Shown here piece after piece: positions 1 through 64,000 of a DNA stretch of 64,000 bases. Positions within the stretch are counted from its first letter, which is position 1; every line of letters begins with the position of its first letter. Location: assembly GCA_965248535.1 (NCBI GenBank), contig CBDFJR010000002.1:160001-224000 (forward strand), written 5' to 3'. The notes below the pieces were generated by a model. That model made no database searches, was not told the DNA's origin, and was given only the letters and a program-made list of their open reading frames with translations. Source of the stretch: Phormidesmis sp. GTDB lineage: Bacteria; Cyanobacteriota; Cyanobacteriia; Leptolyngbyales; Leptolyngbyaceae. The translations under genes and the position numbers were made by a program.

Positions 1-466
1 TAGTTGCGTTGATGGCATCTTTGCAGTACTTCTGCTTGACTTCATCTAAGTTTCCACCATTTATAAATACTGGATACCAAGTACTGTTGGAATCTGTAGA
101 CTTATCCCCACAAGAGTCTTGGGGAAACTGAGGTTCACTGAGTTGAGAGTCATTACTCTGTTCAGGCTTTCTATTGATCGGGCTTTGGGTAGGTAACGCA
201 ATAGCTGACGATTCCTCAGATTTCGGACTGAAAGTCCCAACTACTTTAATTCCAACCTCCCTAGCTCCATAAAGAAAGAGAAAAAGAGGTATTAATGCAA
301 AAGCAACCTTTCCCCAGTGTCCGTTTCGAGAATTATTGTAGATGTACTGAATATAGTCTCGTCCGACTTGAATTAAATCTCTACCAGCTTGACCTATTTG
401 TCCTGAATTTTCAGCGTTGTTAAGCTCGATATCCTGATCTACATCATGAGGCTTTTTCTGGCTCAT
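1..466 (-). CDS. Integron cassette gene, 3' end beyond window start: N-terminal SGQIGQAGRDL motif, one TM helix, Cys-containing extracytoplasmic domain
   Basis: Manual translation from ATG at 466 is open to position 1: MSQKKPHDVDQDIELNNAENSGQIGQAGRDLIQVGRDYIQ...KVAFALIPLFLFLYG...FPQDSCGDK...WYPVFINGGNLDEVKQKYCKDA. Absent from the ORF track because its stop lies outside the window. Confidence 0.8.
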   Translation of the reverse strand, partial: MSQKKPHDVDQDIELNNAENSGQIGQAGRDLIQVGRDYIQYIYNNSRNGHWGKVAFALIPLFLFLYGAREVGIKVVGTFSPKSEESSAIALPTQSPINRKPEQSNDSQLSEPQFPQDSCGDKSTDSNSTWYPVFINGGNLDEVKQKYCKDAINAT

Positions 467-489
467 AATTTTGCTCTATGGTTGATGAA

Positions 490-909
490 TCAAAGTCCAA
501 AGAAACTTTTTGCCACACCGAACCAAGGTAGAAGACCTTCAATAATTGGCTTTACCTTTCCAAATAAGCCTTGACCCGCACTAACTGTCTCATCTGCATT
601 CTTCAAAACTTCAGTAGCCCTCTGCAAGCTAGTTGCTGCAAAATTCTTTTGAGGCTCTTTACTTTCTGCTTCTTCTTTCGCTGTCTCGATATGCCGAATT
701 GCTTTGCTTTTCTCTGAATCGGACAAGTTTGAACTCCAAATTAATTCCTCAATTTGTGCCAAACCTGCCACTACGTCGGTAGGAGTCAATATTCCCTCAG
801 TTTTGATCTGGTTCTGGGTCAAATCTCGTCCTGCTTGACCGATTTGTCCTGATACTTGACTACCGCTAATGGAGATGGATTGAGACTGGTAGGGCTTTTC
901 TCCTGACAT
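490..909 (-). CDS. Integron cassette gene, 139 aa: N-terminal SGQIGQAGRDL motif plus helical domain with amphipathic C-terminus
   Basis: ORF with AAGGAG RBS just upstream; lies downstream of attC in cassette orientation. Confidence 0.85.
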   Translation of the reverse strand: MSGEKPYQSQSISISGSQVSGQIGQAGRDLTQNQIKTEGILTPTDVVAGLAQIEELIWSSNLSDSEKSKAIRHIETAKEEAESKEPQKNFAATSLQRATEVLKNADETVSAGQGLFGKVKPIIEGLLPWFGVAKSFFGL

Positions 910-977
910 AGAACTCCTTATTTTACAACCGAGTAATATGGTCTGCTTCAGTATGCGTAACTTACTTCAGCTCTGAC

Positions 978-995
978 AGTACCCTTGAGGGTACT
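978..995. promoter_or_regulatory. Palindrome with perfect 8-bp arms (AGTACCCT-TG-AGGGTACT) in the 5' region of cassette 2; possible operator
   Basis: Seen directly; function inferred only from position about 70 bp upstream of the 909 start codon. Confidence 0.35.
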
Positions 996-1067
996 TTTCT
1001 CTGAAATAACTTGACTCTGGACAACAACAGATAACCTTCCAATTGCGTCCTTACCAAGAACTAAGCG

Positions 1068-1181
1068 GCATAACGATTGAGTTGAACCGCACCAAATCAA
1101 TCAAGCAACACCAACTTTAGTTGGTAGTGCGGTTAACCTTACGACTATTTGTAGCGTGTCGGTTCCAACGAAATGTTCTAC
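1068..1181 (-). mobile_element. attC: attC site (114 bp)
   Basis: Minus strand: R'' GTAGAAC, 5-nt spacer, 8-bp L'' GTTGGAAC, CGACAC...GTGCG, 7-bp L' GTTCAAC, 6-nt spacer, R' GTTATGC. Two extrahelical bases lie in the L'' arm as in canonical attC. Confidence 0.85.
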
Positions 1182-1239
1182 GGAACTGGGTGGATGTAGT
1201 GTTCCCAATGGGTAACATTTATATCCAGTTCTCGTGGAA
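1074..1239 (-). mobile_element. First integron cassette, 166 bp, no convincing gene
   Basis: Bounded by attI crossover G|TTCCAC (1240/1239) and attC R' G|TTATGC (1074/1073). The cassette start GTTCCACG matches the complement of R'' (GTTCTACG) at 7/8. Confidence 0.7.
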
Positions 1240-1260
1240 CTATTATGTGGACTGAAAGTT
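1234..1260 (-). mobile_element. attI: Putative attI core site
   Basis: Minus strand CAGTCCACATAATAG|TTCCAC, upstream of and divergent from intI; GTT triplet consistent with the cassette R'' complement. Confidence 0.6.
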
Positions 1261-1431
1261 TCTGCCTAAGATCCCAATTTTAACGACTTAGCCTGAGTCT
1301 TTCCGCCCAAGTCCGAATCAAGCGACTTAGCCCGATATGATTTCCGCATAGTACCCCTCGACAGGGATCTTGGGCGGAAATCTTCAGTATTTCTTCCAAG
1401 AGAGAACCTGTTACCGTCCGCCTAAGATCCC
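1259..1431. repeat. Dispersed TTTCYGCCYAAGATCCC motif: direct copies near 1259, 1300, 1341 (degenerate) and 1416; inverted copy at 1364-1380
   Basis: Seen directly between attI and the intI start. Confidence 0.7.
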
Positions 1432-1465
1432 GAATGACAGAATTACAGCCTTGGAACTCGCCGGG

Positions 1466-2431
1466 ATGGAACCACGACCCAGAAAGCTGCTCGAACAAGT
1501 CTCTGACCTGTTGCGAGTGAAGCACTATTCATACCGCACCGAGCAGACCTACGTTCAATGGATTCGGCGCTACATCCTGTTTCACAACAAGACCCATCCC
1601 AAAGACATGGGAAGTCCAGAGATTGAAGCCTTTCTAACGCATCTTGCAGTGCAAGAACAAGTGGCGGCATCGACGCAAAACCAAGCCCTCAGCGCCATTT
1701 TGTTCCTCTACCGCGAGGTGCTACGGCAAGAACTAGATGCTTCGATCGATGCTGTTCGAGCCAAGCAACCCCGCTATTTGCCCACGGTCTTGACAAAAGA
1801 TGAAGTCAGAGCCGTCATTGGCAACCTCAGTAGGGTGTATCAACTCGTCGTGCAGGTTCTTTATGGCAGCGGGGTGCGGTTAAACGAAGGATTGAACATC
1901 CGGGTCAAAGACCTCGATTTTGCTCAACAGCAAATCATCGTTCGCACGCCAAAAGGGGTTGAGAGTCGAGTCACGATGCTGCCCACCAGTCTAAACGAAC
2001 CGCTACATGAGCATCTGCAACGGGTACGCCGATTGCACCAGCAAGATTTAGCCCAAGGCTATGGAGCCGTGCATCTGCCGTATGCACTGGCTCGAAAGTA
2101 TCCGAATGCGGAGCGATCGTGGGTATGGCAGTTTGTGTTTCCGTCAGACCGTCGCTGTCGTGACCCTAGAACGGAGCAAATCAATCGCTTTCATCTGCAT
2201 GAAAGCGGAGTGCAGAAAGCCTTGAAGCAAGCCGTGTTTTCCGCAAGGATTCAAAAGCGAGTCGGCTGTCATACCTTTCGCCATAGCTTTGCGACGCATC
2301 TGCTGGAAGCAGGCTATGACATTCGGACGGTTCAAGAACTGCTGGGGCACAAAGATGTGAAAACGACGATGATTTATACTCACGTTCTCAATCGAGGTGG
2401 AAAAGGCGTGCGAAGTCCGCTTGATCCATAG
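1466..2431 (+). CDS. intI: Integron integrase (tyrosine recombinase)
   Basis: Catalytic motifs YGSGVR, HTFRH and GH...TMIYTH, plus the IntI-specific insertion [28 protein letters not shown]. Likely start ATG 1466 ([12 protein letters not shown]). Confidence 0.95.
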
Positions 2432-2520
2432 CGATCGGGCGTCCACTTCTCTCAAAAATGGTCGTTAAATACAAAAAGAGCGGACATTACATTCGCTCTT
2501 ATGAATTTTTGTAGAGGAGT

Positions 2521-3045
2521 TTAATTAGAAACTTCTGCAAGCTCTACAACGTGGCCTGAGAAGTCTTTAACTAAAAAATTAAGGGGTTTTTCACGCCGAA
2601 TCTTATGCTTTAGATTAGAGGCTTGGACGCGCAGCAAGATCTGATCGAGACAATCCCGATCGAAGCACACATGGCGCTGACGATCTTTCTCACCCAAACT
2701 CGCCCCCGAAATGACGTGAAGCTGCGTATTTTTTTTAAGCTGATACCACAGACCATCGTTGCCATTGCCCCGCGCTGTGGTGCTGCCCACATTGCCCGAC
2801 AAATACATGGGGCTAATGCCTGCGGTGCCTAGCGACTGCTCATAGTTATAGTAATAGTGCAGCGGCACATCTGCCACAGGCAGACTGAGCATCCCTTCAT
2901 AAAAGTCTCGTGCCAACTCCACATCTGACACCATCACCGTATGCACCTTGGGCGCACTGGTCAAAAACATCCACATGGCAACCGCATAGGCACCCAGCAG
3001 CATGACCATGATTCCCTGGGTGGAGAATAAGCTATCTAATCCCAT
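2521..3045 (-). CDS. VOC/glyoxalase-like protein with N-terminal TM helix
   Basis: VHTVMVSDVELARDFY...RHVCF...VKDFSGHVVELAE VOC pattern. Confidence 0.75.
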   Translation of the reverse strand: MGLDSLFSTQGIMVMLLGAYAVAMWMFLTSAPKVHTVMVSDVELARDFYEGMLSLPVADVPLHYYYNYEQSLGTAGISPMYLSGNVGSTTARGNGNDGLWYQLKKNTQLHVISGASLGEKDRQRHVCFDRDCLDQILLRVQASNLKHKIRREKPLNFLVKDFSGHVVELAEVSN

Positions 3046-3280
3046 AGAAAACCAAAACGAGTGAACGATCGTAGCGAGTCGAGAAATCTAGTAACTAGTA
3101 TCCCTGAGCTTACTCATTCTATCAAGCTCAGTTTGAGCAAATCCGTAACGAACTTAGTAAAAATTTAGAAATTCGAGCCATAATCACCCCACGGCGCTAG
3201 ATTTTGAAAAAAAAGATGTCCAAATCGAGAAAGACGCTGTATATAGTTACAGTGCACGTCCTCTAGTTTGAACCCAAGCT

Positions 3281-3946
3281 GTGGCTATCCCAACGTTTCC
3301 TGAAGCCCATCACCCGATCGTCAAGTCGCTCTCTCACTATAGCGATCAAGAGTTGCTGACGCTATTTCAACGCTACGCTGAGGCGGGGCAATATTTCACG
3401 GCGATTTTTTGCCGCTATAGCCCGATGGTCTATACGTTGATTCAGCATCGCGCCCGATCGCCCGTGCAAGCCGATTATCTGTTTGCGCTGCTGTGGCGAC
3501 ACATTTTTTATGAAATGGGCGGGCTAGATCTGCGGGCGTTTGGGTCAGAAGAAATCACGTTTCAGAGTTGGCTGATCAACGTCACAGCCTTGACCATCAA
3601 TCAGTCTGAGTTGCCCCCCGTCGAAGAAATTCACTACAACCTGCGGGCCATGTCGCCGCCCCTGTGGTGCTATCTCGATCGGGCGTTAGATCAGCTTCCG
3701 CCCACAATGCGGCTGATGGTGACATTAGCCCAAACCTTTCACTGGAGCGATACGCGCATCTCTGCCTACCTGCAAGCTGAGGGCGAACGCATTCCCCCGG
3801 CTGAGGTCAAAGCGCGACTGCAAGAGGGCTATCACCTGCTAGAAACGACTTTGCCAGACGACATTAGAGCCATCTATCTAGATGGGAACGCTAGTGTTCA
3901 AGGATATGGATTGGATTCAGCGCCACTAGAGGCTAGGCTGGACTAA
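3281..3946 (+). CDS. Sigma-70 family (ECF-like) factor
   Basis: SDQELL...FCRYSPMVY region-2-like, FQSWL, ALDQLP...region-4-like HTH. Confidence 0.65.
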   Translation: MAIPTFPEAHHPIVKSLSHYSDQELLTLFQRYAEAGQYFTAIFCRYSPMVYTLIQHRARSPVQADYLFALLWRHIFYEMGGLDLRAFGSEEITFQSWLINVTALTINQSELPPVEEIHYNLRAMSPPLWCYLDRALDQLPPTMRLMVTLAQTFHWSDTRISAYLQAEGERIPPAEVKARLQEGYHLLETTLPDDIRAIYLDGNASVQGYGLDSAPLEARLD

Positions 3947-3991
3947 TCGTGTTTCCTTGTTCGCTTAATAATGTCGGGTGGAGGTTCTGAA

Positions 3992-5038
3992 ATGCGTTGG
4001 ATGGTGGCACCGCTTGTAGTGGGGTTGGGGGTTGCTCAGGGTTTGATCGGTGGCATGGTGCTGGTTCCGGGGGCGCAGGCATCAGACCTGAGTGATCAGT
4101 TGAGCATCAAACTCTATAACGGCACTCGCGGCACTGCTCGCACTGAAGCCGATCGCCTCGTGCGGTTGGGCAACCAGCAGAATCAAGCTGGGTTTATAGA
4201 CAAAGCGATCGGGTCTTGGCAGCAGGCGCTAGCCATCTATCACGACATTAAAGAAGTCGAAGCGGAGGGCACGACCTATGAGGCGTTAGGTCAGGCCTAC
4301 TCAAAGGTGGGGCGGTTTGCTGAAGCCGAGGATGCGGTGCGACGCAGCTTGGCGATCGCTCGTGACACTAAAGATTTTCAACGTCAAATCTATGGCTTTA
4401 ATAATTTAGGCACGCTGCTGCTGCGACGATCGAGCGTTGTGGAGGCCCAAAAAACTTTTGCCGAAGGTTTAAAGGTGGCCCAAGACGTGCAAAACCCGGC
4501 TGGGCGGGGCTTATCTCTGAGCAACTTGGGTTTGGTTGCCTATTCGCAGGGCAATTATAAAGAAGCCATTCGCTATTATGAACAGGCAAAACCCTTGCGC
4601 GAACAGGCTAAAGACCCCGGCGTTGCTAACACGCTGAATAATTTGGGCGATGCCTATCGAGCCATTCGCGATTATCGAACGTCTTTGGTCAGCTATCGGC
4701 AGGCGCTGTTTGTGGCTCAAAATAGTCTCGATCGTCCCAATCAATTTCGGGCTTTAGAAGGGCTGACGCGGGCGTTTTATGGGCTGGGTCAAAACTCCAA
4801 CGCTTCAGAAACGCTCGATCAACGATTGGCGCTGGCTCTAGAGCAAAACGATTCTAAACAGGTGATTGCAGCGCTGAAGGGGTTGGCGCAATTCTATACT
4901 GCGAAGGGCGATTGGGTGGCGGCAGATAGCTATTATCAGCAGGCGCTGGCGGTAGCTCAAGGTTTGAATGACACTCAAGAACAGCAGGGATTGTTGACGC
5001 AAATCGGGACGCTGCGATCGCGCAAGTTTACCCAATAG
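3992..5038 (+). CDS. TPR protein with N-terminal signal/TM segment
   Basis: Multiple NLG...Y..A...Y.QAL TPR units; GGAGG RBS before ATG 3992. Confidence 0.85.
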   Translation: MRWMVAPLVVGLGVAQGLIGGMVLVPGAQASDLSDQLSIKLYNGTRGTARTEADRLVRLGNQQNQAGFIDKAIGSWQQALAIYHDIKEVEAEGTTYEALGQAYSKVGRFAEAEDAVRRSLAIARDTKDFQRQIYGFNNLGTLLLRRSSVVEAQKTFAEGLKVAQDVQNPAGRGLSLSNLGLVAYSQGNYKEAIRYYEQAKPLREQAKDPGVANTLNNLGDAYRAIRDYRTSLVSYRQALFVAQNSLDRPNQFRALEGLTRAFYGLGQNSNASETLDQRLALALEQNDSKQVIAALKGLAQFYTAKGDWVAADSYYQQALAVAQGLNDTQEQQGLLTQIGTLRSRKFTQ

Positions 5039-5152
5039 AGCAAGGGTCGCCCAGTCTTCTCACAAATGCATCTGTGGGTTGAAGAGCAGCAGTAGACTTA
5101 GGGTATAGTGAAACCCATTCGCTGCATTGACTGACCCTGTATTTTAACTGCT

Positions 5153-6487
5153 ATGAGTGATTATCGCGCCAAAACTTTGAAGGAAGCTTTTCGTCTCTGT
5201 GATGTCGATCCTTTGTCGGGAGCGAGCTTAGAGCGCTACTATGTCGATTTAGTCTCGGTTCGGAAGGCAGAAGCGATTAATGAGGTCAACACATTATTAG
5301 ACTTTCAGGAGCCAGGAGACTTTTGCACGATTTTGTTCACGGGTCATCGCGGGTGCGGCAAAAGCACAGAACTTCAGCGCATTCGTCGCCAGTGGGAACA
5401 AGACTATCGGGTGATTTATTTAGAAGCCAATGAAGAAACCGATATTAACGATGCTGAATATACAGACTTTTATCTAATCGTCATTAAGAGAGTTGAGTCT
5501 GAGCTACGGGAAATGGGACTCAGCTTTGATCCAGGGCTGCTGAAGAGTTTTGAAAAGTGGTTTATGGAAATCACTAACGAAAATGAAGAATCGATTGAAA
5601 GCTCGGTCAGCATAGCGGCTGAGGCGAGTGTAGGAAGCCCGACTCCGTTTATTGCCAAGCTGTTGGTTAAGCTTTTGGCGCAGATTAAGGGAGCCGCGAA
5701 GCAGAAAACCGTGATTAGGCAGACTTTGCAAAAAGATATTTCTCGGTTGAAGGCGGATATTAATTTGTTGCTGCGCGATGCCTATCAAAAGATTAAGCAT
5801 CGATATTCAAAAGGTTTTTTGGTTATTTTTGATAATCTCGATCGCGTGCCGCCAACGGTTGGAAATCACCTATTTTTTGATTATGCGTCTCAGCTTCAAG
5901 AGTTAGATTGCACGACTATTTACACGGTTCCTATTTCTGTGTTGTGTTCTTCTAAAAATATCTCTAATAGCTTTGGTGAGCCGCATGTGGTGTCAATGGT
6001 GGGCATCTATCAACTGGTGCGAGATCGCTGTGAGCTTGACTATAACCCTGAAGGGCTGAAGGGCTTGATGCAGATTATTGAGAGGCGGGTTAATGTGGCT
6101 CACTTGTTTGAGTCGTCAGATCAAGTTTTAGCGCTGGCGCAGGCAAGTGGGGGTCATGTGCGGCAGTTGATGCAGATGGTGCGGAGTGCGTGTCTGAGGG
6201 CTAGCACTCACAAACACGTCAAGATTCAGGCGGAGGACGTGCTGCATGCGGTCAAGCAGCAGCAGTTTAATTTTGAGCGATTTATCCCTGATGATCACTA
6301 TTCGCTGTTGGCAAAGGTTTGTTTGAGCAAAAATATTACGAAAGATGAGACGGGACAGTTGATGTTGTTTAACACGTCAGTGTTGGAATATAACGGACTC
6401 GATCGCTGGAATTATCCCAACCCGGCTGTGCGGCAAAGTGCTTTGTTTCAAACCGCCCTTGATGATCTTCTGGCTCAAAATGCTTGA
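5153..6487 (+). CDS. P-loop NTPase (STAND/AAA-like)
   Basis: Walker A GHRGCGKS, Walker B LVIFDNLD, SGGHVR motif. Confidence 0.85.
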   Translation: MSDYRAKTLKEAFRLCDVDPLSGASLERYYVDLVSVRKAEAINEVNTLLDFQEPGDFCTILFTGHRGCGKSTELQRIRRQWEQDYRVIYLEANEETDINDAEYTDFYLIVIKRVESELREMGLSFDPGLLKSFEKWFMEITNENEESIESSVSIAAEASVGSPTPFIAKLLVKLLAQIKGAAKQKTVIRQTLQKDISRLKADINLLLRDAYQKIKHRYSKGFLVIFDNLDRVPPTVGNHLFFDYASQLQELDCTTIYTVPISVLCSSKNISNSFGEPHVVSMVGIYQLVRDRCELDYNPEGLKGLMQIIERRVNVAHLFESSDQVLALAQASGGHVRQLMQMVRSACLRASTHKHVKIQAEDVLHAVKQQQFNFERFIPDDHYSLLAKVCLSKNITKDETGQLMLFNTSVLEYNGLDRWNYPNPAVRQSALFQTALDDLLAQNA

Positions 6488-8571
6488 TCAAACTCACCCC
6501 GATCGCACTGTGTTTTTAGAGCAAAATCAGTCAGAGTTTGCTGAACTCTTGACGTTTATTGACTTTGCTGAGGGGTTGACGATCGGGTTTGTTGAGATCA
6601 ATCAAGAGTCAGATAAGGCGGCGTTGGTGGCGGCGCTGCGAGATCGTCTGGATGAGGCGGCGGTGCGATTGGAGGTGTTAAATTTTTCTCAAGAGTGGGA
6701 TTTGCGGCTTCGAGATGCTTTGGTGCAGCGCATTGCGAGAATTCACACCGATAAGAAGCTGGTGTTGCTGATTCAAGGGTTAGAGGTGGCGATCGGGACT
6801 GATGGCGTGGGGTCTTATCCGCCGATTTTGCAGGATTTGAATTTTGTGCGCGATGCCTATCGCGAGAGTGCGCCACACCCACTGCTGTTTGTGCTGCCAG
6901 ATTATGCGATTACGAGAGTCAGCAAATATGCGCCTGATTTTTGGGCTTGGAAGTCGGGGCTATTTAGGTTTAAGACTTCTGAGCAAAGCCTAAAACAGTT
7001 GCGGGTCGAGGCTTTTGAGTCGCCTGCGGTGCGGGTTGCGTCGAGGGAAAATCAGGCTCAGATTGACCAGCTTAAGCAGCTTTTGATGGAGCTTCGTCCT
7101 TCGGGGCGATCGATCGCTCCCGCCGAGGTGCGGCTGTGTGGTGAGGTGTATTACAACATTGGGTCGGCTTATCTGACTCAACAGCAGCCAGACAAAGCAA
7201 AAGATTATTTGCTAGAAGGGTTAAAGGTGATCGAGCGGCACCCTGACCCAGGGTTGAGGCTCAGTCTACAGCGCAGGTTAGGCAATGCTTATGAGCAGAT
7301 GCGGCAGTTTGAGCAGGCGATTAATAGTTATGAGACTGCCCTTGAGATGGCTCAATCGTTGAATCAACCTGAAAGAGTTGCCACTGTGTTGATGGATTTG
7401 GGCGATGTGGCATAGCTATTAAGGAAGCAGCGACAGTTTGAGCAAGCTAAAGCGTTTTATCAACGATCGCTACCAAAGTTTAGCTATTAAGGAAGACCTC
7501 AACGATCGCTACTCACAAGCCAGCACCTACCACCAATTAGGCAATGTAGCGCTGGAGTTGCGCGAGTTTGAGCAGGCCCGAAATGACTACCAACAAGCCT
7601 TGCAAATCTACATCGAGTTCAACGATCGCTACTACTACCACATTGAGCAGGCCCGAAAGAGCACCTACCACAACTTAGGCATGGTAGCCCAGGAGTTGCG
7701 CGAGTTTGAGCAGGCCCGAAATGACTACCAACAAGCCTTGCAAATCTACATCGAGTTCAACGATCGCTACAATCAAGCCAGCACCTACCACCAATTAGGC
7801 AATGGTAGCCCTGGAGTTGCGCGAGTTTGAGCAGGCCCGAAATGACTACCAACAAGCCTTGCAAATCAAAATCGAGTTCAACGATCGCTACTCACAAGCC
7901 AGCACCTACCACCAATTAGGCATGGTAGCGCAGGAGTTGCGCGAGTTTGAGCAGGCCCGAAATGACTACCAACAAGCCTTGCAAATCAAAATCGAGTTCA
8001 ACGATCGCTACTCACAAGCCAGCACCTACCACCAATTAGGCAGGCAGGAGTTGCGCGAGTTTGAAATGACTACCAACAAGCCTTGCAAATCTACATCGAG
8101 TTCAACGATCGCTACTCAGCAAGCGGGCACCTACCACCAATTAGGCATGGTAGCCCAGGAGTTGCGCGAGTTTGAGCAGGCCCGAAATGACTACCAACAA
8201 GCCTTGCAAATCAAAATCGAGTTCAACAGCACTACGAACAAGCCCTGCAACAAGCCTTGCAAAAAATCGAGTTCAACGATCGCTACTCACAAGCCAGCAC
8301 CTACCACCAATTAGGCAGGGTAGCCCAGGAGTTGCGCGAGTTTGAGCAGGCCCGAAATGACTACCAACAAGCCTTGCAAATCTACATCGAGTTCAACGAT
8401 CGCTACTCACAAGCCAGCACATATGGTCAGCTAGGATTACTCGCAGAGACAGAGGGAAACCAAGCAGAAGCAAAAGCCTGTCTACAGCAGGCACTGGAAA
8501 TCTTTGTTGAGTTTGGCGATGAGTATTATGCAGCGATCGTCCAGCAGCATCTCGATCGACTTTCAAGTTAG
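6480..8571 (+). CDS. Degenerate STAND-like N-terminal domain plus TPR repeat protein; interrupted by a stop and frameshifts in the repeat region
   Basis: ATG at 6480 overlaps the ATPase end; APDFWAW motif with no Walker A; the same 40-aa TPR unit continues across ORF fragments 7438-7830, 7802-8314 and 8257-8571. Confidence 0.75.
7501..8420 (+). repeat. About 7-8 near-identical 120-bp tandem TPR-coding units
   Basis: AACGATCGCTAC recurs at 7501, 7621, 7759, 7880, 8000, 8104, 8275 and 8395. Confidence 0.9.
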
Positions 8572-8735
8572 AAGCTGCGGTCATGTCGAATGCAAAGCGC
8601 GATCGGGCTTCAGCCAACTTCAAACTAAACCAGCGATAGAGCCTGATGGAAGACTGCGATCGCAAATACCATTACGACAATCGGCAGGTTGCCGTAGAAT
8701 TTGACTCAAACCAGATCAACCCTTTGCTAAAAATA

Positions 8736-9176
8736 GTGACCCTAACCTTTACTCAGCGTCTTTTAACGGGCGATCGTCACCCCGTTGACCACACGCTATC
8801 GCTAACCGCAGAAGAACGATCGCGATCGCGCCATCCCTTTCAAACAGATCAGGGTCAGGCAGTTTATCTACATCTTCCGAGAGGCACGACCCTGCGAGAG
8901 GGCGATCTCCTGCAAGCCGACTCTGGCGAACTCGCCCAAGTGTGTGCCAAACCAGAACCCGTGCTGACCGTCACAGCCAAGAGCGCGATCGCGCTGCTGC
9001 AAGCCGCCTATCACCTCGGCAACCGCCACGTCTCACTCGAAATCACCGAGACTTATTTGCGCCTTTCACCCGATGCCGTGCTGCAAGAGTTGCTCCACCA
9101 TCGCGGGCTGACCGTGACCGAAGAAATCGCCCCCTTTCAGCCAGAAATCGGAGCCTATGGACATCATGCCCACTAA
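8736..9176 (+). CDS. ureE: Urease accessory protein UreE
   Basis: [35 protein letters not shown]; probable GTG start at 8736. Confidence 0.92.
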
Positions 9177-9840
9177 TGCTGCCTTGCTCAAGCTATTGCA
9201 GCTTGCTAGCCCTACCCTCCCGATCGGGGCTTATAGCTATTCTGAAGGTCTCGAAACCCTGGTCGATGCCGCTAAAATCACGAGCGCGTCTAGTCTAGAC
9301 CACTGGCTGCGGCAAGAATTGCGCTATGGAGCCATCCGAGTTGAGTCCTCTGTGATGATTCGCGCTTATCACGCTGCCCTCGCCGAAGACTTTTCTGCCT
9401 TGACTGACTGGAATCACTGGCTATCAGCAACGCGAGAAACGGAAGAGCTACGATCGCAAAGCTGGCAAATGGGACGATCGCTGCTGCGATTAGTTCAAGA
9501 CCTAGAAGCAGATGAGATCACGTCACGATTGCTGCAAGACGAGTGTAATTTTGCGATCGCCTTTGGCACGATCGCGGCTCAGTGGCAAATCGACGAACAA
9601 TCTGCTAGTTTGGGCTATCTCCACAGTTGGGCCACTAATCTCATCAGTGCTGGCATTAAGCTGATTCCGTTAGGGCAAACCGCCGGGCAACGACTGCTTT
9701 TAGAACTCAGCGAAGCGTTTGAGCAAGCTACTCAAGAAGTATTGACTTTGCCAGATCACGATCTGAGTAGCTGCGGCTGGGGCTTATCTCTGGCCAGCAT
9801 GAACCACGAAACGCTCTATAGCCGACTATTTCGCAGTTAG
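9157..9840 (+). CDS. ureF: Urease accessory protein UreF
   Basis: [42 protein letters not shown]. Confidence 0.95.
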
Positions 9841-10003
9841 GGTTGCTCTCAAGACTCAATACTTTGCGATCAAACCATCAGTTTATAACTTAGATGTTCT
9901 CTTAGAACAAAAAATATGTCTGCGATATGAGCAGTATGTGTGTGGATTCTTTTGCAATGCTCAAAAATCCCCACTGTTGCTCTACGTTCGGACGCTCAAT
10001 CTC

Positions 10004-10276
10004 ATGACAATCTATGTTGGAAATCTATCCTATCAAGCGACTGTAGATGATTTGCAGTCTGTGTTTGCTGAATATGGCACGGTCAAGCGCGTCGTCTTGC
10101 CGACCGATCGTGAAACCGGACGAATGCGAGGCTTTGCTTTTGTAGAAATGACCGAAGACGCGCAAGAAGATGCCGCTATCACCGAGCTAGACGGCGCAGA
10201 GTGGATGGGGCGACAACTGCGAGTCAACAAAGCAAAACCCAAGGAAGAAAGCCGAGGAGGAATGGGACGAGGATAA
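10004..10276 (+). CDS. rbp: RRM RNA-binding protein (cyanobacterial Rbp family)
   Basis: RNP2 IYVGNL, RNP1 RGFAFVEM, short Gly-rich tail. Confidence 0.93.
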   Translation: MTIYVGNLSYQATVDDLQSVFAEYGTVKRVVLPTDRETGRMRGFAFVEMTEDAQEDAAITELDGAEWMGRQLRVNKAKPKEESRGGMGRG

Positions 10277-10316
10277 CCTCACACCCTGACAACAGGCAGA
10301 TCTGCGTAAGGGTGGA

Positions 10317-10422
10317 GCATTGCTGTGCTCATTACCTGTGCTGTAACCGCTCCGATTTAACTCACGAGTCTAACAGCAGTGCTGTTCCCATTCCTTGTGC
10401 TGCAACCGCTCCGATTCAATTC
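10317..10422. repeat. Two 47-bp imperfect direct repeats, period 59 bp
   Basis: 10317-10363 vs 10376-10422, 39/47 identical by manual alignment. Confidence 0.75.
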
Positions 10423-10529
10423 GCCATCCCCCATAGTGAAAGGTTCTTGCTAGAGCCATTGTCTCTTAGCAAGAACCTTTTCAATTTAGCCACCATTACA
10501 CGATTTCTTGGTCGAACTCGATCGCTAGC

Positions 10530-10799
10530 TTAGACAGCCCGACGAGTAAACAGACCCCACAAGAAGATGGCGACAATTGCCCCTAAGACTGCGACAAAGA
10601 TGCCAGGAATGCTGAGTCCGGCTGAGGTGACAGCCAAGGTTCCGGTGTTGATGAGGGTAAACAGACTGCCCCCCACAAATGCTCCAATGATGCCTAAAAC
10701 GATGGTTCCAAGAATGCCACCGCCCTGATCACCAGGGTAAATCGCTTTTGCAATAGCGCCTGCAATCAGACCTAAAACCACCCAAGCAATGATATTCAT
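10530..10799 (-). CDS. GlsB/YeaQ/YmgE family stress-response membrane protein
   Basis: IIAWVVLGLIAGAIAKAIYPG...GIIGAFVGG...AVLGAI. Confidence 0.9.
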   Translation of the reverse strand: MNIIAWVVLGLIAGAIAKAIYPGDQGGGILGTIVLGIIGAFVGGSLFTLINTGTLAVTSAGLSIPGIFVAVLGAIVAIFLWGLFTRRAV

Positions 10800-10984
10800 A
10801 TCGGTTTTCTCCTAAAGCTTTATGTCTACGAAATCAGAATATCAAGGTGGTCGATTGAAGTTATCTATCAGAGGAGATAACTGAAATAATCATCAGGAAT
10901 AGACCCATTTTGTCAGGGTTTATTGATCGACGATCGGGCAACCGCCAGAGCCAACCCTGGTTGAATTAGCTCTAAGCTCAGAGG

Positions 10985-11178
10985 CTAGTAGTCCGCCAAA
11001 CTAACTCTGAGGAGTCATGTCGAACTACTTAGCCAAGATTTCGTTTGCAGGGGGTTTGGGGGAGGCAACCGTCCCCCAATGGGGGTTTGGGGGCACGCCC
11101 CCAAGGGTCGGAAGCCCAAGACTATCGCATCATCGCCAAAGATCTGTACTAGTCAAAGTTGAATTGGTGAACTACTAG
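10985..11178. mobile_element. MITE-like element (194 bp) with 26-bp imperfect TIRs and internal G/C hairpin repeats
   Basis: Left end CTAGTAGTCCGCCAAACTAACTCTGA vs reverse complement of right end CTAGTAGTTCACCAATTCAACTTTGA; two GGGGGTTTGGGGG..CCCCCAA units inside. Confidence 0.75.
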
Positions 11179-11217
11179 AGTTGAATTGTTTAGAACATTC
11201 CGGGAGTGTCTTCTGAG

Positions 11218-13137
11218 CTATTGAGCATCCCCCCCGATCGGAACTTTCACCAAGTCTAAAAAATTCACTTCACGTTGGTGTCTAAGTTCTTGAATGCGCT
11301 TATATTCCGATTGCCCTTTCTGTTGATAATAGTGACCGAGTTCTGCATTAGTGGCGAGATCAGTTGTTTTCCACAGATCTAAGAAATGACGGCGACGCTT
11401 TTCGCACATGACTTCTTCAATAGCGGCGGCGGCCGATCGGATGCCTAACTCAGCCCGAAGAATGTCACGATCGGTCTTTTCATTGAGTTCAAACAGCGCG
11501 TAGACTTGCGCCATCTCTCGCGGAAAATCGGTGCAGCGATCGCGCAACAGCGACATCAAATCGGGAGTCTGTTGACCTTGAGCAGATTGCTCGACCTCGA
11601 CAATTTGCCGCCACAAAAAGCGGTGATGAGACAGGCTAAATTCTAAATCTTGAGCGTCTAATGCCTCGACGATCGCGCCCCGATGCGACGGGGAATGGAG
11701 ATAGAGTCTGAGCAGCAGCGCTTCCGATTCTTCTAGCAGGGTGCGCTCACCGGGGGTTTGCCATTTTTGCGATCGCCCGTGCCAGCGTTGACCCCGCACT
11801 TGCAGCCGCAGATCTTCTTCGATTTGCTGCATCATGCGACTGTTGCCCTGGCTCAAAAGCTCGGCGCAGTGGTGAATGTAGTGAGTCCGGCTAGTGGGGT
11901 TGGGCAGATTGCCTAACAGCGTCACCATCTCGACGACGACTAACTGAAACTGGTCTGACTGCTTTAAATCTTTGCCAACCAGCGCTTGCTGAATTTGCCA
12001 ATCAATCCACAAAGGCGCATCATCCAGCAGATCTTGATAACTGGCAGCAGAATGGGTTTTGAGAAAATCGTCAGGATCTTTGCCATCGGGAATATTTAAA
12101 ACCCGCAGTTGCACGTCGCCTTGATAGGCTAGAGATGCGACTTCTCCGATCGCTCGCTCGGCCGCTTGCACGCCTGCACGATCGGCATCGAAGTTAAAAA
12201 TAATTCGCTTTGACTCGGTGTAGCGCAACAGTTGCCGCACTTGCCCGATACTCAGCGCCGTTCCTAACGAGGCGACCACATTCGTAATTTTGCCCGCGTG
12301 CAGGGCGATCACATCAAAATATCCCTCCACGACGACCGCTTGATCGGTTTTGGCGATCGTGGCCCGCGCCTTATCCAATCCATAAAGCGTGTTGCCTTTG
12401 TCAAATAACTCCGTCTCAGGCGAGTTGAGATATTTGGGTTGCTCGTCGCTGAGAGTGCGACCGCCAAAGGCAATGACGCGCCCCTGCAAATCGAGAATCG
12501 GAATCATCAAGCGATCGCGGAAGCGATCGTAATAGCCATCTCCGGTTTTGCGCGGCACAATCAACCCGGCTTGTTCTACCAGCGCCACGGGGTAATGCTT
12601 TTGTTCAACCAAATAACCATAGAGCGTTTCCCAACCGCCCGGAGCGTAGCCGAGTTGAAACTGCTGAATGGTGGCTTGATTGAGCTTGCGATCGGTCTGC
12701 AAATAGGCTAGGGCCACTTTTCCATCGTTTTGATTAAGCGCGTGTTCATAAAATCGGGCTGTGATCGCCAAAATCTCATATAGTTGCTCTCGAATGGAGA
12801 GTTGCCGCTGCAATTCTTGCCGTTGTTCAGGTTCTAAGGTTTGGACGGCAACCTGATAGCGCTTGGCTAAATCGAGGACGACCTCACTAAACGATCGCTT
12901 GCCCAACTCCATCAAAAACTTAATCGCGTTGCCGCCTGCCCCGCAGCTAAAGCAATAATAAAACTGCTTACTAGGGCTGACGCTAAAGCTCGGCGATTTG
13001 TCGTCATGAAACGGACACAGCCCCGTGAAGTCTTTGCCCTGTTTTTTAAGCACAACGTGCTCAGAGACAATATCCACAATGTCGAGCCGCTGTTTGACTT
13101 GTTCGATCGTGTCGGGGTGGAGGCGAGGGACGTTCAT
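11218..13137 (-). CDS. dnaG: DNA primase
   Basis: CPFH..CFSC zinc finger, KYLNSPET, EGYFD, DADRAG TOPRIM motifs. Confidence 0.97.
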   Translation of the reverse strand: MNVPRLHPDTIEQVKQRLDIVDIVSEHVVLKKQGKDFTGLCPFHDDKSPSFSVSPSKQFYYCFSCGAGGNAIKFLMELGKRSFSEVVLDLAKRYQVAVQTLEPEQRQELQRQLSIREQLYEILAITARFYEHALNQNDGKVALAYLQTDRKLNQATIQQFQLGYAPGGWETLYGYLVEQKHYPVALVEQAGLIVPRKTGDGYYDRFRDRLMIPILDLQGRVIAFGGRTLSDEQPKYLNSPETELFDKGNTLYGLDKARATIAKTDQAVVVEGYFDVIALHAGKITNVVASLGTALSIGQVRQLLRYTESKRIIFNFDADRAGVQAAERAIGEVASLAYQGDVQLRVLNIPDGKDPDDFLKTHSAASYQDLLDDAPLWIDWQIQQALVGKDLKQSDQFQLVVVEMVTLLGNLPNPTSRTHYIHHCAELLSQGNSRMMQQIEEDLRLQVRGQRWHGRSQKWQTPGERTLLEESEALLLRLYLHSPSHRGAIVEALDAQDLEFSLSHHRFLWRQIVEVEQSAQGQQTPDLMSLLRDRCTDFPREMAQVYALFELNEKTDRDILRAELGIRSAAAAIEEVMCEKRRRHFLDLWKTTDLATNAELGHYYQQKGQSEYKRIQELRHQREVNFLDLVKVPIGGDAQ

Positions 13138-13209
13138 AAACAGAGGGATGAAACGACGGGAAGAGCTACATTATTAAGATAAATTGTTGCCACGAAAGTT
13201 TAACTCAAT

Positions 13210-13227
13210 ACAGTACACATATACTGT
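13210..13227. promoter_or_regulatory. Palindrome ACAGTA-N6-TACTGT resembling a cyanobacterial LexA box (RGTAC-N3-DGTWC, one mismatch) between divergent dnaG and the HD gene
   Basis: Seen directly; LexA assignment is inference. Confidence 0.35.
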
Positions 13228-13297
13228 GGATTCGACTGGGTTTTGAGTCTGCCATTTAGAATAAGGGTTTTTTAGAAATTCAATCACTAATTTCATA

Positions 13298-13900
13298 ATG
13301 GAACCTGATCATACGCGACTGCATCAACAACTTCAGTTCATCGTCGAAATCGACAAGCTCAAGCGCGTCTTGAGGCAAACGCTTTTAATGGATAAATCTA
13401 GACGAGAGAATGATGCAGAACACTCTTGGCATCTGGCAATGATGGCGATCTTGCTCTCTGAATATGCGGGTGCCGAGGTGAATCTAGTCCGGGTGCTCAA
13501 GATGGTGTTGATTCACGACCTGGTTGAAATTGATGCCGGAGACACCTTTTGCTATGACGAGCAAGCCATCCAAACCCAACCCGATCGTGAAAAAGTCGCC
13601 GCCGATCGCATCTTTGGGCTACTGCCCACCGATCAAACTGACCAACTGCGATCGCTCTGGGAAGAATTTGAAGCCAAACAATCGGCCGATGCGTGTTTTG
13701 CCACTGCCCTCGATCGCTTGCAGCCCATATTGCACAACTACCATACCCAAGGCGGCACCTGGAAAAAGGCAGGGGTGACGATCGCCCAAGTTCGCCAGCG
13801 GATTGCGCCGATCGCCCTTGGCTCACCCCGTCTAGGAGAATTTGCCGAAACTCTGATTCAAGACGCTCTAAAGCAAGGATTTCTGGCAAAAGAAGGATGA
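13298..13900 (+). CDS. HD-domain hydrolase (YfbR/HDDC2-like)
   Basis: RRENDAEHSW, HDLVEIDAGD, DRLQP. Confidence 0.88.
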   Translation: MEPDHTRLHQQLQFIVEIDKLKRVLRQTLLMDKSRRENDAEHSWHLAMMAILLSEYAGAEVNLVRVLKMVLIHDLVEIDAGDTFCYDEQAIQTQPDREKVAADRIFGLLPTDQTDQLRSLWEEFEAKQSADACFATALDRLQPILHNYHTQGGTWKKAGVTIAQVRQRIAPIALGSPRLGEFAETLIQDALKQGFLAKEG

Positions 13901-14021
13901 ATCGAGAAAAATCAACCGCTATGACTGCGGAGGAATCAGTTTCGAGGTATAAGTTCTAAGCAGCGGATTTTGAGCTACAAATTCTAAGCGACCCCTGACA
14001 ACCACTAATCACGGATATCCG

Positions 14022-15398
14022 ATGGGACGAATCTTTCTTTCAGCCGGGCACGGCGATCGCATTAATGGCGTAAGCGAACCGGGAGCCATTGTCGCCGGAA
14101 CCACCGAAGCCAAAGAAATGATCCTGACTCGCGATCTGGTCGTGGCAGAGCTACGATCGCGCGGCGCAGAAGTCTTGTCAGTGCCCGACGAACTCAGCCC
14201 TCGCGCCACCTATGACTGGATCAACGCCCGTGGCAGCCGCAGTGATGTCGCGTTAGAAATTCGCGCCAACGCCTTTTCAAATCCCTCGGTGCGGGGGGCA
14301 GCGGTCTTCTACATCGCCAACAACAACGAGCGCAAAAGTCACGCTGATTTGGTGCTGCGATCGCTGATACGCCGCGTGCCTCAGCTTCCGAGTCGAGGCA
14401 TCCAAGCCGATACGGTCTCTACACTGGGCAGCCTGGCGTTTTGTCGCCAAATTACACCGCCATCGCTGCTGATGGAAGTCGGGTTTCTGACTAACCCCGA
14501 CGATCGTTCTATTTTGCAAAATCAACGTCGTGACCTCGCCGCTGGCATCGCAGATGGTCTGATCGCCTGGAGTCGAACCGTCTCAGGGCTGCCCGTTCCC
14601 ACCCCAGCGCCGACCCCGACCCCGACCCCAACTGACACCTATGAAGCGATCACCATTAATCTAAATGGTCAAGTCTATGGCGAAAAAGGAATTCTCGTCA
14701 GTGGCAATGCTTATATTCCGATCGATCTGGTCGATCAGTTGGGGGTTGACTTATCGACCGACCAAAACACGCGCCGCCTCAACTATCGAGGGGTCGTGTT
14801 TATCAGAGCCGTTGACCTGCGAAACTACAATATCGTGGTCGGTTGGGATGCTCAATCGCGGACGGTGCTGCTGCGATCGATTCTCAAAATTTGTGCGGGG
14901 TCTCTCGATCAAATTATGAGCAGTGGCGTGACGACAGAAGCTAACCTCAATCTCTTTCTCAAAAATAACAATGCGACGGCTCTAACTCAGTTTCCTGATC
15001 TGGCAAAACTCTATCGAGACGAGGGCAAGATCGAAGGCGTAAATTATGACATCGCCTTTTCTCAAATGTGCTTAGAGACAGACTTTTTGCGCTTTGGTGG
15101 GTTGATTAAGCCGAGCCAAAACAATTTTGCAGGGCTAGGTGACGTGGCGGGCAGTGCGGCCGGGGCCTCTTTTCCGAGCGCTCAAATCGGCGTGAGAGCG
15201 CACATTCAGCTTCTCAAAGCCTATGCCAGCACAGCACCGCTGACCCTAGACAGCGTAAACCCTCGATTTGGCTTTGTGACGCGGGGGGTTGCGCCGCTGG
15301 TGGATCAACTCAGTGGGCGCTGGGCAGCCGATGTGCAATATGGGGAGAAAATCAAAGCGATTTTGAGACGGCTCTATGAGCTAGCCTTGGTGTTGTGA
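14022..15398 (+). CDS. tftA: N-acetylmuramoyl-L-alanine amidase plus glucosaminidase-like domain (TftA-like)
   Basis: MGRIFLSAGH...TTEAKEM amidase_3 start, PT linker, C-terminal QMCLET...QNNFAGLG...WAAD..YG domain; tftA assignment from recalled similarity. Confidence 0.65.
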   Translation: MGRIFLSAGHGDRINGVSEPGAIVAGTTEAKEMILTRDLVVAELRSRGAEVLSVPDELSPRATYDWINARGSRSDVALEIRANAFSNPSVRGAAVFYIANNNERKSHADLVLRSLIRRVPQLPSRGIQADTVSTLGSLAFCRQITPPSLLMEVGFLTNPDDRSILQNQRRDLAAGIADGLIAWSRTVSGLPVPTPAPTPTPTPTDTYEAITINLNGQVYGEKGILVSGNAYIPIDLVDQLGVDLSTDQNTRRLNYRGVVFIRAVDLRNYNIVVGWDAQSRTVLLRSILKICAGSLDQIMSSGVTTEANLNLFLKNNNATALTQFPDLAKLYRDEGKIEGVNYDIAFSQMCLETDFLRFGGLIKPSQNNFAGLGDVAGSAAGASFPSAQIGVRAHIQLLKAYASTAPLTLDSVNPRFGFVTRGVAPLVDQLSGRWAADVQYGEKIKAILRRLYELALVL

Positions 15399-15467
15399 AG
15401 CCGATCGGGTTGGAATTCTCAGAGTTGGGAGATTTGGAGTCTGAGCAGCAACCGCCCGATCGCCCTC

Positions 15468-17795
15468 CTATTTACCTGGTGGCTCAGTGGGGGGCACTTC
15501 TTCTAAGCCAAAGGCTTCGGGCCAGGGTCGCGTTTGGGTGGCAGAGTCTTCAAGCTCAGGCACGATAAAAAGCTCTTGGTTTAGCTGCAACGTCGAGAAA
15601 TTGGAGAGCTTTTTCAACTCTTGCAGGGTCTCGATCGCCGACTGATAGCGCTTGACAGAATCGCAGCGCACCATTTTAGACAAGACGGTGGCTAGCCCAC
15701 TGCTGACAAAGGCTTTCTCCTCCCAGCGAATTTCTCCGGTTAGAGAATCGGGTCTTAGCTGGCTGGGCGGCAACCCGGTCAAAGCCTGAATGCCGATCAT
15801 GCCCACCGCATAGATATCACTGTTGTGTTGAGGTTTACCCGCTGCCTGCTCAGGAGCCATATAGCCTTGGGTGCCGATGCCGATCGTTAAATTGTTGCTG
15901 GTGTCTTCGGCGGCCAGTTTGCTGTATTGGTCTTTGACAGCTCCAAAGTCAATCAAGACGAGCAATCGATCGGTTTGGCGACGAATCACATTGCTCGGCT
16001 TAATATCTCGGTGAATCACCCGCTCACCGTGAACAAAGGTAAGAATCTCTAGCAGTTCTTTGAGAATATCGACGACTCTGGCTTCAGGAAGCTGTCTCCC
16101 TAACGAAAGCTCTTCGCTTAACGAGTGCCCCGGAATATATTCTTGAACGAGATAAAATTCTCCGTCTTCCTCAAAATAAGCCAGCAAGCGCGGAATTTGT
16201 TCATGCTTGCCCAACCGCTCTAGGGTTTCTGCTTCACGATCGAACAGTCGTCTTGCCAACTTTAAATGACCAGGGTTGTTGGTGGCAGGGCTGAGTTGTT
16301 TGACCACGCACTGCGGACTCTGGGGACGCTTGATATCTTGAGCAATATAGGTTTCACCAAAGCCGCCGTGACCCAAAATCTGTGTGATTTTATAGCGGCC
16401 GCCCAGGGTCTTGTTGGCGAGTTCAAGTTCTCGTTCTCGCAGCAGGTCTTCGCGATCGCTGCGCTGAGTCATCATCTCAATGGTTCTCGTAGAGCGCTTA
16501 ACTTCTTCGCTGATGCGCTTGTTGCGTTGGTTGATCAGATGCCCTGAGGCCGAGCCAGTCAGCCAATAGGTCACGCCCACTAGCCCGATCACGGCGATCG
16601 GCACGGCCATCGGCAAAATCACCAGTCCGCTGCCAAAGGTCACATAGCAGGCGCTGCCCCAGCCCAGCCCCAACACCCCCGCCCAAAACAGTCTAAACAG
16701 GGGTCGTCTGGCTTGACTCTGCAATAGCCCCGCCATAAAGATCACCAGCAGCACCAGCCCACCTGCCATAGCCGGGTCAGCAAACGCCTCGCGAATCGAG
16801 CGATCTTGCAAAAGGGTGGCGATCGCGTTAGCGTGAATTTCGACCCCTGCCATCTCGCCCATCGGAGTCGAGTGAAAATCTGGATTTGACTTTGTGATCA
16901 CTCCCAGCAGCACAATTTTATCTTTGAAGAACTTTCCCTGCTGGAGGTAATCGCTGTTCCAATTCTGAGCCGAGATCACGTTCCAAAACGAGACGGGCTT
17001 AAACGTGCCTGCTCCCCCATAAAAGAAAATATTGTCTCCCTGGGGCGGTGAATATTTGATCTTAGTCGCTTGCAGAGCCGCCTCTGCTAAAGAAGACACT
17101 TTGGCAGACCGAATAATTTCGGCTTCTGGGGTCGGCAGTCTGTCAATAAATCGACTGCCCAAGCGATGAACTTGACCGTTGGGTTCGGCTAAAAAGTTGA
17201 CATACCCGATCGGGGTGCGATCGCTGAGAAACGGCGCGTAAGGCAAGCTGAGGTTAGACTGCTCTCCTTGACGGCTGTCGCCTTGCACAAACCTGGCCGA
17301 TAGCGCGATCTGCCCGTCATAGCGCTGCAAAACGGCTTGGAGTTGGCGATCGTCGTCTGAAACCGCGCCCTCATAGGGGACTGAGCCATAGCTGCTGGGC
17401 AGATCCCACAAAACATCGGCGACCACCGCCTTGGCCCCGGCTTGCATCAATTTCTCGATCGCTTCCGCATAGATGGCCCGTCGCAAGGGCAGGCTGGTGA
17501 GTTGCGCGATCGAGGCTTCGTCGATCGCCAAGATCACAATCTCGCTGGGCGGCGGAACGGGGCCGCGCACTTTAAACAGCAAGCTTTGGGCTTGTCGCTC
17601 TAACCCCTGCACCGAGGGCGGGTTAGAAGCAGTCAACGCGGCTGCCCCGATCGCCCACGCCACCATCAGCAGGTGCCCTAAGCGATCGAATCTAAATCGG
17701 GGGCTAGACCGTTCGGGGCGGGTGGTGTCGTTGGCAGGCGTTGGCCGACCCTGCGGCAAGGGTTCTGTGAGCGGCGTTGACGGCTTTTCGGGCAT
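15468..17795 (-). CDS. CHASE2-domain Ser/Thr protein kinase
   Basis: IVILAIDE...GVEIHAN CHASE2, three TM helices, LGHGGFG, HRDIKPSN, DFG, APE. Confidence 0.93.
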   Translation of the reverse strand: MPEKPSTPLTEPLPQGRPTPANDTTRPERSSPRFRFDRLGHLLMVAWAIGAAALTASNPPSVQGLERQAQSLLFKVRGPVPPPSEIVILAIDEASIAQLTSLPLRRAIYAEAIEKLMQAGAKAVVADVLWDLPSSYGSVPYEGAVSDDDRQLQAVLQRYDGQIALSARFVQGDSRQGEQSNLSLPYAPFLSDRTPIGYVNFLAEPNGQVHRLGSRFIDRLPTPEAEIIRSAKVSSLAEAALQATKIKYSPPQGDNIFFYGGAGTFKPVSFWNVISAQNWNSDYLQQGKFFKDKIVLLGVITKSNPDFHSTPMGEMAGVEIHANAIATLLQDRSIREAFADPAMAGGLVLLVIFMAGLLQSQARRPLFRLFWAGVLGLGWGSACYVTFGSGLVILPMAVPIAVIGLVGVTYWLTGSASGHLINQRNKRISEEVKRSTRTIEMMTQRSDREDLLRERELELANKTLGGRYKITQILGHGGFGETYIAQDIKRPQSPQCVVKQLSPATNNPGHLKLARRLFDREAETLERLGKHEQIPRLLAYFEEDGEFYLVQEYIPGHSLSEELSLGRQLPEARVVDILKELLEILTFVHGERVIHRDIKPSNVIRRQTDRLLVLIDFGAVKDQYSKLAAEDTSNNLTIGIGTQGYMAPEQAAGKPQHNSDIYAVGMIGIQALTGLPPSQLRPDSLTGEIRWEEKAFVSSGLATVLSKMVRCDSVKRYQSAIETLQELKKLSNFSTLQLNQELFIVPELEDSATQTRPWPEAFGLEEVPPTEPPGK

Positions 17796-18507
17796 GTCTT
17801 GTCTAGCAATAGAAACTACTTATCGCGTGTCTTAACTGCACCCGTTGCGGAGAATCGCCATCCTCCGTCCATACGATAATAGTACTCACTTTCAAGAGCG
17901 AATGTCTGCGATCGTGCCTCTGCCTTACGTCAACCTTTTTTAAGAGTTTGAGAGGTGTCTAGGGCAGATCTGCCTGCTGTCTAAGATCCTGCTAGCCTCT
18001 TTCAAAAGAGGGCCGACCTCACTCTAGCCAAAGCAGTTTGCGATCGTTCGTAATGCGTGACCTTCACTCTTTTTAAAATATTTGTGATAATTGAATGAAC
18101 TCAAAATCTATCCTACAGGTGAGGAATCTCATTTATAGCTCAGAGTTCACTTTATAAAGATCATTAAGAGTCGCGATGAATCATGATTTTAGATAGCAGG
18201 AGAGTCTAACAAAAATCAGATCAATTCACTCATCAACCTGCGGACTTAGAGCTTTTTGTTTTTTAAAACGTCTACCCTTAGACGGTCTTACCCTCGCCAT
18301 TCACGCAATCGGAGATCAGACGTGAGGGTTGCGTCTAGTGTGGGAAAACTTTAGGTCAAGGTTTAACGACAGAACCGTTCAAACCACCGCTCAAACCGAT
18401 GAAGTGATTAATTCTTGAGGCGTTATTCCTAGCAACCAACAGGTTTTGCGTTGCTAGAATTAATTATTCCAATTTTGATTCTACAAATTATAGGTCTTAA
18501 ATTATCT

Positions 18508-19026
18508 ATGCATTACTCCATGAACCGTCTCTCTATTTTTGTAGACGGAAACAATATGTTCTATGCACAACAGAAAAATGGATGGTTTTTCGATCCAAAA
18601 CGAGTGCTGGAATATTTCATTAGTGAACGAGAGATTGAGTTAGTCAACGCTTTTTGGTACACCGGGTTAAAAGATCCGCAAGATCAGAGAGGCTTTCGAG
18701 ACGCGCTGATTAGCCTTGGTTACACCGTTAGAACTAAGATTCTTAAGGAATATTACGACGATACATCGGGTCGCTATTCGCAAAAAGCAAATCTCGATAT
18801 TGAGATTGTGGTGGATATGTTTAATACCGTCGATCAATACGATCGAGTGATTTTATTTAGCGGCGACGGCGATTTTGAGCGGGCGATCGAGCTTTTGCGC
18901 TCTAAAAGCACTCACATTACGGTCGTCTCAACCGAGGGCATGATCGCGAGAGAGTTGCGAAATGTCACCGATCGCTACATCGATTTGAATGACATTCGTC
19001 CTCACATTGAAAAAGCTGAATACTGA
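18508..19026 (+). CDS. labA: NYN domain LabA/DUF88 family protein
   Basis: IFVDGNN, QKANLD, SGDGDF; probable start ATG 18508; labA orthology inferred. Confidence 0.75.
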   Translation: MHYSMNRLSIFVDGNNMFYAQQKNGWFFDPKRVLEYFISEREIELVNAFWYTGLKDPQDQRGFRDALISLGYTVRTKILKEYYDDTSGRYSQKANLDIEIVVDMFNTVDQYDRVILFSGDGDFERAIELLRSKSTHITVVSTEGMIARELRNVTDRYIDLNDIRPHIEKAEY

Positions 19027-19177
19027 AAGCAACCTTCCCCGATTCGTCACCCATCAACGGTCTTAAAGTAAATTCGCGTACTAGAATAGATTTTAAGATT
19101 GCGCCCCCGATAGCGATCGCTGTTTTTTGCATCTCTGAGGGTTCGATCGATCATCCCTTACTCAACTAAATCGAGCC

Positions 19178-20800
19178 ATGAACGTGCCATCTCAATCAGA
19201 CCAGATCATCATTTTTGATACGACTTTGCGCGACGGCGAGCAGTGCCCCGGAGCCACCCTTAACGTCGATGAAAAGCTGGCGATCGCTCGGCAACTGGCA
19301 CGACTTGGCGTAGATGTGATTGAGGCGGGGTTTGCCTATGCTAGCCCTGGCGATTTTGCGGCCGTTCAGCGCATCGCCAAGACCGTTGGCACCGCAGACG
19401 GCCCGATCATTTGCAGTTTGGCGCGGGCGATCGCCGCAGATATCAAGGCGGCGGCTGAAGCCCTCAAGCCTGCTGCCCATGCGCGAATTCACACCTTTAT
19501 CTCTACGTCAGATATTCATCTCGAATATCAGCTAAAGAAGACCCGATCGGAGGTGTTAGCGATCGCCGAAGAAATGGTCGCCTACGCAAAATCTTTTGTG
19601 ACCGATGTTGAGTTTTCACCGATGGATGCGGCACGGTCTGACCCAGGGTTTTTATATCAGGTGTTAGAGAGAGCGATCGCGGTCGGCGCAACGACCATCA
19701 ACATCCCCGACACCGTGGGCTATATGACACCGAGCGAGTTTGGCGACATGATTCGCGGCATCAAAGAAAACGTGCCGAATGTCGATCAGGCAGTCATTTC
19801 AGTTCACGGTCACAACGATTTGGGGCTAGCCGTTGCCTGCTTTTTAGAAGCGGTGAAAAACGGTGCACGGCAGCTAGAATGCACAATTAACGGCATTGGC
19901 GAACGGGCCGGAAACGCGGCCCTCGAAGAATTGGTGATGGCGCTGCACGTCAGACGGCAATATTTCAACCCGTTTTTGGGCCGCCCGGCTGAGTCAGAAA
20001 CGCCCCTGACTCGCATCAACACCCAAGAAATCTATAAAACCTCTCGTCTGGTGTCCAATTTAACCGGGATGCTGGTGCAGCCTAATAAAGCGATCGTGGG
20101 GGCCAACGCTTTTGCTCACGAGTCGGGCATTCACCAAGATGGAATGCTCAAAAACAAGCAAACTTACGAAATTATGGATGCTCAGTCGATCGGGCTGACC
20201 AGCAACCAGATGATTCTCGGCAAGCATTCGGGGCGCAACGCCTTTCGGACTCGTCTGAAAGAATTGGGCTTTGAGTTGGGTGACACCGAGCTAAACAAAG
20301 CATTTATTCGCTTTAAAAATTTAGCCGACAAGAAAAAAGAAGTCACCGATTGGGATCTTGAATCGATCGCCAATGACGAAGTGCAGCAGGTTCCTGAACT
20401 GTTCCGATTAGAGATGGTGCAGGTGTCTTGCGGCGATCGGGCCTATCCTACGGCAACGATTCGGTTGAGAAATCCCCAGGGCGAAGAACTCACCGACGCT
20501 GCCACGGGAACGGGCCCAGTCGATGCCGTTTATAAAGCCATTAACCGCGTTGTGAATGTGCCCAATCAACTCATCGAATTCTCAGTGCAATCGGTCACGG
20601 CGGGCATTGACGCGATCGGGGAAGTGACGATTCGGCTCAAATATGGCGATCGGATCTTCTCAGGTCATGCAGGCAACACAGATATTATTGTGGCATCGGC
20701 TCAAGCTTATGTGAATGCCCTCAATCGTCTCTATGCCGCCTTGCAGTCAACTCCGAGCGAACAAACACAAGACGAAGAAGCGGTGGTTGAAACTCGGTAA
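19178..20800 (+). CDS. leuA: 2-isopropylmalate synthase
   Basis: [33 protein letters not shown]-terminal regulatory domain. Confidence 0.97.
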
Positions 20801-20871
20801 GTCGGCACCTCGTCGAAAATAGTGGTACTTTGTGGGGTGGCATTTGGTTCACCCCTTTTTTGTCAGGCGCT

Positions 20872-21672
20872 ATGCAAGAAGACGTGTTACGCAAAGAGCA
20901 AGACTTCCACGATCGCTGGGCTAGCACGATCGAGGTGGATGGCATTCGAGTCGCTGATTATTTTGAAGCCTGCACTGCCCCAGAAAATCGGTTTATTCTC
21001 CGACAACTGGGCGATGTCAAGGGTCAATATTTGCTCGATCTCGGCTGTGGTGCCGGAGAAAACAGCGTTTATTTTGCGCTACTCGGTGCGCGCTGTGTTG
21101 CGGCTGATTATTCACCAGGAATGGTTGAGGTAGCGCTAAAACTAGCCGAAATGAATGGTGTGCAAATTGAAGGACGAACGATTAACGCAATGGCGATCGA
21201 CTTTCCTGACAACACGTTTGATATCGTCTATGCGTCTAATTTGCTGCATCACATTCCTGACCCAAAACTCACGTTAAAAGAAATGCACCGAGTGCTAAAA
21301 CCGGGCGGCAAAGCCTGTTTTTGGGATCCGCTCAAGCACAATCCGGTGATCAATGTCTATCGGCGCATGGCTACCGAAGTCAGAACTGAAGACGAAACTC
21401 CGCTTGACATTAATTTGGTGAACTATATCCGATCGCTCTACTCTAAGACTGACTACGATACCTTTTGGATCGCGACTCTTTGGATATTTCTACAGTTTTA
21501 TCTGATTGAGAAAGTCAACCCCAACCGAGAGCGCTATTGGAAGAAGATCATTCTTGAACAGGCGCGGCTCGAAAAAACCTATCTGCGTTTAGAAAAGCTA
21601 GACCAATGGCTAAAAAAGCTGCCGTTCATGAAGCGGTTAGCCTGGAATCTAGCGATCGTCGCCACCAAATAG
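20872..21672 (+). CDS. Class I SAM-dependent methyltransferase
   Basis: LLDLGCGAG, NTFDIV, LHH, RVLKPGG. Confidence 0.9.
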   Translation: MQEDVLRKEQDFHDRWASTIEVDGIRVADYFEACTAPENRFILRQLGDVKGQYLLDLGCGAGENSVYFALLGARCVAADYSPGMVEVALKLAEMNGVQIEGRTINAMAIDFPDNTFDIVYASNLLHHIPDPKLTLKEMHRVLKPGGKACFWDPLKHNPVINVYRRMATEVRTEDETPLDINLVNYIRSLYSKTDYDTFWIATLWIFLQFYLIEKVNPNRERYWKKIILEQARLEKTYLRLEKLDQWLKKLPFMKRLAWNLAIVATK

Positions 21673-21684
21673 AGTTTGCCCCAA

Positions 21685-22518
21685 ATGAAACAACGCGCTC
21701 AGGTTTGGCGATCGCTTCTCAACTATGGTGTGTTGAGCACGATCGCGGTTTTCATGTTGATTCCGCTGGTCTGGCTGGTCAGCACCTCGTTTAAATCTCC
21801 ATCTGAAGACATTTTTCAGTTTCCGCCACAGTTGTTGCCGAGTCATCCCACGTTTAATAATTTTGTCACTGTTTGGCAGAGCAATCCCTTTGGGCAATAT
21901 TTGTATAACAGCACGATCGTATCCGTGTTGACGGTCGTGTTAAATTTATTGTTTTGCTCTCTGGCTGCTTATCCATTAGCAAGACTGAATTTTAAGGGGC
22001 GAGAAGTTATCTTTAGCGCGATCGTTGCCACGATTCTGATTCCGTTTCAGATTGTGATGATTCCCTTATATATTTTGACAGTGCAGTTGGGGTTGCGAAA
22101 TAGTTATTTAGGGATCATCTTTCCAGCGATCGCGTCTGCGTTTGGCATCTTTTTATTACGGCAGGCGTTTCAGGGAGTTCCTAAAGAGCTAGAAGAAGCC
22201 TCTCGAATGGATGGCTGCTCTGAGTTGGGCGTGTGGTGGCACATTATGTTGCCGTCCATCCGTCCAGCGTTGGTGACGTTATCGATTTTTGTGTTTATCG
22301 GATCTTGGAGCGATTTTCTTTGGCCCCTGATTGTCTTGGATCGCCCAGAGCTATACACCCTGCCGCTCGGAGTCGCCAACCTCGCCGGAACCTTTACGCT
22401 AGACTGGCGACTAATTGCGGCGGGATCGGTGATCTCGATCGTGCCCATTCTCCTATTTTTCTTGGCAATGCAGCACTATATCGTGCCGTCTGAAACCGGA
22501 AGCGGTGTGAAAGGATAA
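21685..22518 (+). CDS. Carbohydrate ABC transporter permease
   Basis: EAA loop ELEEASRMDG, WSDFLWPLIV, multiple TM helices. Confidence 0.92.
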   Translation: MKQRAQVWRSLLNYGVLSTIAVFMLIPLVWLVSTSFKSPSEDIFQFPPQLLPSHPTFNNFVTVWQSNPFGQYLYNSTIVSVLTVVLNLLFCSLAAYPLARLNFKGREVIFSAIVATILIPFQIVMIPLYILTVQLGLRNSYLGIIFPAIASAFGIFLLRQAFQGVPKELEEASRMDGCSELGVWWHIMLPSIRPALVTLSIFVFIGSWSDFLWPLIVLDRPELYTLPLGVANLAGTFTLDWRLIAAGSVISIVPILLFFLAMQHYIVPSETGSGVKG

Positions 22519-22529
22519 GCCTAGTGATT

Positions 22530-22616
22530 TAACGCGATGCACGACCTTTCTAGAACTGCCCAGAAGCAACCCTCACACCAGTTTGGGATGAGGGTTCTTA
22601 GTTGCACATTGCGTTA
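22530..22616. repeat. Small inverted-repeat element: imperfect 16-bp ends plus inner hairpin; MITE remnant or bidirectional terminator
   Basis: TAACGCGATGCACGAC vs reverse complement of GTTGCACATTGCGTTA (12/16); inner AACCCTCA...TGAGGGTT. Confidence 0.4.
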
Positions 22617-22701
22617 TTTAAGTAAATTGAAGGCTCAATAGTGACCCTAAGACAAGCTAAAAAAAATGCTTCAGAGATGACTTTTCTACAGACTGAGCAC
22701 G

Positions 22702-23298
22702 TTATTGTTGAATCAATGTCCTGATCATAAAATCTGAAATGGCGTACAAAGTGGTTCCCAGCCCTAATACGAAAAAAAGCATCAACGCAAACAAACTGTA
22801 CTGAGAACCCTCAAGTATTTTTAATTCTGGAAAGAACTTACTGAAAATACGAAATCCGTCTAATGGCGGAATCGGCAAAAGGTTAAATAAGCACAGCGCA
22901 AAGTTGGTTTGTGCACCCAAACGGAAAAACTCAACGCTGAGAAGATCGGTATGTAGTGCGATCGCTAAGAATCCAACAAACACCAACCCTAGCACCAGGT
23001 TAGACAGAGGCCCGGCTGCTGACACTAACACATCACCCCACTGACGCGATCGAAACTTAGCTGGATTCACAGGCATAGCGCCCCAAGCAATGCCACCAAT
23101 GCACAGAAAAATGATGGACTCCCAGCCCATATGCACGACTGGATTAAGCGTCATGTGTCCGGTTTGCTGTGGCGTATCGTCTCCTTGACTGATCGCTGCT
23201 AGACCATGGGCTAATTCATGTAGGCAAATCGAAAGAATGATGACGACGATTAACTGAAAATAGCGAATGGGATGCTGAGATAATAGTTGAAAAAGCAT
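22702..23298 (-). CDS. Site-2 protease (M50 family)
   Basis: HELAH, AAGPLSN, FNLLPIPPLDG. Confidence 0.92.
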   Translation of the reverse strand: MLFQLLSQHPIRYFQLIVVIILSICLHELAHGLAAISQGDDTPQQTGHMTLNPVVHMGWESIIFLCIGGIAWGAMPVNPAKFRSRQWGDVLVSAAGPLSNLVLGLVFVGFLAIALHTDLLSVEFFRLGAQTNFALCLFNLLPIPPLDGFRIFSKFFPELKILEGSQYSLFALMLFFVLGLGTTLYAISDFMIRTLIQQ

Positions 23299-23384
23299 TA
23301 GTTTTAGCTCCTTGAATGACACCCAAGAAAGTATTTTGATAGCGGAGACTTTCAACAACACTAGGCAAGAAAAGTCTATTGATT

Positions 23385-23561
23385 CTATTTCTCAGGTGAC
23401 TGATGAACAGGGAGCGATTGAGAGGATTGTGAAGGTATAGAACACCCTGAATAAATTTGAAATGCTGCAATAGCTAACACTGCGATCGTGGTTAATAGCT
23501 GCGATTTCTGATGGAGAGGCTGCCAAATCTTTCGAGTGTGTTGAGGCTGGCTTCCAGACAT
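23385..23561 (-). CDS. Small hypothetical membrane or lipoprotein
   Basis: Short ORF with one hydrophobic segment ending YSGC; no recognised family. Confidence 0.35.
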   Translation of the reverse strand: MSGSQPQHTRKIWQPLHQKSQLLTTIAVLAIAAFQIYSGCSIPSQSSQSLPVHQSPEK

Positions 23562-23813
23562 GGGTTGGTTCCTGATAGAGTTCAACGATTTCGTTATGCT
23601 CTATTAAGGTAATGTCCTAACAGATGGTTCTTGACTGGAGAATCTACTGAAATAGACGAGCAAACCTCTTCGATATTGCTATTTCTCCACATAAATGAGT
23701 CGCAACCGAGAGGGTTATTAACTGCAAAAGCGCACGCCTATTGACAACCGACCTGCGAGAAAAAGTCATCAGGTCAGCATCAGCCAAGTCGTTATGGATT
23801 AGTTAGAAAATCT

Positions 23814-26267
23814 CTATTTGGAGGTCAATTTAGGGTAAGCAATGCGCTGGTGATTAGATTGTTGCCAGACTTGGACAAAAATTTGAGCGATCGTGGTCAT
23901 CTCATCCCGCGTCAGACCCGTCTCGGCGAGTTGCCCATCTTGCCAACGAGCGCGCAGAATTTTGTTAATCATATTCAGTGCATCGTCAGGCGTGGCATCT
24001 TTGAGCGATCGCAGCGCCGCCTCACACGAATCGGCCACCATAACGATCCCCGTCTCGCGTGATTGAGGAGCCGGGCCCGCATAGCGAAAATCGTCATCAT
24101 TGACTGATTTAGTAGGGTCTTGCTGCGAGATCTGCTGCGCCTGATGATGAAAATAAGTGATCAGCATCGAACCCTGATGTTCAGGAATAAACGCCTGCAC
24201 GAGTTTTGGCAACCGAGCTTTGCGCGCCATCACCATGCCCTCAGTGACGTGCTTTCTAATAATCGCTGCACTCTTCCAAGGGTCGTTAATCAGATCGTGC
24301 TTATTGGGCCCGCCCATTTGATTTTCGATAAAGCCCTGCGGGTCGTGCATCTTGCCGATGTCGTGGTAGAGCGTTCCCGTTCTCACAAGTTCGACATTGC
24401 AGCCCAACTCTCGTGCAGCAGCTTCGGCCAGCGTCGCCACAAACAGCGTGTGCTGAAAGGTGCCGGGGGTTTCTGCCGCCAATCGTTTGAGCAAGGGACG
24501 ATTGGGATTTGCCAGCTCAACTAAGCGAATCGTGGTGACCAAATCAAACAGGTTTTCAAGATAGGGACTCAGCCCGATCGCGACCACACTCCACGCCAAA
24601 CCCAACAGCGCATTGATTGCAGTGGCTCCTAAAAGCTCATACCAGCCGATTCCAGAAGCCAGGCTGAGCATCAAAAACAGTCCACCTTGAGTTAACCCAA
24701 CCGCAATGCCTAAGAGAGCTAACTCTTCTCGCGATCGCAGCCTGCCCCCAAAAAAGGCCGCCAGCAAACCGCCCGCCACACTGGGCAACCCATGACTGAT
24801 CCCGATCGTCATCCCCATCGGCAGCAGCCCACTGATCAGCCCGGTGAGCGTTAGGGCCATTGCTGACCCATAAAACGTGCCCATCAGCAGCCCGATCGCA
24901 GGCAAATTGGTAGACGGAACGCCAAGCATGATCAGCATCGGTGTACTCAGCGTCAGCAGCCACACGAGAATATAGTCTCGATTGCGTAAACCCTTGACAT
25001 AAAAGCGGCGATCGACAAACCAAAACAGCACCACTGCCCCACTCACCAGCACTCCAAACGTGATAAACCCCAGCCAGTTAGTGCCTCTGAGACTGAGATT
25101 AAATGAGTCGAGCAGCACAAATTCTCTGGGCGTGATCGTTTGACCCGCTGCCACAATCACTTCACCCTGCCGAATTGAAATGATCTCTGGCTTGACTTCT
25201 TGAGCCGCTTGCTCTGCTTTGAGTTTGCTTTGCTCTTGATCTTTGACGAGATTGGGTTGCAGCGTCAGCAGCAGCAGTTTGGCCGTCAGCGATCGCCACT
25301 CTGGCGCAATGCCAACCTGAGTTTGCAGATTGACCGCGTTTTCTAGCAGACTTTGGGGCAACCCCGGCGAGATGCCTTGGGCGAGGATGCGATCGCTGAC
25401 TTGAGTGATTTGCATCTGCAACTGCTCCCAGTCAAGATCCGGCAGATCTAAAAAAGCCGCGTCATAAAGACCGCTAGATTGAGCCATCGCCGGATCTTTG
25501 AGGGTCGCGATCGCGCCAGCATAGAGTCGGCGGGCTTCGGTGACTTTATCGAGCACGATCGCCAGCGCTTGAGGGGTGGTCAGTCGGCGATAGGCTTGCA
25601 ACTCAGCGATCGCTTGACCTTGAGTGGTACTCGCGATCGTCACTTTGGGCAACGTCGGCGCAGGCTTGCCAGGAACCTGTTTAATGGGGGCTTTTTCCTG
25701 CAAGGCGGCTAAAATCCCTCGCCACTCGCCTTCTTCGGCCATTCGCAGATAGCGCTGGGTTTGAGCCGACAGCGTTTTGGTATCGACAAAGGGATAAGAC
25801 CCTGCCAGTTGCCGAAAACTGTTGCCCTTGGCAAAGGCCGCTTGCAGATCTTGGCGAATTTGATCATTAATTCGGGGATCGACCATTAAAACAGTTATGG
25901 CGATCGTGCGCGCCGCTTTCCGTTTTTCTTCGGTGGCTTTTGTGTCGATCACGGCTGCATCGGCAGGGGCGTGAATGGTCTGCGACGACACCTTGCCTGC
26001 GCTTAACTGCGGCTGATTATAAAAGCGTTGTCCAAAGGCGCTTGTGATCGAAATGACCATAATGGCGATCACAAGCGTGGGATGCGCCCCTTCTCGAAAG
26101 CTGAGTTGTCTTCGCAGACGCTTGCTGCCCTGCGACAGATTTGCCGATGCCGGGATCGAAGACAGAATCAGACGCGGCAACCCTGAATCTGCCTTCTGAC
26201 GCAAAGACTTGCCAGACCTAATGCACATCTGTTGAATTCGTCGTGTCAAAGACTGAAGAGATCGCAT
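23814..26267 (-). CDS. 7TM-HD (HDIG) membrane phosphodiesterase, PgpH-like
   Basis: PGTFQH, YHDIGK, EHQG, ADSCEAA; TM bundle and large extracellular domain. Confidence 0.9.
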   Translation of the reverse strand: MRSLQSLTRRIQQMCIRSGKSLRQKADSGLPRLILSSIPASANLSQGSKRLRRQLSFREGAHPTLVIAIMVISITSAFGQRFYNQPQLSAGKVSSQTIHAPADAAVIDTKATEEKRKAARTIAITVLMVDPRINDQIRQDLQAAFAKGNSFRQLAGSYPFVDTKTLSAQTQRYLRMAEEGEWRGILAALQEKAPIKQVPGKPAPTLPKVTIASTTQGQAIAELQAYRRLTTPQALAIVLDKVTEARRLYAGAIATLKDPAMAQSSGLYDAAFLDLPDLDWEQLQMQITQVSDRILAQGISPGLPQSLLENAVNLQTQVGIAPEWRSLTAKLLLLTLQPNLVKDQEQSKLKAEQAAQEVKPEIISIRQGEVIVAAGQTITPREFVLLDSFNLSLRGTNWLGFITFGVLVSGAVVLFWFVDRRFYVKGLRNRDYILVWLLTLSTPMLIMLGVPSTNLPAIGLLMGTFYGSAMALTLTGLISGLLPMGMTIGISHGLPSVAGGLLAAFFGGRLRSREELALLGIAVGLTQGGLFLMLSLASGIGWYELLGATAINALLGLAWSVVAIGLSPYLENLFDLVTTIRLVELANPNRPLLKRLAAETPGTFQHTLFVATLAEAAARELGCNVELVRTGTLYHDIGKMHDPQGFIENQMGGPNKHDLINDPWKSAAIIRKHVTEGMVMARKARLPKLVQAFIPEHQGSMLITYFHHQAQQISQQDPTKSVNDDDFRYAGPAPQSRETGIVMVADSCEAALRSLKDATPDDALNMINKILRARWQDGQLAETGLTRDEMTTIAQIFVQVWQQSNHQRIAYPKLTSK

Positions 26268-26509
26268 AGAGACTGACGGGTGAGGTGATTCAGAACAGCC
26301 CAATTGAGCAGGTTAACGAAGCGCTAATTAAATCGACTGTAATGCAAGTGTCCTATGGAATGGCTTTCCTCGGCTAAACTCACAGCATTATCTTGATTAT
26401 AAGAATTCACTCGCTAAAGGATGAGTATCCCTAACCCCCCACCCATCAAAAATTACACGTCATGGATGGGCATTGCCGCGCCTCAGCCTTCTGCAAACAA
26501 CCCACGATC

Positions 26510-27428
26510 CTACACAACTCGTCGGATCACCTGCGGAGCCGCGATCGCCGGAACTTGTCCAAATTCTTTTGAGAAGGTGAGCGGCTCATAAACGCCAGAC
26601 CATCTTGCCAACAGGCAATTTGCTAGATTCAAAAGCTCAGGCTGGGTCGTGATTTCTTCAGAAGAAATCTCCCAAGCATCCAGCGCTAGCTGCCAGTCGA
26701 TCGGAATGCCACTCAGGCTGTTAAATGCCCCCGATAATGCCCCTGTGAGCGCTCCCACCAACGGCGCACACGGCCCTGTCTGTGCGGCTCTCAGCAAGGC
26801 TAACCGCAGATCATAGGGAGTGCTGAGAAAACAGTAGAACGCCAGAGCGATCGCTGCGTCATGATCTGAATTCGTGCTCACCCGATCGCAGGCAGTTTCT
26901 AACCCTGCTTGCTCATCTAACAGACGTTGAACTTGCTCAAACGGATGACTGCTGTTTGTCGCGTCTCTACTCAAAGACGTGAGACGGCTCGATCACCGTT
27001 GCCATCAGAGTGTGGGGATCGAGCTTTTCTTGCAGAGCGTCAGCGATCGCTCCCGCCACCGCAAAACTCTCTTGCTGGGCGATCGCCGAAGGCTGCCAAA
27101 CTGCCGTCTGTTTAAGGGTTTGCTCCAGTTTTTGACGGTCTTCGTGAAAGAACAGCACAATCGGCAAGAGCGCAACGATCGTTTCTCCGGCGGTTTTTGG
27201 CAGCGGTTTCTCGCCAAACTCCACCCGGTCAAAGCGGGTCGGCTGAAGCATCTGCTGTGTGTAGAACTGAGTCAGAGCCGCCCATTGCAGCCTGGTCTGA
27301 GGCGTTTTAGAACCTGACCTCCGACCTAAAGCGGGCATGTTTGGCCGAAGACGCTGAAGCCCGATCGCTTCTCCTAAAACTGCCCCAAACAGAGTGGCTT
27401 GAAATCGATGCAGAAGCGCGTATTGCAT
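26510..27428 (-). CDS. ADP-ribosylglycohydrolase-like protein, split by an apparent +1 frameshift near 26986
   Basis: RFQATLFGAVLGEAIG N-terminus and GALTGALSGA...GIP..W C-terminus; removing one C gives continuous IERLTSLSRD. Confidence 0.75.
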
Positions 27429-27487
27429 GAGTTTGAAGTTTATCGCTTAAAATAGCTCTGTCTCAATTCTGCTGAGGGTCAAGTTTC

Positions 27488-28195
27488 ATGAATCGATGCC
27501 TGATCAATGCCCCAAACGTCAGCGCTCTCTCACGGTGGGGGCTGTTTTGCGGCACCTTTGGGTTAGTGTGTCTGAGCGGTTTGAGTGCTCAAAGCTTTGA
27601 TGTTGACCGTGCTTTAACCATATCGCAAGCTTCCCCTTCGCAGCCTTCTAATTCTGTAGCGGCCGGTGAGAGAATGGGTCGAGCGATTTTGAGATCGGGC
27701 AGTCGGGGCACTGATGTTAACGAGCTTCAAGCCACCCTAAGACTGCTGGGGTTTTATGACGGCGCGGTAGATGGCTTTTTTGGAGACAGCACCGTCGCGG
27801 CGGTGGGGCGATTTCAAGAAGCGGCTGGGGTCGGCAAAGACGGCATTGTCGGGCCCGCCACCTGGGAGCGCCTGTTTCCTCCTGACGTGATCGTGCCCAC
27901 TCCGACCGTTACCCCCCGCGCCCCTGACCTGACGCGATCGGGCGAGACGACTCCTAAACCGCAGCCCGCAGTGGCTCCTACGTCTGCCGCTTTTCCCATT
28001 CTCAGAAAAGGCATGAGTGGCGATGCCGTGAGAGGATTGCAGGAACGGCTACGATCGCTAGGCGTGTTTGAAGGCACGATAGACGGTGCGTTTGGTGAAG
28101 CCACCGAAACCGCAGTTAAAGCGGCGCAGCGCAAATATCAGCTTGATCCCGATGGTGTGGTGGGGCCCGGCACCTGGAGCGCAATTTTGCGCTAA
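27488..28195 (+). CDS. Peptidoglycan-binding domain protein (two PG_binding_1 domains)
   Basis: LRSGSRG..V.ELQ...DGIVGPATW pattern twice. Confidence 0.9.
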   Translation: MNRCLINAPNVSALSRWGLFCGTFGLVCLSGLSAQSFDVDRALTISQASPSQPSNSVAAGERMGRAILRSGSRGTDVNELQATLRLLGFYDGAVDGFFGDSTVAAVGRFQEAAGVGKDGIVGPATWERLFPPDVIVPTPTVTPRAPDLTRSGETTPKPQPAVAPTSAAFPILRKGMSGDAVRGLQERLRSLGVFEGTIDGAFGEATETAVKAAQRKYQLDPDGVVGPGTWSAILR

Positions 28196-28580
28196 AACGA
28201 GATTTTTTTGATGATTATTTCGTCTGATTAACTGATATAAACTTTGTCAAACAAGAGCGCTTTAATTCTGATTTAGGTGATAGCTTAAACATAGACACAA
28301 AAGAAGCAAAGCGCTTCTCTCACCAAACACTTTCGATTAAGGCGTGTGTCTCCTGCTTTAATCAAATTGCAGAGCCTGATTCTGTTGATAATGATTTCAA
28401 AGATTAGTTTGAAGAAGTCTCACTTCACTTCAGATTTAAATATTTGAGACTTAAACTCTTCGCTAAAAGTGCAGCCTGAATTGGCTGAAAATCTGGTCAA
28501 TAAGCGGTGCTGTTGCAACGTCAACCCTACTTTATCCTTCATTGATTGATCCAACTAAAGCTGTTTAGTCTACTGCTCTT

Positions 28581-28612
28581 AAAGGGTCTAGCCATCTTCT
28601 GCTAGACCCTTT
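28581..28612. terminator. Bidirectional intrinsic terminator
   Basis: AAAGGGTCTAGC-N8-GCTAGACCCTTT perfect 12-bp stem. Confidence 0.75.
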
Positions 28613-28666
28613 GCCGTTTAAATCGTGATGCGTTGAGCATGAAACTCGCTGTGTAGAACCCAGTGC

Positions 28667-29158
28667 CTACTTTTGCTGAACGAATTTTTGAATCTCCTGA
28701 CGCAATTGAGGATTTTTTTGGGCGGCTTCAAAAATTTGGTTAAAGCGCGGCACGTCTAACCCTTGAGCTTGAACTGCTTTCTCCATCTTGGTATCACTGT
28801 CTTTTTGAATCTGCATCAGTTTGGTCACTACCCGATCGTAGCCTTGCCGCTCTTTGGGCTGAATTTGAACCGTAGGCACGACCTTGGGATCTCGCTGCGA
28901 CTTATAGATTTCGTCAAATCGCTGTTCGGTTAACCCTTCACCTTTGAGGGCTTGTGCCGCCTCTGTTTCAGATGCCCGGTTGATCACCAAAATCTGCTTA
29001 ATCGCACTCGCAAATTTCTGCACTTCTTCTTTGCTGACGGGGGTGGTTGGGGTTGCCTGGGGCGCAGGAGCCGGGCCCGGAGTCTGTGCCTGAGCCGGGA
29101 AGTGAGCAGCACCGACTAAGACAGCCGTGCAGCAAGCAACCAAAACACGTTTGACCAT
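28667..29158 (-). CDS. DUF4168-like exported protein
   Basis: Signal peptide, VSKEEVQKFA, two GL..RF..I units; GGAG RBS before ATG 29158. Confidence 0.75.
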   Translation of the reverse strand: MVKRVLVACCTAVLVGAAHFPAQAQTPGPAPAPQATPTTPVSKEEVQKFASAIKQILVINRASETEAAQALKGEGLTEQRFDEIYKSQRDPKVVPTVQIQPKERQGYDRVVTKLMQIQKDSDTKMEKAVQAQGLDVPRFNQIFEAAQKNPQLRQEIQKFVQQK

Positions 29159-29551
29159 GTTGAATTCTCCATAGACGTTAGGGGTGAGCTTGTGCCAACT
29201 CTGCATTTCAAGGCTGCTGATCGACAACGGCTTTGAGATCAATAGTGACGCACCCTGACCAATGGTATCGAGAATTATCTAAATCAACATCCGCTCGTGA
29301 CAGTTCTCTAGAGTATCTCGCGATCGCTCGATTTCTCTCTCTGGGCATAGGTGGGCGATCGCAAGTCAGAACCCTTGACAGAGATAACTTTTTGAGCGCG
29401 CCGATACAAGTTAGAGACGCAGGTGACGTGATGGATCACTTGACGTTTCTATCGAGAGACCGCTTAAATCTAGCGCAGGTTCCATCTATTGACCCTCTTG
29501 AGGTCAGACAAAAGCCACTGCGTCTACACCATTACGCACGAGTTAACCTCT

Positions 29552-29920
29552 ATGCAGTCTGCTGATTTTACTCCGCCCGCCGACTCTCTTATTCTTGCTC
29601 AATCGTCCCTGACTGAATCTCGTCCTTTATCTGCATCTCAAAGTACGGCGATCGTGACTCAAGATGCAGCACTGTTAATCATTCCGCTTGGCTTTGTAGC
29701 CATCTGGGCAGCCGTAGTCTGTGTATTATCTAACACTTGGAAGCCCAGTCGCAAAGAGACTGAAAATAGCAAACACACGGCTCAACTTCCCTGTAAAAAG
29801 TGCGTTTACTTTAACAATAATCCCTATATAAAATGTGCGGCTAACCCCCATATTGCGATGACAAAAGCTGCCAAAGATTGTGGTGATTTTCACTTGCGAG
29901 ATAGCAAGCCACTGCGTTGA
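29552..29920 (+). CDS. Hypothetical membrane protein with C-terminal four-Cys cluster
   Basis: One TM helix, then PCKKCVYF...KCAANP...DCGDF. Confidence 0.7.
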   Translation: MQSADFTPPADSLILAQSSLTESRPLSASQSTAIVTQDAALLIIPLGFVAIWAAVVCVLSNTWKPSRKETENSKHTAQLPCKKCVYFNNNPYIKCAANPHIAMTKAAKDCGDFHLRDSKPLR

Positions 29921-29964
29921 GAAGCCATCTCAAACTAGGGGTCAGCAGGGAGGATTGATGATGG

Positions 29965-30030
29965 GTTAGATGGGTTAGCGATCGCGCAACTTCGGCTAAT
30001 GCTGGGTTTCATGCTTTAACCCAACCTACG
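29965..30030. repeat. GTAG-type REP-like inverted pair (degenerate)
   Basis: Minus strand GTAGGTTGGGTTAAAGCATGAAACCCAGCA; plus strand TTAGATGGGTTAGCGATCGCGCAAC. Confidence 0.55.
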
Positions 30031-30278
30031 AGCATCTTCATCAGCAATAAACTTTCTTGAGTTGCTGTAGGGGTTTCAGCGTTTAAGAGCGCAACTCCAA
30101 GCTTCAAACGGGTGGTAAGTCTCTAACGATCGTTCCGGGTCAAGCTAGTCCATAGGTGGATCTTGATCAAGAAGGCACTGTTCACTGACTGATCGCGTCA
30201 GCTTTGCCTGTAGACTAAAGGGCTAGAAAAGTTTGACCCTTTACTCTTAACGATCACGATTTAAACGCTCAGTGATTC

Positions 30279-31484
30279 ATGCCTATAAAATTGCGGTTGG
30301 TGCTTCAAGGTGGGCGGCAATGGGTTTGCCATCTCCTCCCCCTGCTGTTTGTGATGTCGCTGGTGGTGGTCTTGCTGGTCGGTCGGGTGGCTTCTCCTGC
30401 GATCGGGCAAGATGCCCGTCAAGAGATTCGAGGGGTTTGGATGACCCTTAACGATATGGACGTTCTCAAAGATCGGCTCAAACTGCAAGATGCCATTCAC
30501 CAACTGCGACAGCTAAACTTCAACACGGTCTATCCCGTTGTGTGGAACTCTGGCTATGTGATGTATCCCAGCGCGGTGGCCCAACGCACCGGAATCCAAC
30601 CCTTTGTTTACACAGGCTCGACTGGGCAAGACATCATCGCCGATGTGACGGCTCAAGTCCATCAGCAAGGTTTATTGGTTATTCCCTGGTTTGAGTTTGG
30701 GTTGATGGCTCCTCCCACGTCAGAGTTGGCTTTAAGCCACCCCGATTGGCTCACTCAAAAGCGAGATGGCAGTCAAACCTCGGTGAGTGGTGCGGGTGAA
30801 GTGATGTGGTTAAATCCATTTCTCCCTAGCGTTCAACAATTTATTACCGATCTGGTTATTGAAATTGTTACTCAATACGATGTCGATGGCATTCAGTTTG
30901 ACGATCACATGAGTCTGCCCTATGAGTTTGGCTACGATGACTATACGATCGCGCTGTACCTCAAAGAAACTAAAAAAGCGCCGCCCGCAAATGCCTCTGA
31001 TGCTGCCTGGGTGCGATGGCGTGCCAACAAAATTACGGCATTTATGACCCAGCTAAACCAGGCGATAAAAGCCAGAAAGCCCAACGCGATCGTGTCGGTT
31101 TCGCCTAACTACTTTGACTTTGCTTACCGATTTCACCTACAAGACTGGCTGAGTTGGGTGCGCCAAGACCTAGTTGATGAATTGATTGTGCAGGTTTATC
31201 GTCCTGATTTGCAGAGTTTCACTGAGCAAATTAGTCGATCAGAGATTCAAGAAGCTCAACAAAAAATTCCCACGGGCATCGGCATCATGGCTGGGTTGAG
31301 AAATAGCCCCGTTTCGATCAGTCAGATTCAGTCTCAGGCGCGGGCCGCCCACGATCGTGAGTTGGGTACATCTTTTTTCTACTACGAAAGCTTGTGGAAC
31401 AATGCCTCCGAATCGGTCAGCGATCGCCAGTCTGGGTTTCAAGCCATTTTTGCGGCTCCTGCGCTACGATCGGCGATCAAATAG
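30279..31484 (+). CDS. Glycoside hydrolase-like GHL10 (DUF187) protein
   Basis: EIRGVW, FNTVYPVVWN, PWFEFG, YDVDGIQFDDH. Confidence 0.9.
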   Translation: MPIKLRLVLQGGRQWVCHLLPLLFVMSLVVVLLVGRVASPAIGQDARQEIRGVWMTLNDMDVLKDRLKLQDAIHQLRQLNFNTVYPVVWNSGYVMYPSAVAQRTGIQPFVYTGSTGQDIIADVTAQVHQQGLLVIPWFEFGLMAPPTSELALSHPDWLTQKRDGSQTSVSGAGEVMWLNPFLPSVQQFITDLVIEIVTQYDVDGIQFDDHMSLPYEFGYDDYTIALYLKETKKAPPANASDAAWVRWRANKITAFMTQLNQAIKARKPNAIVSVSPNYFDFAYRFHLQDWLSWVRQDLVDELIVQVYRPDLQSFTEQISRSEIQEAQQKIPTGIGIMAGLRNSPVSISQIQSQARAAHDRELGTSFFYYESLWNNASESVSDRQSGFQAIFAAPALRSAIK

Positions 31485-31549
31485 GGGAGCGTTCCCCAAA
31501 ATGACAAATGCCTTACCATAAAGGCGGGCGAGTCGTGAATGAACCGATT

Positions 31550-32125
31550 ATGGCAAAGCGCAAAAAAGATAACCTACGGTGGATCAAAGAAACCCTCGAA
31601 CTCAAGGCCGACCATCGCTGGCAGTGCAGCCCCGGCTACAAGGTGTTTGTTGCCGATCGGGGGGCCGTCCGCTTTGATGTGCCTCAAAACTGGTTTTTTG
31701 AGCCAGACACTAAATCGTTTAAGTTTCTCGATCGCCAGCCTCCTGACGATGACTGCCGTCTCGAAATGTCGTTTAATCGCCTGCCTGAAGGAGATTGGAG
31801 TCTGTTTCCTCTCAAGCACACGCTGCAAAAAATTTTGCAAGATGACAAACGCGAGGTGATTGAGCGAGGCGACGTGATCACCCTCAAACGCCAAACAGCC
31901 CGCATCGTCTGGGCAGAAATTAAATTCATTGACGTTCAAGACCGTCGAGAAGCCTTTTCGCGCACTTGCATTGGCTTAGGGTCAAACGTCCAATGCCTAA
32001 TCACCTTTGATTATTGGGCAGACCAAGCTGAACAGTTGACCCCCGTGTGGGATGAAGTCTTACGATCGCTCACTCTGGGTCTGTATATCCGTGACCCTAT
32101 GAGCGGCACCGCTTTTCCTGACTAG
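31550..32125 (+). CDS. Conserved hypothetical protein
   Basis: Long ORF in an otherwise empty interval, host-like composition. Confidence 0.7.
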   Translation: MAKRKKDNLRWIKETLELKADHRWQCSPGYKVFVADRGAVRFDVPQNWFFEPDTKSFKFLDRQPPDDDCRLEMSFNRLPEGDWSLFPLKHTLQKILQDDKREVIERGDVITLKRQTARIVWAEIKFIDVQDRREAFSRTCIGLGSNVQCLITFDYWADQAEQLTPVWDEVLRSLTLGLYIRDPMSGTAFPD

Positions 32126-32269
32126 CGAGATGAGAACAAAGGTTAAATGAGGCAAACCATAGCTAGACCCCCTACAAAAGCCAACCTGGGTTCTGCAAGG
32201 GGTCTAGAGGGTGAGTTGCCCTATTGTCTAAATGGACAGGACACTCTGTGAGCTTCAGAAAGTTTGGGG

Positions 32270-32740
32270 CTACTTGGTTTCAGCGCCGACATCTGCGTTC
32301 TCGATTTTCTTGGCGGCTTGAGCGAGCGCCTTGCCAACTTTGTGCAAAGGCCCTTTAACGCCTCTGCCCGCTTCGTCCCCGATCGCGGTGGTCTGCTCAC
32401 CCAACTGCTCTAAAACGTCAGCAATTTCACTGGCTTCAGACTTTTTTCCCTTTAGGAGCTTCTTCAGTTCTTTAAGACTGGCAGAGAGTTCTTTAAGGTT
32501 TTCTTCTTTGTGACCCTTGAGAAAGTTCACCCACCCATCGACTGCCGCGATCGCCTCATCTGGCTCGATCTCGGTTAAGTCGCCGTGTAAAATTTCCACG
32601 AGAGACTCCGCATCAGGTGATGCCTCGTCTTGGTCAGCATCGACCTGTTTTGCTTCTCCTGACTGAGCCTTGGTCGGTTGCTTCTCTTCGTCTAGGGTCG
32701 AGTCATCGTGCTTGCCTTTTGTCTCTTTTTGAGATGCCAT
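32270..32740 (-). CDS. Hydrophilic acidic hypothetical protein (possible stress protein)
   Basis: AAAGGA RBS; highly charged, helical sequence. Confidence 0.7.
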   Translation of the reverse strand: MASQKETKGKHDDSTLDEEKQPTKAQSGEAKQVDADQDEASPDAESLVEILHGDLTEIEPDEAIAAVDGWVNFLKGHKEENLKELSASLKELKKLLKGKKSEASEIADVLEQLGEQTTAIGDEAGRGVKGPLHKVGKALAQAAKKIENADVGAETK

Positions 32741-33074
32741 CTTGGTGATTCCTTTGGTTAAAAGTGGCTAAAAGTTGCCGTTTGCTTAACCCCAAGTTAC
32801 GCCTCTAACTCAGACGTTCCCTCTCTCTTGAGGGCAACATTAGACCCTGTTTGAAATCGCTCAATAGGGAGACGCAGGGTAAAACCTTGATCAACCCAAG
32901 CCAGTCTACAACAGCGTCAAACCGTGTCAGTACAGTCGCTTCTCAGCTTGCGTGTTTCTGCCGACCCTCTAAAGCCCCGATCTAGATCAGTACCGTAGAT
33001 CGACGATGGTTGATTACTTTTCATAAATAGAGAATAAATTCAACGCTGATGTGGATGATGACCCCTTAAAAAAG

Positions 33075-33860
33075 ATGATGGCAACTCAAACTTCCCTTCG
33101 TTCTCGTGGCATGGAACTGTTAGTGTCCTACCATAACAAGCCCTCAGTTCGCACTCGGAATCAGTTAGTGCAGTTAAATGCAGGTCTTGTTCGCAAGATT
33201 GCTCATCGAGTCAGTCATCAGTGCGCCGAACCCTATGAAGATCTGGAGCAGATTGGCTATTTGGGTTTAATTCGCGCTATTGAGCGGTTTAACCCTCATC
33301 AAGGCTGTGCGTTTAGCTCCTTTGCAGTGCCCTACATTCGGGGTGAGATGCTTCACTTTTTGCGCGATCGTGCAGGTACGGTTAAGATTCCCCGGCGCTG
33401 GCAACAACTCAACAAAGAAGGGCAGCGAGTTCGCGAAGGATTGACCGAGGCCTATGGTCGGCAGCCGACGGATGAAGAAATTGCCAATGAGTTGGGAGTA
33501 GGGGTTCACGAATGGCGTGAGAGCAAACTGGCGGCTAGAAACCGTTTGCCTTTGAGCTTGGATGCCACGATTTGTCAGCAGCTTGACTCTCCGATGACGT
33601 TGGGTGACACCTTGCCCGATGCCCATTATCAGCAGCTTCAGCATTTAGAAGAAGACCGTCAGCAGTTGCAAAAAGCGCTGAATCAGCTAGAAGACAAAAC
33701 TCGGCAGGCGATCGAATACGTTTTTTTGCACGACTTGTCTCGAAAAGAGGTAGCCGAACAAATTGGGGTTAGCCCGATGACCGTGACTCGTCGCATTCAT
33801 CGAGGCATTCAGCAGATGGTTAGCTTGCTGCAACCTCAAGTTTTGCAATCCGACCCCTAG
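33075..33860 (+). CDS. sigF: Group 3 sigma factor SigF
   Basis: RNQLVQLNAGLVRKIAH, EDLEQIGYLGL, FAVPYIRGEMLHFLRD, SPMTVTR. Confidence 0.9.
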   Translation: MMATQTSLRSRGMELLVSYHNKPSVRTRNQLVQLNAGLVRKIAHRVSHQCAEPYEDLEQIGYLGLIRAIERFNPHQGCAFSSFAVPYIRGEMLHFLRDRAGTVKIPRRWQQLNKEGQRVREGLTEAYGRQPTDEEIANELGVGVHEWRESKLAARNRLPLSLDATICQQLDSPMTLGDTLPDAHYQQLQHLEEDRQQLQKALNQLEDKTRQAIEYVFLHDLSRKEVAEQIGVSPMTVTRRIHRGIQQMVSLLQPQVLQSDP

Positions 33861-33901
33861 GGGTTAACTGGCTCTAACTTAGGTGTTCATCATCTCTAGA
33901 T

Positions 33902-33934
33902 ATGCCGGGCTGACGTGATTCAGTCCGGCATTTT
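33902..33934 (+). terminator. Intrinsic terminator after sigF
   Basis: ATGCCGGGCTGA-loop-TCAGTCCGGCAT followed by T run. Confidence 0.7.
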
Positions 33935-33966
33935 CTATGGTTGACGTGAATTTGCGGTGTGATGGG

Positions 33967-36021
33967 CTAGCGGGCTTTCATATCCGCGATCGCGTTTCGC
34001 GTCATGGCAGCGATGGTCTGGTCGTTGGCTTTGGGTAAGTGATAATACTTACCGCCTGCCTGTTTTGCGAGTTCTTTAGCGAAGCCTGTTGAAACAAACT
34101 TATTTTCGGTGTCGATGACCAGCAGTTGAGTGCCCATCGCCCGGATCTTGCCTGCAATATCCAGCAGTTCGGCTTTGATGTCGGGCTTTTCACCATCGGG
34201 GATGGTTTCACCCAGCGATCGGGCCAGCGGCACATTGCCTCGACCATCCGTAATCGCCACAATCACAACCTGCCCAACATCGCCTGACTGTTTAGCATTA
34301 ATCCCTACTCGCACCGCTTGCGTTAAGCCGTGGGCTAACGGGGAGCCTCCACCACAAGCCATGCGATCGAGGCGGCGTTTGGCCGCTTCGATCGATCGCG
34401 TCGGGGGCAACAAAACTTCAGCCTGTTCGCCCCTAAACGGAATTAGAGAAACTTGGTCGCGATTTTGATAAGCCTCGGTCAAGAGGGTCAACACGGCTCC
34501 CTTGGCAGAGTTCATGCGGTTAAGGGCCATGGAGCCAGAGGCATCGACGACGAAGATAATCAGCGCCCCGGCTTTGCGGGCGAGTCTTTTTTGACGAATG
34601 TCGCTTTCTTCAACAAAGACGCGCTTGCGAGAAGCAGCACTGGTTTCGGGTCGGGTGTCTTCGGCGCGCTGACGACGAGATTTTTGGTAGGGAGCCGCCG
34701 ATCGTAGCGTTGCATCTACGGCTATGCGGCGCACTTTGCCTTTGGGCAACATGGGTTTGATATAGCGCCCCCGATCGTCAGAAAAAATGATCGATCGACT
34801 TCCCGATTTGCCTTGCCGGGTGGCCATTTGAGCAAAATAAAGCACGTCTGGGTCAAGAATCACGCCTTCTGCATCAAAGACAAACTCATCGGGAATGCTG
34901 GGTGGCTCCTGCTCCTGCTGGTCTTCGGGTTCTTCTTTTTCGTCTTGCTCGTCTTGATCTTGTTCAGACTCGTCTTGAGGTTCGTCTTGATTTTGCGGGG
35001 GTGGTGGCGGCGGTGGCGGATTTTCGTCGGGTGGGGTTTGGACGATCGTCGATCGGGGCACAATCACCAGTTTGACGGCTTGGTGCAAATCTTCGGCAAT
35101 CACATCGGTGCGTCCGTCCAGTGCAGCGTGGGCTTTGGCAACTCTGAGGGCAAACAACTCGGCTCGATGCCCCTGCACGCCACCCCGAATCGCTTCGTTA
35201 ACTAAGTAATTGATCTGCTCAGTGCTGACACGGACATCTTTGAGCCACTCTCGCGCCAGAATAATCTGGGTTCTCAGCGAGTCGAGATCTTCCGCATAAT
35301 CCTGAAGAAAAGCTTGCGGAGAGTTGGAGTAGCGAGTGGCTTGCTCAACGGCCTGCACCCGATCGTCCAAGTCTAAAACCGCATCGGCTGAGAGAGCGAT
35401 CGCGATCCGATCCAGCAAGTGTTCTCTCAGTGACCCTTCTTCAGGATTGTAAGTCGCGATCAGTAAGGGTTTACACGGATGCTGAAAACTGATGCCTTCT
35501 CGCTCGATCTGGTTGCGTCCATCGGTTAACGCCGTCAGCAAAAAGTTAGAGATCTGATCGTCTAACAGATTGATTTCGTCAATATAGAGAACGCCGCGAT
35601 GCGCTTCGGCCAGCAGCCCTGGCTGAAAAACAGTTTCGCCTTGCCGAATCGATTGACTGACATCAACGGAGCCGAGCAGCCGATCTTCGGTGATCCCCAA
35701 CGGAATCTGCACAAACGGCGCACGAATCACCTCTGTTGGGATATGCGCCAGATCGGTGACTCTCTCTAAGGTCAGATCGTCCCACTCTTCGGGCCGGGTG
35801 GGGTCGCAGTTGCTAAGGGAATCTTTGACCACCTCGATCGGGGGCAACAGCGCATGAATCGCCCGTGCCATCACCGATTTTGCAGTGCCTCTGCGTCCAG
35901 CAATCACTACGCCCCCCAGAGTGGGATCGACAGCAGCCAAAAGGAGCGCCATTTTGATGGCTTCTTGACCCACGACCGCAGCTAGCGGAAATGTGGTAAT
36001 CGGAGTCTCAACTACAGACAT
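33967..36021 (-). CDS. chlD: Magnesium chelatase subunit D
   Basis: [12 protein letters not shown] domain, Pro/acidic linker, v[10 protein letters not shown]. Confidence 0.97.
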
Positions 36022-36096
36022 GGGATCTTAAGAATGATGCGGAACATTTGGCGGGTTGAAAGCCTGAAATCTTATACAGGAGTGTCGAGTCAGGAG

Positions 36097-36756
36097 CTAC
36101 ATCCCTTCACCGTTTTGGGATTGTTGGATCACGGCGCTCCAATCATCGTTTTCAACGGCGGACTCTAGAGTTTGACGGCGCTCGACTTCTGAGGTTGAAA
36201 GCTGGGCTGACTCTTGGCTGAGGGACTGATCGGCCATTGCCTTACGGAGTTTGAGTTTTTTCTCTTCATAAGCGTCTCGTTCGGCGATAGACATGGCGAG
36301 TTTTGCCGCCTCTGCGACGGTGCCCGCCCAGCGATCGCTCTCCTCCCTGTTACCGATCGGAACACTTTCATTCTCAGCAATCCACGCGTCTCGCAGTTGC
36401 TCCATCTCTTCGCGCTTGGGAAACTTAAAGGTTTTGAGCCGCAAAAATGCACAGGTGTCTTCGCCCAACTGAGTCACATGACCACTGAGAGAAAGCGGCA
36501 CATTGCGCGAATAGCCAACATATTGAAGCTGACGATCGCAGTTCAACACGGCATACACGCCCGCGATTTTTGCATTCACTGCCTGGGCAGACCACTCTGC
36601 CACTGACATGACCGCCTCGCCCTGACTGTCTAGATTAGGCGCGCTGGCTGCGGTCTCGGTGTGCTCGTCGTCAGAGCTATATAAAAAGCTGTGTAAGCCT
36701 TGGTGCGCTTGAGGGACATTTTGATGTTCGATCGCGACTGTGTTGTCTGCTTCCAC
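36097..36756 (-). CDS. GIY-YIG-like domain protein (cyanobacterial)
   Basis: GVYAV...YVGYSRN motif. Confidence 0.75.
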   Translation of the reverse strand: MEADNTVAIEHQNVPQAHQGLHSFLYSSDDEHTETAASAPNLDSQGEAVMSVAEWSAQAVNAKIAGVYAVLNCDRQLQYVGYSRNVPLSLSGHVTQLGEDTCAFLRLKTFKFPKREEMEQLRDAWIAENESVPIGNREESDRWAGTVAEAAKLAMSIAERDAYEEKKLKLRKAMADQSLSQESAQLSTSEVERRQTLESAVENDDWSAVIQQSQNGEGM

Positions 36757-36909
36757 TGGCGTTGGTCTCCGGTTCGCACTGCATCGAGCTGATCTCTATT
36801 ATCGGAGATCAAGGCAACCGAATTTTGCAATTTCGGGGATCATCCCCTCCCATTCTTTCTAAACATGGCGTAAACTTTTGTTAATAAAGTTTTAAGGTAA
36901 TTTTCAGAA

Positions 36910-37350
36910 ATGGCAACTCCTGCTGGATTTGGGAAGGCGAAACCGCAGCCAAAAAAGCCGCCAAGCAAAGGCGCTGAAAAGCGGGCTGAGGCATCGCAGC
37001 TTTACGATCAGTTTAAAGATGATGGCACGCCTGAATATGAGATTTATATTCGAGTGCAGGGCAAGAAAAGCTGGTTTCCAGTCGGGGCGATCGCGGTGAA
37101 GCGTTCCAACCAGATCAATCACGCCATTTTTGACAACTTAGAAGAATTACAAAAGGGCGCGTTTCGTTTATTTCCAGTGCTGAAAAAAAATCAGGCTCAG
37201 TTGGAGTATGGCTATCGTCTCAAAGGCGTTAAAGAGGACGAAATTGAGTTGGCTGAACGTCCGTCAGCAGGCTCAAATGCTGGAATTGGGGTTCAGAATG
37301 CGCTCTCAATGATTGGCGATCGCGTCTCTTCGCTCTTCAAACGTAAGTAG
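36910..37350 (+). CDS. HHL1-like protein
   Basis: GFG N-terminus, WFPVGAI, GAFRLFP, LEYGYRLK. Confidence 0.75.
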   Translation: MATPAGFGKAKPQPKKPPSKGAEKRAEASQLYDQFKDDGTPEYEIYIRVQGKKSWFPVGAIAVKRSNQINHAIFDNLEELQKGAFRLFPVLKKNQAQLEYGYRLKGVKEDEIELAERPSAGSNAGIGVQNALSMIGDRVSSLFKRK

Positions 37351-37368
37351 ACTCTAGAAGGGATTTCT

Positions 37369-37417
37369 CGCAAAAAAATTCGCCCGTCCTGTTTCAGCGA
37401 TCGAGCGAATTTTTCGC
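37369..37417. terminator. Bidirectional hairpin between convergent genes
   Basis: AAAAAATTCGC...GCGAATTTTT inverted repeat. Confidence 0.55.
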
Positions 37418-37425
37418 CTAGGAGA

Positions 37426-38511
37426 TTAGCCCAGATTTCTCTGTAGCTGCAAGCCCAATAGCCCGGTTTTGATGTGTTCTAGGAGGCTGTCTTTGCCGGA
37501 AGCCCGATCGCACTGAGTCAAGAGCTTGCGACTGTTTTTGGCGACGCGTTTTGCACTGATGGTTTGCTTGTGAGGAGTGCCCCGTCCGGTAATAATCACC
37601 ACCAGATCAGCCTGGGCTATATGGCTCTCAGTCTGTTTTGCCCACTGATCTCCATCCTCGGCGGTGCACCAAACCAGATTGACTTTTGACTGCCGTAAAC
37701 ACTCTTCTACCTGCACCTTGACGTTATTTTGACCGCCAAAGATCACCACTTTTCCCGCTAAGTCTGCATAGGGATCAGGGGTTTCATCTCTCTCGTCACC
37801 CTCATCAGAGACGGTTGCCCGTGGGCGATTTGAGCCTCCCCCAGAGACTAATGTTAAGTGAGGAGGGTTTTGCTGCTGACGCAGTTTAGTTGCCTTTTCA
37901 TACATCCGAGACAGCTTCCATTCAGGAGTGCCCGCTATGACGATCGCTTTGCCTTCACGATTGCAGTCGTTGATTTTGTTGAGCAAAGCGTTGACCACTT
38001 CTTCGAGCGATTCTAAAGCCTTGAGATCTTCTTTGGCATAGTGAACCTCGATCGCCAGATCCGCCGCTTCGTAATAATTTTCTTGAGCCGCGATCGTAGC
38101 CAGCAGTTGCCGCTTTTTTTCGTGTCGACGGCGCTGAAGATCTTCTCGCTCACGCCGTCGAGATTGGGTGTCAGACTCTTCGCGCTCTTGCTGCTGCCGC
38201 CGCTCTTCGATGATCGAGCCAACCCAGTCAACCGCTTCTTGGGGCGAACTCTGACGATTGGCTAATAATTTTTCTCCCAGTTTGGGCAACTCATATTTAA
38301 GCTGATAGCGATAGTGGCGAATTCTCACCTCTAGCTGCTGATAGCGATCGTCTTCTGCGGGTGTGTTCAATCGTTGCAGGTCTCGTTGCAGGTCTTCTAG
38401 CTTGGTGCAAAAATGGTCTAACCTGTGCTGAATCTCAAGACAAGCCTCACGTTTGATAATGTCTGTTTCATAACTTTGGACAAATTGCTCAAAGGGATCA
38501 AAGCTTTGCAT
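37426..38511 (-). CDS. Coiled-coil protein with C-terminal DUF2325-like domain
   Basis: Charged helical N-terminus; KVVIFGG...ADLVVIIT..H C-terminal pattern. Confidence 0.65.
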   Translation of the reverse strand: MQSFDPFEQFVQSYETDIIKREACLEIQHRLDHFCTKLEDLQRDLQRLNTPAEDDRYQQLEVRIRHYRYQLKYELPKLGEKLLANRQSSPQEAVDWVGSIIEERRQQQEREESDTQSRRREREDLQRRRHEKKRQLLATIAAQENYYEAADLAIEVHYAKEDLKALESLEEVVNALLNKINDCNREGKAIVIAGTPEWKLSRMYEKATKLRQQQNPPHLTLVSGGGSNRPRATVSDEGDERDETPDPYADLAGKVVIFGGQNNVKVQVEECLRQSKVNLVWCTAEDGDQWAKQTESHIAQADLVVIITGRGTPHKQTISAKRVAKNSRKLLTQCDRASGKDSLLEHIKTGLLGLQLQRNLG

Positions 38512-38666
38512 GGTGTGACAACCTTTTGTGAGTTGGAGTGGGCCAGATGTTGACCCAAAGATAAATATTCTTAATATCTCTGTCTAAACTAGATAAGGTC
38601 AGGCGTGGAAGTACGGAATCCGCCCCGATCGAGCCTCAAGCGCGTTGTTGTCTTTACCTACACTTC

Positions 38667-39848
38667 ATGAAATACAGACGTTTTGGACGCACTGAGCTAC
38701 AAATGCCAGTGTTCACCTGTGGGGGAATGCGCTATCAGTACAAGTGGCAAGATGTCTCTGCAAAAGAGATCCCAGCCGACAGCCAGCAAAATCTAGAGGC
38801 GACAATTCGCCGTTCTCTAGAGGTGGGGATCAATCACATTGAGACGGCTCGCGCCTATGGCACGTCAGAGTTGCAGCTTGGACAAATTTTGCCAAACCTG
38901 CCCCGCGAAAAGCTGATTGTGCAAACCAAAGTTGAGCCGATGGCAGACTCAAAGGCATTTTTGAAAACCTTTGAGCAGTCGCTGCGATTTTTAAAGCTTG
39001 ACCGAGTAGATCTGCTGTCCATCCACGGCATCAACCTAGACAGCCATCTTGAAGAATGCCTGCGATCGGGTGGCTGTCTAGACGTGGCTCAAAAGCTGCA
39101 AGCTCAGGGAAAAGTTGGCTCGATCGGGTTCTCGACCCACGGCGCGACTGATGTGATTTTGAAGACCATTGCTACTAATCAGTTTGATTATGTCAATCTG
39201 CACTGGTACTACATCAATCAGGTCAATTGGGCGGCGATCGAGGCAGCCAATCGGCTAGATATGGGCGTTTTTATCATTAGTCCTTCTAATAAGGGCGGGT
39301 TGCTTTATCAGCCGTCACCCAGGCTTGTGGATCTCTGCGCGCCTCTTAGCCCGATCGTGTTTAATAACCTGTTTTGTCTCAGTCATCCGCAGGTGCACAC
39401 CCTCAGCATTGGGGCGGCCCGTCCTGAAGATTTTGACGAACATCTCAAGACGCTAGACTATTTGGATCGTGCCGACGAGGTGCTTTTGCCGATTGTGAAC
39501 CGATTAGAAGCGGCCGCGATCGAGCGATTAGGCTCCGATTGGGTCAACACTTGGAGAACGGGATTGCCATCAGTAGATCAAACGCCCGGTCGATTAAACA
39601 TTCCGGTGATTTTGTGGCTCCGAAATCTGGCGATCGCTTACGACATGGTGGACTATGCCCAGATGCGCTATAACCTGCTGGGGCAGGCGAGTCATTGGTT
39701 TCCGGGGGCGAGGGTTGACACGATTGATCTCAAATCGCTGCAAAAATGCCTAGCTAACAGTCCTCACGCTGACAAAATTCCAGAGATGCTGCAAGACGCT
39801 CACCAGATGTTAAGCGGCACGATCGTCAAACGCTTAGGCAGTTCTTGA
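38667..39848 (+). CDS. Aldo/keto reductase
   Basis: YRRFGRT, GINHIETARAYG, IGFSTH. Confidence 0.9.
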   Translation: MKYRRFGRTELQMPVFTCGGMRYQYKWQDVSAKEIPADSQQNLEATIRRSLEVGINHIETARAYGTSELQLGQILPNLPREKLIVQTKVEPMADSKAFLKTFEQSLRFLKLDRVDLLSIHGINLDSHLEECLRSGGCLDVAQKLQAQGKVGSIGFSTHGATDVILKTIATNQFDYVNLHWYYINQVNWAAIEAANRLDMGVFIISPSNKGGLLYQPSPRLVDLCAPLSPIVFNNLFCLSHPQVHTLSIGAARPEDFDEHLKTLDYLDRADEVLLPIVNRLEAAAIERLGSDWVNTWRTGLPSVDQTPGRLNIPVILWLRNLAIAYDMVDYAQMRYNLLGQASHWFPGARVDTIDLKSLQKCLANSPHADKIPEMLQDAHQMLSGTIVKRLGSS

Positions 39849-40250
39849 GGGTTACCCCTTGAGAGGTTGACCCGCTTCTCGATAGTATTGGTCGCTTATT
39901 CATTCATCTGTCAAAAGTAGGATTTTTTTGATTTGTTCAATTGATTTGTCTGCGTTGACCTGATGCGATCGTCAAATCAGTTAGACTTTATTTTTCAATT
40001 TTCTGTCTAAAGTTATATGCCACAAGCCAGACATTTGTATCAATCAACTAAGCCTATGATGAGAGACAACTATCAGTAGATTTAAGCCAGTCTATTCAGT
40101 TTGATTTGTCAAAAAACAGACCCATCACAACTCGATCGATTGACAGGCTCAGACGGGGTGCTATTGCCAAAAAAGCCGACAAATTAACCCTGGTTCACTC
40201 ACGATCTGTCGCGCTTAGTTATGTTCTAAAAACTGTGGGAGCTTACTTGA

Positions 40251-40976
40251 ATGGATACCGATATTCGGATTACTCTTATTGAAGATCATGACTTAACCAG
40301 AGTTGGGATGAGAACTGCCCTTCAGCAGCGACCTGGGTTTAAAGTCGTCGGCGAAGCCGCAAACGGCACCGACGGTCTAAAGCTGATGACTTCTGCAAAG
40401 CCGGATGTCGCGATCGTAGATATTGGGCTGCCTGACATTGATGGCATCGAGCTAACCCGTCGCTTTCGTCAAGCCCAAGCAGAAATGGCCGATGAATCAG
40501 TTACTAAAGTCCTCATCTTGACCCTGCAAGACAACGAAGATGTTGTGCTAGCCGCCTTTGCAGCTGGGGCAGACTCCTACTGCATGAAAGATGTGAGTTT
40601 AGACCAGTTAGTTGAGGCGCTGCGCGTCACTCAAGAAGGCAACTCTTGGATCGATCCGGCAATCGCCCGTGTGGTGTTGCGGCAAGCGCGAGACACTCAG
40701 CCCGAAGACAGCACGGCTGTTGATTTTAAGACCGTCTCCATCAGTGCTGCCGAGCCGGAATATAACCAAATTATTGAAGCCTACCCCTTAACTGAGCGGG
40801 AGCTAGAAGTCTTGCAACTGATTGTGGATGGGTGCAGCAACGCCGCGATCGCCGAAAAACTCTACATCACAGTAGGCACCGTTAAAACCCATGTTCGCAA
40901 TATCCTCAACAAGCTATGTGCCGATGATCGCACTCAGGCCGCCGTCAGAGCACTGCGATCGGGCTTAGTCGGGTGA
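40251..40976 (+). CDS. NarL/LuxR-family response regulator
   Basis: IEDH, PDVAIVDIGLP, LTERELEVL...TVKTHV HTH. Confidence 0.93.
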   Translation: MDTDIRITLIEDHDLTRVGMRTALQQRPGFKVVGEAANGTDGLKLMTSAKPDVAIVDIGLPDIDGIELTRRFRQAQAEMADESVTKVLILTLQDNEDVVLAAFAAGADSYCMKDVSLDQLVEALRVTQEGNSWIDPAIARVVLRQARDTQPEDSTAVDFKTVSISAAEPEYNQIIEAYPLTERELEVLQLIVDGCSNAAIAEKLYITVGTVKTHVRNILNKLCADDRTQAAVRALRSGLVG

Positions 40977-41422
40977 AGAAATCTGAGACTCTGTTCCAGA
41001 AATCTGCGCGATCGCTGGGTCGTTATCTACTCATAATTTGGGTCTGCGTCTCGCTGTGGCTGGTTGCCCCGATCGCGAGTTGGGCTGCCTCGGCTCCTGA
41101 CGCTGACCTGTCTGCGGTCACGTCCTCTAGCAGTCTAGCTAGACCCGACCCCAACAACATTCCTTCTGAGAAAGTAACGCAGTTTGTCAATGTCTATTTG
41201 CAGGTTGTGACCTTGATTGAGCGTCGAGAAGGAGAGCTACAGGCTGCCGAAACGGAATCTGAGTCACTCCGCATTCAGCGCGATATTGAACTGGAAGCGA
41301 TCGTGCTGATTGAGACCGCAGGCTTAAATCGTCAAGAATATTTGCAGCTTTTAAGTCTTGCCAACGCTGATCCTGAATTTAGTGAACGGGTTGTCACCCT
41401 CATCCAAGAGACTGATAGCTGA
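40973..41422 (+). CDS. DUF4168-like exported protein
   Basis: Signal peptide, IPSEKVTQFV, GLNRQEY; GTGA overlap with the regulator gene. Confidence 0.7.
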   Translation: MKKSETLFQKSARSLGRYLLIIWVCVSLWLVAPIASWAASAPDADLSAVTSSSSLARPDPNNIPSEKVTQFVNVYLQVVTLIERREGELQAAETESESLRIQRDIELEAIVLIETAGLNRQEYLQLLSLANADPEFSERVVTLIQETDS

Positions 41423-41738
41423 TCCCCACTTGTTTCAAGCCACAAAGGGCTGAATTTTCTCAGCCACTAGAGCCGCACAACCAGAAATGAGTGATTAAAT
41501 AGGAAGACGGATTTAAGCAGGTGTCAATTTCTCATCTGTTGGCAACTGTTGCCAACTGAGGGGCTGTGCAGCAGGCGAGGGATCGCGATCGCGGCTGCTC
41601 TAAAATCTTGCCAAATCACCCCGGAGAGATCAGCTTCTATCCAAATTCATTAGCTTTTGTCGTCAAGGTGCATCGCCTTAACCCTCTAACCTGCCTGGTT
41701 TTTGCCCAGTTTCTAGCTCTGTTTAACAAGAACTCACG

Positions 41739-42617
41739 ATGACTAGCATCGCTCCCGTTTCCCAAACTGAGTTGACCCAGAGACGGCAAAAACTGCGCCG
41801 TCAGCGCCGCGTCAGGTTTCTGCAAGCCAGTTGGCGCAGTCTGGCGGTCACAGGTTTAGCGGGTGGGGCGGTTTGGGTTGCCACCTTGCCCGCTTGGGTG
41901 ATTCGCAATCCAGAGCAGGTTACAATCAAGGGCAATCAATTTATTTCTGCCCAGACCATTCGCACGCTGCTGCCGATCGCTTACCCTCAATCCCTGCTCA
42001 AAATTCAGCCTCAAGCCATTGCCGATGCGCTGAAATCAAAGGCTCCCATCTCTGAAGCAACCGTTGACCGTCAACTGTTTCCTCCAGGCTTAACGGTGAG
42101 AGTGCATGAGCGCAACCCGGTCGCGATCGCTCAACCTAGCATCTCCAAAATCGCGCCCTCTAGCTCTCAGCCTACGGCTGCCAAACCGTCTGACGGATCA
42201 ATTAACCCGACCCAGGCGGGACTTCTCGACGAAAACGGTAGTTGGACTTCGCTAGAAACCTATACCTCGCTGAATCAAAGCTTTAAGCTGCCGACGCTAA
42301 AAGTTACTGGAAAGTTATCGCAATATCGCCCAAATTGGACTAGTCTTTATCAAACCTTAAGTCGCAACCCGGTCAGAGTTTCTGAAATTAATTGGGAAGA
42401 CCCTAGTAATTTAATTCTTAAAACTGAGATTGGTTTAGTTCACTTTGGTCTGTATGGCGCTAACTTTGCCAATCAACTAAAAGCACTTGACCAGATGCGC
42501 CGATTGCCCAATCATGTTCGCCCTGACCAACTCTCTTATATCGATTTAAGAAACCCAGATTCCCCATTTATTCAAATGAATCCTTCAAAAACTCCTGTAA
42601 AATTAGGTACTCCTTAA
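41739..42617 (+). CDS. ftsQ: Cell division protein FtsQ
   Basis: Basic N-terminus, TM helix, POTRA-like region, YIDLRNP; directly upstream of ftsZ. Confidence 0.9.
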   Translation: MTSIAPVSQTELTQRRQKLRRQRRVRFLQASWRSLAVTGLAGGAVWVATLPAWVIRNPEQVTIKGNQFISAQTIRTLLPIAYPQSLLKIQPQAIADALKSKAPISEATVDRQLFPPGLTVRVHERNPVAIAQPSISKIAPSSSQPTAAKPSDGSINPTQAGLLDENGSWTSLETYTSLNQSFKLPTLKVTGKLSQYRPNWTSLYQTLSRNPVRVSEINWEDPSNLILKTEIGLVHFGLYGANFANQLKALDQMRRLPNHVRPDQLSYIDLRNPDSPFIQMNPSKTPVKLGTP

Positions 42618-42796
42618 ACCAGTGCATGAGAAAGCTTGCAAATCCGCTGCTAGAAAACTTAACCTGATATCGTTAACCTAAATACTTTTTCGCTGCAATC
42701 GGTGTGGCAGCATCGTTCATTCTTCTGCCTTTTTTCTCTGATCGCCTAGCTTTGTCTAGCGCTGATCTCTTGTTCATAACCATCGCTGAAATTCCA

Positions 42797-44094
42797 ATGA
42801 CGCTTAACAATGAGTCAGACACCTCAATTGCTCTCGACAGCCGACTAGAGCGCGGCCACGAGAGTTCTCACGCTGAAGGACAATCTAGCTTCTCATCCAC
42901 GGCAGAAAATTCTAACCCGTTTGGCGGCAACTCCAGTCTATATTTAAGTCAAAACTCCAGCCTTAAGGGTTTGCCTGGAGAAGATTCAAGGAGTGGTGAT
43001 ATTGTGCCAGGTAGCGTAGCAAAGATTAAAGTCATCGGTGTGGGCGGGGGTGGCGGCAATGCGGTCAACCGCATGATTGCCAGCGATGTGTCTGGAGTTG
43101 AGTTTTGGACGGTCAACACCGATGCTCAGGCGTTGGCGCAGGCGCAGGCTCCCAAACGGTTGCAGGTGGGTCAAAAATTGACGCGAGGGCTGGGGGCTGG
43201 GGGCAACCCGGCGATCGGGCAAAAAGCCGCCGAAGAATCTCGTGATGAAATTGCGACAGCACTTGAACATTCAGATCTAGTCTTTATCACCGCAGGCATG
43301 GGCGGCGGCACGGGCACGGGCGCGGCCCCGATCGTGGCCGAGGTTGCCAAAGAATTAGGGGCCCTAACGGTGGGGGTGGTGACTCGCCCTTCACGTTTGA
43401 AGGTCGGCGACGCACGACGCAGGCTGAAGAAGGCATTGCTGCGCTTCAGAGCCGAGTCGATACGCTGATTATCATTCCCAATGACAAACTGCTGACGGTG
43501 ATTTCTGAGCAAACGCCCGTCCAGGAGGCGTTTCAGACGGCAGACGATATCTTGCGTCAGGGAGTGCAGGGCATCTCTGACATCATCACGATTCCAGGGT
43601 TGGTCAACGTAGACTTTGCTGACGTGAGAGCGATTATGGCGGATGCTGGCTCGGCGCTGATGGGCATTGGCATTGGGTCGGGCAAGTCGAGAGCGAGGGA
43701 GGCGGCGATCGCGGCCATCTCTTCGCCGCTCTTAGAAGCCTCGATCAACGGAGCTAGAGGCGTGGTTTTCAACATCACGGGGGGCACCGATCTGACGCTC
43801 CATGAAGTCAATGCGGCGGCAGAAATCATCTATGAAGTCGTTGACCCGAACGCCAATATCATTTTTGGAGCGGTGATTGACGAACGACTGCAAGGCGAAG
43901 TGCGGATTACAGTCATTGCGACCGGGTTTTCTCCTGAAGCTCAACCCCAGCAGGCTCTTGGAAAACCGACTGCGCTGCCAAAACGGGTGACGGCTCCTGC
44001 GCCTTCGACTCCGACGGTGACTCCTGATCCTAAAAGCAAGCCGCCCGGTTTAGACATTCCTGAATTTTTGCAGAGACGCAGACCGCCGAGATAA
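42797..44094 (+). CDS. ftsZ: Cell division protein FtsZ (one base missing near 43390, probable sequencing error)
   Basis: [26 protein letters not shown]-terminal DIPEFL; adding one T restores TRPFTFEG. Confidence 0.95.
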
Positions 44095-44121
44095 AGAGCG
44101 TGAATTCCAGTCTTATCGGCT

Positions 44122-45348
44122 TTAGGTCAAAAGCACTTGCAAAGGGTCTCCGGCTTTGATTTGGCTCTGCCCGATCGGGATCACGCCCAAACTATTCGTC
44201 CCAGCCAGGTTAATTAAATTGCCAGAGCTATTGCTGCCTGGGGCGATCGTAAACTCACAGGAGCCGTTGACCCACTGCGATCGTCCCCAAAGATAAGCTT
44301 CTCGCTTGCCGTCCGATCGCAGGTCTTGCTGGGCGATCGCGGGGATGAAGCTCGGCTCCCACCCGTGGGGCAAGCCAGAAAGTTTTTTGAGCGCAGGTTG
44401 CACAAATCGCCAAAACGTCACGAGGGCCGAAACAGGATTGCCTGGCAGTCCAAAGTAGAGCGTTTTAGGAAAAGTGGCTACTGTTAAAGGCTTTCCGGGT
44501 CTGATGGCGACTGAGCGGATGTGAATCTGTGCGCCGAGTTCTGCCAAGATGCGATCGACATAATCATAGTCGCCCACCGAAACTCCCCCCGTTGAAAGCA
44601 CAACATCGGCGATCGCTGCCGCTTCGGCAATGGCCCGCTTCAACGCTTCCGGCTGATCGCCCACAATGCCTAACGGAATTGCCTCGCCGCCCATTTGCTC
44701 GACTAGGGCAGCCAGGGCATATTGGTTAGAGTCCACAATTTGTCCGGGTTGCAGGGGTTGGTTGAGGGTAACTAATTCGCTGCCCGTAGACAAAATTGCT
44801 ACACGAGGACGACGATAAACTCGCACCATACTGCACTGAGCAGCAGCCAGCACGGCAATTTCGGGCGCTTTGAGTACCTCTCCGGCGGACAGCAACGGCG
44901 ACCCTGCTTGATAAAAGGCTCCGCGATGTCTCACAAAGGCTTGGGCTGAAGCTGGAGGACGGAGAATCCAAACCCGTCCGGCTTCTCGTTTGGTCTCTTC
45001 TTGAATGACGATCGTGTCTGCCCCCTCTGGCATCACCGACCCGGTGAGAATTCGGGCGGCTTGCTGAGACTGCACCGATCGCTGGGGCTGATATCCCGCC
45101 GGAATTTCTTCTACAATGTCTAGCGCGATCGGCTGATCAGGGCTAGCAGCTTTGACATCCTCAAACCGGACGGCATAGCCATCCATGGCCGAATTGTCCC
45201 AGTGGGGAAAGTCTAGCTGACTGGTGACTGAGACGGCGAGGATGCGATCGCGGGCAGCGCGCAAATCTACGTCTTCTGCGTCCCGTTCTGCATCCAACGG
45301 TTGGACTAAGTTGAGAATGAGTTCTTCTGCTAGCTTTGGTGGCATCAT
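44122..45348 (-). CDS. moeA: Molybdopterin molybdotransferase
   Basis: DNSAMDGYA, STGSEL, GGVSVGDYD, PGKP, LPGNP. Confidence 0.95.
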   Translation of the reverse strand: MMPPKLAEELILNLVQPLDAERDAEDVDLRAARDRILAVSVTSQLDFPHWDNSAMDGYAVRFEDVKAASPDQPIALDIVEEIPAGYQPQRSVQSQQAARILTGSVMPEGADTIVIQEETKREAGRVWILRPPASAQAFVRHRGAFYQAGSPLLSAGEVLKAPEIAVLAAAQCSMVRVYRRPRVAILSTGSELVTLNQPLQPGQIVDSNQYALAALVEQMGGEAIPLGIVGDQPEALKRAIAEAAAIADVVLSTGGVSVGDYDYVDRILAELGAQIHIRSVAIRPGKPLTVATFPKTLYFGLPGNPVSALVTFWRFVQPALKKLSGLPHGWEPSFIPAIAQQDLRSDGKREAYLWGRSQWVNGSCEFTIAPGSNSSGNLINLAGTNSLGVIPIGQSQIKAGDPLQVLLT

Positions 45349-45474
45349 CGGTTTTTCACCCGCTTTTTTAGATCGCTTTAACGAGAGACTCAACTAGCTT
45401 TTTGCACAAGTTCGCCTTCCTATGAAATAATAGATGTTTGTGTCCAAATCCAGTGTCTTCAGAATTAACCGACC

Positions 45475-45669
45475 ATGGCTAAGAACAAGGGCGTTAGAAT
45501 CGTGATTACGCTAGAGTGCACCGAGTGTCGCACCAACCCTGACAAGCGATCGCCCGGTGTCTCACGTTACACCACCACCAAAAACCGTCGCAACACCACC
45601 GCACGGCTAGAACTGTCTAAGTTCTGTCCTCACTGCAACAAGCATACCGACCACAAAGAAATCAAGTAA
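45475..45669 (+). CDS. rpmG: 50S ribosomal protein L33
   Basis: ITLECTEC...[20 protein letters not shown]. Confidence 0.97.
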
Positions 45670-45741
45670 CGAGCCAATCGTTGACTTGTTCTATCGGCTG
45701 TCAGCAATAAGCTGGTAACTTCTTGCCCGTAGTCTCTCAGC

Positions 45742-45769
45742 CTGACTACTGACCACTGACCACTCACCA
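45742..45769 (+). repeat. Heptamer short tandem repeat, four copies (CTGACCA-like)
   Basis: CTGACTA CTGACCA CTGACCA CTCACCA. Confidence 0.7.
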
Positions 45770-45779
45770 AGGAATCACC

Positions 45780-45995
45780 ATGAGCTATTACCGTCGTCGC
45801 GTCTCGCCTCTCAAACCTGAAGAACCGATCGATTATAAAGATGTCGATTTGCTGCGCAAGTTTATCACCGAGCGGGGCAAAATTCTTCCCCGTCGGATCA
45901 CCGGGCTAACCGCCAAACAACAGCGGCATCTGACCGTTTCTATCAAGCGCGCTCGGATCATGGCGCTGTTGCCCTTCATCAGTCAAGAAGGTTAG
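45780..45995 (+). CDS. rpsR: 30S ribosomal protein S18
   Basis: [26 protein letters not shown]. Confidence 0.98.
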
Positions 45996-46102
45996 TCTGC
46001 GGGGTGTTAAGGTGCAGCGTGTGAGCGCGTTTTGCTAGATGCCAAGCACCCCTCCCCGGCTCTAGTTTGCTGTCCTTAACACCCTTAATTGCGCTGACCT
46101 CA

Positions 46103-48124
46103 ATGGAGAAGGGAACCCTCGTTGAATTTCGCCTCAATAGCGATCGCCGTCTGGCCGTTGCCGAACGTCCTGAAGGCAAAAAACACTGGATTGTGAGCGA
46201 CGATCGCGGGCAAGCCCACACCCTTCATCCTCGCCAAGTCACCTACGAAGTTGCTGACGAAACCTATAAGCCTGCCGATATTCCCAAATTTTTGCAGGAG
46301 ATTCAGCCCTATCTTGATCCGTCAAGTTTAGAAGTTGCTTGGGAGATTCTCAGTGAAACGGGGGAGAGCACCGACCCGATCGAGATGGCGATGCTGCTGT
46401 TTTCAGACAAAACTGCGCCATTGTGTTATGCAGCTTACTGCTTGCTTTCCGACGATAAGCTTTACTTTAAACAAAAGGGCGATCGCTACGAACCTCGACC
46501 CGCAAACCAAGTTGCCGAACTCAAGCATCAGATTGAGATAGAAGCGCAGCGACAGCGAGAATGGCAGAGCTATTTAGAGCGCGTTCAGCAAGCCCTTAAG
46601 GGCGAACCCGTTGAATGGCAGTCTGGCGATCGCCCCCGCCTTGAAGCCATTGAGCGATTTGCAATCCTGGGAGACGAAGCCACCCATCGCACCCCTGCCC
46701 TTGAAACTCTAAGCGCTCTCAAACGGCAAGAACTGCCTCAAGTCGCCTTTCAGCTTCTCGTTGATCTGGGGTTGTGGAGTCCTCACGAAAATCTGTTTCT
46801 GCGGCGCAGCCAGATCGCTACTCACTTTTCTACCAAGGTTCTGGAAGTGTTGCACCACCGCCTGGAGTTTCCGCCCGCTGACTCAAATGCCGATCGCTTA
46901 GATTTGACTCACCTAAAGGTTTATACGATCGATGATGAAAGCACCCGTGAAATTGATGACGGCTTAAGTCTAGAAATCTTGCCCGACGGTCAGCAGCGCC
47001 TCTGGATTCACATTGCCGACCCGACTCGCTGGCTCACCCCCGGCGATGATTTAGACCTAGAAGCCCGCCGTCGCACCACCACGCTTTATCTGCCCACGGG
47101 CATGATTCCCATGTTTCCGTCGGAGTTGGCAACGGGGCCAATGAGCTTAAACCAGGGCGAGGTCTGCTGTGCTCTCAGCTTTGGGGTTGTTTTAGACGAG
47201 TCGGGCGGCGTGCAAGATTTTAGCATTCACACCAGCCTGATCAAAGCCACCTACCGTCTCACCTACGACGATGTAGACGAGATGCTGCAATGGGGTGTGC
47301 AGGCAGAGTCTGAGTTAGAGACGATCGCTCGCTGGGCAAAACGCCGAGAGCAGTGGCGGCAGTCTCAGGGCGCAATCAGCATTCATATGCCCGAATCGTC
47401 GATCAAAGTCAATGGCGATGGCGAAGTCACGATCTACGTTTTAGAAGATTCTGTCTCTCGGCAACTCGTGGCTGAGATGATGATCTTAGCTGGGGAAGTT
47501 GCGGCCCGCTATGGTCAAAAACATGGGTTGCCCGTGCCGTTTCGCGCCCAGCCCCAGCCTGAGTTGCCCCCTGAAGGTGAGCTTTTACAACTTCCGGCTG
47601 GCCCGGTGCGCTCCTGTGCCATTCGGCGCTGTATGCCGCGCAGCGAGTTGAGCATCACGCCTGCCCGTCACGCCAGTCTAGGGCTAGACACCTACACTCA
47701 GGTCACCTCCCCGATTCGACGCTACAGCGATTTGCTGACCCATTTTCAGATCAAAGCTCATCTGCGGGGGGCCGCGCTGCCGTTTTCACCCGACGAAGTG
47801 AAAGACTTGATGCTGACGATCGCCAGCACCGTTCAAGAAGCCTCGCTAGTCGAGCGCCAAACCAATCGCTATTGGAGCCTAGAATTTCTGCGCCGCAACT
47901 CATCTGAGGTCTGGCCGTCATTGATGCTGCGCTGGCTGCGAGAACACGAAAACCTGGGGCTGGTGCTGCTCGAAGACCTAGGTCTAGAAATCGCCATGCG
48001 GTTTAATCGCTCGATCGAGCCGGGCGATCGCCTCAACCTCAAAGTCAGCCACGTTGACCCCAAACAAGACGTGATCCAGTTTCAAGAAGTCGCTTATCAA
48101 GAGGCTCCTCAAGCGGTTAGCTGA
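46103..48124 (+). CDS. RNase II/R family exoribonuclease
   Basis: TIDDESTREIDDG, HIAD, TSPIRRYSD. Confidence 0.93.
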   Translation: MEKGTLVEFRLNSDRRLAVAERPEGKKHWIVSDDRGQAHTLHPRQVTYEVADETYKPADIPKFLQEIQPYLDPSSLEVAWEILSETGESTDPIEMAMLLFSDKTAPLCYAAYCLLSDDKLYFKQKGDRYEPRPANQVAELKHQIEIEAQRQREWQSYLERVQQALKGEPVEWQSGDRPRLEAIERFAILGDEATHRTPALETLSALKRQELPQVAFQLLVDLGLWSPHENLFLRRSQIATHFSTKVLEVLHHRLEFPPADSNADRLDLTHLKVYTIDDESTREIDDGLSLEILPDGQQRLWIHIADPTRWLTPGDDLDLEARRRTTTLYLPTGMIPMFPSELATGPMSLNQGEVCCALSFGVVLDESGGVQDFSIHTSLIKATYRLTYDDVDEMLQWGVQAESELETIARWAKRREQWRQSQGAISIHMPESSIKVNGDGEVTIYVLEDSVSRQLVAEMMILAGEVAARYGQKHGLPVPFRAQPQPELPPEGELLQLPAGPVRSCAIRRCMPRSELSITPARHASLGLDTYTQVTSPIRRYSDLLTHFQIKAHLRGAALPFSPDEVKDLMLTIASTVQEASLVERQTNRYWSLEFLRRNSSEVWPSLMLRWLREHENLGLVLLEDLGLEIAMRFNRSIEPGDRLNLKVSHVDPKQDVIQFQEVAYQEAPQAVS

Positions 48125-48222
48125 CGGGGTAAAGAAAAGCTATTCTGAAATAGGTCTCTTATAACTTCCCGTTATGGGAATGCCATCTGATAGAATTTTG
48201 AAGGTTTTTATAACATTAGCCA

Positions 48223-49239
48223 ATGGGATCGACGCGGGTAAGAATTGCAATTGATGCGATGGGGGGAGACAATGCCCCTGCTGAAATCGTGGCAGGCGCG
48301 CTCAGAGCACAAGAAGAACTGGGCGTAGACGTGCTGCTGGTGGGCGATCCTCAGCAAATCGAAGCCTCGTTAAAGCAGCACACCCAATCCTCATCGCTAG
48401 AAATCGTCGCTTCAGAGGGCACGATCGAGATGTCTGAAGAACCCCTCACCGCTCTGCGCCGCAAGCCCAAAGCCTCGATCAACGTGGCGATGGATTTGGT
48501 TAAGAAAAAGCGGGCTGATGCCGTGGTGTCGGCGGGTCACTCTGGGGCCGCGATGGCGGCGGCTTTGCTGCGTCTGGGAAGACTGCCCGGAATTGACCGC
48601 CCGGCGATCGGGGCCGTTCTCCCAACCCTAATCGCAGGCAAACCTGTCTTGATTCTCGACGTGGGGGCCAATGTAGACTGTCGCCCTAAGTTTCTAGAGC
48701 AGTTCGCTCTGATGGGCAGCATCTATGCTCAATATGTGCTGGGAGTCGCCGAACCGAAAGTTGGCTTGTTAAACATTGGCGAAGAACCTAATAAGGGCAA
48801 CGAGCTAGCCATCCAAACCCACCAACTGCTACAGGAAAACCCCAACATTCCCTTTATTGGCAACGCCGAGGGGCGAGATGTTTTATCGGGTCACTTTGAT
48901 GTCATCGTCTGTGACGGCTTTGCGGGCAACGTGTTGCTCAAGTTTGCCGAAGCCGTTGGCGAAGTCGCCCTGCAAATTTTGCGGCAAGAGTTGCCCCGTG
49001 GACTGCACGGCAAGTTAGGCGTTTCGGTGCTGCGGCCAAATCTGAAGCGGATCAAGCAGAGGATGGATCACGCCGAACATGGGGGCGGTCTGCTGTTGGG
49101 TGTTGCCGGAATCTGCATCATCAGCCACGGCAGTTCTCAAGCGCCGACTATTTTTAATGCGGCCCGGTTGGCCAAAGAGGCGATCGATAATGAAGTGCTC
49201 GATCGCATTGCCGTGACGAGCCGCTTGGCAGAGAGCTAA
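48223..49239 (+). CDS. plsX: Phosphate acyltransferase PlsX
   Basis: IAIDAMGGD, LDVGAN, NIGEE..KG, DGFAGN. Confidence 0.97.
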   Translation: MGSTRVRIAIDAMGGDNAPAEIVAGALRAQEELGVDVLLVGDPQQIEASLKQHTQSSSLEIVASEGTIEMSEEPLTALRRKPKASINVAMDLVKKKRADAVVSAGHSGAAMAAALLRLGRLPGIDRPAIGAVLPTLIAGKPVLILDVGANVDCRPKFLEQFALMGSIYAQYVLGVAEPKVGLLNIGEEPNKGNELAIQTHQLLQENPNIPFIGNAEGRDVLSGHFDVIVCDGFAGNVLLKFAEAVGEVALQILRQELPRGLHGKLGVSVLRPNLKRIKQRMDHAEHGGGLLLGVAGICIISHGSSQAPTIFNAARLAKEAIDNEVLDRIAVTSRLAES

Positions 49240-49270
49240 TCCAAAATCCTGTAAGGATGGAGAAAAAATC

Positions 49271-50266
49271 TTGAAACAGTCAGGGGTAGGGATTGCAATC
49301 ACGGGCAGTGGCTCATCGGCTCCGACCGTCTCCCTCAACAATGCTGAGTTGAGTCAAGTGGTCGAAACGTCGGATGAGTGGATCGCTTCTCGCACAGGCA
49401 TTCGTGAGCGGCGATTAGCAGAGCCGGGGTGCTCACTCACAAAGCTGGGCGTTGAGGCGGCAAGGGGGGCGATCGCCATGGCTGGCATTGCTGCAACAGA
49501 TCTTGATCTAATCATTTTGGCCACCTCGACCGCCGATGATCTGTTTGGCAGCGCCAATCAAATTCAAGCGCAACTGGGCGCTTCTAAAGCGGTTGCCTTT
49601 GACCTGACCGCCGCCTGTTCGGGGTTTGTGTTTGGCATGGTGACCGCAGCGCAGTTTATGCGGATGGGGGTCTATCAAAATGTGCTGCTGATCGGGGCCG
49701 ATGTGCTGTCGCGCTGGGTCGATTGGTCAGATCGCCGCACCTGTGTGCTGTTTGGTGACGGAGCCGGAGCCGTGGTCATGCAGGCAAGTGAGCACGATCG
49801 GCTCCTAGGGTTTGAGCTTCGCAGCGATGGCACTCAAAATGATTGTCTCAATTTGTCTTATCAGTCAGAGCCAAAAGAGCTGCTGACGGGCGTGACGATC
49901 AATCAGGGCACGTTTCAACCGATCACGATGAACGGTCAAGAAGTCTATCGCTTTGCGGTCAAGAAGGTGCCTGAAGTGATTGAGAAAGCGCTCTTTCGGG
50001 CGCATCTGAGTGTTGAAGATATTGACTGGCTCTTGCTGCATCAGGCCAATCAGCGCATTCTCGACTCAGTGGCCGATCGCCTCAAAATTCCTCCCGAAAA
50101 AGTGATCAGCAATCTGGCAAAATACGGCAATACGTCCGCTGCGTCGATTCCTCTCGCCTTAGATGAAGCCGTTCGCCAAGGCAAGATTAAACCGGGCGAT
50201 ACGATCGTCACCTCTGGTTTTGGAGCGGGCTTAACGTGGGGCGCAGCCGTCTTTCAGTGGGGATAA
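49271..50266 (+). CDS. fabH: 3-oxoacyl-ACP synthase III
   Basis: AACSGF, HQAN, GNTSAAS. Confidence 0.97.
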   Translation: MKQSGVGIAITGSGSSAPTVSLNNAELSQVVETSDEWIASRTGIRERRLAEPGCSLTKLGVEAARGAIAMAGIAATDLDLIILATSTADDLFGSANQIQAQLGASKAVAFDLTAACSGFVFGMVTAAQFMRMGVYQNVLLIGADVLSRWVDWSDRRTCVLFGDGAGAVVMQASEHDRLLGFELRSDGTQNDCLNLSYQSEPKELLTGVTINQGTFQPITMNGQEVYRFAVKKVPEVIEKALFRAHLSVEDIDWLLLHQANQRILDSVADRLKIPPEKVISNLAKYGNTSAASIPLALDEAVRQGKIKPGDTIVTSGFGAGLTWGAAVFQWG

Positions 50267-50273
50267 CAAGATT

Positions 50274-51152
50274 ATGACAATAGCGTGGGTGTTTCCGGGG
50301 CAGGGTTCGCAAGCGATCGGCATGGGCATGGATTTGCTGGAGTTGCCCGACGCAAGGGCGAAGTTTGAGCAAGCCGAGCAGCTATTGGGCTGGTCAGTGA
50401 TTGAGGTGTGTCAAAATCCAGACGACAAAGTTTCCCATACGCTATACACGCAGCCTTGCTTGTATGTGGTCGAGAGCATTCTGTCTGATCTGCTCAAGGC
50501 AAGGGGGCAGCACCCCAATTATGTCGCAGGTCACAGTCTGGGAGAATACACGGCCCTTTACACGTCAGGGGTGTTCAGCTTTGAAGATGGGCTGCGGCTA
50601 ATCAAGCGTCGGGCCGAGTTGATGGACAGCGCCTCAGATGGGGTGATGGCGGCGCTCTTGGGCTTTGATCGGGCCCAGCTTGAAACGGCGATCGGGCAAA
50701 CTCCCGATGTCGTCTTAGCCAACGACAATAATGCAGGTCAGGTGGTCATTTCTGGTACGTCAGAGGCGGTTGAAGTGATTCTCAATCAGGTTAAATCGAA
50801 GCGCGCCGTGCGGCTGAATGTCAGTGGCGCTTTTCACTCACCGCTGATGGCAGAAGCCGCCGCCCAGTTCCAAACCGTTTTGGAGGCGGTTTCGTTTGAG
50901 CCTGGTCAGATTCCCGTTCTTTCCAATGTTGATCCCGTTCCCAGCATTGATCCGGTGGTGCTTAAAGATCGCCTCAATCGTCAGATGACGGGGACGGTGC
51001 GCTGGCGTGAGATCTCGCTGCAATTGGCTCAAGAAGGGGTCGATCGCGTGGTCGAAGTTGGCCCCGGCAAAGTTTTAACGGGAATCATCAAGCGCACTTG
51101 CCCTGATTGGGTGCTCAACACGATCGGTAGCCTGGCCGAGCTTTCTTTATGA
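50274..51152 (+). CDS. fabD: Malonyl-CoA:ACP transacylase
   Basis: FPGQGSQ, GHSLGE, SGAFHS. Confidence 0.97.
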   Translation: MTIAWVFPGQGSQAIGMGMDLLELPDARAKFEQAEQLLGWSVIEVCQNPDDKVSHTLYTQPCLYVVESILSDLLKARGQHPNYVAGHSLGEYTALYTSGVFSFEDGLRLIKRRAELMDSASDGVMAALLGFDRAQLETAIGQTPDVVLANDNNAGQVVISGTSEAVEVILNQVKSKRAVRLNVSGAFHSPLMAEAAAQFQTVLEAVSFEPGQIPVLSNVDPVPSIDPVVLKDRLNRQMTGTVRWREISLQLAQEGVDRVVEVGPGKVLTGIIKRTCPDWVLNTIGSLAELSL

Positions 51153-51811
51153 GCCGCGCTATTTTGTTAGAGACCACCCCCGATCGTGAGCCGTTTATCA
51201 GTCTCTTGCTCTATCGTCTGTTTAAGTGGTCGATCGTCAGCCCCGTGCTGCATACCTACTTTAGAGGACGCATCTATGGAGCCGAAAACGTGCCCCAAAA
51301 GGGACGCTTACTCGTCGTCAGCAACCACGCCAGCGATTTTGATCCGCTGCTGTTGTCGTGCTGTGTAAACCGCCCGGTTGCCTATATGGCCAAAGAAGAA
51401 CTGTTTCAGGTTCCCGTTCTCAAACAGGCGATTCAAGCTTATGGAGCCTACCCCGTAAAGCGGGGATCGGCAGATCGGAGTGCGATGAAAGCGGCGATCG
51501 CTTCCATTGAGTCCGGTTGGGCAACGGGCGTATTTCTGGATGGCACTCGCACCCTTGACGGACGCATTGCCGACCCGAAACTGGGCGCAGCTTGGATTGC
51601 CGCCAAAACTCAATCGCCCCTGCTCCCCGTTAGCCTCTGGGGAACCCATACTATCTTCCGCAAAGGCTCCGCCATTCCCCGTCCGGCTCCGGTGACGGTG
51701 AGAATTGGAGAACTCATTCTGCCCCCGACTTCTAGCGATCGCGCAGAGCTTGAGGCGATCACTCAATGCTGTGCCCTAGAAATCAACACGCTCCATGACT
51801 TGGGTCGATAG
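51149..51811 (+). CDS. plsC: 1-acyl-sn-glycerol-3-phosphate acyltransferase
   Basis: NHASDFD, GTRT motifs; in the plsX-fabH-fabD cluster. Confidence 0.9.
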   Translation: MSRAILLETTPDREPFISLLLYRLFKWSIVSPVLHTYFRGRIYGAENVPQKGRLLVVSNHASDFDPLLLSCCVNRPVAYMAKEELFQVPVLKQAIQAYGAYPVKRGSADRSAMKAAIASIESGWATGVFLDGTRTLDGRIADPKLGAAWIAAKTQSPLLPVSLWGTHTIFRKGSAIPRPAPVTVRIGELILPPTSSDRAELEAITQCCALEINTLHDLGR

Positions 51812-51864
51812 GCGCAAAGTTGACCGTCTAGAATAAAATTCTGTCGCTCATCACGATTCCTAAA

Positions 51865-52164
51865 ATGTCAGATTTAAAATCAGAACTCACCGCCTCTTTA
51901 GACGAAGCCGAATGGAGTTGGCTGATTCCTCACGTCAAGCGTGATGCCGTGGTTGTGGTGGCTCCTGAACTCAATTTAGTTGAGGTTGGGCTAGCGATCG
52001 TCAATGACCAATCGACCTCAGTCCAGCACTGGATCGCGGAAGGTCTTATTTATAAGCCATCTGACCAACAAAAATCTGACTGGAACGCCGACCCAACTCA
52101 GAGATTTAATGCCTTGATTGTGCAACCCTATGTGCTGGTGCAACCGATCGCCGCTTTGACGTGA
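51865..52164 (+). CDS. DUF2288 family protein
   Basis: EAEWSWLIPH...ALIVQPYVLVQ. Confidence 0.8.
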   Translation: MSDLKSELTASLDEAEWSWLIPHVKRDAVVVVAPELNLVEVGLAIVNDQSTSVQHWIAEGLIYKPSDQQKSDWNADPTQRFNALIVQPYVLVQPIAALT

Positions 52165-52208
52165 GATTGGGCATCATAATGCCTGCAAGAATCGCTGCTC
52201 TCTGGGGG

Positions 52209-52844
52209 CTAGGGAACCTCAGGCAATCGACTCCAGCTTGCCCCGGTGTGCCCCGTCGTCACCCAGAGAACTGCTCTAGCCCCATCTCTAAGCGCCTTTG
52301 ACAGAGGTTCTTCAGACTGCTCTGAGGGCACCGAGATAGGTTTGAGATGAATGCCTCGGCTGCCCAGCACGATTTCGCCAATGATTTGCGCCCGCCGCAT
52401 ATGGTAGTCAGAAGTCACCAAATAAACGCTCTGCACACCCTGCTGTTTCAACTCGTCAACCAGGGTTGTAAAATTGGTCACCGTGTCAACCGCTTGATAG
52501 TCTAAGTTGAGCCGATGCAAATCAACCCCCGCATCTGAAAAAACCTGCTCTGTATAGTTTCTGGGGCTACCCGAAGAGATCCAGATCGGCAAACCGGGGT
52601 GCTGACGAGCAAACTCAGCCGTAAACTTCTCGCGCTCTAAAGCCACGGTCGAGCCGCCCAAGACAAGAATCGCTTGAGGCTGCTCAAAATAAATACGAAT
52701 GGCTCGAAAGCCAAACCACACCACTAAAGGCACTATAAACAGCATCCAGGGAAATCGATTTCCCTTCGATCGAGTTCCCTTTGAGCGGTGAAGCTGATGA
52801 TTGTGAGACGCTCCTCTCGATCGCATGATGACACCCGAATTCAA
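52209..52844 (-). CDS. YdcF/DUF218 family protein (start uncertain)
   Basis: ILVLGG, AVDTVTNF, LVTSDYHMRRA. Confidence 0.85.
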   Translation of the reverse strand: MNSGVIMRSRGASHNHQLHRSKGTRSKGNRFPWMLFIVPLVVWFGFRAIRIYFEQPQAILVLGGSTVALEREKFTAEFARQHPGLPIWISSGSPRNYTEQVFSDAGVDLHRLNLDYQAVDTVTNFTTLVDELKQQGVQSVYLVTSDYHMRRAQIIGEIVLGSRGIHLKPISVPSEQSEEPLSKALRDGARAVLWVTTGHTGASWSRLPEVP

Positions 52845-52880
52845 CCACTGATTCGATAAAACTTACTGAGTTAAACCTGC

Positions 52881-53768
52881 CTATTGCTCAGGGCGCTGCG
52901 GCTTGGCTTGAGGAGTTGATTGGGCTTGCGCGATCGTCGCTTGAATCCTCGGCACAGACAGAAACTTTTGAGTTGCCGCTAATAGCTTCTCACCCCACAG
53001 ATTATCTTTGAGAAACTTCAGGTCACTATAGCGACTATCTAATCGAATAGCGGCTTCGCCTAAGACTAAACCCTGCTCACGATCGCCCTTATTATAAAGG
53101 GCAACGGCCACCGCTAATTTAGGTTCTGCCGCTTTAGGATCGATCGTCACTGAGGTGCGCCACAGCCGAATCGCTTCGTCAACATCTCCCTGCTCATATT
53201 TGACTAGCGCCACATTATTAATCGCGGGCCAATAGTCTTTGTCTTGAGCATAGGCTTTTTCATAGCTGGCGATCGCGTCTCCATTTTGCTTGAGCATCAG
53301 GTAGGCGTTGCCGAGATCAAACAGCGCTCCGGGCACGTTTGGCTTTAGCTTTAGCCCAGCTTGAATGTAGTCGATCGACTGCTGATAGCTCGCTTTCTGA
53401 AAGTGCGCCGTCCCCAAAGCAAACAAAATAGCCGCATTGCGGGGATCAAGAGTCTGTGCTTGTTTGAGCGCATTAATGCCTGGATCAATCTGATTGGCTT
53501 GAAGATATAAACTCCCTAAAACTGCCCAAGCTTCAGGAATTTTTGGCGCTAATTGAGTCGCCAACCGCGCCCGCGACAGTGCTAACTCAAACTGTTGAAA
53601 CTGAGCCAGTTGCGTTGCTTCCTGCACTAAGCCAATGCCCTGTTGCTCTAACTTTGCGGTGTCAAGTTGCAGCATGTGGGGCACCAACGCTTGTCCAAAA
53701 GCGGGATGAGCAGCAGTCCACACGCTCAAAATAGTCAGGGCAGAAAGAAAAGAAATACGTTTGGGCAC
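52881..53768 (-). CDS. Exported TPR protein
   Basis: Signal peptide followed by several TPR units. Confidence 0.85.
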   Translation of the reverse strand: MPKRISFLSALTILSVWTAAHPAFGQALVPHMLQLDTAKLEQQGIGLVQEATQLAQFQQFELALSRARLATQLAPKIPEAWAVLGSLYLQANQIDPGINALKQAQTLDPRNAAILFALGTAHFQKASYQQSIDYIQAGLKLKPNVPGALFDLGNAYLMLKQNGDAIASYEKAYAQDKDYWPAINNVALVKYEQGDVDEAIRLWRTSVTIDPKAAEPKLAVAVALYNKGDREQGLVLGEAAIRLDSRYSDLKFLKDNLWGEKLLAATQKFLSVPRIQATIAQAQSTPQAKPQRPEQ

Positions 53769-53955
53769 GGTGTAGCTTATCCGAAGAACGAGGGGTTTCA
53801 GCTAGCTTAATCCATCTTGTGGGCGATCGGGGCAAAAAACCACCCCAAGAGAATCGAAAATTTAAGGATTAAAAGTTCCCTATTGGGCGAGATCAGCGCT
53901 AATCTTATTTACCTGAAATCCTTTGTTCTTCACCGCCCAAGGCTAGCTTGTTCCT

Positions 53956-55830
53956 ATGGATCGTTTTAAAGTCGAAGTCATTTCTCAAACGCCTAACCCT
54001 CAGCAAACTATCTTTGCAGCCATGCACCAAGATTATGCAGAAGGGTTTGTGTGGGATGAGCGCGATCGCTTTCCCGACGAAGCCAAATGTGGCGAAGTGA
54101 TCATCAAGCAACTGTTGGCAGGCAATCGAGGACATTATGGGCCCTTAGAGCATCCGCAAATCGTGATGAACTGCGGCTGGTTTCCCCACAGCACAATGCA
54201 GCAAATTCGGACTCATCGGGTGGGAATTTCATTTGATGTCCAGTGTTTAGCCGGAGACACAGACGTGACTTTCGTCCATGCTTCGGGTCGGTTGCAAAAA
54301 GTCAAAATGGCAACGCTCTGTGATTTGTGGACAAATGGCGAACGGGCGATTCGCGATCGCAAGATCCAAGGACGCAACGGCGAACCTCCTGGCAGCTATC
54401 GCAGAGACTGCAAAACCCGACTCAAGAAGATGAATCTTAGAGTGCTGAATGAAGAAACTGGAATTTTTGAGTTAGGCCACATTCAGAACGTTTTTGACCA
54501 AGGCATCCAACCTGTTTATCGAGTCACTCTAGAAGATGGTCGATCGCTTGACTGCACTGAGAAGCATCGTTTATTGACAAGCCAGGGCTGGCAGACAATG
54601 GGCGAGGCGTTGGGTTTGATTGTAGACAGCGATCGTCAAGTGTTGTCCCATCGTCACGACTGTTCCCTAATGGCAAATGGCGTAATAGTCGGCGAAGGAC
54701 TGTACCGAGAAAAATCTTGGCTGCAAGCGCAACTGGAACAGGGACTTACTGCACGAGAAATGGCCCGAAACGCAGAGTGTTCAATCGAAGCGGTGAAAAA
54801 ATGGGTGTATATTCACCATCTGAAGCTAAACAAGGCAAAACCAGGAACTGTGAATCCTTGGAATCGAGGATTAAAGCAAGCCTATCGTCTAAACCTCACA
54901 CCTGAACAGCGCCAACAGCGACGAGACCGTTCAAAATGCTTCACTCGACGCGGGGCAGAGAGCAACTTTTGGAAAGGAGGAGTCACGCTAGAGCGAGTTG
55001 CGATCGGAGCTTGGACTCGAACCATTGCACCTCAAGTCCACGAAAAGTTTGATCATACCTGTCAGCGCTGTGGGCACCGGGGCGGAAAACTTCACGCCCA
55101 TCACTTGCTTCCAGTCTACGCGCACCCTGAGAAGGGATATGACTTCGAGAATCTCATAACGCTTTGCCAGGAGTGTCACCAACAGATTCATCATCAGGGG
55201 ATTGAATTAGAATTTGCTCAGAAGTTTGTCCCGATTCAGACACTCCCCAAAAAGCCAAAGCCAGTAGGAAGAAAACTCAAAGCCCATCCATTAAATGTGG
55301 CTCAAGTTAAATATCTGGGGTTACAGCAAACTTATGACCTAGAAGTGGCTGGACGGTGGCATAACTTTGTCGCCAATGGCGTTGTGGTTCACAACTCCTT
55401 TAGGTACACAGGTCAGAGGCTCGTGGATGTGATTGAGCAAAAACGCGAGGTCGAAGAAGTCTTTTATCTGCGTCCGTTGGGGTTTTATAGCGATCGCCAG
55501 GGCAAAAAATATGAATACACCCTAGAACAGCGTCAGCAAGACGTTGAATGGTGCATCACTGCCTGTCAGCGCTATAAAGACCGCATCGATCAAGGGTTTT
55601 CAGAAGAACACGCCAGAGGGTTGATTCCGTTTGATGTGCGGCAGCATTGGGTGATGTCAGCTAACGTGCGATCGCTGATGCACCTAATCGATCTGCGCTG
55701 GAAAGCAGATGCTCAGTTAGAAGCCCAAAAGCTGTGTGAATGTATCTGGGAACCGTTTCAAAACTGGGTGCCGCAAATCGCTGACTGGTATGAAGCTAAT
55801 CGTCTTAAAAAAGCGCGGCTTGCCCCTTGA
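53956..55830 (+). CDS. thyX: FAD-dependent thymidylate synthase precursor containing an intein
   Basis: GHYGPLEH, RTHRVGISFDVQ|SFRY after intein removal, NVRSLMH..LR; 240-aa extein. Confidence 0.95.
   Translation: MDRFKVEVISQTPNPQQTIFAAMHQDYAEGFVWDERDRFPDEAKCGEVIIKQLLAGNRGHYGPLEHPQIVMNCGWFPHSTMQQIRTHRVGISFDVQCLAGDTDVTFVHASGRLQKVKMATLCDLWTNGERAIRDRKIQGRNGEPPGSYRRDCKTRLKKMNLRVLNEETGIFELGHIQNVFDQGIQPVYRVTLEDGRSLDCTEKHRLLTSQGWQTMGEALGLIVDSDRQVLSHRHDCSLMANGVIVGEGLYREKSWLQAQLEQGLTAREMARNAECSIEAVKKWVYIHHLKLNKAKPGTVNPWNRGLKQAYRLNLTPEQRQQRRDRSKCFTRRGAESNFWKGGVTLERVAIGAWTRTIAPQVHEKFDHTCQRCGHRGGKLHAHHLLPVYAHPEKGYDFENLITLCQECHQQIHHQGIELEFAQKFVPIQTLPKKPKPVGRKLKAHPLNVAQVKYLGLQQTYDLEVAGRWHNFVANGVVVHNSFRYTGQRLVDVIEQKREVEEVFYLRPLGFYSDRQGKKYEYTLEQRQQDVEWCITACQRYKDRIDQGFSEEHARGLIPFDVRQHWVMSANVRSLMHLIDLRWKADAQLEAQKLCECIWEPFQNWVPQIADWYEANRLKKARLAP
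54244..55395 (+). mobile_element. Intein (384 aa) with HNH homing endonuclease
   Basis: Starts CLAGDT, block B CTEKHRLLT, ends TYDLEV..WHNFVANGVVVHN/S; HNH CQRC...HAHH...NLITLCQECH. Confidence 0.95.
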
Positions 55831-56042
55831 TCTCATCGCTAAAGCTTCACACAGTGGACAATTTCTTGGTGTGATCTTCACATCCCTACGGAACCTGTCG
55901 CATTTTTGACAGGTCTTGCCAATAAAGGACGACCCCGTTCTACTAATCCACAGAGGTTTCTGAGATTGGTAGAAGGTGGCTTTTCTGTGTCTACTCACGT
56001 CTGATGAGAACCCACTACGCTCAACATTCACCGACAAGCCCT

Positions 56043-57518
56043 ATGAAGAACTCTGTACTTAGTCTCGATTCGCACGATAAGACTCTAAAGACTCGTCATC
56101 CTCGTCCGTCGATTTTGAAGAAAGCTGCGATCGCACTCATAGCATCCACCCTGCTCTTGAGCAGCTATGAACCTCAGCCCACAATGGCGGCTCCTTTGCT
56201 AGTCAGCCAGCAACAGGGCTGGAAGGCCGTTCTCAAAGTTGCGCGACTGGTGCAGACTCGGCAAGATTCAGCCCTTGTGGTGCAACTGGGCATTCTCGAC
56301 AAACCCCAAACCAGCTATGCCAATGCGGTTTATCAAGTGTTTGCGCGTCGAAACGACCAATGGGTGCAGATATTCACCAGCACAGGGGCACGTCTGATCA
56401 CCAACGCTTCGGGGCAGACCACCCTCGCACCCGAAGTGATCTCTTTTAATGACTTGAGGCAGCAACTCGGCGACAGCGTGGATCTGAATAAACTAGACCT
56501 GCGCGTCACGGCTCAACTACGCTACGACATTCGCGGCAGTGCCCGCGATCGCTCCGTTTTCTTTGAGCAAACTCAGTCTTATCAAGCGATCGCCCAAACC
56601 ACCAGCACTCAGCTAATCAGCAGTTCCTCGATGCAACCCACGATCGCGGCCAATCAAGGCAGCTTTAGTTTGTCCGTCGCTCAAAAAAAAGCCACTCTTT
56701 CTAAAGTGATTGCGCGAGTTTCAGTCCGCAATCGAAGCTCACAAGGCTTCTCAGACGAGCGATTTGTGGGCGATTTTCGCTATAAGATCAACAAAAAAGC
56801 TAGGTTCCTTAAGGGTCTGAGTGCAGGTGATCGGGTGATCGTGCGGCTGTTCGACCAAGAGAATCAATTTATCGGCTACAGCGAGTTTGAACTGCTGTCA
56901 GAAAATGCGGCGGTGACGCTCGTTTTGCCCGATCGTCCCAGTGCCACTCGCATCGTTCGCACTGTTTATGGAGTCGATGCAAACCAGGATAGCGAAATCG
57001 ATTCTAACGTTCAGGTTTATGACTACTTCACCCAGGTTTCTCAAGTCACGAGCCAGACTTATCGCAATGCACAGGTGACCTTCTTCAGCAGCGTTCAAAA
57101 TCTGAATTTGAATGGGTTCACGCTGTCAGAATTGCCAACTCCCCGATCGAAGTGTAGCTACCCGACTTCTTTTGAAAGTGGAACGTTTTTGCGGGTGGAT
57201 CGGTCGATCGACGTGTTCCGGTCTGGTCTAAGTTCAGTGTTCATAACCGTTCCGGGGCAGACCGTGCAAACTATTGATGTCAGCAGCACTAACGTCTCGA
57301 CCTATGAAGTGAGTCAGCTCTTGACGACCTATCAGACGGTCAGCGCGACTCAGGCGATCGGGTCAGATGATCACGACGACCAAGACGAGAAAAAAGGCAG
57401 AAAGCGCCACTGCAATCAAGGAATCGGCAACGGCTCAGAAGGCTGCGATCCAGGAAACTCTCACCCTCACGGCGGCAGCAACGACGAAGAGGGACACAAA
57501 CCTGGCAAACATCACTAG
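56043..57518 (+). CDS. Hypothetical exported beta-rich protein with C-terminal CNQGIGNGSEGCDPGN motif
   Basis: Long ORF, signal-like hydrophobic segment, His/Gly-rich tail. Confidence 0.75.
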   Translation: MKNSVLSLDSHDKTLKTRHPRPSILKKAAIALIASTLLLSSYEPQPTMAAPLLVSQQQGWKAVLKVARLVQTRQDSALVVQLGILDKPQTSYANAVYQVFARRNDQWVQIFTSTGARLITNASGQTTLAPEVISFNDLRQQLGDSVDLNKLDLRVTAQLRYDIRGSARDRSVFFEQTQSYQAIAQTTSTQLISSSSMQPTIAANQGSFSLSVAQKKATLSKVIARVSVRNRSSQGFSDERFVGDFRYKINKKARFLKGLSAGDRVIVRLFDQENQFIGYSEFELLSENAAVTLVLPDRPSATRIVRTVYGVDANQDSEIDSNVQVYDYFTQVSQVTSQTYRNAQVTFFSSVQNLNLNGFTLSELPTPRSKCSYPTSFESGTFLRVDRSIDVFRSGLSSVFITVPGQTVQTIDVSSTNVSTYEVSQLLTTYQTVSATQAIGSDDHDDQDEKKGRKRHCNQGIGNGSEGCDPGNSHPHGGSNDEEGHKPGKHH

Positions 57519-57550
57519 TTAAACAAGCTGCGTTTAAAAATCTCCCTGAT

Positions 57551-57590
57551 AAAACTCTACGGCAGCCGACTGTGTAGAGTTTTTCTTTTT
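57551..57590 (+). terminator. Intrinsic terminator
   Basis: AAAACTCTAC...GTAGAGTTTT followed by T run. Confidence 0.7.
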
Positions 57591-57729
57591 CTCAAAACAT
57601 TCTTTGCCATGAGCCAAGTCAGCCATACTTTTGTAGAGAGCCATCGATCTCTAACCTGTGAAAAGACTCAGATTTGTGGGAGGCTATAACCCATGATTTG
57701 CTTTGGACGAATAGAAGGAAGCCCAAACG

Positions 57730-58362
57730 ATGAACATCGTAGAACTATTTCAAAAAGGCGGCGTAACGATGATTCCGTTATTGCTGCTCTCGATCTTGGC
57801 GTTGAGTGCAATTATTGAGCGATCGTGGTTTTGGTTTAACGTTCTTAATAAAGAAAAAGAGACCGTCACCCGGATTCTTGACACCTCTCGCAAAGATTGG
57901 GAGATGGCAGGCGAGATTGCTCGGCAAGCCTATGATCAGCCGATCAGCAGATTTCTCTACGCCGCTCTACGCCTTTCAAAGCCCGACCCTGAGTCGTTTC
58001 GTTTGGCGCTAGAGTCATCGGCTGATGAAGAAATTGTGTCTATGCGCCGAGGTGACAAAATCTTAGAAGCCGTGATTGCGCTGGCTCCTTTATTGGGCCT
58101 ACTGGGAACGGTGATTGGGTTAATCACATCACTACGATCGATTCGCATTGGCGATATCGGCACTGCCTCGACTTCAGGCGTGACAACGGGCATTGGTGAA
58201 GCGCTCATTAGCACGGCAACGGGTCTAATCGTCGCTGTTTTTAGCGTCGCCTTCTACCGCATTTTTCAAGCCCTAGTTTTCAATCAAGCCAAACTCTTTC
58301 GCAGAGCAGGCAACGAGCTAGAACTGCTCTATAGACAAAACTGGCAAGACAGCAACCGCTAG
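57730..58362 (+). CDS. exbB: MotA/TolQ/ExbB proton channel protein
   Basis: [25 protein letters not shown]. Confidence 0.9.
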
Positions 58363-58431
58363 AATATTTTGGCGGTTGCCATCCCAGATAAGCGCTCTGA
58401 CTAGCTTCACCCTTCACCCTTTACGCTGCTC

Positions 58432-59031
58432 ATGAAGATTAACCTCGACTCTCCCCAAGATGAGGCCCAGATTCAAATTATTCCTTTGATCGATGTGATC
58501 TTCTGCATTCTGACCTTCTTCATATTGGCAGCTTTGCAGTTAACCCGTCGAGAAGGCATTAATTTAGATTTGCCTAAAGCCAGCACAGGCACCCCTCAAA
58601 CTCAGGAAATGTTGGTGGTCAATGTTGACTCTACCGGGCTGACTTCTATTAAGAATCAACCCGTCGATCGGGTTCAGCTTTATCAAATTCTGCAAACCTA
58701 TCACCAGCAAAACCCCCAAGGGCTGCTTGTCTTGAGTGCCTCTCAAACCTCTTTCTATAATGATGTCATTCAGGTGCTAGATGTCTTACGGGCGGTGGGC
58801 GGCGATCGGGTTGCCCTTGAGACCAGTCCTCAAGCCAGCCCCTTGCCTAACCAGAATCCAGCGCTTCCTGGTCAGGCTCCTCTCACCCCAGGGTTAACGA
58901 CTCCTGCCCCGACGACGATCGATCCCCTTAGTCCCCAACCCTCTCTCAATCCGGTTTCGCCCGTCAACCCCACTCCCGTTTCTCCTCAACCGTCTGCCCC
59001 AGTCCCAAATTCCACAATTCCGCCTCAATAG
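58432..59031 (+). CDS. exbD: ExbD/TolR family protein with Pro-rich tail
   Basis: IIPLIDVIFCILTFF, LPKA. Confidence 0.9.
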   Translation: MKINLDSPQDEAQIQIIPLIDVIFCILTFFILAALQLTRREGINLDLPKASTGTPQTQEMLVVNVDSTGLTSIKNQPVDRVQLYQILQTYHQQNPQGLLVLSASQTSFYNDVIQVLDVLRAVGGDRVALETSPQASPLPNQNPALPGQAPLTPGLTTPAPTTIDPLSPQPSLNPVSPVNPTPVSPQPSAPVPNSTIPPQ

Positions 59032-59037
59032 CGCCAC

Positions 59038-59065
59038 AAAAAAAGGGTGAGTTAGTCTCACCCTT
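59038..59065 (-). terminator. Terminator between convergent exbD and speY
   Basis: AAGGGTGAG-TTAGT-CTCACCCTT; A7 run gives the U tail on the minus strand. Confidence 0.7.
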
Positions 59066-59088
59066 CAGAAAAGATTTGCAGCTTATGC

Positions 59089-60285
59089 TTAATGGCGACT
59101 GTTGCGGATAGGAGTCCCGCAGGGATAGGTAGCCACTGGCTGCTTGGCTGCCCCGACTGATATCGGCTCCGATCCCAGATGAGAAGGCTGCTGTTTAGCG
59201 GCTTCATAATCGGCTTTTAGCTTTGCCAGCAGTTGATCACGGCGATCGTATAACCGCTTTAGAGGGCGAGGCTCACACTGGTTGATCACATAAGCCGTCA
59301 AAATGGGCAGCGCGATCGTGCTGTCGGTGTAGCAAACGACCGTGTTGGGCAACTCTTCGGGATCAACCTTGCCCCAGCTAACGGCTTCGTTGGGGGTTGC
59401 TCCCGACAAACCGCCCGTATCAGGACGAGCATCCGTGACCTGAATGAAGTAATCGTGCCCTCGCTCTTCTAACCCCAGAACTTCGTGCAGTTGTGGTTGA
59501 GTTTGCAGCAAAAAGTTTTTAGGACTGCCGCCGCCAATGATCAGCGCAGCGCTCTTGCCTTCTACACCGGGGAGTTCAGACTCGCGGGCAGAATACACGA
59601 TCGCGGCAGTTTCATTCACATCTAGCATCGGGTCAATGACCAGCTTAGAGCCTTCTAGCGCCATCGCTGCCACATTCATGCCGATCGAGCTATCTCCCGG
59701 CGAAGACGTGTAGATAGGAACGCCACACTCATAAGCAGTTGACAGAAGAGAAGGGTGCTTTACGCCCAGTTGCCGCTCGACTTCAGACACATAGCGACCT
59801 AAGAGATAGTGAAACTCAGCCGTACCCATGCGCTTTTGAAACGGCTCTGCTTTCAAAATTTGCCGAATGAAGGCATCCGTTCCCAGCAGCACATCATAGT
59901 CAAAAATGATGTCATAAATGCGAATGCGACCCTCTTGCCGCAGTTTCACGTCATCCAAAAACGGGCTGCTGGCGTAGAGATCTAGCCCTAGCCCATAGTG
60001 CATATCGTGGTAAAGGTTAGCGCCCGTGCTGATGATCCAATCAACGAACCCGTTTCGCATCAAGGGGGCGAGCACAGAAACTCCTAACCCTGCTGGGGTC
60101 ATGGCACCTGACAGGCTGAGTCCGACGGTGACACCCTCTTTCATCACCTCACGACTGAGAAGGTGACAGATCTCCCGCAGCCGAGCAGAGTTATAGGCTG
60201 TAAAGTAACCGTCAATCAGATCAACAACGCTGATCTCGGCGGGCATGGGGGAGGGTGTGATCTTTTGACTGAGAAGTTTGGACAT
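59089..60285 (-). CDS. speY: Deoxyhypusine synthase-like homospermidine biosynthesis protein
   Basis: [43 protein letters not shown]. Confidence 0.9.
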
Positions 60286-60540
60286 TCTTTTACTCCAAGA
60301 GAGTTGAGAGGCATAAAGTGAGGGCTAAACAGTGAGGAACAACCCGACACCGGACTGAAATTTTTAGGAAGTCGCCAAAATGCTTTCAAAAATGAAACTG
60401 CACACTTAGAGCGATTCTGAGCAGTAGCCAAGCGAAATCCGCAGAAATTGAAAGATTCGCAAAACCGATTCCAAGCTCATGCTGTGCCACTTGATTATGA
60501 GCAGCAGAGCGCTTTAGCCATTAACTTAAATAATTCCCCT

Positions 60541-60577
60541 AAAAGAGAACCTGACCGATCCAGTTCGGGTCAGGGTT
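60541..60577 (-). terminator. Intrinsic terminator in the speY upstream region
   Basis: Minus strand CCTGACC-CGAACTGGATC-GGTCAGG then TTCTCTTTT. Confidence 0.65.
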
Positions 60578-60641
60578 GAGAGCAGCCATGCTTTTGGATG
60601 CTAGAGTCAACCAAAGACGCGAACCTTGAGTTACAGATCGG

Positions 60642-60719
60642 TCAGTTCATACTGGGCGCTTCGCAGCGATCGACCCACGACAGTGCAGGGTCAGATTGCC
60701 GCTTCCGCTTCAACTTCAT
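60642..60719 (-). CDS. Putative leader peptide (uORF) MKLKRKRQSDPALSWVDRCEAPSMN
   Basis: ATG 60719 to TGA 60642; the stop codon lies inside a segment complementary to the terminator 3' arm. Confidence 0.5.
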   Translation of the reverse strand: MKLKRKRQSDPALSWVDRCEAPSMN

Positions 60720-60948
60720 TTCGAGATACCACAAAGGTCGCCAAGGGTATCCAGTCAAAGAGAAAGATTTCAATGTTCTTTACGCAACCCTTTAGACACA
60801 GACGCTCCAATCCTATCATCTATTTTTGAAGATGATGATCATCCAAATGACTGAGACCCGTCAATCACCTATAAAGTGAGGTCTCTCTGTTGGTAGGCTA
60901 AGAGCAGTCAGCGTGCGACGTTTATTCTCCATATTCTTTTGGTATGTC

Positions 60949-61617
60949 ATGACTCTTGACTCTCAACTTCCCGTTAACTCAGATTTGCCCCCTGCTGATC
61001 TCACAGGCGCACTGTCACCAGAAGCAGATCAGCATCGCAGAAAGATGCAACGACGCAAAGAGGTGCAAGATCAGCGTCTGGCAAACATGACTGCCGAAAA
61101 GGGGCTGATCATCGTTCACACAGGAAATGGCAAAGGCAAAACCACGGCGGCTCTAGGAATGGTGCTGCGATCGCTGGGTCACGGCTATAGAGTTGCGATC
61201 GTTCAGTTCATCAAGGGCGCATGGGAGCCTGCTGAGAAAGCAGCATTTGAGCACTGGGGCGACCAGCTTGAGTTTCACGCCCTAGGAGAAGGCTTTACCT
61301 GGGAGACTCAAGATCGCGATCGCGACATTCTCAAAGCGACTCAGGCATGGGAGACGGCGCTGACATTTATCAAAAACCCCGACTTTAAGCTGGTGCTGCT
61401 AGACGAGATCAACATTGCCCTGAAGCTGGGTTATCTGTCTATCGACACCGTAATGGCTGGATTATCAGAAAAGACAGAAGACTCCCACATCATATTGACG
61501 GGTCGAGGAGCGCTTCCAGCCTTAATCGAGCAAGCAGATCTAGTCACAGAAATGACATTGGTCAAACATCCGTTTAGAGAACAGGGTGTCAAGGCACAGC
61601 CGGGAATCGAGTTTTAG
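60949..61617 (+). CDS. cobO: Cob(I)yrinic acid a,c-diamide adenosyltransferase
   Basis: GNGKGKTTAALG, QFIKG, LDEI, TGR, KHPF..G..AQPGIEF. Confidence 0.95.
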   Translation: MTLDSQLPVNSDLPPADLTGALSPEADQHRRKMQRRKEVQDQRLANMTAEKGLIIVHTGNGKGKTTAALGMVLRSLGHGYRVAIVQFIKGAWEPAEKAAFEHWGDQLEFHALGEGFTWETQDRDRDILKATQAWETALTFIKNPDFKLVLLDEINIALKLGYLSIDTVMAGLSEKTEDSHIILTGRGALPALIEQADLVTEMTLVKHPFREQGVKAQPGIEF

Positions 61618-61909
61618 CGCGACCTCAAACCAGTGCTTTGGTCAGGGACGATCGGTCCATTGGGCGATGGGGAAGATAACTGGCATGAGTTTGCTAGGAA
61701 ACCGTGGACTCAGTAATAACTCTGACGTAATTATGATTTATTCTGTATAAATTTAGACTCAAAGCCCAGCGAATCCTACAGGTTTTTTCAATTGCTCTCA
61801 CCCTGTCAACTCCCAAATGCTGCTCTGACTTAATTTCTACTCTGAATTTGGGAATGCTAAAGAATCTCTTTCGGTCGAACTTGTCATTAGCTTATTAGAG
61901 AACTCAGCC

Positions 61910-64000
61910 ATGCCGCCTACCGACAACAATTCCTTTGCTACAGCGACCCCAATCACTAACCTGATTGGAACCCCTTCTCTGTCAGGGTCACTCAACGCAG
62001 GGGATCAAACCGATTTTTATCAATTCACCCTTAACGGCAGCAGCAGCACCAGCATTACGCTGACCGATCTCACAGGTAATGCTCGTCTCCGTCTTTTCAA
62101 CAGCGCAAAATCTGAGATTACCCCAAGCACGACAAACAACTCCAAACAGCTTTCAGAAGCTCTCTCGGTCACCCTGGCTCCTGGAACCTATTACATCCAA
62201 ACAGATTTAGACCCTAACGACGCTAACGTGAGTGAGGCTAGCTATAAGCTAAACCTGTCGGTCAGCACTACTGCAACGCTCAATAATTTGGTTTGGCGCA
62301 ACAAAGTAGATGGCGGTTTTTCGGTGGTGCAGACAGATGGCAAAGTTGTGCAATCTAGCGACCCAATCAAGCTGGGCACTACCACCATCAACCTTTCGAC
62401 CGATTGGCAAAGTCAGTTTGGTGACTTGAATGGGGACGGCGAAGACGACATTTTGTGGCGAAACCAAAAAGACGGCACGATCGCCTATTGGATTATGCAG
62501 GGCGGAGCCATTGTGCAAAGCGCCACTTCTTCCTATAAAGTGCCTGCCAGTTGGCAAGCAACCCTGGCAGATTTTAATAACGACGATCGGGCTGATATCT
62601 TCTGGCGTAATAAACAAACGGGTGAAACAGCAGTTTGGCTCACTAACAGCACAGGTTTGGGGTTTAGCAGTGCGGCCCCACTATCCCCTGGGGTTCCTAG
62701 TGGTTGGGACCCAACTCTAGGCGACTTTAATGGTAAAGATGGGAAAAAAGACATTCTTTGGCGTAACAGTCAGACTGGAGAAGTGGCGATCTGGTTGATG
62801 GATGGCACCCGAATTGCCCCCGGAGGCGCAGCACCGCTTTCAAACGTTCCGGGCAATTGGAAGCCTCAGGTGGGTGACTTTAACAAAGATGGAAAAACTG
62901 ACATCTTATGGCGTAACACCCAGAGCGGAGAAGTTGCCATTTGGCTAATCAACGGCAATCAGATCGCCTCTGGAGGAGCGGCACCGCTTCAGAGCGTTCC
63001 GATCGAATGGACGGCTCAAGTGGGTGACTTTGACGGCAACAAAGGAGACGACATTCTTTGGCGCAATAATCAGACTGGGCAGCTTGCTGTCTGGTTGATG
63101 GACGGGACTCAAATTGCTGCTAACGGAGCCGCCGTACGTTGCCCTATAGCGTCCCCACTAGGTTTAAGATCGAGCGCCTGGCCGATTTTAACAACGATGG
63201 CAAAACTGACATTTTTTGGCGCGATCCAGCATCGGGTGAAGTTGCCATTTGGTTGATGAATGGCACAAGCATTTTAGAGGCAACGTCTCTGCCTCAGCGC
63301 TCTAGCAATGACCAATTTGATGGCATTGAGCAACGACGGTTTAAGGCTACGACCCAAAGCATCGGGGGCAAGACAGAGCTGGCTGCCTTTAATATTGGCA
63401 ACCTAAACACGGCTGGGGTCTATGCCGACTCAATCAGCTCTGATGTGCCTGATTACTTCAAATTCAATTTTGCTTTCAGGTCTACGCTGGTTTTATCGGC
63501 GAGTGATTTAACGGGGCAGCCTCTCAACTCGATCGGTCTGCAAGTTTATAAAGCAGGCGCTAACGGTGCCTCATCAACTCTGGTGTCAGACTATGCGACA
63601 CAAATTCTGGAGCCTGGAGACTATTACATCAAAGTCTCTAGCAATCTCGACAATATCAACTATCGGTTAAATGTTGAAGGCAAGCCACAAGTTACAGAAC
63701 TCGTTGGCAACACGTTCACCGGCCCTTCTCAAGTTCTCTTGACCGCAGGCGCTAGTGACACTGATAACCCCGCTACTACGATATCGATTAACTACAGTGT
63801 TAAGAATGCTGGAACGCTCGCTGCTCCCAATGTCAAGGTTTCTTTCTATCTTTCAAGAGATCAGACTTTCAGCCTAGCGGGTGCGGTGCCAGATTTCAAA
63901 GTTGCGGTTGACCAGGTTTTTGACCTTTCACCCAATCAGTCTAACGCCTCAACGCCGCTAACGTTGACTCTGCCTGCCTGGAAAGATAACTTCTGGACAG
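61910..64000 (+). CDS. Large surface protein: PPC-like domain, FG-GAP repeats, second PPC-like domain, CARDB-like domain; frameshift near 63135; runs off window
   Basis: GDFNxDGKxDILWRN repeats continue in a shifted frame (LADFNNDGKTDIFWRD), which stays open to 64000. Confidence 0.8.

Follow-up and report, generated by a model that had tools for sequence, protein, structure and literature searches.

Amyloid signalling in bacteria has so far been described, in the portion of the literature available to us, only as passing from an NLR receptor to a Bell-type effector that carries the signalling motif at its C-terminus. BASS motifs, as presented in the accessible part of Dyrka et al. (2020, bioRxiv 10.1101/2020.01.06.895854), are 20-40 aa long, rich in Q, N, G, V and I and poor in K, P and L, and BASS1 forms amyloid fibrils and prions. 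Here we describe an adjacent gene pair, A and B, from the window (the whole stretch of 64,000 nt of Phormidesmis sp. DNA that was analysed). We put at roughly 55% the probability that the pair is a two-gene sense-and-execute cassette in which an envelope sensor (B) activates an effector (A) via BASS1-like templating. The features of the two genes are as follows.

490..909, minus strand: gene A, the proposed effector, with a motif, a helical bundle and a hydrophobic C-terminal helix (from the ORF, homologues and AF2)
805..885, minus strand: motif region of A, residues 9-35, QSISISGSQVSGQIGQAGRDLTQNQ (from AF2 pLDDT, composition and the QAGRD core in BASS1 set C01)
499..783, minus strand: helical module of A, residues 43-137, ending with the conserved LLPWFGVAKSFFGL helix (from AF2 and the family alignment)
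1..466, minus strand: gene B, the proposed envelope sensor, of which the first 155 of 377 aa lie in the window (from the full ORF, homologues and AF2)
374..406, minus strand: SGQIGQAGRDL in B, residues 21-31 (from the ORF translation and the family alignment)
257..307, minus strand: transmembrane segment of B, hydrophobic core residues 54-70, VAFALIPLFLFLYGA (from the sequence, the AF2 helix at 51-79 and family conservation)

Gene A encodes a product of 139 aa and is read in the same direction as B, which ends outside the window on the left, at -667 (G000:C2:159333). Both proteins begin with MSxxKP. The peptide SGQIGQAGRDL of B recurs in A at residues 20-30 (nt 820-852), and in B it is followed by a second xGRDxIQ unit (IQVGRDYIQ). 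An earlier note on this DNA had pointed to the identical peptide in co-oriented neighbours that are otherwise unrelated, and this is borne out: the 33 nt encoding the 11-mer differ at 5 positions, all of them synonymous and 0 non-synonymous, and beyond the shared motif A and B do not align. Strict identity extends over 11 residues only, with weak similarity in the flanks, and this length, set against the 20-40 residues of BASS motifs, we count against templating.

The match is not a product of chance, because the pattern G[QN][IVL]G[QN].G[RK]D is limited to the A and B ORFs in the whole genome. The pattern [AG]GRD[LIVMFY] occurs 7 times when 5836 ORFs of at least 100 aa are scanned over their N-terminal 200 residues, the 5 occurrences besides A and B lying in unrelated contexts, and a profile of the A family picks up the N-terminus of B with E = 4.3e-4 per genome. 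Recent gene conversion as the source of the identity is ruled out by the 5 synonymous differences, and the shared motif is under purifying selection. Across the A family, a motif region of ~27 aa is conserved; among 83 members, Q, N, G, V and I account for 55.5% of this region versus 25.9% of the helical part, and K, P and L for 5.8% versus 26.2%. The comparison with BASS that had been drawn from the letters holds for the core of the motif: QAGRD is, by eye, also the core of BASS1. In the BASS1 training set C01 (210 sequences) the core reads [VI][YF]QAGRD[QLM], QAGRDL is present, and the AGRD-xxx-xGRD doublet of B is seen by eye in some BASS1-set sequences as well. The exact string GQAGRD has 0 occurrences in the BASS sets searched, and this absence is counted against templating.

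AF2 models A, as expected from the earlier note, as a small helical protein (mean pLDDT 75.4). The pLDDT is below 50 at the N-terminal residues 1-19, 21-23 and 25-38, block means reach 77-94 over residues 41-139, and helices are placed at 43-58, 64-82, 88-108, 115-130 and 134-137; the C-terminus reads ...GLFGKVKPIIEGLLPWFGVAKSFFGL. The predicted architecture is a disordered Q/N/G-rich motif, followed by a confidently modelled helical bundle whose last helix is hydrophobic. Homology searches found 25 close homologues and, at E<=1e-3, a family of 368 representative clusters, present in 18 of the 401 sampled genomes of the phylum with a patchy distribution. Motif, helical module and C-terminal helix are all kept across the family, and the module is C-terminal in all 150 members listed. 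The family, not recognised in the earlier note, is large and without a name: A has no family match in Pfam or NCBIfam, and a Pfam scan of all 83 members gave scattered weak matches only. Foldseek against the PDB returned nothing at E<=1e-3. The best Z in a wide VIA-align search was 11.5, to generic four-helix bundles and below the level that is meaningful for helical proteins, and the fold searches with A gave nothing that specifically resembles HeLo or MLKL-type domains. Two leads from the ESM Atlas, DUF4404 (0.90) and TCAD2 (0.89), were dropped, as Pfam gave no confirmation. The name ElaB/YqjD/DUF883 (tail-anchored protein), which JGI assigns to one homologue, was also rejected for A, which has no match to PF05957 at E<=1; this model is weakly matched by 2 of the 83 family members (best E 0.044).

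In B, a transmembrane helix and cysteines beyond the motif had been noticed from the sequence; AF2 places the helix at 51-79, and the conserved Cys residues of the B family (20 members) do lie past it. Ahead of this helix, residues 1-26 are modelled as disordered and residues 26-47, where the motif ends, as a helix that runs on into the transmembrane helix. Behind it follow a beta-alpha-beta-beta-alpha-beta domain at ~130-185, a coiled coil at 217-301 (pLDDT 98) and a beta domain at 304-363. A fold search with B gave bacterial SH3 domains as the best matches (E 0.03-0.05), PF08239 is present in one homologue (P0039), and the coiled coil has a weak TolA-like match under the cut-off (E=0.0041). 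Neither Pfam nor NCBIfam finds an NTPase domain in B, and a sensor without an NTPase for its oligomerisation is counted against templating. The predicted helix over the end of the B motif is counted against it as well, together with the half motifs of some homologues: P0033, P0034, P0038 and P0039 begin at MSQxGxAGRDL, and the first half of the motif is therefore absent from them. A region search with residues 1-52 of B retrieved B-family members only (9 candidates).

Homologues of A and B co-occur and retain the motif, as the earlier note had required of its idea. A B homologue is the partner of A in 4 other contigs (L001, L011, L012 and L013); seven A/B match pairs have an equal longest-contig figure, and the NCBI locus tags of one pair are neighbours. 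Beyond B, a matching motif is found on the co-oriented ORF directly downstream at 24 of 40 non-redundant A-module loci, with a match defined by a local score of at least 45, which was reached by 0 of 200 shuffles; locus L002 is borderline with a local score of 40. Cognate motifs score 58.0 on average versus 34.5 +/- 2.9 for permuted pairings (32 pairs; 0 of 10000 permutations reach 58.0). The motif classes that match within pairs (QIGQAGRD, VQIGGIAGxD, VQQxQAGxD, QxGQSxxGxV and VQGDNNRAVQGDNN) vary widely between pairs, and some lack Arg. Counted against templating are the 10 of 40 loci that have no matched downstream partner and the motifs of the other A-B pairs, which are alike and not identical.

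According to Pfam, by which the tested partners were classed, A-family proteins are mainly accompanied by NACHT (L002, L004, L006, L024, L025, L028, L045), CHASE2 (L020, L022) and FGE-sulfatase (L031, L034, L041) proteins of conflict systems, and iSTAND proteins are found at L033 and L043. The arrangement without an NLR is also seen in the family, with the CHASE2, FGE-sulfatase and iSTAND proteins. At L006 the motif is located between the REC and NACHT domains and is matched (SQLGQAGRD versus GQLGQAGRD), and the partner at L024 carries two copies of it. In the present genome, no NLR carries the motif; since A and B are its sole carriers, no NLR is involved here, in line with the earlier claim of an NLR-free module.

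How the pair could work may be pictured as follows. B would be a bitopic inner-membrane protein with ~50 residues, including the motif, in the cytoplasm and, on the periplasmic or cell-wall side, the Cys-containing beta-alpha-beta-beta-alpha-beta domain, the 85-residue coiled coil and an SH3b-like domain. A would be a soluble helical bundle that buries its conserved hydrophobic C-terminal helix. Upon a disturbance of the envelope, B may cluster or rearrange, its cytoplasmic motifs may adopt a beta-rich, BASS1-like fold, and this fold may template the identical motif of A. Conversion of the N-terminus of A would free the hydrophobic helix, and action of A on the membrane would then lead to growth arrest or death of the infected or damaged cell. 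From the genes we infer the amyloid templating, the direction from sensor to effector, the action on the membrane and the role in defence.

It is imaginable that the motif acts as a homotypic adaptor that is not amyloid, in which a short beta-strand or zipper holds A and B together in a stable or regulated hetero-oligomer by an EAD-like logic and A serves many sensors as their constant subunit or membrane adaptor. We consider this unlikely, although it survives better than the other alternatives. Pairing and co-variation show a specific relationship between motifs and not its physical form, and the accessible part of Kaur et al. (2020, PMC7159879) describes EAD adaptors on adjacent genes that resemble each other most. 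However, EADs are presented there as folded helical domains and not as low-complexity stretches of 20-30 residues, whereas the A/B motif is short (~25 residues), disordered and Q/N/G-rich and has the QAGRD core of the fibril-forming BASS1. The part of the B motif region that is helical in AF2 would suit an adaptor; the doubled motif of the L024 partner, as known from the available descriptions of HET-s-type and BASS1 effectors, argues for templating. Further evidence comes from fusions: among 45 longer members scanned, the A module is joined to TIR (4), CHAT (10), pentapeptide (9), AbiTii (1) and Roc-COR (1) domains, with the motif internal, between the enzymatic domain and the A module. A module that stands behind TIR, CHAT and pentapeptide domains is what an anchor or adaptor might look like, and the position behind enzymatic domains is counted against an executioner, as it also fits a membrane anchor or adaptor.

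The same fusions bear on a second explanation, in which the motif is a site for a third factor, such as a degron, a targeting signal or a place of orthocaspase or CHAT-type cleavage (e.g., behind the GRD arginine), and both proteins are processed or located together. CHAT or caspase domains precede the A module not only in the 10 of 45 longer members but also at L007 and L009, and the motif of the fusions sits where a release site would lie. We nevertheless think this very improbable: the cassette encodes no protease, motif classes that are diverse, partly devoid of Arg and still co-varying within each pair are not predicted by a single third factor, and signalling motifs are classically located at NACHT N-termini, according to the part of the literature at hand.

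The note had proposed that A and B travel as one integron cassette, with no attC between them and a closing attC to the left of the window, and the surroundings of the pair agree with all of this. The features upstream of A are these.

1068..1074, minus strand: boundary at which the A+B cassette begins, with the R'-type core site GTTATGC (between G and TTATGC, window 1074; from the homology limit with L011)
910..1067, minus strand: cassette leader upstream of A, with the palindrome AGTACCCTTGAGGGTACT (978-995), conserved in L011
1068..1262, minus strand: first cassette, a ~195-nt non-coding repeat with a hairpin at 1080-1139 (from copies elsewhere)
1262..1440, unstranded: attI-like region with repeated GGGATCTT(A/G)GGC boxes (inverted and direct repeats I1, I4, I7)
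1463..2431, plus strand: integron integrase intI (TIGR02249, 468 bits versus a cut-off of 265; Pfam Phage_integrase and SAM_4)

The gap between A and B comprises 23 nt (467-489) and is therefore too short for an attC. Directly past the B stop follows an attC of 86 nt (window -672..-757; GCATAAC...GTTAGGC), which folds at -15.8 kcal/mol and has 6 more copies in the genome, whose ends are conserved and whose centres vary. Contig L011 shows the cassette with the same limits: its homology to the window sets in precisely at GTTATGC, with unrelated sequence upstream, the leader is conserved save for a 53-nt insertion, and L011 has its own attC (1884-1970) 8 nt past the B stop, in a different array. 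The 86-nt site came from a filter that accepted 6 of 7 complementary core bases; a strict regex plus fold filter on L010 gave nothing. By its sequence, the pair is one two-gene cassette of ~1.83 kb in a cyanobacterial chromosomal integron. The first-cassette repeat recurs next to a second intI-like gene (C2:1132747-1132944, 97%), at C5:797582-797830 (89%) and many times in relatives, two of which lose homology to the intI side at about window 1238; Rfam gave no match on 880-1480. A reading of the hairpin at 1080-1139 as an attC in plus orientation was rejected, as its core boxes fit the minus orientation only, at the end of the ~195-nt first cassette. A scan for promoters and terminators gave counts not above those of shuffles, with no significant promoter in the leader upstream of A; this, and the fact that A resembles generic helical-bundle folds only, is counted against our reading. 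The context of the pair is defence-like: the next cassette is PsyrT/PsyrA-like, with a classical Bell-like plus NACHT motif pair 3 kb further along, and the fusions of the A module and a match of A to a phage-defence candidate (see below) point the same way.

The notion that the pair serves housekeeping at the envelope or cell wall, as a small protein and its TolA/SPOR-like tether that neither signal nor kill, with a motif left over from a partial duplication, can appeal to the weak TolA-like match and to the SH3b-like domain of a type found in cell-wall enzymes, but is the least probable of all, as the pair sits in a mobile cassette adjoining a PsyrTA-like one, the A family is patchy and mainly keeps the company of conflict-system proteins, and 0 non-synonymous versus 5 synonymous changes argue against a relic.

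In sum, we favour the sense-and-execute cassette, and those checks of the earlier note that lend themselves to computation all turned out in its favour. To a wider claim we give somewhat less than even odds: that A represents a new effector family with BASS1-like motifs before an executioner module, coupled to NACHT NLRs and also directly to sensors that lack an NTPase (in this pair a membrane protein of the peptidoglycan-binding type, at other loci CHASE2 and FGE-sulfatase proteins), and that the pair is the first NLR-independent bacterial amyloid signalling device, which would relay a periplasmic signal through the membrane by nothing more than templating and be self-contained in a mobile integron cassette. 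If true, any sensor that clusters, even a single-pass membrane protein turned towards the cell wall, could set off an executioner in the cytoplasm via a tag of ~25 residues, the cell-death and immunity network of cyanobacteria would include a large nameless effector family, and such signalling modules would travel as integron cassettes. With its 139 + 377 aa and its defined limits, the pair is small and self-contained and hence a convenient test system for whether templating alone can replace NTPase-driven oligomerisation.

We found no equivalent system in the literature; Table S2 of Dyrka et al. may list some of the NACHT-side motifs. Among phage-defence candidates, A matches PADLOC model PDC-M14B (PDLC04449) with E=3.1e-9, at profile positions 151-262 of 267 only. 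The A of L004 matches it with E = 4.2e-10, A homologues cover the C-terminal part of the model (positions ~150-265 of 267), so that the match is confined to the C-terminal module, and B and the other partners match no PDC-M14 model. PDC-M14B is a candidate without description, for which no paper was found in the literature. With the defence integron cassettes of bioRxiv 10.1101/2024.07.02.601719, as far as that text was available, the pair shares attC boundaries, a true intI adjoining and a further defence-type cassette beside it (here PsyrTA-like); the present case is a two-gene cyanobacterial cassette with a putative role in defence.

The effector/NTPase pairs coupled by EADs (PMC7159879) likewise combine homotypic adaptors, adjacent genes and variable sensors, and the accessible part of that survey has TIR, CHAT/caspase, FGE-sulfatase, iSTAND and pentapeptide domains in common with the A family, while it does not name the A module; EACC1 differs from A in being mainly actinobacterial and in having a central transmembrane helix. 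The logic that we propose, in which a motif on the receptor templates its counterpart on a helical executioner directed to the membrane, would also be analogous to fungal HET-s/NWD2 (HRAM) and to RHIM, going by the descriptions at hand, and L024 has motif pseudo-repeats like those of HET-s-type and BASS1 effectors. In contrast to HET-s/NWD2 and RHIM, the receptor here is not an NLR, and there is no sequence relation.

From the BASS systems, as far as the available part of Dyrka et al. describes them, the pair differs in that the A module does not count among the recognised Bell domains, that its polarity is inverted, with the motif N-terminal to the module and the hydrophobic helix C-terminal, and that B spans the membrane and lacks an NTPase, NLR-like partners occurring only in relatives. 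Yet the likeness to the BASS1-10 pairs of Bell and NLR genes extends over several traits: adjacent collinear genes with tiny gaps, a short common Q/N/G-rich motif whose composition in 83 A-family members fits the reported bias, the QAGRD core, NACHT partners in relatives, a small helical effector with a hydrophobic terminal helix, and filamentous cyanobacteria as hosts.

The two adjacent genes at the left edge of the window (G000:C2:160001-224000) begin alike, both proteins starting with MSxxKP (negative positions lie left of the window's edge).

Genes of the pair
490-909, minus strand: gene A, proposed effector, ORF of 139 aa at the left edge
466 to -667, minus strand: gene B, proposed envelope sensor, 377 aa, running off the window and completed from the genome left of it

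The peptide SGQIGQAGRDL, which the earlier note had reported in both, occupies residues 20-30 of A and 21-31 of B, and all 5 differences between the two 33-nt coding stretches are synonymous. In the 5.03-Mb genome, the strict motif pattern was found in A and B only; the looser [AG]GRD[LIVMFY], sought in residues 1-200 of the 5836 ORFs with at least 100 aa, gave 7 matches, 5 of them outside A/B and in unrelated contexts. Judged by these comparisons, the sharing is real and beyond chance, and the motif appears clearly to be under selection.

Pfam and NCBIfam hold no family for A. Its 25 close homologues (~140 aa; cyanobacterial in every case with a named source) keep an N-terminal QSISISGSQVSGQIGQAGRDLxQxQ, a helical middle and a C-terminal LLPWFGVAKSFFGL. 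Structure prediction, which the earlier note had proposed, gave a helical protein with a low-pLDDT N-terminal motif (AF2, 83-sequence alignment, mean pLDDT 75.4): residues 1-19, 21-23 and 25-38 are below 50, and residues 43-137 are helical (43-58, 64-82, 88-108, 115-130 and 134-137), their pLDDT averaging 77-94 per block of 10 residues. Fold searches with this model returned generic four-helix bundles only. Among PADLOC models, the C-terminal portion of PDC-M14B is matched by A (E = 3.1e-9) and its homologues; this is a phage-defence candidate without a description, and no paper mentioned the name in our literature search. The family profile matched 368 representative clusters at E ≤ 1e-3, 249 of them at ≤ 1e-10, among 1.84 billion proteins, and of 401 genomes sampled across the phylum 18 carry the family. 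The A module is C-terminal in all 150 family members among the matches listed; the 45 of them longer than 200 aa were scanned for domains.

Domains ahead of the A module in the 45 longer members
CHAT: 10
Pentapeptide repeats: 9
TIR: 4
DUF4062, AbiTii, Roc-COR, Helicase_C, PMT, weak transglutaminase-like: 1 each
None recognised as a family: 16

For B, 20 homologues were found, 7 of which share the longest-contig size with an A match; one A/B pair has adjacent NCBI locus tags, and in four fetched contigs (L001, L011, L012 and L013) the B homologue directly follows the A homologue, so that the co-occurrence to be checked was borne out. The AF2 model of B (mean pLDDT 75.0, from an alignment of only 16 sequences) and the alignment contain the TM helix and Cys-containing domain noted earlier.

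Predicted regions of B (alignment and AF2; the long helix, AF2)
Residues 1-26: disordered N-terminus
Residues 26-47: helix
Residues 51-79: transmembrane helix, disordered linker after it
Residues ~130-185: Cys-containing beta-alpha-beta-beta-alpha-beta domain
85-residue helix with AARQRAAQEEA-type repeats, pLDDT 98
Residues 304-363: beta domain

An N-in, C-out orientation of B is suggested by four conserved Cys that follow the TM helix and by the absence of a signal peptide. The middle domain we take, from topology alone, to be SPOR-like. In structure searches the beta domain scored best against bacterial SH3 domains from cell-wall enzymes (E 0.03-0.05, probability near 1), and one B homologue carries PF08239.

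The pairing recurs across the A family. We gathered 47 loci, drawn from reference genomes, from metagenomes and from the sampled genomes, 40 of them with an A module after removal of duplicates, and counted as a motif match a local score of at least 45, reached by 0 of 200 shuffles.

Outcome at the 40 A-module loci
Co-oriented ORF directly downstream with matching motif: 24
Borderline: 1 (L002, score 40)
A itself cut: 2
No downstream ORF in the sequence available: 3
No motif match: 10

Cognate scores averaged 58.0 over 32 pairs versus 34.5 ± 2.9 when permuted, and 0 of 10,000 permutations reached 58.0; the 32 pairs still contained two loci that are near-duplicates and six pairs whose motif was unusable or did not match. 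Kinship among loci inflates tests of this sort. The signal is largely agreement between classes of motif: inside a class, the true partner ranked first in 8 of 32 pairs and second to sixth in most others. The classes are very different, each mirrored in the partner: QIGQAGRD, VQIGGIAGxD, VQQxQAGxD, QxGQSxxGxV and VQGDNNRAVQGDNN.

Partner proteins (Pfam)
NACHT NTPase: L002, L004, L006, L024, L025, L028, L045
CHASE2 membrane sensor: L020, L022
FGE-sulfatase protein: L031, L034, L041
iSTAND protein: L033, L043

As A is constant and the partner a variable sensor, we call A the downstream element. At L006, a TIR-motif-module protein precedes a REC-NACHT protein with the matching motif between REC and NACHT; the NACHT partners of L002, L004 and L006 share the C-terminal tail QKVGGGYIFxHR...EHF with a NACHT protein neighbouring the window. 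At L024/L045 (contig G044:C98), two NACHT ORFs with the motif come after the A homologue. The first of these (298 aa) has two copies of it (EGQIGQAGRDVNQ ... SQIGQSGRDLHQ); such pseudo-repeats are reported for BASS1 and HET-s effectors, but here they are on the receptor side. A second motif class consists of 8-residue repeats (VQGDNNRA VQGDNNQA VLGDGNQ; L031, L034, L041, L033, L043 and L047), common to A-module proteins (long fusions in several cases) and their FGE-sulfatase or iSTAND partners; in the L041 and L043 partners it has a sub-threshold match to the beta-roll family PF21300 (E 3e-5 to 8e-5).

The pair lies next to a true integron integrase gene.

Integron features
1463-2431: intI (TIGR02249, 468 bits versus a cut-off of 265)
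1068-1262: non-coding repeat of ~195 nt between attI and the A+B cassette, hairpin at 1080-1139
-672 to -757: attC closing the A+B cassette, 86-nt imperfect palindrome directly after the B stop
-823 to -2435 (9565-11177 of L010, the stretch left of the window): third cassette
Ending at -3219: further attC, beyond the next two genes, closing the third cassette

The closing attC, sought left of the window as the earlier note had advised, has boxes GCATAAC (R''-like) and GTTAGGC (R'); six more genome copies have the same ends and different centres, as in attC sites. The 23-nt A-B gap holds no attC. At L011, with 94% identity in A, the similarity to the window begins exactly at GTTATGC (window 1074, L011 124), the DNA upstream being unrelated, and an attC with a different inner sequence lies at 1884-1970, 8 nt past the B stop. 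By this common start and the attC after each B stop, A+B is one cassette of ~1.83 kb in two arrays, in agreement with the two-gene cassette first proposed. A palindrome, AGTACCCTTGAGGGTACT, at 978-995 in its leader is conserved in L011; it might serve as an operator or else terminate antisense transcription.

The ~195-nt repeat recurs at 97% identity, equally far from a second intI-like gene (C2:1131611-1132944), and at 89% identity at C5:797582-797830; relatives' genomes hold many more copies, which often lie at the ends of contigs. Rfam has no family for it, and it resembles a small, highly mobile cassette of unassigned function. The second integron of this genome (G000:C2:1131611-1137000) comprises that intI-like gene (68% nt identity), the repeat and attC-like copies at ~1135060-1135133 and 1136864-1136942; of the 90 genomes searched in the order, 82 have DNA matches to intI. 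The third cassette encodes a PRTase/ComF-like protein matching PsyrT (PADLOC, 1.3e-16) and a DprA/SLOG-like protein (PsyrA 5.5e-53, ShosA 2.4e-35), by these matches a PsyrTA/Shosta-like two-gene defence or toxin-antitoxin module. Phage defence on cassettes is described for mobile integrons in the portion consulted of 10.1101/2024.07.02.601719.

We favor, with a probability of about 0.55, a model in which B acts as an envelope sensor that activates A by motif templating. An envelope event would be sensed through the periplasmic domains of B, whose clustered cytoplasmic motifs would adopt a beta-rich fold and template the identical motif of A; a buried hydrophobic helix of A would then be released to act on the membrane, with a polarity inverted relative to HeLo and Bell effectors. 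Several findings speak against this model: strict A/B identity spans 11 residues only, B residues 26-47 are helical in AF2, B lacks an NTPase for oligomerisation, some B homologues are missing the motif's first half, 10 of 40 A loci have no partner, and the A module fused behind enzymes fits an anchor or adaptor role. The motif could, though we consider it rather unlikely, be a homotypic adaptor without amyloid. That it is a common processing or targeting site seems very doubtful, and we give slightly less credence still to a housekeeping envelope pair whose motif is a relic duplication. The earlier interpretation is supported as far as sequence analysis reaches. The analysis shows selection on the motif, A/B pairing, motif co-variation, NACHT partners in relatives, a BASS1-like core and cassette mobility; amyloid templating, the direction of signalling, membrane action and a defence role are what we infer.

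Among the closest known systems are the BASS families, ~25-residue motifs that, in the consulted part of the preprint (bioRxiv 10.1101/2020.01.06.895854), are common to Bell-effector C-termini and adjacent NLR N-termini, rich in Q, N, G, V and I and poor in K, P and L, with fibrils and prions demonstrated for BASS1. Across 83 members of the A family, Q/N/G/V/I account for 55.5% of the motif region and K/P/L for 5.8%, versus 25.9% and 26.2% in the helical part. Training cluster C01 has the core [VI][YF]QAGRD[QLM]x[IV] (supplement 1 of PMC8086366, as far as consulted); we take it as BASS1 because its labels reach s210 and Table 1 gives BASS1 210 sequences. Like the A/B motif, it contains QAGRDL, and in a few of its sequences there is an AGRD-xxx-xGRD doublet spaced as in B's QAGRDLIQVGRDY. 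Exact GQAGRD occurs 0 times in the BASS sets searched. By core and composition, the motif looks like a cyanobacterial BASS1-like variant.

A classical-looking amyloid-signalling pair lies left of the window at -3444 to -5758 (minus strand; G000:C2:154243-156556; L010 6242-8556). Its Bell-like protein (125 aa) starts MDPISLILAALVAGAA and ends ...VQISGGTVQGLTQQNTGTITQNFS, with a hydrophobic N-terminal helix and D at position 2, as the consulted source describes for Bell domains; its NACHT protein (639 aa, PF05729) starts MTADNFVNISGGNVQGFIQENHGAVTQYF, and several TM segments make up its C-terminal part. Their motif resembles the consulted sequences of BASS set C02, and no attC was found after the pair.

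An N-terminal effector motif, the A module and NTPase-free receptors were not found described in the literature covered; the BASS supplements at bioRxiv, outside that coverage, may bear on this. The motif is N-terminal in A, whereas it is C-terminal in the Bell-domain effectors of BASS, and B has no NTPase where BASS pairs have an NLR. In sum, A-B is, by its sequence features, akin to BASS-type signalling, and what is new is the effector family, the inverted motif placement, the NTPase-free sensors and the carriage on an integron cassette.

Follow-up and report, generated by a model that had tools for sequence, protein, structure and literature searches.

A conserved translated leader upstream of speY in cyanobacteria looks like an undescribed ribosome-sensing switch for polyamine production

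Introduction

How do cyanobacteria control the synthesis of homospermidine, a polyamine needed for normal diazotrophic growth of Anabaena (as cited in a passage of PMC13625781)? In the literature searched, nothing was found in print on this control, and a survey of 2016 reported no reliable data on attenuation in cyanobacteria (PMC4833913). The question is raised here by the minus strand of a 64,000-nt stretch of DNA from Phormidesmis sp. (the window), in which a preliminary description had proposed a leader-peptide attenuator ahead of speY, consisting of a -10-like sequence, a hairpin, a short upstream reading frame (uORF), a terminator and an antiterminator. All of these elements were found on that strand at their coordinates. 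The gene presumed to be controlled by the leader is the following:

59089..60285, minus strand: speY, deoxyhypusine-synthase-like homospermidine biosynthesis protein (NCBIfam NF001980)

Its product reaches 583.8 bits against NF001980 (cut-off 450). The region upstream of it looks like an undescribed ribosome-sensing switch for polyamine production.

The leader reading frame and its peptide

Of 29 speY upstream regions taken from other genomes, 27 share two conserved segments, corresponding to 60776-60619 and 60567-60521; the two regions without them had less than 270 nt of upstream sequence. Judged from these alignments, the conservation of the leader is far more than chance. It begins with a promoter element and a reading frame:

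60810..60818, minus strand: extended -10 TGnTAnnnT (TGATAGGAT) of the leader transcript, from the alignment of 27 sequences
60642..60773, minus strand: leader ORF (MKSFSLTGYPWRPLWYLEMKLKRKRQSDPALSWVDRCEAPSMN), with a TTG start at 60773, 43 codons and a UGA stop at 60644-60642

In the alignment of 27 sequences, the extended -10 has four invariant bases, T3, T6, A7 and T11, with G4 conserved at 90% or more, so that what had been noticed as a -10-like sequence near 60810-60818 is an invariant element. Of 90 distinct upstream regions, 88 contain the pattern, which ends 20-47 nt before the TTG. The alignment of speY upstream regions, which the preliminary description had proposed as a check, also showed that the uORF is conserved: the frame is kept at 41 or 43 codons with a TGA stop in all 27 loci. 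Across 107 SpeY-linked loci, the TTG start stands at profile column 1 in 105, and the stop codon is TGA in 97 and TAG in 10. Variability at the three codon positions is 0.107, 0.091 and 0.327 in the 27-locus alignment, that is, the third position is three times as variable as the first two. The synonymous to non-synonymous ratio of the sense frame is 1.39, compared with at most 0.73 in the five other frames, and amino-acid identity is 78% against 68% in the best other frame. By this evolutionary signature, the leader ORF is a translated one in the 107 SpeY-linked loci.

The peptide has 11 invariant columns, among them one Cys and three acidic residues; the conserved residues include W33, D35, C37, E38 and P40. 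Conservation is concentrated in the C-terminal stretch of approximately 29 residues, about the length that fits the ribosomal exit tunnel, and we would read the peptide as an arrest (sensor) peptide. Its sole basic run, K-R-K-R at codons 22-25, contains two conserved Arg codons and lies 54-60 nt (18-20 codons) before the helix P1 described below.

These data bear on the literal form of the earlier model, in which a uORF of 25 codons starts at ATG 60719 and the ribosome, by stalling at the Lys/Arg run or by reading through the UGA to a second one within the terminator arm, selects between a terminator at 60577-60541 and an antiterminator, with charged tRNA(Arg) as one of the possible signals. 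Every element of this model exists in the sequence, and the conserved Arg codons suit it, arginine being a precursor of the pathway; still, we regard it as very improbable. The translated leader ORF before speY stands, but not its 25 codons from the ATG, as this position is CTG in two and GTG in one of the 27 loci and the 18 codons preceding it evolve as protein. The basic run lies farther from P1 than a ribosome's footprint reaches, too far away for the direct action ascribed to it. An attenuator of the trp type, which counts codons, was rejected on the same distance and on the conservation of the 29 C-terminal residues throughout, since codon counting needs no conservation of a whole peptide.

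The peptide was present in 131 of 301 sampled cyanobacterial genomes, and the gene downstream of every inspected peptide locus is either speY or a second deoxyhypusine-synthase-like paralog (NF002699). speY follows on the same strand in 107 of 107 leader loci; a search with the peptide only gave 80 loci, all of them with a same-strand speY 225-1094 nt past the stop. Of 145 sampled genomes with SpeY, the leader was undetected in 49. In other cyanobacteria a related peptide, with its own P1, P2 and P3, precedes the NF002699 paralog, and in some class-2 loci the gap between ORF and gene is only 62-75 nt. For these short spacers, the idea that the ORF end masks the ribosome-binding site was considered, and near-identical sequences, folded singly, gave two competing outcomes. 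The genome of the window contains one match to the peptide and no second copy.

The databases and texts searched gave no match to this leader. Rfam, searched with 59900-61300, returned nothing overlapping the leader (60528-60818) at E up to 10 and four weak matches elsewhere; the gathering score was unreached across the window and in the leaders of five other loci. The peptide as a query matched no Pfam family at E up to 10 and gave no usable match in the ESM Atlas. In a collection of 5.8 billion sequences nine matching proteins were found, unnamed or "hypothetical", the ORF being almost never called as a gene. In the openly available full-text literature, no description of an attenuator, a leader or a uORF was found for speY or any deoxyhypusine-synthase-like gene in cyanobacteria. 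The preliminary description, which had known of no described attenuator of this kind for cyanobacterial speY, is borne out on this point by the Rfam and literature searches.

Conserved RNA helices at the end of the reading frame

The RNA of the leader is predicted to form four helices, P0, P1 (with an extension, P1x), P2 and P3, whose positions are given below:

60724..60752, minus strand: P0, a hairpin inside the leader ORF (GGAUACC 60752-60746 with GGUAUCU 60730-60724)
60636..60648, minus strand: 5' arms of P1 (UGACCGAUC, 60644-60636) and P1x (GAAC, 60648-60645)
60619..60625, minus strand: 5' arm of P2 (GGUUCGC), from covariation and RNAalifold
60562..60568, minus strand: 3' arm of P2, from covariation and RNAalifold
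60547..60560, minus strand: 3' arms of P1 (GAUCGGUCA, 60560-60552) and P1x (GUUC, 60550-60547), with a bulged G
60528..60549, minus strand: P3 hairpin (UUCUC 60549-60545 with GGGAA 60538-60534) and U-rich run (60533-60528)

Two of these had been seen before from the single sequence. The GATACC/GGTATC hairpin is P0, and the pairing of GAACUGACCGAUC (60648-60636) with GAUCGGUCAGGUUC (60560-60547), proposed as an antiterminator, is real and corresponds to the conserved, covarying helix P1. The minimum-energy fold of 60530-60830 (-96 kcal/mol, z = -2.06) uses the same pairing. P1 and P2 close a hairpin of roughly 100 nt; between them, on the 5' side, lies an internal loop, CUGUAAC, the bases of which are invariant or nearly so. 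The 5' arm of P1 opens with the stop codon. Codon 44, UGA in 97 loci, is the start of P1 in 107 of 107 loci; in the 10 loci with a TAG stop it is a sense codon, CGA where read. The complement to the nine bases from codon 44 is present in every scored peptide-bearing locus, and P1x reaches 3 bp or more in 51 of 89 distinct loci. The ORF end overlaps P1, and the leader is strictly linked to speY.

Pairing is retained in 98.4% of cells for P1, with changes on both sides in five of nine pairs (e.g., UA in 16 and CG in 10 sequences), in 91.5% for P2 (four of seven pairs, CG:14 vs UA:9), in 94.2% for P0 (two of seven) and in 84.6% for P3 (five of five). Pooled, 93.2% of cells are paired, compared with 20-52% after shifting the partners by a few columns, although the percentage paired is inflated by deriving the counted structure from one of the aligned sequences. 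Pairs with changes on both sides number 16, against 7.1 in shuffles, none of 500 of which reached 16. RNAalifold independently predicted P0, P1 and P2, and the stems P1 and P2 covary in the alignment of upstream regions; the presence of G-U pairs assigns the structure to the sense RNA. P1 and P2 are, accordingly, supported by covariation, and P3 more weakly. In P0, selection at the RNA level is inseparable from selection on the protein, because both arms encode conserved residues. Another hairpin within the ORF, GACCC/GGGUC, was rejected, as it is lost across genera. The pattern of the P1 arm has one exact match in the genome of the window, and its 21 one-mismatch matches, compared with 8 for the control, are chance-like.

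P3 is a short, weak hairpin, usually with two G-C pairs, whose stem is 4 bp or longer in 84 of 89 loci; tails containing it have a mean energy of -4.3 kcal/mol and a mean z of -1.4.

Competing pairings and termination signals

The 3' arm of P1x overlaps the 5' arm of P3, and three columns are common to both helices, each of which covaries. This fits the earlier idea that the place of the ribosome at the end of the ORF can decide which structure forms, since the helix that bears the stop codon competes with the downstream hairpin and its U-rich run. In the 57 of 90 loci where four or more consecutive T follow P1, the nine bases next to P1 on its 3' side had, in the unblocked fold, a mean of 4.25 nt paired to the ORF end. 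Their pairing within P3 rose from 1.16 nt in the free fold to 3.38 nt with the ORF end blocked, and the fold of the window shifts toward P3 in the same way. The overlap of P1x and P3 is found in only 39 of 89 loci and P1x of at least 3 bp in 51 of 89, so direct competition is not a universal mechanism.

The alternative partner of the P1 3' arm in the window is the hairpin that had been described as an intrinsic terminator:

60541..60577, minus strand: local, species-specific hairpin CUGACCCGA...UCGGUCAG followed by GUUCUCUUUU

The hairpin and its UCUUUU are indeed there, but a comparable one was found in only one of 91 loci, its 5' arm is unconserved, and a simple terminator scan flagged none on the minus strand of the window. 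In the predicted folds of the window it appears solely with a blocked P1 5' arm and a transcript end at 60545 or 60541. The behaviour of this hairpin agrees with the 25-codon model discussed above, and its lack of conservation counts against that model. The same can be said of read-through. The second in-frame UGA (60572-60570) exists, yet the 23-codon frame leading to it is not conserved: among 81 distinct loci, the extension past the stop is 2-69 codons in the 0 frame and 5-494 codons in the +1 frame, and the -1 frame closes after 3 codons in 61. A programmed frameshift or read-through at the UGA was, for this reason, rejected.

Cyanobacteria are without Rho, as stated in a passage of PMC12360218, so Rho-based mechanisms are inapplicable and any termination must be intrinsic. 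P3 would fail the usual criteria for a terminator. At least four U within 8 nt past P3 are found in only 35 of 89 loci, many loci have A/U-rich sequence there rather than a clean U tract, and in the Laspinema/Oscillatoria group an A-rich spacer separates the hairpin from the U run.

These features leave room for the opposite logic, in which P1-P2 together with P3 and the U-rich run would be a repressive element, that is, a compound terminator or a target of RNase E, RNase III or Rae1, and arrest at codon 43/44 would prevent P1 and turn speY on, with agmatine or arginine as the inducer. In the 38 of 89 loci with P1x shorter than 3 bp, P3 lies 0-3 nt past P1, and the two helices could coexist and stack; the weakness of P3 by itself and the lack of a clean U tract in many loci point in the same direction. 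Stalling would then induce, by analogy with TnaC and SpeFL, and to our knowledge the known bacterial nascent-peptide metabolite sensors are inducers. Moreover, Rae1, a ribosome-dependent endonuclease cutting within short ORFs, is conserved in cyanobacteria according to a passage of a preprint (bioRxiv 10.1101/2023.02.16.528812). We nonetheless consider this logic unlikely, if the most serious of the alternatives. Where P1x is present, it covaries and excludes P3; P3 appears in the constraint folds only once the ORF end is blocked; and blocking the 5' arm in the window yields a better terminator-like hairpin followed by UCUUUU.

The region between the leader and speY

Between the leader and speY, the minus strand contains CATAAT at 60499-60494 and a promoter-like site at 60389-60360, the latter immediately preceding a block that is conserved in the genus; a motif conserved across genera lies 29 nt ahead of the speY ATG. 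There may be a second promoter of speY's own. Pairing of the leader 5' UTR (GCGUAAAG) with the motif before speY (CUUUAUGC) amounts to 8 bp in the window, and it was dropped for showing no covariation in other genera. The spacer is bridged by contigs from RNA libraries of relatives, one of them 1300 nt long (X4) and others covering the joints (X2 and X3), although contigs cannot prove a single RNA. The contig depth over 60614-60687 is 5-10 times that over speY (X1 and X3); this was discounted as evidence because the most conserved stretch piles up contigs of many organisms. Contig ends near 60520-60536 are unreadable as RNA ends.

The sites ahead of speY raise the possibility that the ORF is a small-protein gene in its own right, served by a separate promoter and by P1-P2-P3 and the U run as its terminator. 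The peptide would then act in trans, e.g., on the deoxyhypusine-synthase-like enzyme or on polyamine transport, as regulator or partner, and a promoter of its own would drive speY. The conservation of at least 29 residues, including the Cys and the three acidic ones, the hairpin and U-rich run after the ORF, and the long and variable distance to speY would all be expected of such a gene. A mere terminator, however, does not explain why the stop codon or codon 44 should provide the first base of P1 in every one of the 107 loci, nor why the non-coding arm and the loop following it are conserved like the ORF. The same-strand synteny, extending to the second paralog, and the gap of only 62-75 nt in some class-2 loci also speak against an independent gene, as does the near absence of the ORF from gene calls. 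Finally, co-expression of speY and speB produced homospermidine, and the passages of PMC13625781 that describe it do not mention the peptide. We find this alternative improbable. The co-expression result also counters the notion of the peptide as a substrate of the deoxyhypusine-synthase-like enzyme, which was rejected in view of there being no Lys invariant across both leader classes.

A model of control by ribosome position

It is rather probable that the conserved, translated leader in region 60818-60528 exerts control over speY in cis, via the ribosome position at the ORF end. Against this stand the weakness of P3, the limited occurrence of P1x and of its overlap with P3, the 49 SpeY genomes in which the leader was undetected, and the promoter-like site at 60389-60360. 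The best reading is a nascent-peptide and ribosome-occupancy attenuator, in which we infer stalling itself, the direction of control, the effector, and termination or RNA processing as the output. In this attenuator, transcription would start just past the extended -10. A ribosome held with codon 43 in its P site would cover the P1 5' arm and block P1 and P1x. The freed downstream strand could then fold P3, followed by the U-rich run, or, in this species, also the local hairpin 60577-60541 followed by UCUUUU, and transcription would end, or the RNA would be processed, ahead of speY. If the ribosome departs fast, P1/P1x would form and capture the P3 5' arm, allowing transcription into speY. The signal is likely a pathway metabolite that makes the ribosome stay longer, be it homospermidine, the product, or agmatine/arginine.

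A further step, which we put forward tentatively and with slightly less than even confidence, is that the leader is an ancient cyanobacterial metabolite sensor. The peptide, with its invariant W, D, C, E and P, would bind a molecule of the polyamine pathway in the exit tunnel (homospermidine, agmatine or a bis-guanidino intermediate are the candidates), hold the ribosome at codon 43/44 and flip the RNA switch. Such a leader would be the first attenuator dependent on the ribosome to be established in a Rho-less phylum. Being common to two paralogous deoxyhypusine-synthase-like enzymes, such a sensor would predate their split or have been recruited twice.

If this is so, a leader with the distribution given above would be a phylum-wide regulatory device and possibly a new nascent-peptide sensor of a small molecule, of which we know of few (TnaC and SpeFL). 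Such a sensor could serve cyanobacterial engineering as a natural polyamine-responsive switch. The proposal is directly testable, as the element measures approximately 290 nt, the conserved residues and the arms of the helices are defined, and the covarying pairs suggest the compensatory changes.

Comparison with known systems

The trp, his and leu attenuators share with the speY leader a leader ORF, alternative helices and a hairpin with a U run before a biosynthetic gene. They need tandem cognate codons over the switch strand and their peptides are unconserved, whereas in the speY leader the whole peptide is conserved and the Arg codons stand 18-20 codons before the helix. The favoured logic would resemble that of the AMD1 MAGDIS uORF, the plant SAMDC uORF and the fungal arginine attenuator peptide, in which a metabolite prolongs the ribosome's stay and lowers a biosynthetic gene. 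Most mRNAs of the polyamine pathway contain uORFs, according to a passage of PMC2811004. The eukaryotic uORFs, which have no homology to the speY leader, work through scanning and re-initiation in translation and not through co-transcriptional RNA folding.

Among bacterial leaders, TnaC of the E. coli tryptophanase operon is similar in being a short ORF with a conserved nascent peptide, a UGA stop and a regulatory RNA site that starts at or next to the stop. In both, a conserved Trp lies approximately 10-12 residues before the C-terminus (W33 of 43 in the speY leader). Trp-dependent arrest of TnaC inhibits RF2 at its UGA (passage of PMC8450073). TnaC hides a Rho site; in the speY leader, in a phylum without Rho, the occluded element would instead be an arm of a covarying helix. 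SpeFL (orf34, before speF in Enterobacteria) is likewise a leader peptide ahead of a gene for polyamine synthesis, and its nascent chain captures ornithine while the ribosome stalls on the stop codon (passage of PMC12360218). The peptide and the phylum are different, as is the enzyme, which is ornithine decarboxylase in the case of SpeFL and a deoxyhypusine-synthase homolog in that of speY. The output also differs, being Rho antitermination for SpeFL and, as proposed here, the intrinsic structures P1/P1x versus P3 for the speY leader.

A parallel in RNA layout is found in the attenuators of ermC, msrD (leader MsrDL, described in a passage of PMC10314930) and vmlR. Their leaders form mutually exclusive helices, the first strand of which is covered when a ribosome stalls on the leader ORF; this alters a downstream hairpin with its U tract or a ribosome-binding site, and stalling is proposed to act likewise on the hairpin in the speY leader. 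The resistance leaders are short and sense drugs in the exit tunnel, and stalling turns the gene on. The speY leader, in contrast, has 43 residues, is deeply conserved and precedes a metabolic gene, and its three-strand layout predicts that stalling favours the downstream hairpin.

Leader ORF and its peptide

Comparative sequence evidence indicates that the upstream open reading frame (uORF) of speY is real, translated and longer than the 25 codons of the preliminary description.

Features of the locus
60818-60810, minus strand: -10-like element TGATAGGAT
60752-60746 with 60730-60724, minus strand: GGATACC/GGTATCT hairpin
ATG 60719 to UGA 60644-60642, minus strand: ATG opening 25 codons to UGA
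60577-60541, minus strand: local hairpin followed by UCUUUU
60285-59089, minus strand: speY, 583.8 bits against NCBIfam NF001980 'homospermidine biosynthesis protein' (cut-off 450)
from 60946, opposite direction to speY: cob(I)yrinic acid a,c-diamide adenosyltransferase gene

The adenosyltransferase gene points away from speY, hence the leader lies in a divergent intergenic space of ~650 nt. Past that gene, long ORFs with repeated 'DILWRN...G...W' units occupy 61910-63999 (plus strand), and downstream of speY two paired genes, ExbB/TolQ-like and ExbD/TolR-like, are encoded on the other strand (57730-59031, plus).

A SpeY query matched in 37 of 41 related genomes and 30 loci were fetched; with L029 left out, its gene being interrupted at a contig end, 29 upstream regions were compared. 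Window positions 60776-60619 and 60567-60521 are present in 27 of these, from several families of the class, at 72-87% nucleotide identity; in the other two (L013 and L023) the upstream sequence is just 268 and 192 nt. The ORF starts at a conserved TTG (60773) and ends with TGA, in frame in 27/27; its length is 43 codons at 23 of the loci and 41 at the other four. The ATG of the preliminary description is codon 19 of this longer ORF and is replaced by CTG in two loci and GTG in one. Column variability at codon positions 1, 2 and 3 is 0.107, 0.091 and 0.327, and 0.17, 0.12 and 0.30 over the 17 codons preceding the ATG. Counted across every pair of sequences, codon differences in the sense frame are synonymous in 4734 cases and non-synonymous in 3398, a ratio of 1.39 at 78% amino-acid identity. 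Among the five other frames, the top scorer (0.73, 68%) is the antisense frame sharing the sense wobble positions. The leader is also overlapped by two antisense ORFs, 65 and 67 codons long (60598-60829, plus strand). One antisense frame is open in 24/27 loci; it scores below the sense frame (0.73 vs 1.39) and is regarded as a shadow of the sense ORF. The window encodes the peptide MKSFSLTGYPWRPLWYLEMKLKRKRQSDPALSWVDRCEAPSMN, and the start, W15, L17, L21, D28, P29, S32, D35, C37, E38 and P40 are invariant across 23 peptides.

The -10-like element proved to be an extended -10 (TGnTAnnnT). Of 90 distinct upstream regions, 88 contain it, and its end lies 20-47 nt, mostly 33-39 nt, ahead of the TTG. 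Nothing as conserved was found directly before speY. A promoter-like site (TTGAAA, 18 nt, AAAAAT; 60389-60360, minus) does lie ahead of the gene, and a hairpin conserved at genus level (CAGUCCG...CGGGUUG, 60357-60340, minus) opens a conserved 75-nt block ahead of speY; together they may mark an additional promoter or the point at which a processed 5' UTR ends. The TTTATGC motif (60317-60311, minus), 29 nt ahead of the speY ATG, recurs in different genera, being conserved at 20 of the 25 loci aligned. Its ATG (60314-60312) starts an out-of-frame ORF, 32 codons in the window, overlapping the speY start, and could belong to a second small uORF or to the translation-initiation region. Public RNA runs with near-identical sequence are metatranscriptomes stored as contigs. 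Leader and speY are both represented in contigs from relatives (88-99% alike), and the variable spacer is bridged by one 1300-nt contig (set X4) and by joints in sets X2 and X3, a weak hint that the two are co-transcribed.

Covarying helices at the end of the ORF

Helices of the leader, all on the minus strand (27-sequence alignment for P0, P1, P2 and P3; the structure was taken from one of the aligned sequences, which favours the percentages paired)
60752-60746 with 60730-60724: P0, in the ORF; paired 94.2%, both-side changes at 2/7 pairs, conserved residues encoded by both arms
60644-60636 UGACCGAUC (nine bases, stop codon first) with 60560-60552 GAUCGGUCA: P1; 98.4%, 5/9 pairs, e.g. UA:16, CG:10
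60648-60645 GAAC with 60550-60547 GUUC: P1x, four-pair extension of P1 past a one-base bulge; covaries, AU:14, GU:6, GC:3 at one pair
60625-60619 GGUUCGC with 60568-60562 CCGAACU: P2, inside P1; 91.5%, 4/7 pairs, CG:14, UA:9
60549-60545 with 60538-60534, UUCUC/GGGAA: P3, small hairpin 3' of P1; 84.6%, 5/5 pairs

The stretch separating P1 from P2 comprises a hairpin that varies and a one-sided loop, CUGUAAC, that is conserved. Over the whole structure, 16 doubly changed pairs were observed, a number matched in none of 500 shuffles, and sliding the partners by 1-3 columns lowers pairing to 20-52%. RNAalifold, supplied with no prior structure, recovered P0, P1 and P2 (24 pairs, 11 with compensatory changes). 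The long-range pairing that the preliminary description took for an antiterminator also appears when 60530-60830 is folded to minimum energy (-96 kcal/mol, z = -2.06 vs shuffles). The complement to the nine bases from codon 44 is present at every peptide-bearing locus scored, the weakest being L030 (14/18).

The preliminary description is partly borne out here: its GATACC/GGTATC hairpin is P0, its 'antiterminator' pairing is P1/P1x, and the alignment of speY upstream regions that it had proposed shows both the conserved uORF and stem covariation. Its terminator (60577-60541) fared less well; the local hairpin and UCUUUU exist and form in the blocked fold described below, but the 5' arm is not conserved and a simple terminator scan of the window returned no minus-strand terminator. 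Readthrough to a second UGA found no support, as the extension may be as short as 2 or as long as 69 codons among 81 distinct loci and shifted frames are no better, and a direct role of the Lys/Arg run is disfavoured by its position 54-60 nt ahead of P1.

Proposed switch

The alignments show a translated ORF, with its final sense codon and stop adjoining a covarying helix, and two elements, P1x and P3, that are mutually exclusive, since P1x occupies three columns of the P3 5' arm. From this anatomy and known footprint sizes, a ribosome whose P site contains codon 43 would cover ~12-15 nt downstream, exactly the P1 5' arm and not P2. This state was mimicked, as a thermodynamic cartoon of a kinetic process, by forcing the covered stretch single-stranded in the 57 of 90 loci where four or more consecutive T occur 10-50 nt past P1. 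In the free fold, the nine bases 3' of P1 pair with the ORF end (mean 4.25 nt), and their downstream pairing as P3 amounts to 1.16 nt free vs 3.38 nt blocked. For the window, the blocked fold of a transcript ending at 60545 or 60541 gives the local hairpin, then GUUCUCUUUU, and that of a longer transcript gives P3.

Because the blocked folds yield P3 or the local hairpin, the favoured model is that a ribosome held at the ORF end would allow a downstream hairpin and U run to form, lowering speY; were the effector the end product, speY would be under feedback repression. Caution is needed, as P3 has little stability (averages over 85 tails of -4.3 kcal/mol and z = -1.4), at least four U follow it within 8 nt in just 35/89 loci, and P1x reaches at least 3 bp in just 51/89. 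A rival reading is a switch of the opposite logic, or an RNase-based output.

Distribution and a second leader class

A peptide-alignment scan with one genome per species gave 129 confirmed relatives. Among the best 80 of the 129, every taxon-named one is cyanobacterial (Phormidesmis priestleyi, the closest, Leptolyngbya, Stenomitos, Myxacorys, Laspinema, Hormoscilla, Thermosynechococcaceae and others), and a same-strand downstream SpeY match was found in 80/80, five running off contig ends. In the resulting 107 leaders (27 + 80), TTG occupies profile column 1 in 105, the stop is TGA in 97 and TAG in ten, and the length is 43 codons in 86 loci, 41 in 11 and 47 in ten. At the ten TAG loci (L062, L065, L068, L070, L072-L076, L079; Laspinema/Oscillatoria group) codon 44 is sense, CGA where read, rather than UGA, and the frame extends four codons across the P1 arm to TAG, reading on as VRSAC or VRSTC. 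Their P3 sequence is wholly different (GGGUU...ACCC), with ACAAAA between P3 and the U run.

Of 301 genomes sampled evenly from the class, 131 contain the peptide and 145 have SpeY above the family cut-off. The leader is present in ~96 and absent in 49 of the 145, by joined family counts rather than a per-genome join (checked by handle for families f1, f7, f9 and f18) and over related, hence not independent, genomes. The 49 fall in f4, f15, f22, f30, part of f11, one f1 genus and others. The peptide was sought in 12 upstream regions of SpeY genomes lacking the leader (L131-L142; genomes G012, G038, G045, G063, G076, G101, G112, G116, G139, G182, G214, G309) and none was found (best E-value 0.9); several of these loci seem to have a further ORF near speY. 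The window's own genome holds a single leader copy.

The remaining ~33 peptide matches (f5, f20), with second copies in two f18 genomes, form class 2, a related leader before a paralog of speY; G086 and G263 carry both leader-gene pairs. At the eight class-2 loci inspected (L111, L113-L115, L118, L119, L124, L128), the gene 3' of the leader has just 31-33% identity to SpeY, and three genes tested are NF002699 '1,9-bis(guanidino)-5-aza-nonane synthase' (583-593 bits, cut-off 500). The peptide, usually 2-6 residues longer and ending in TAA or TAG, shares with class 1 the core W.L..[KR]L..[KR]R...P.[LI].W.[DE].CE[AG]PS (also given as ...RR.SDP.LSW.D.CE[AG]PS). P1 and P2 are retained in the longer-spacer leaders read (e.g., L111, L124, L128), as is a P3-like CUUCUC/GAGAAG hairpin in L111 and L128; L113 and L114 are without the CGAUCG arm. 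In small f20 genomes (L115, L147, L148) the ORF lies just 62-75 nt from its gene, and a translational version of the switch is possible there. At these loci the last ORF codons CCUAGUCC are able to pair with GGACUAGG, adjoining the Shine-Dalgarno sequence, and a CUUCCU stretch with AGGAGG.

Comparison with known systems

The leader belongs to no described family among those tested. The Rfam check suggested earlier gave no match to the leader up to E = 10 (59900-61300; four weak matches elsewhere in that stretch), the peptide has no Pfam match, and a collection of 5.8 billion protein sequences holds nine matching proteins, unnamed or 'hypothetical'. Searches of freely available full texts found no published description of the element. 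The available text of a 2026 SpeY biochemistry paper lacks the terms leader, uORF, attenuat- and riboswitch (PMC13625781), and a 2016 survey, in its passage on the subject, reports no reliable attenuation data for cyanobacteria (PMC4833913).

By analogy, the leader before speY is proposed to work in the manner of the nascent-peptide leaders TnaC and SpeFL and of the ribosome-mediated attenuators of resistance genes. Its conserved span of ~29 residues, with a Trp ~10 residues from the end, resembles arrest peptides. TnaC and SpeFL depend on Rho, whereas cyanobacteria are described, in a passage of PMC12360218, as having no Rho. The logic favoured for the speY leader would be the same as that of eukaryotic polyamine and arginine uORFs.
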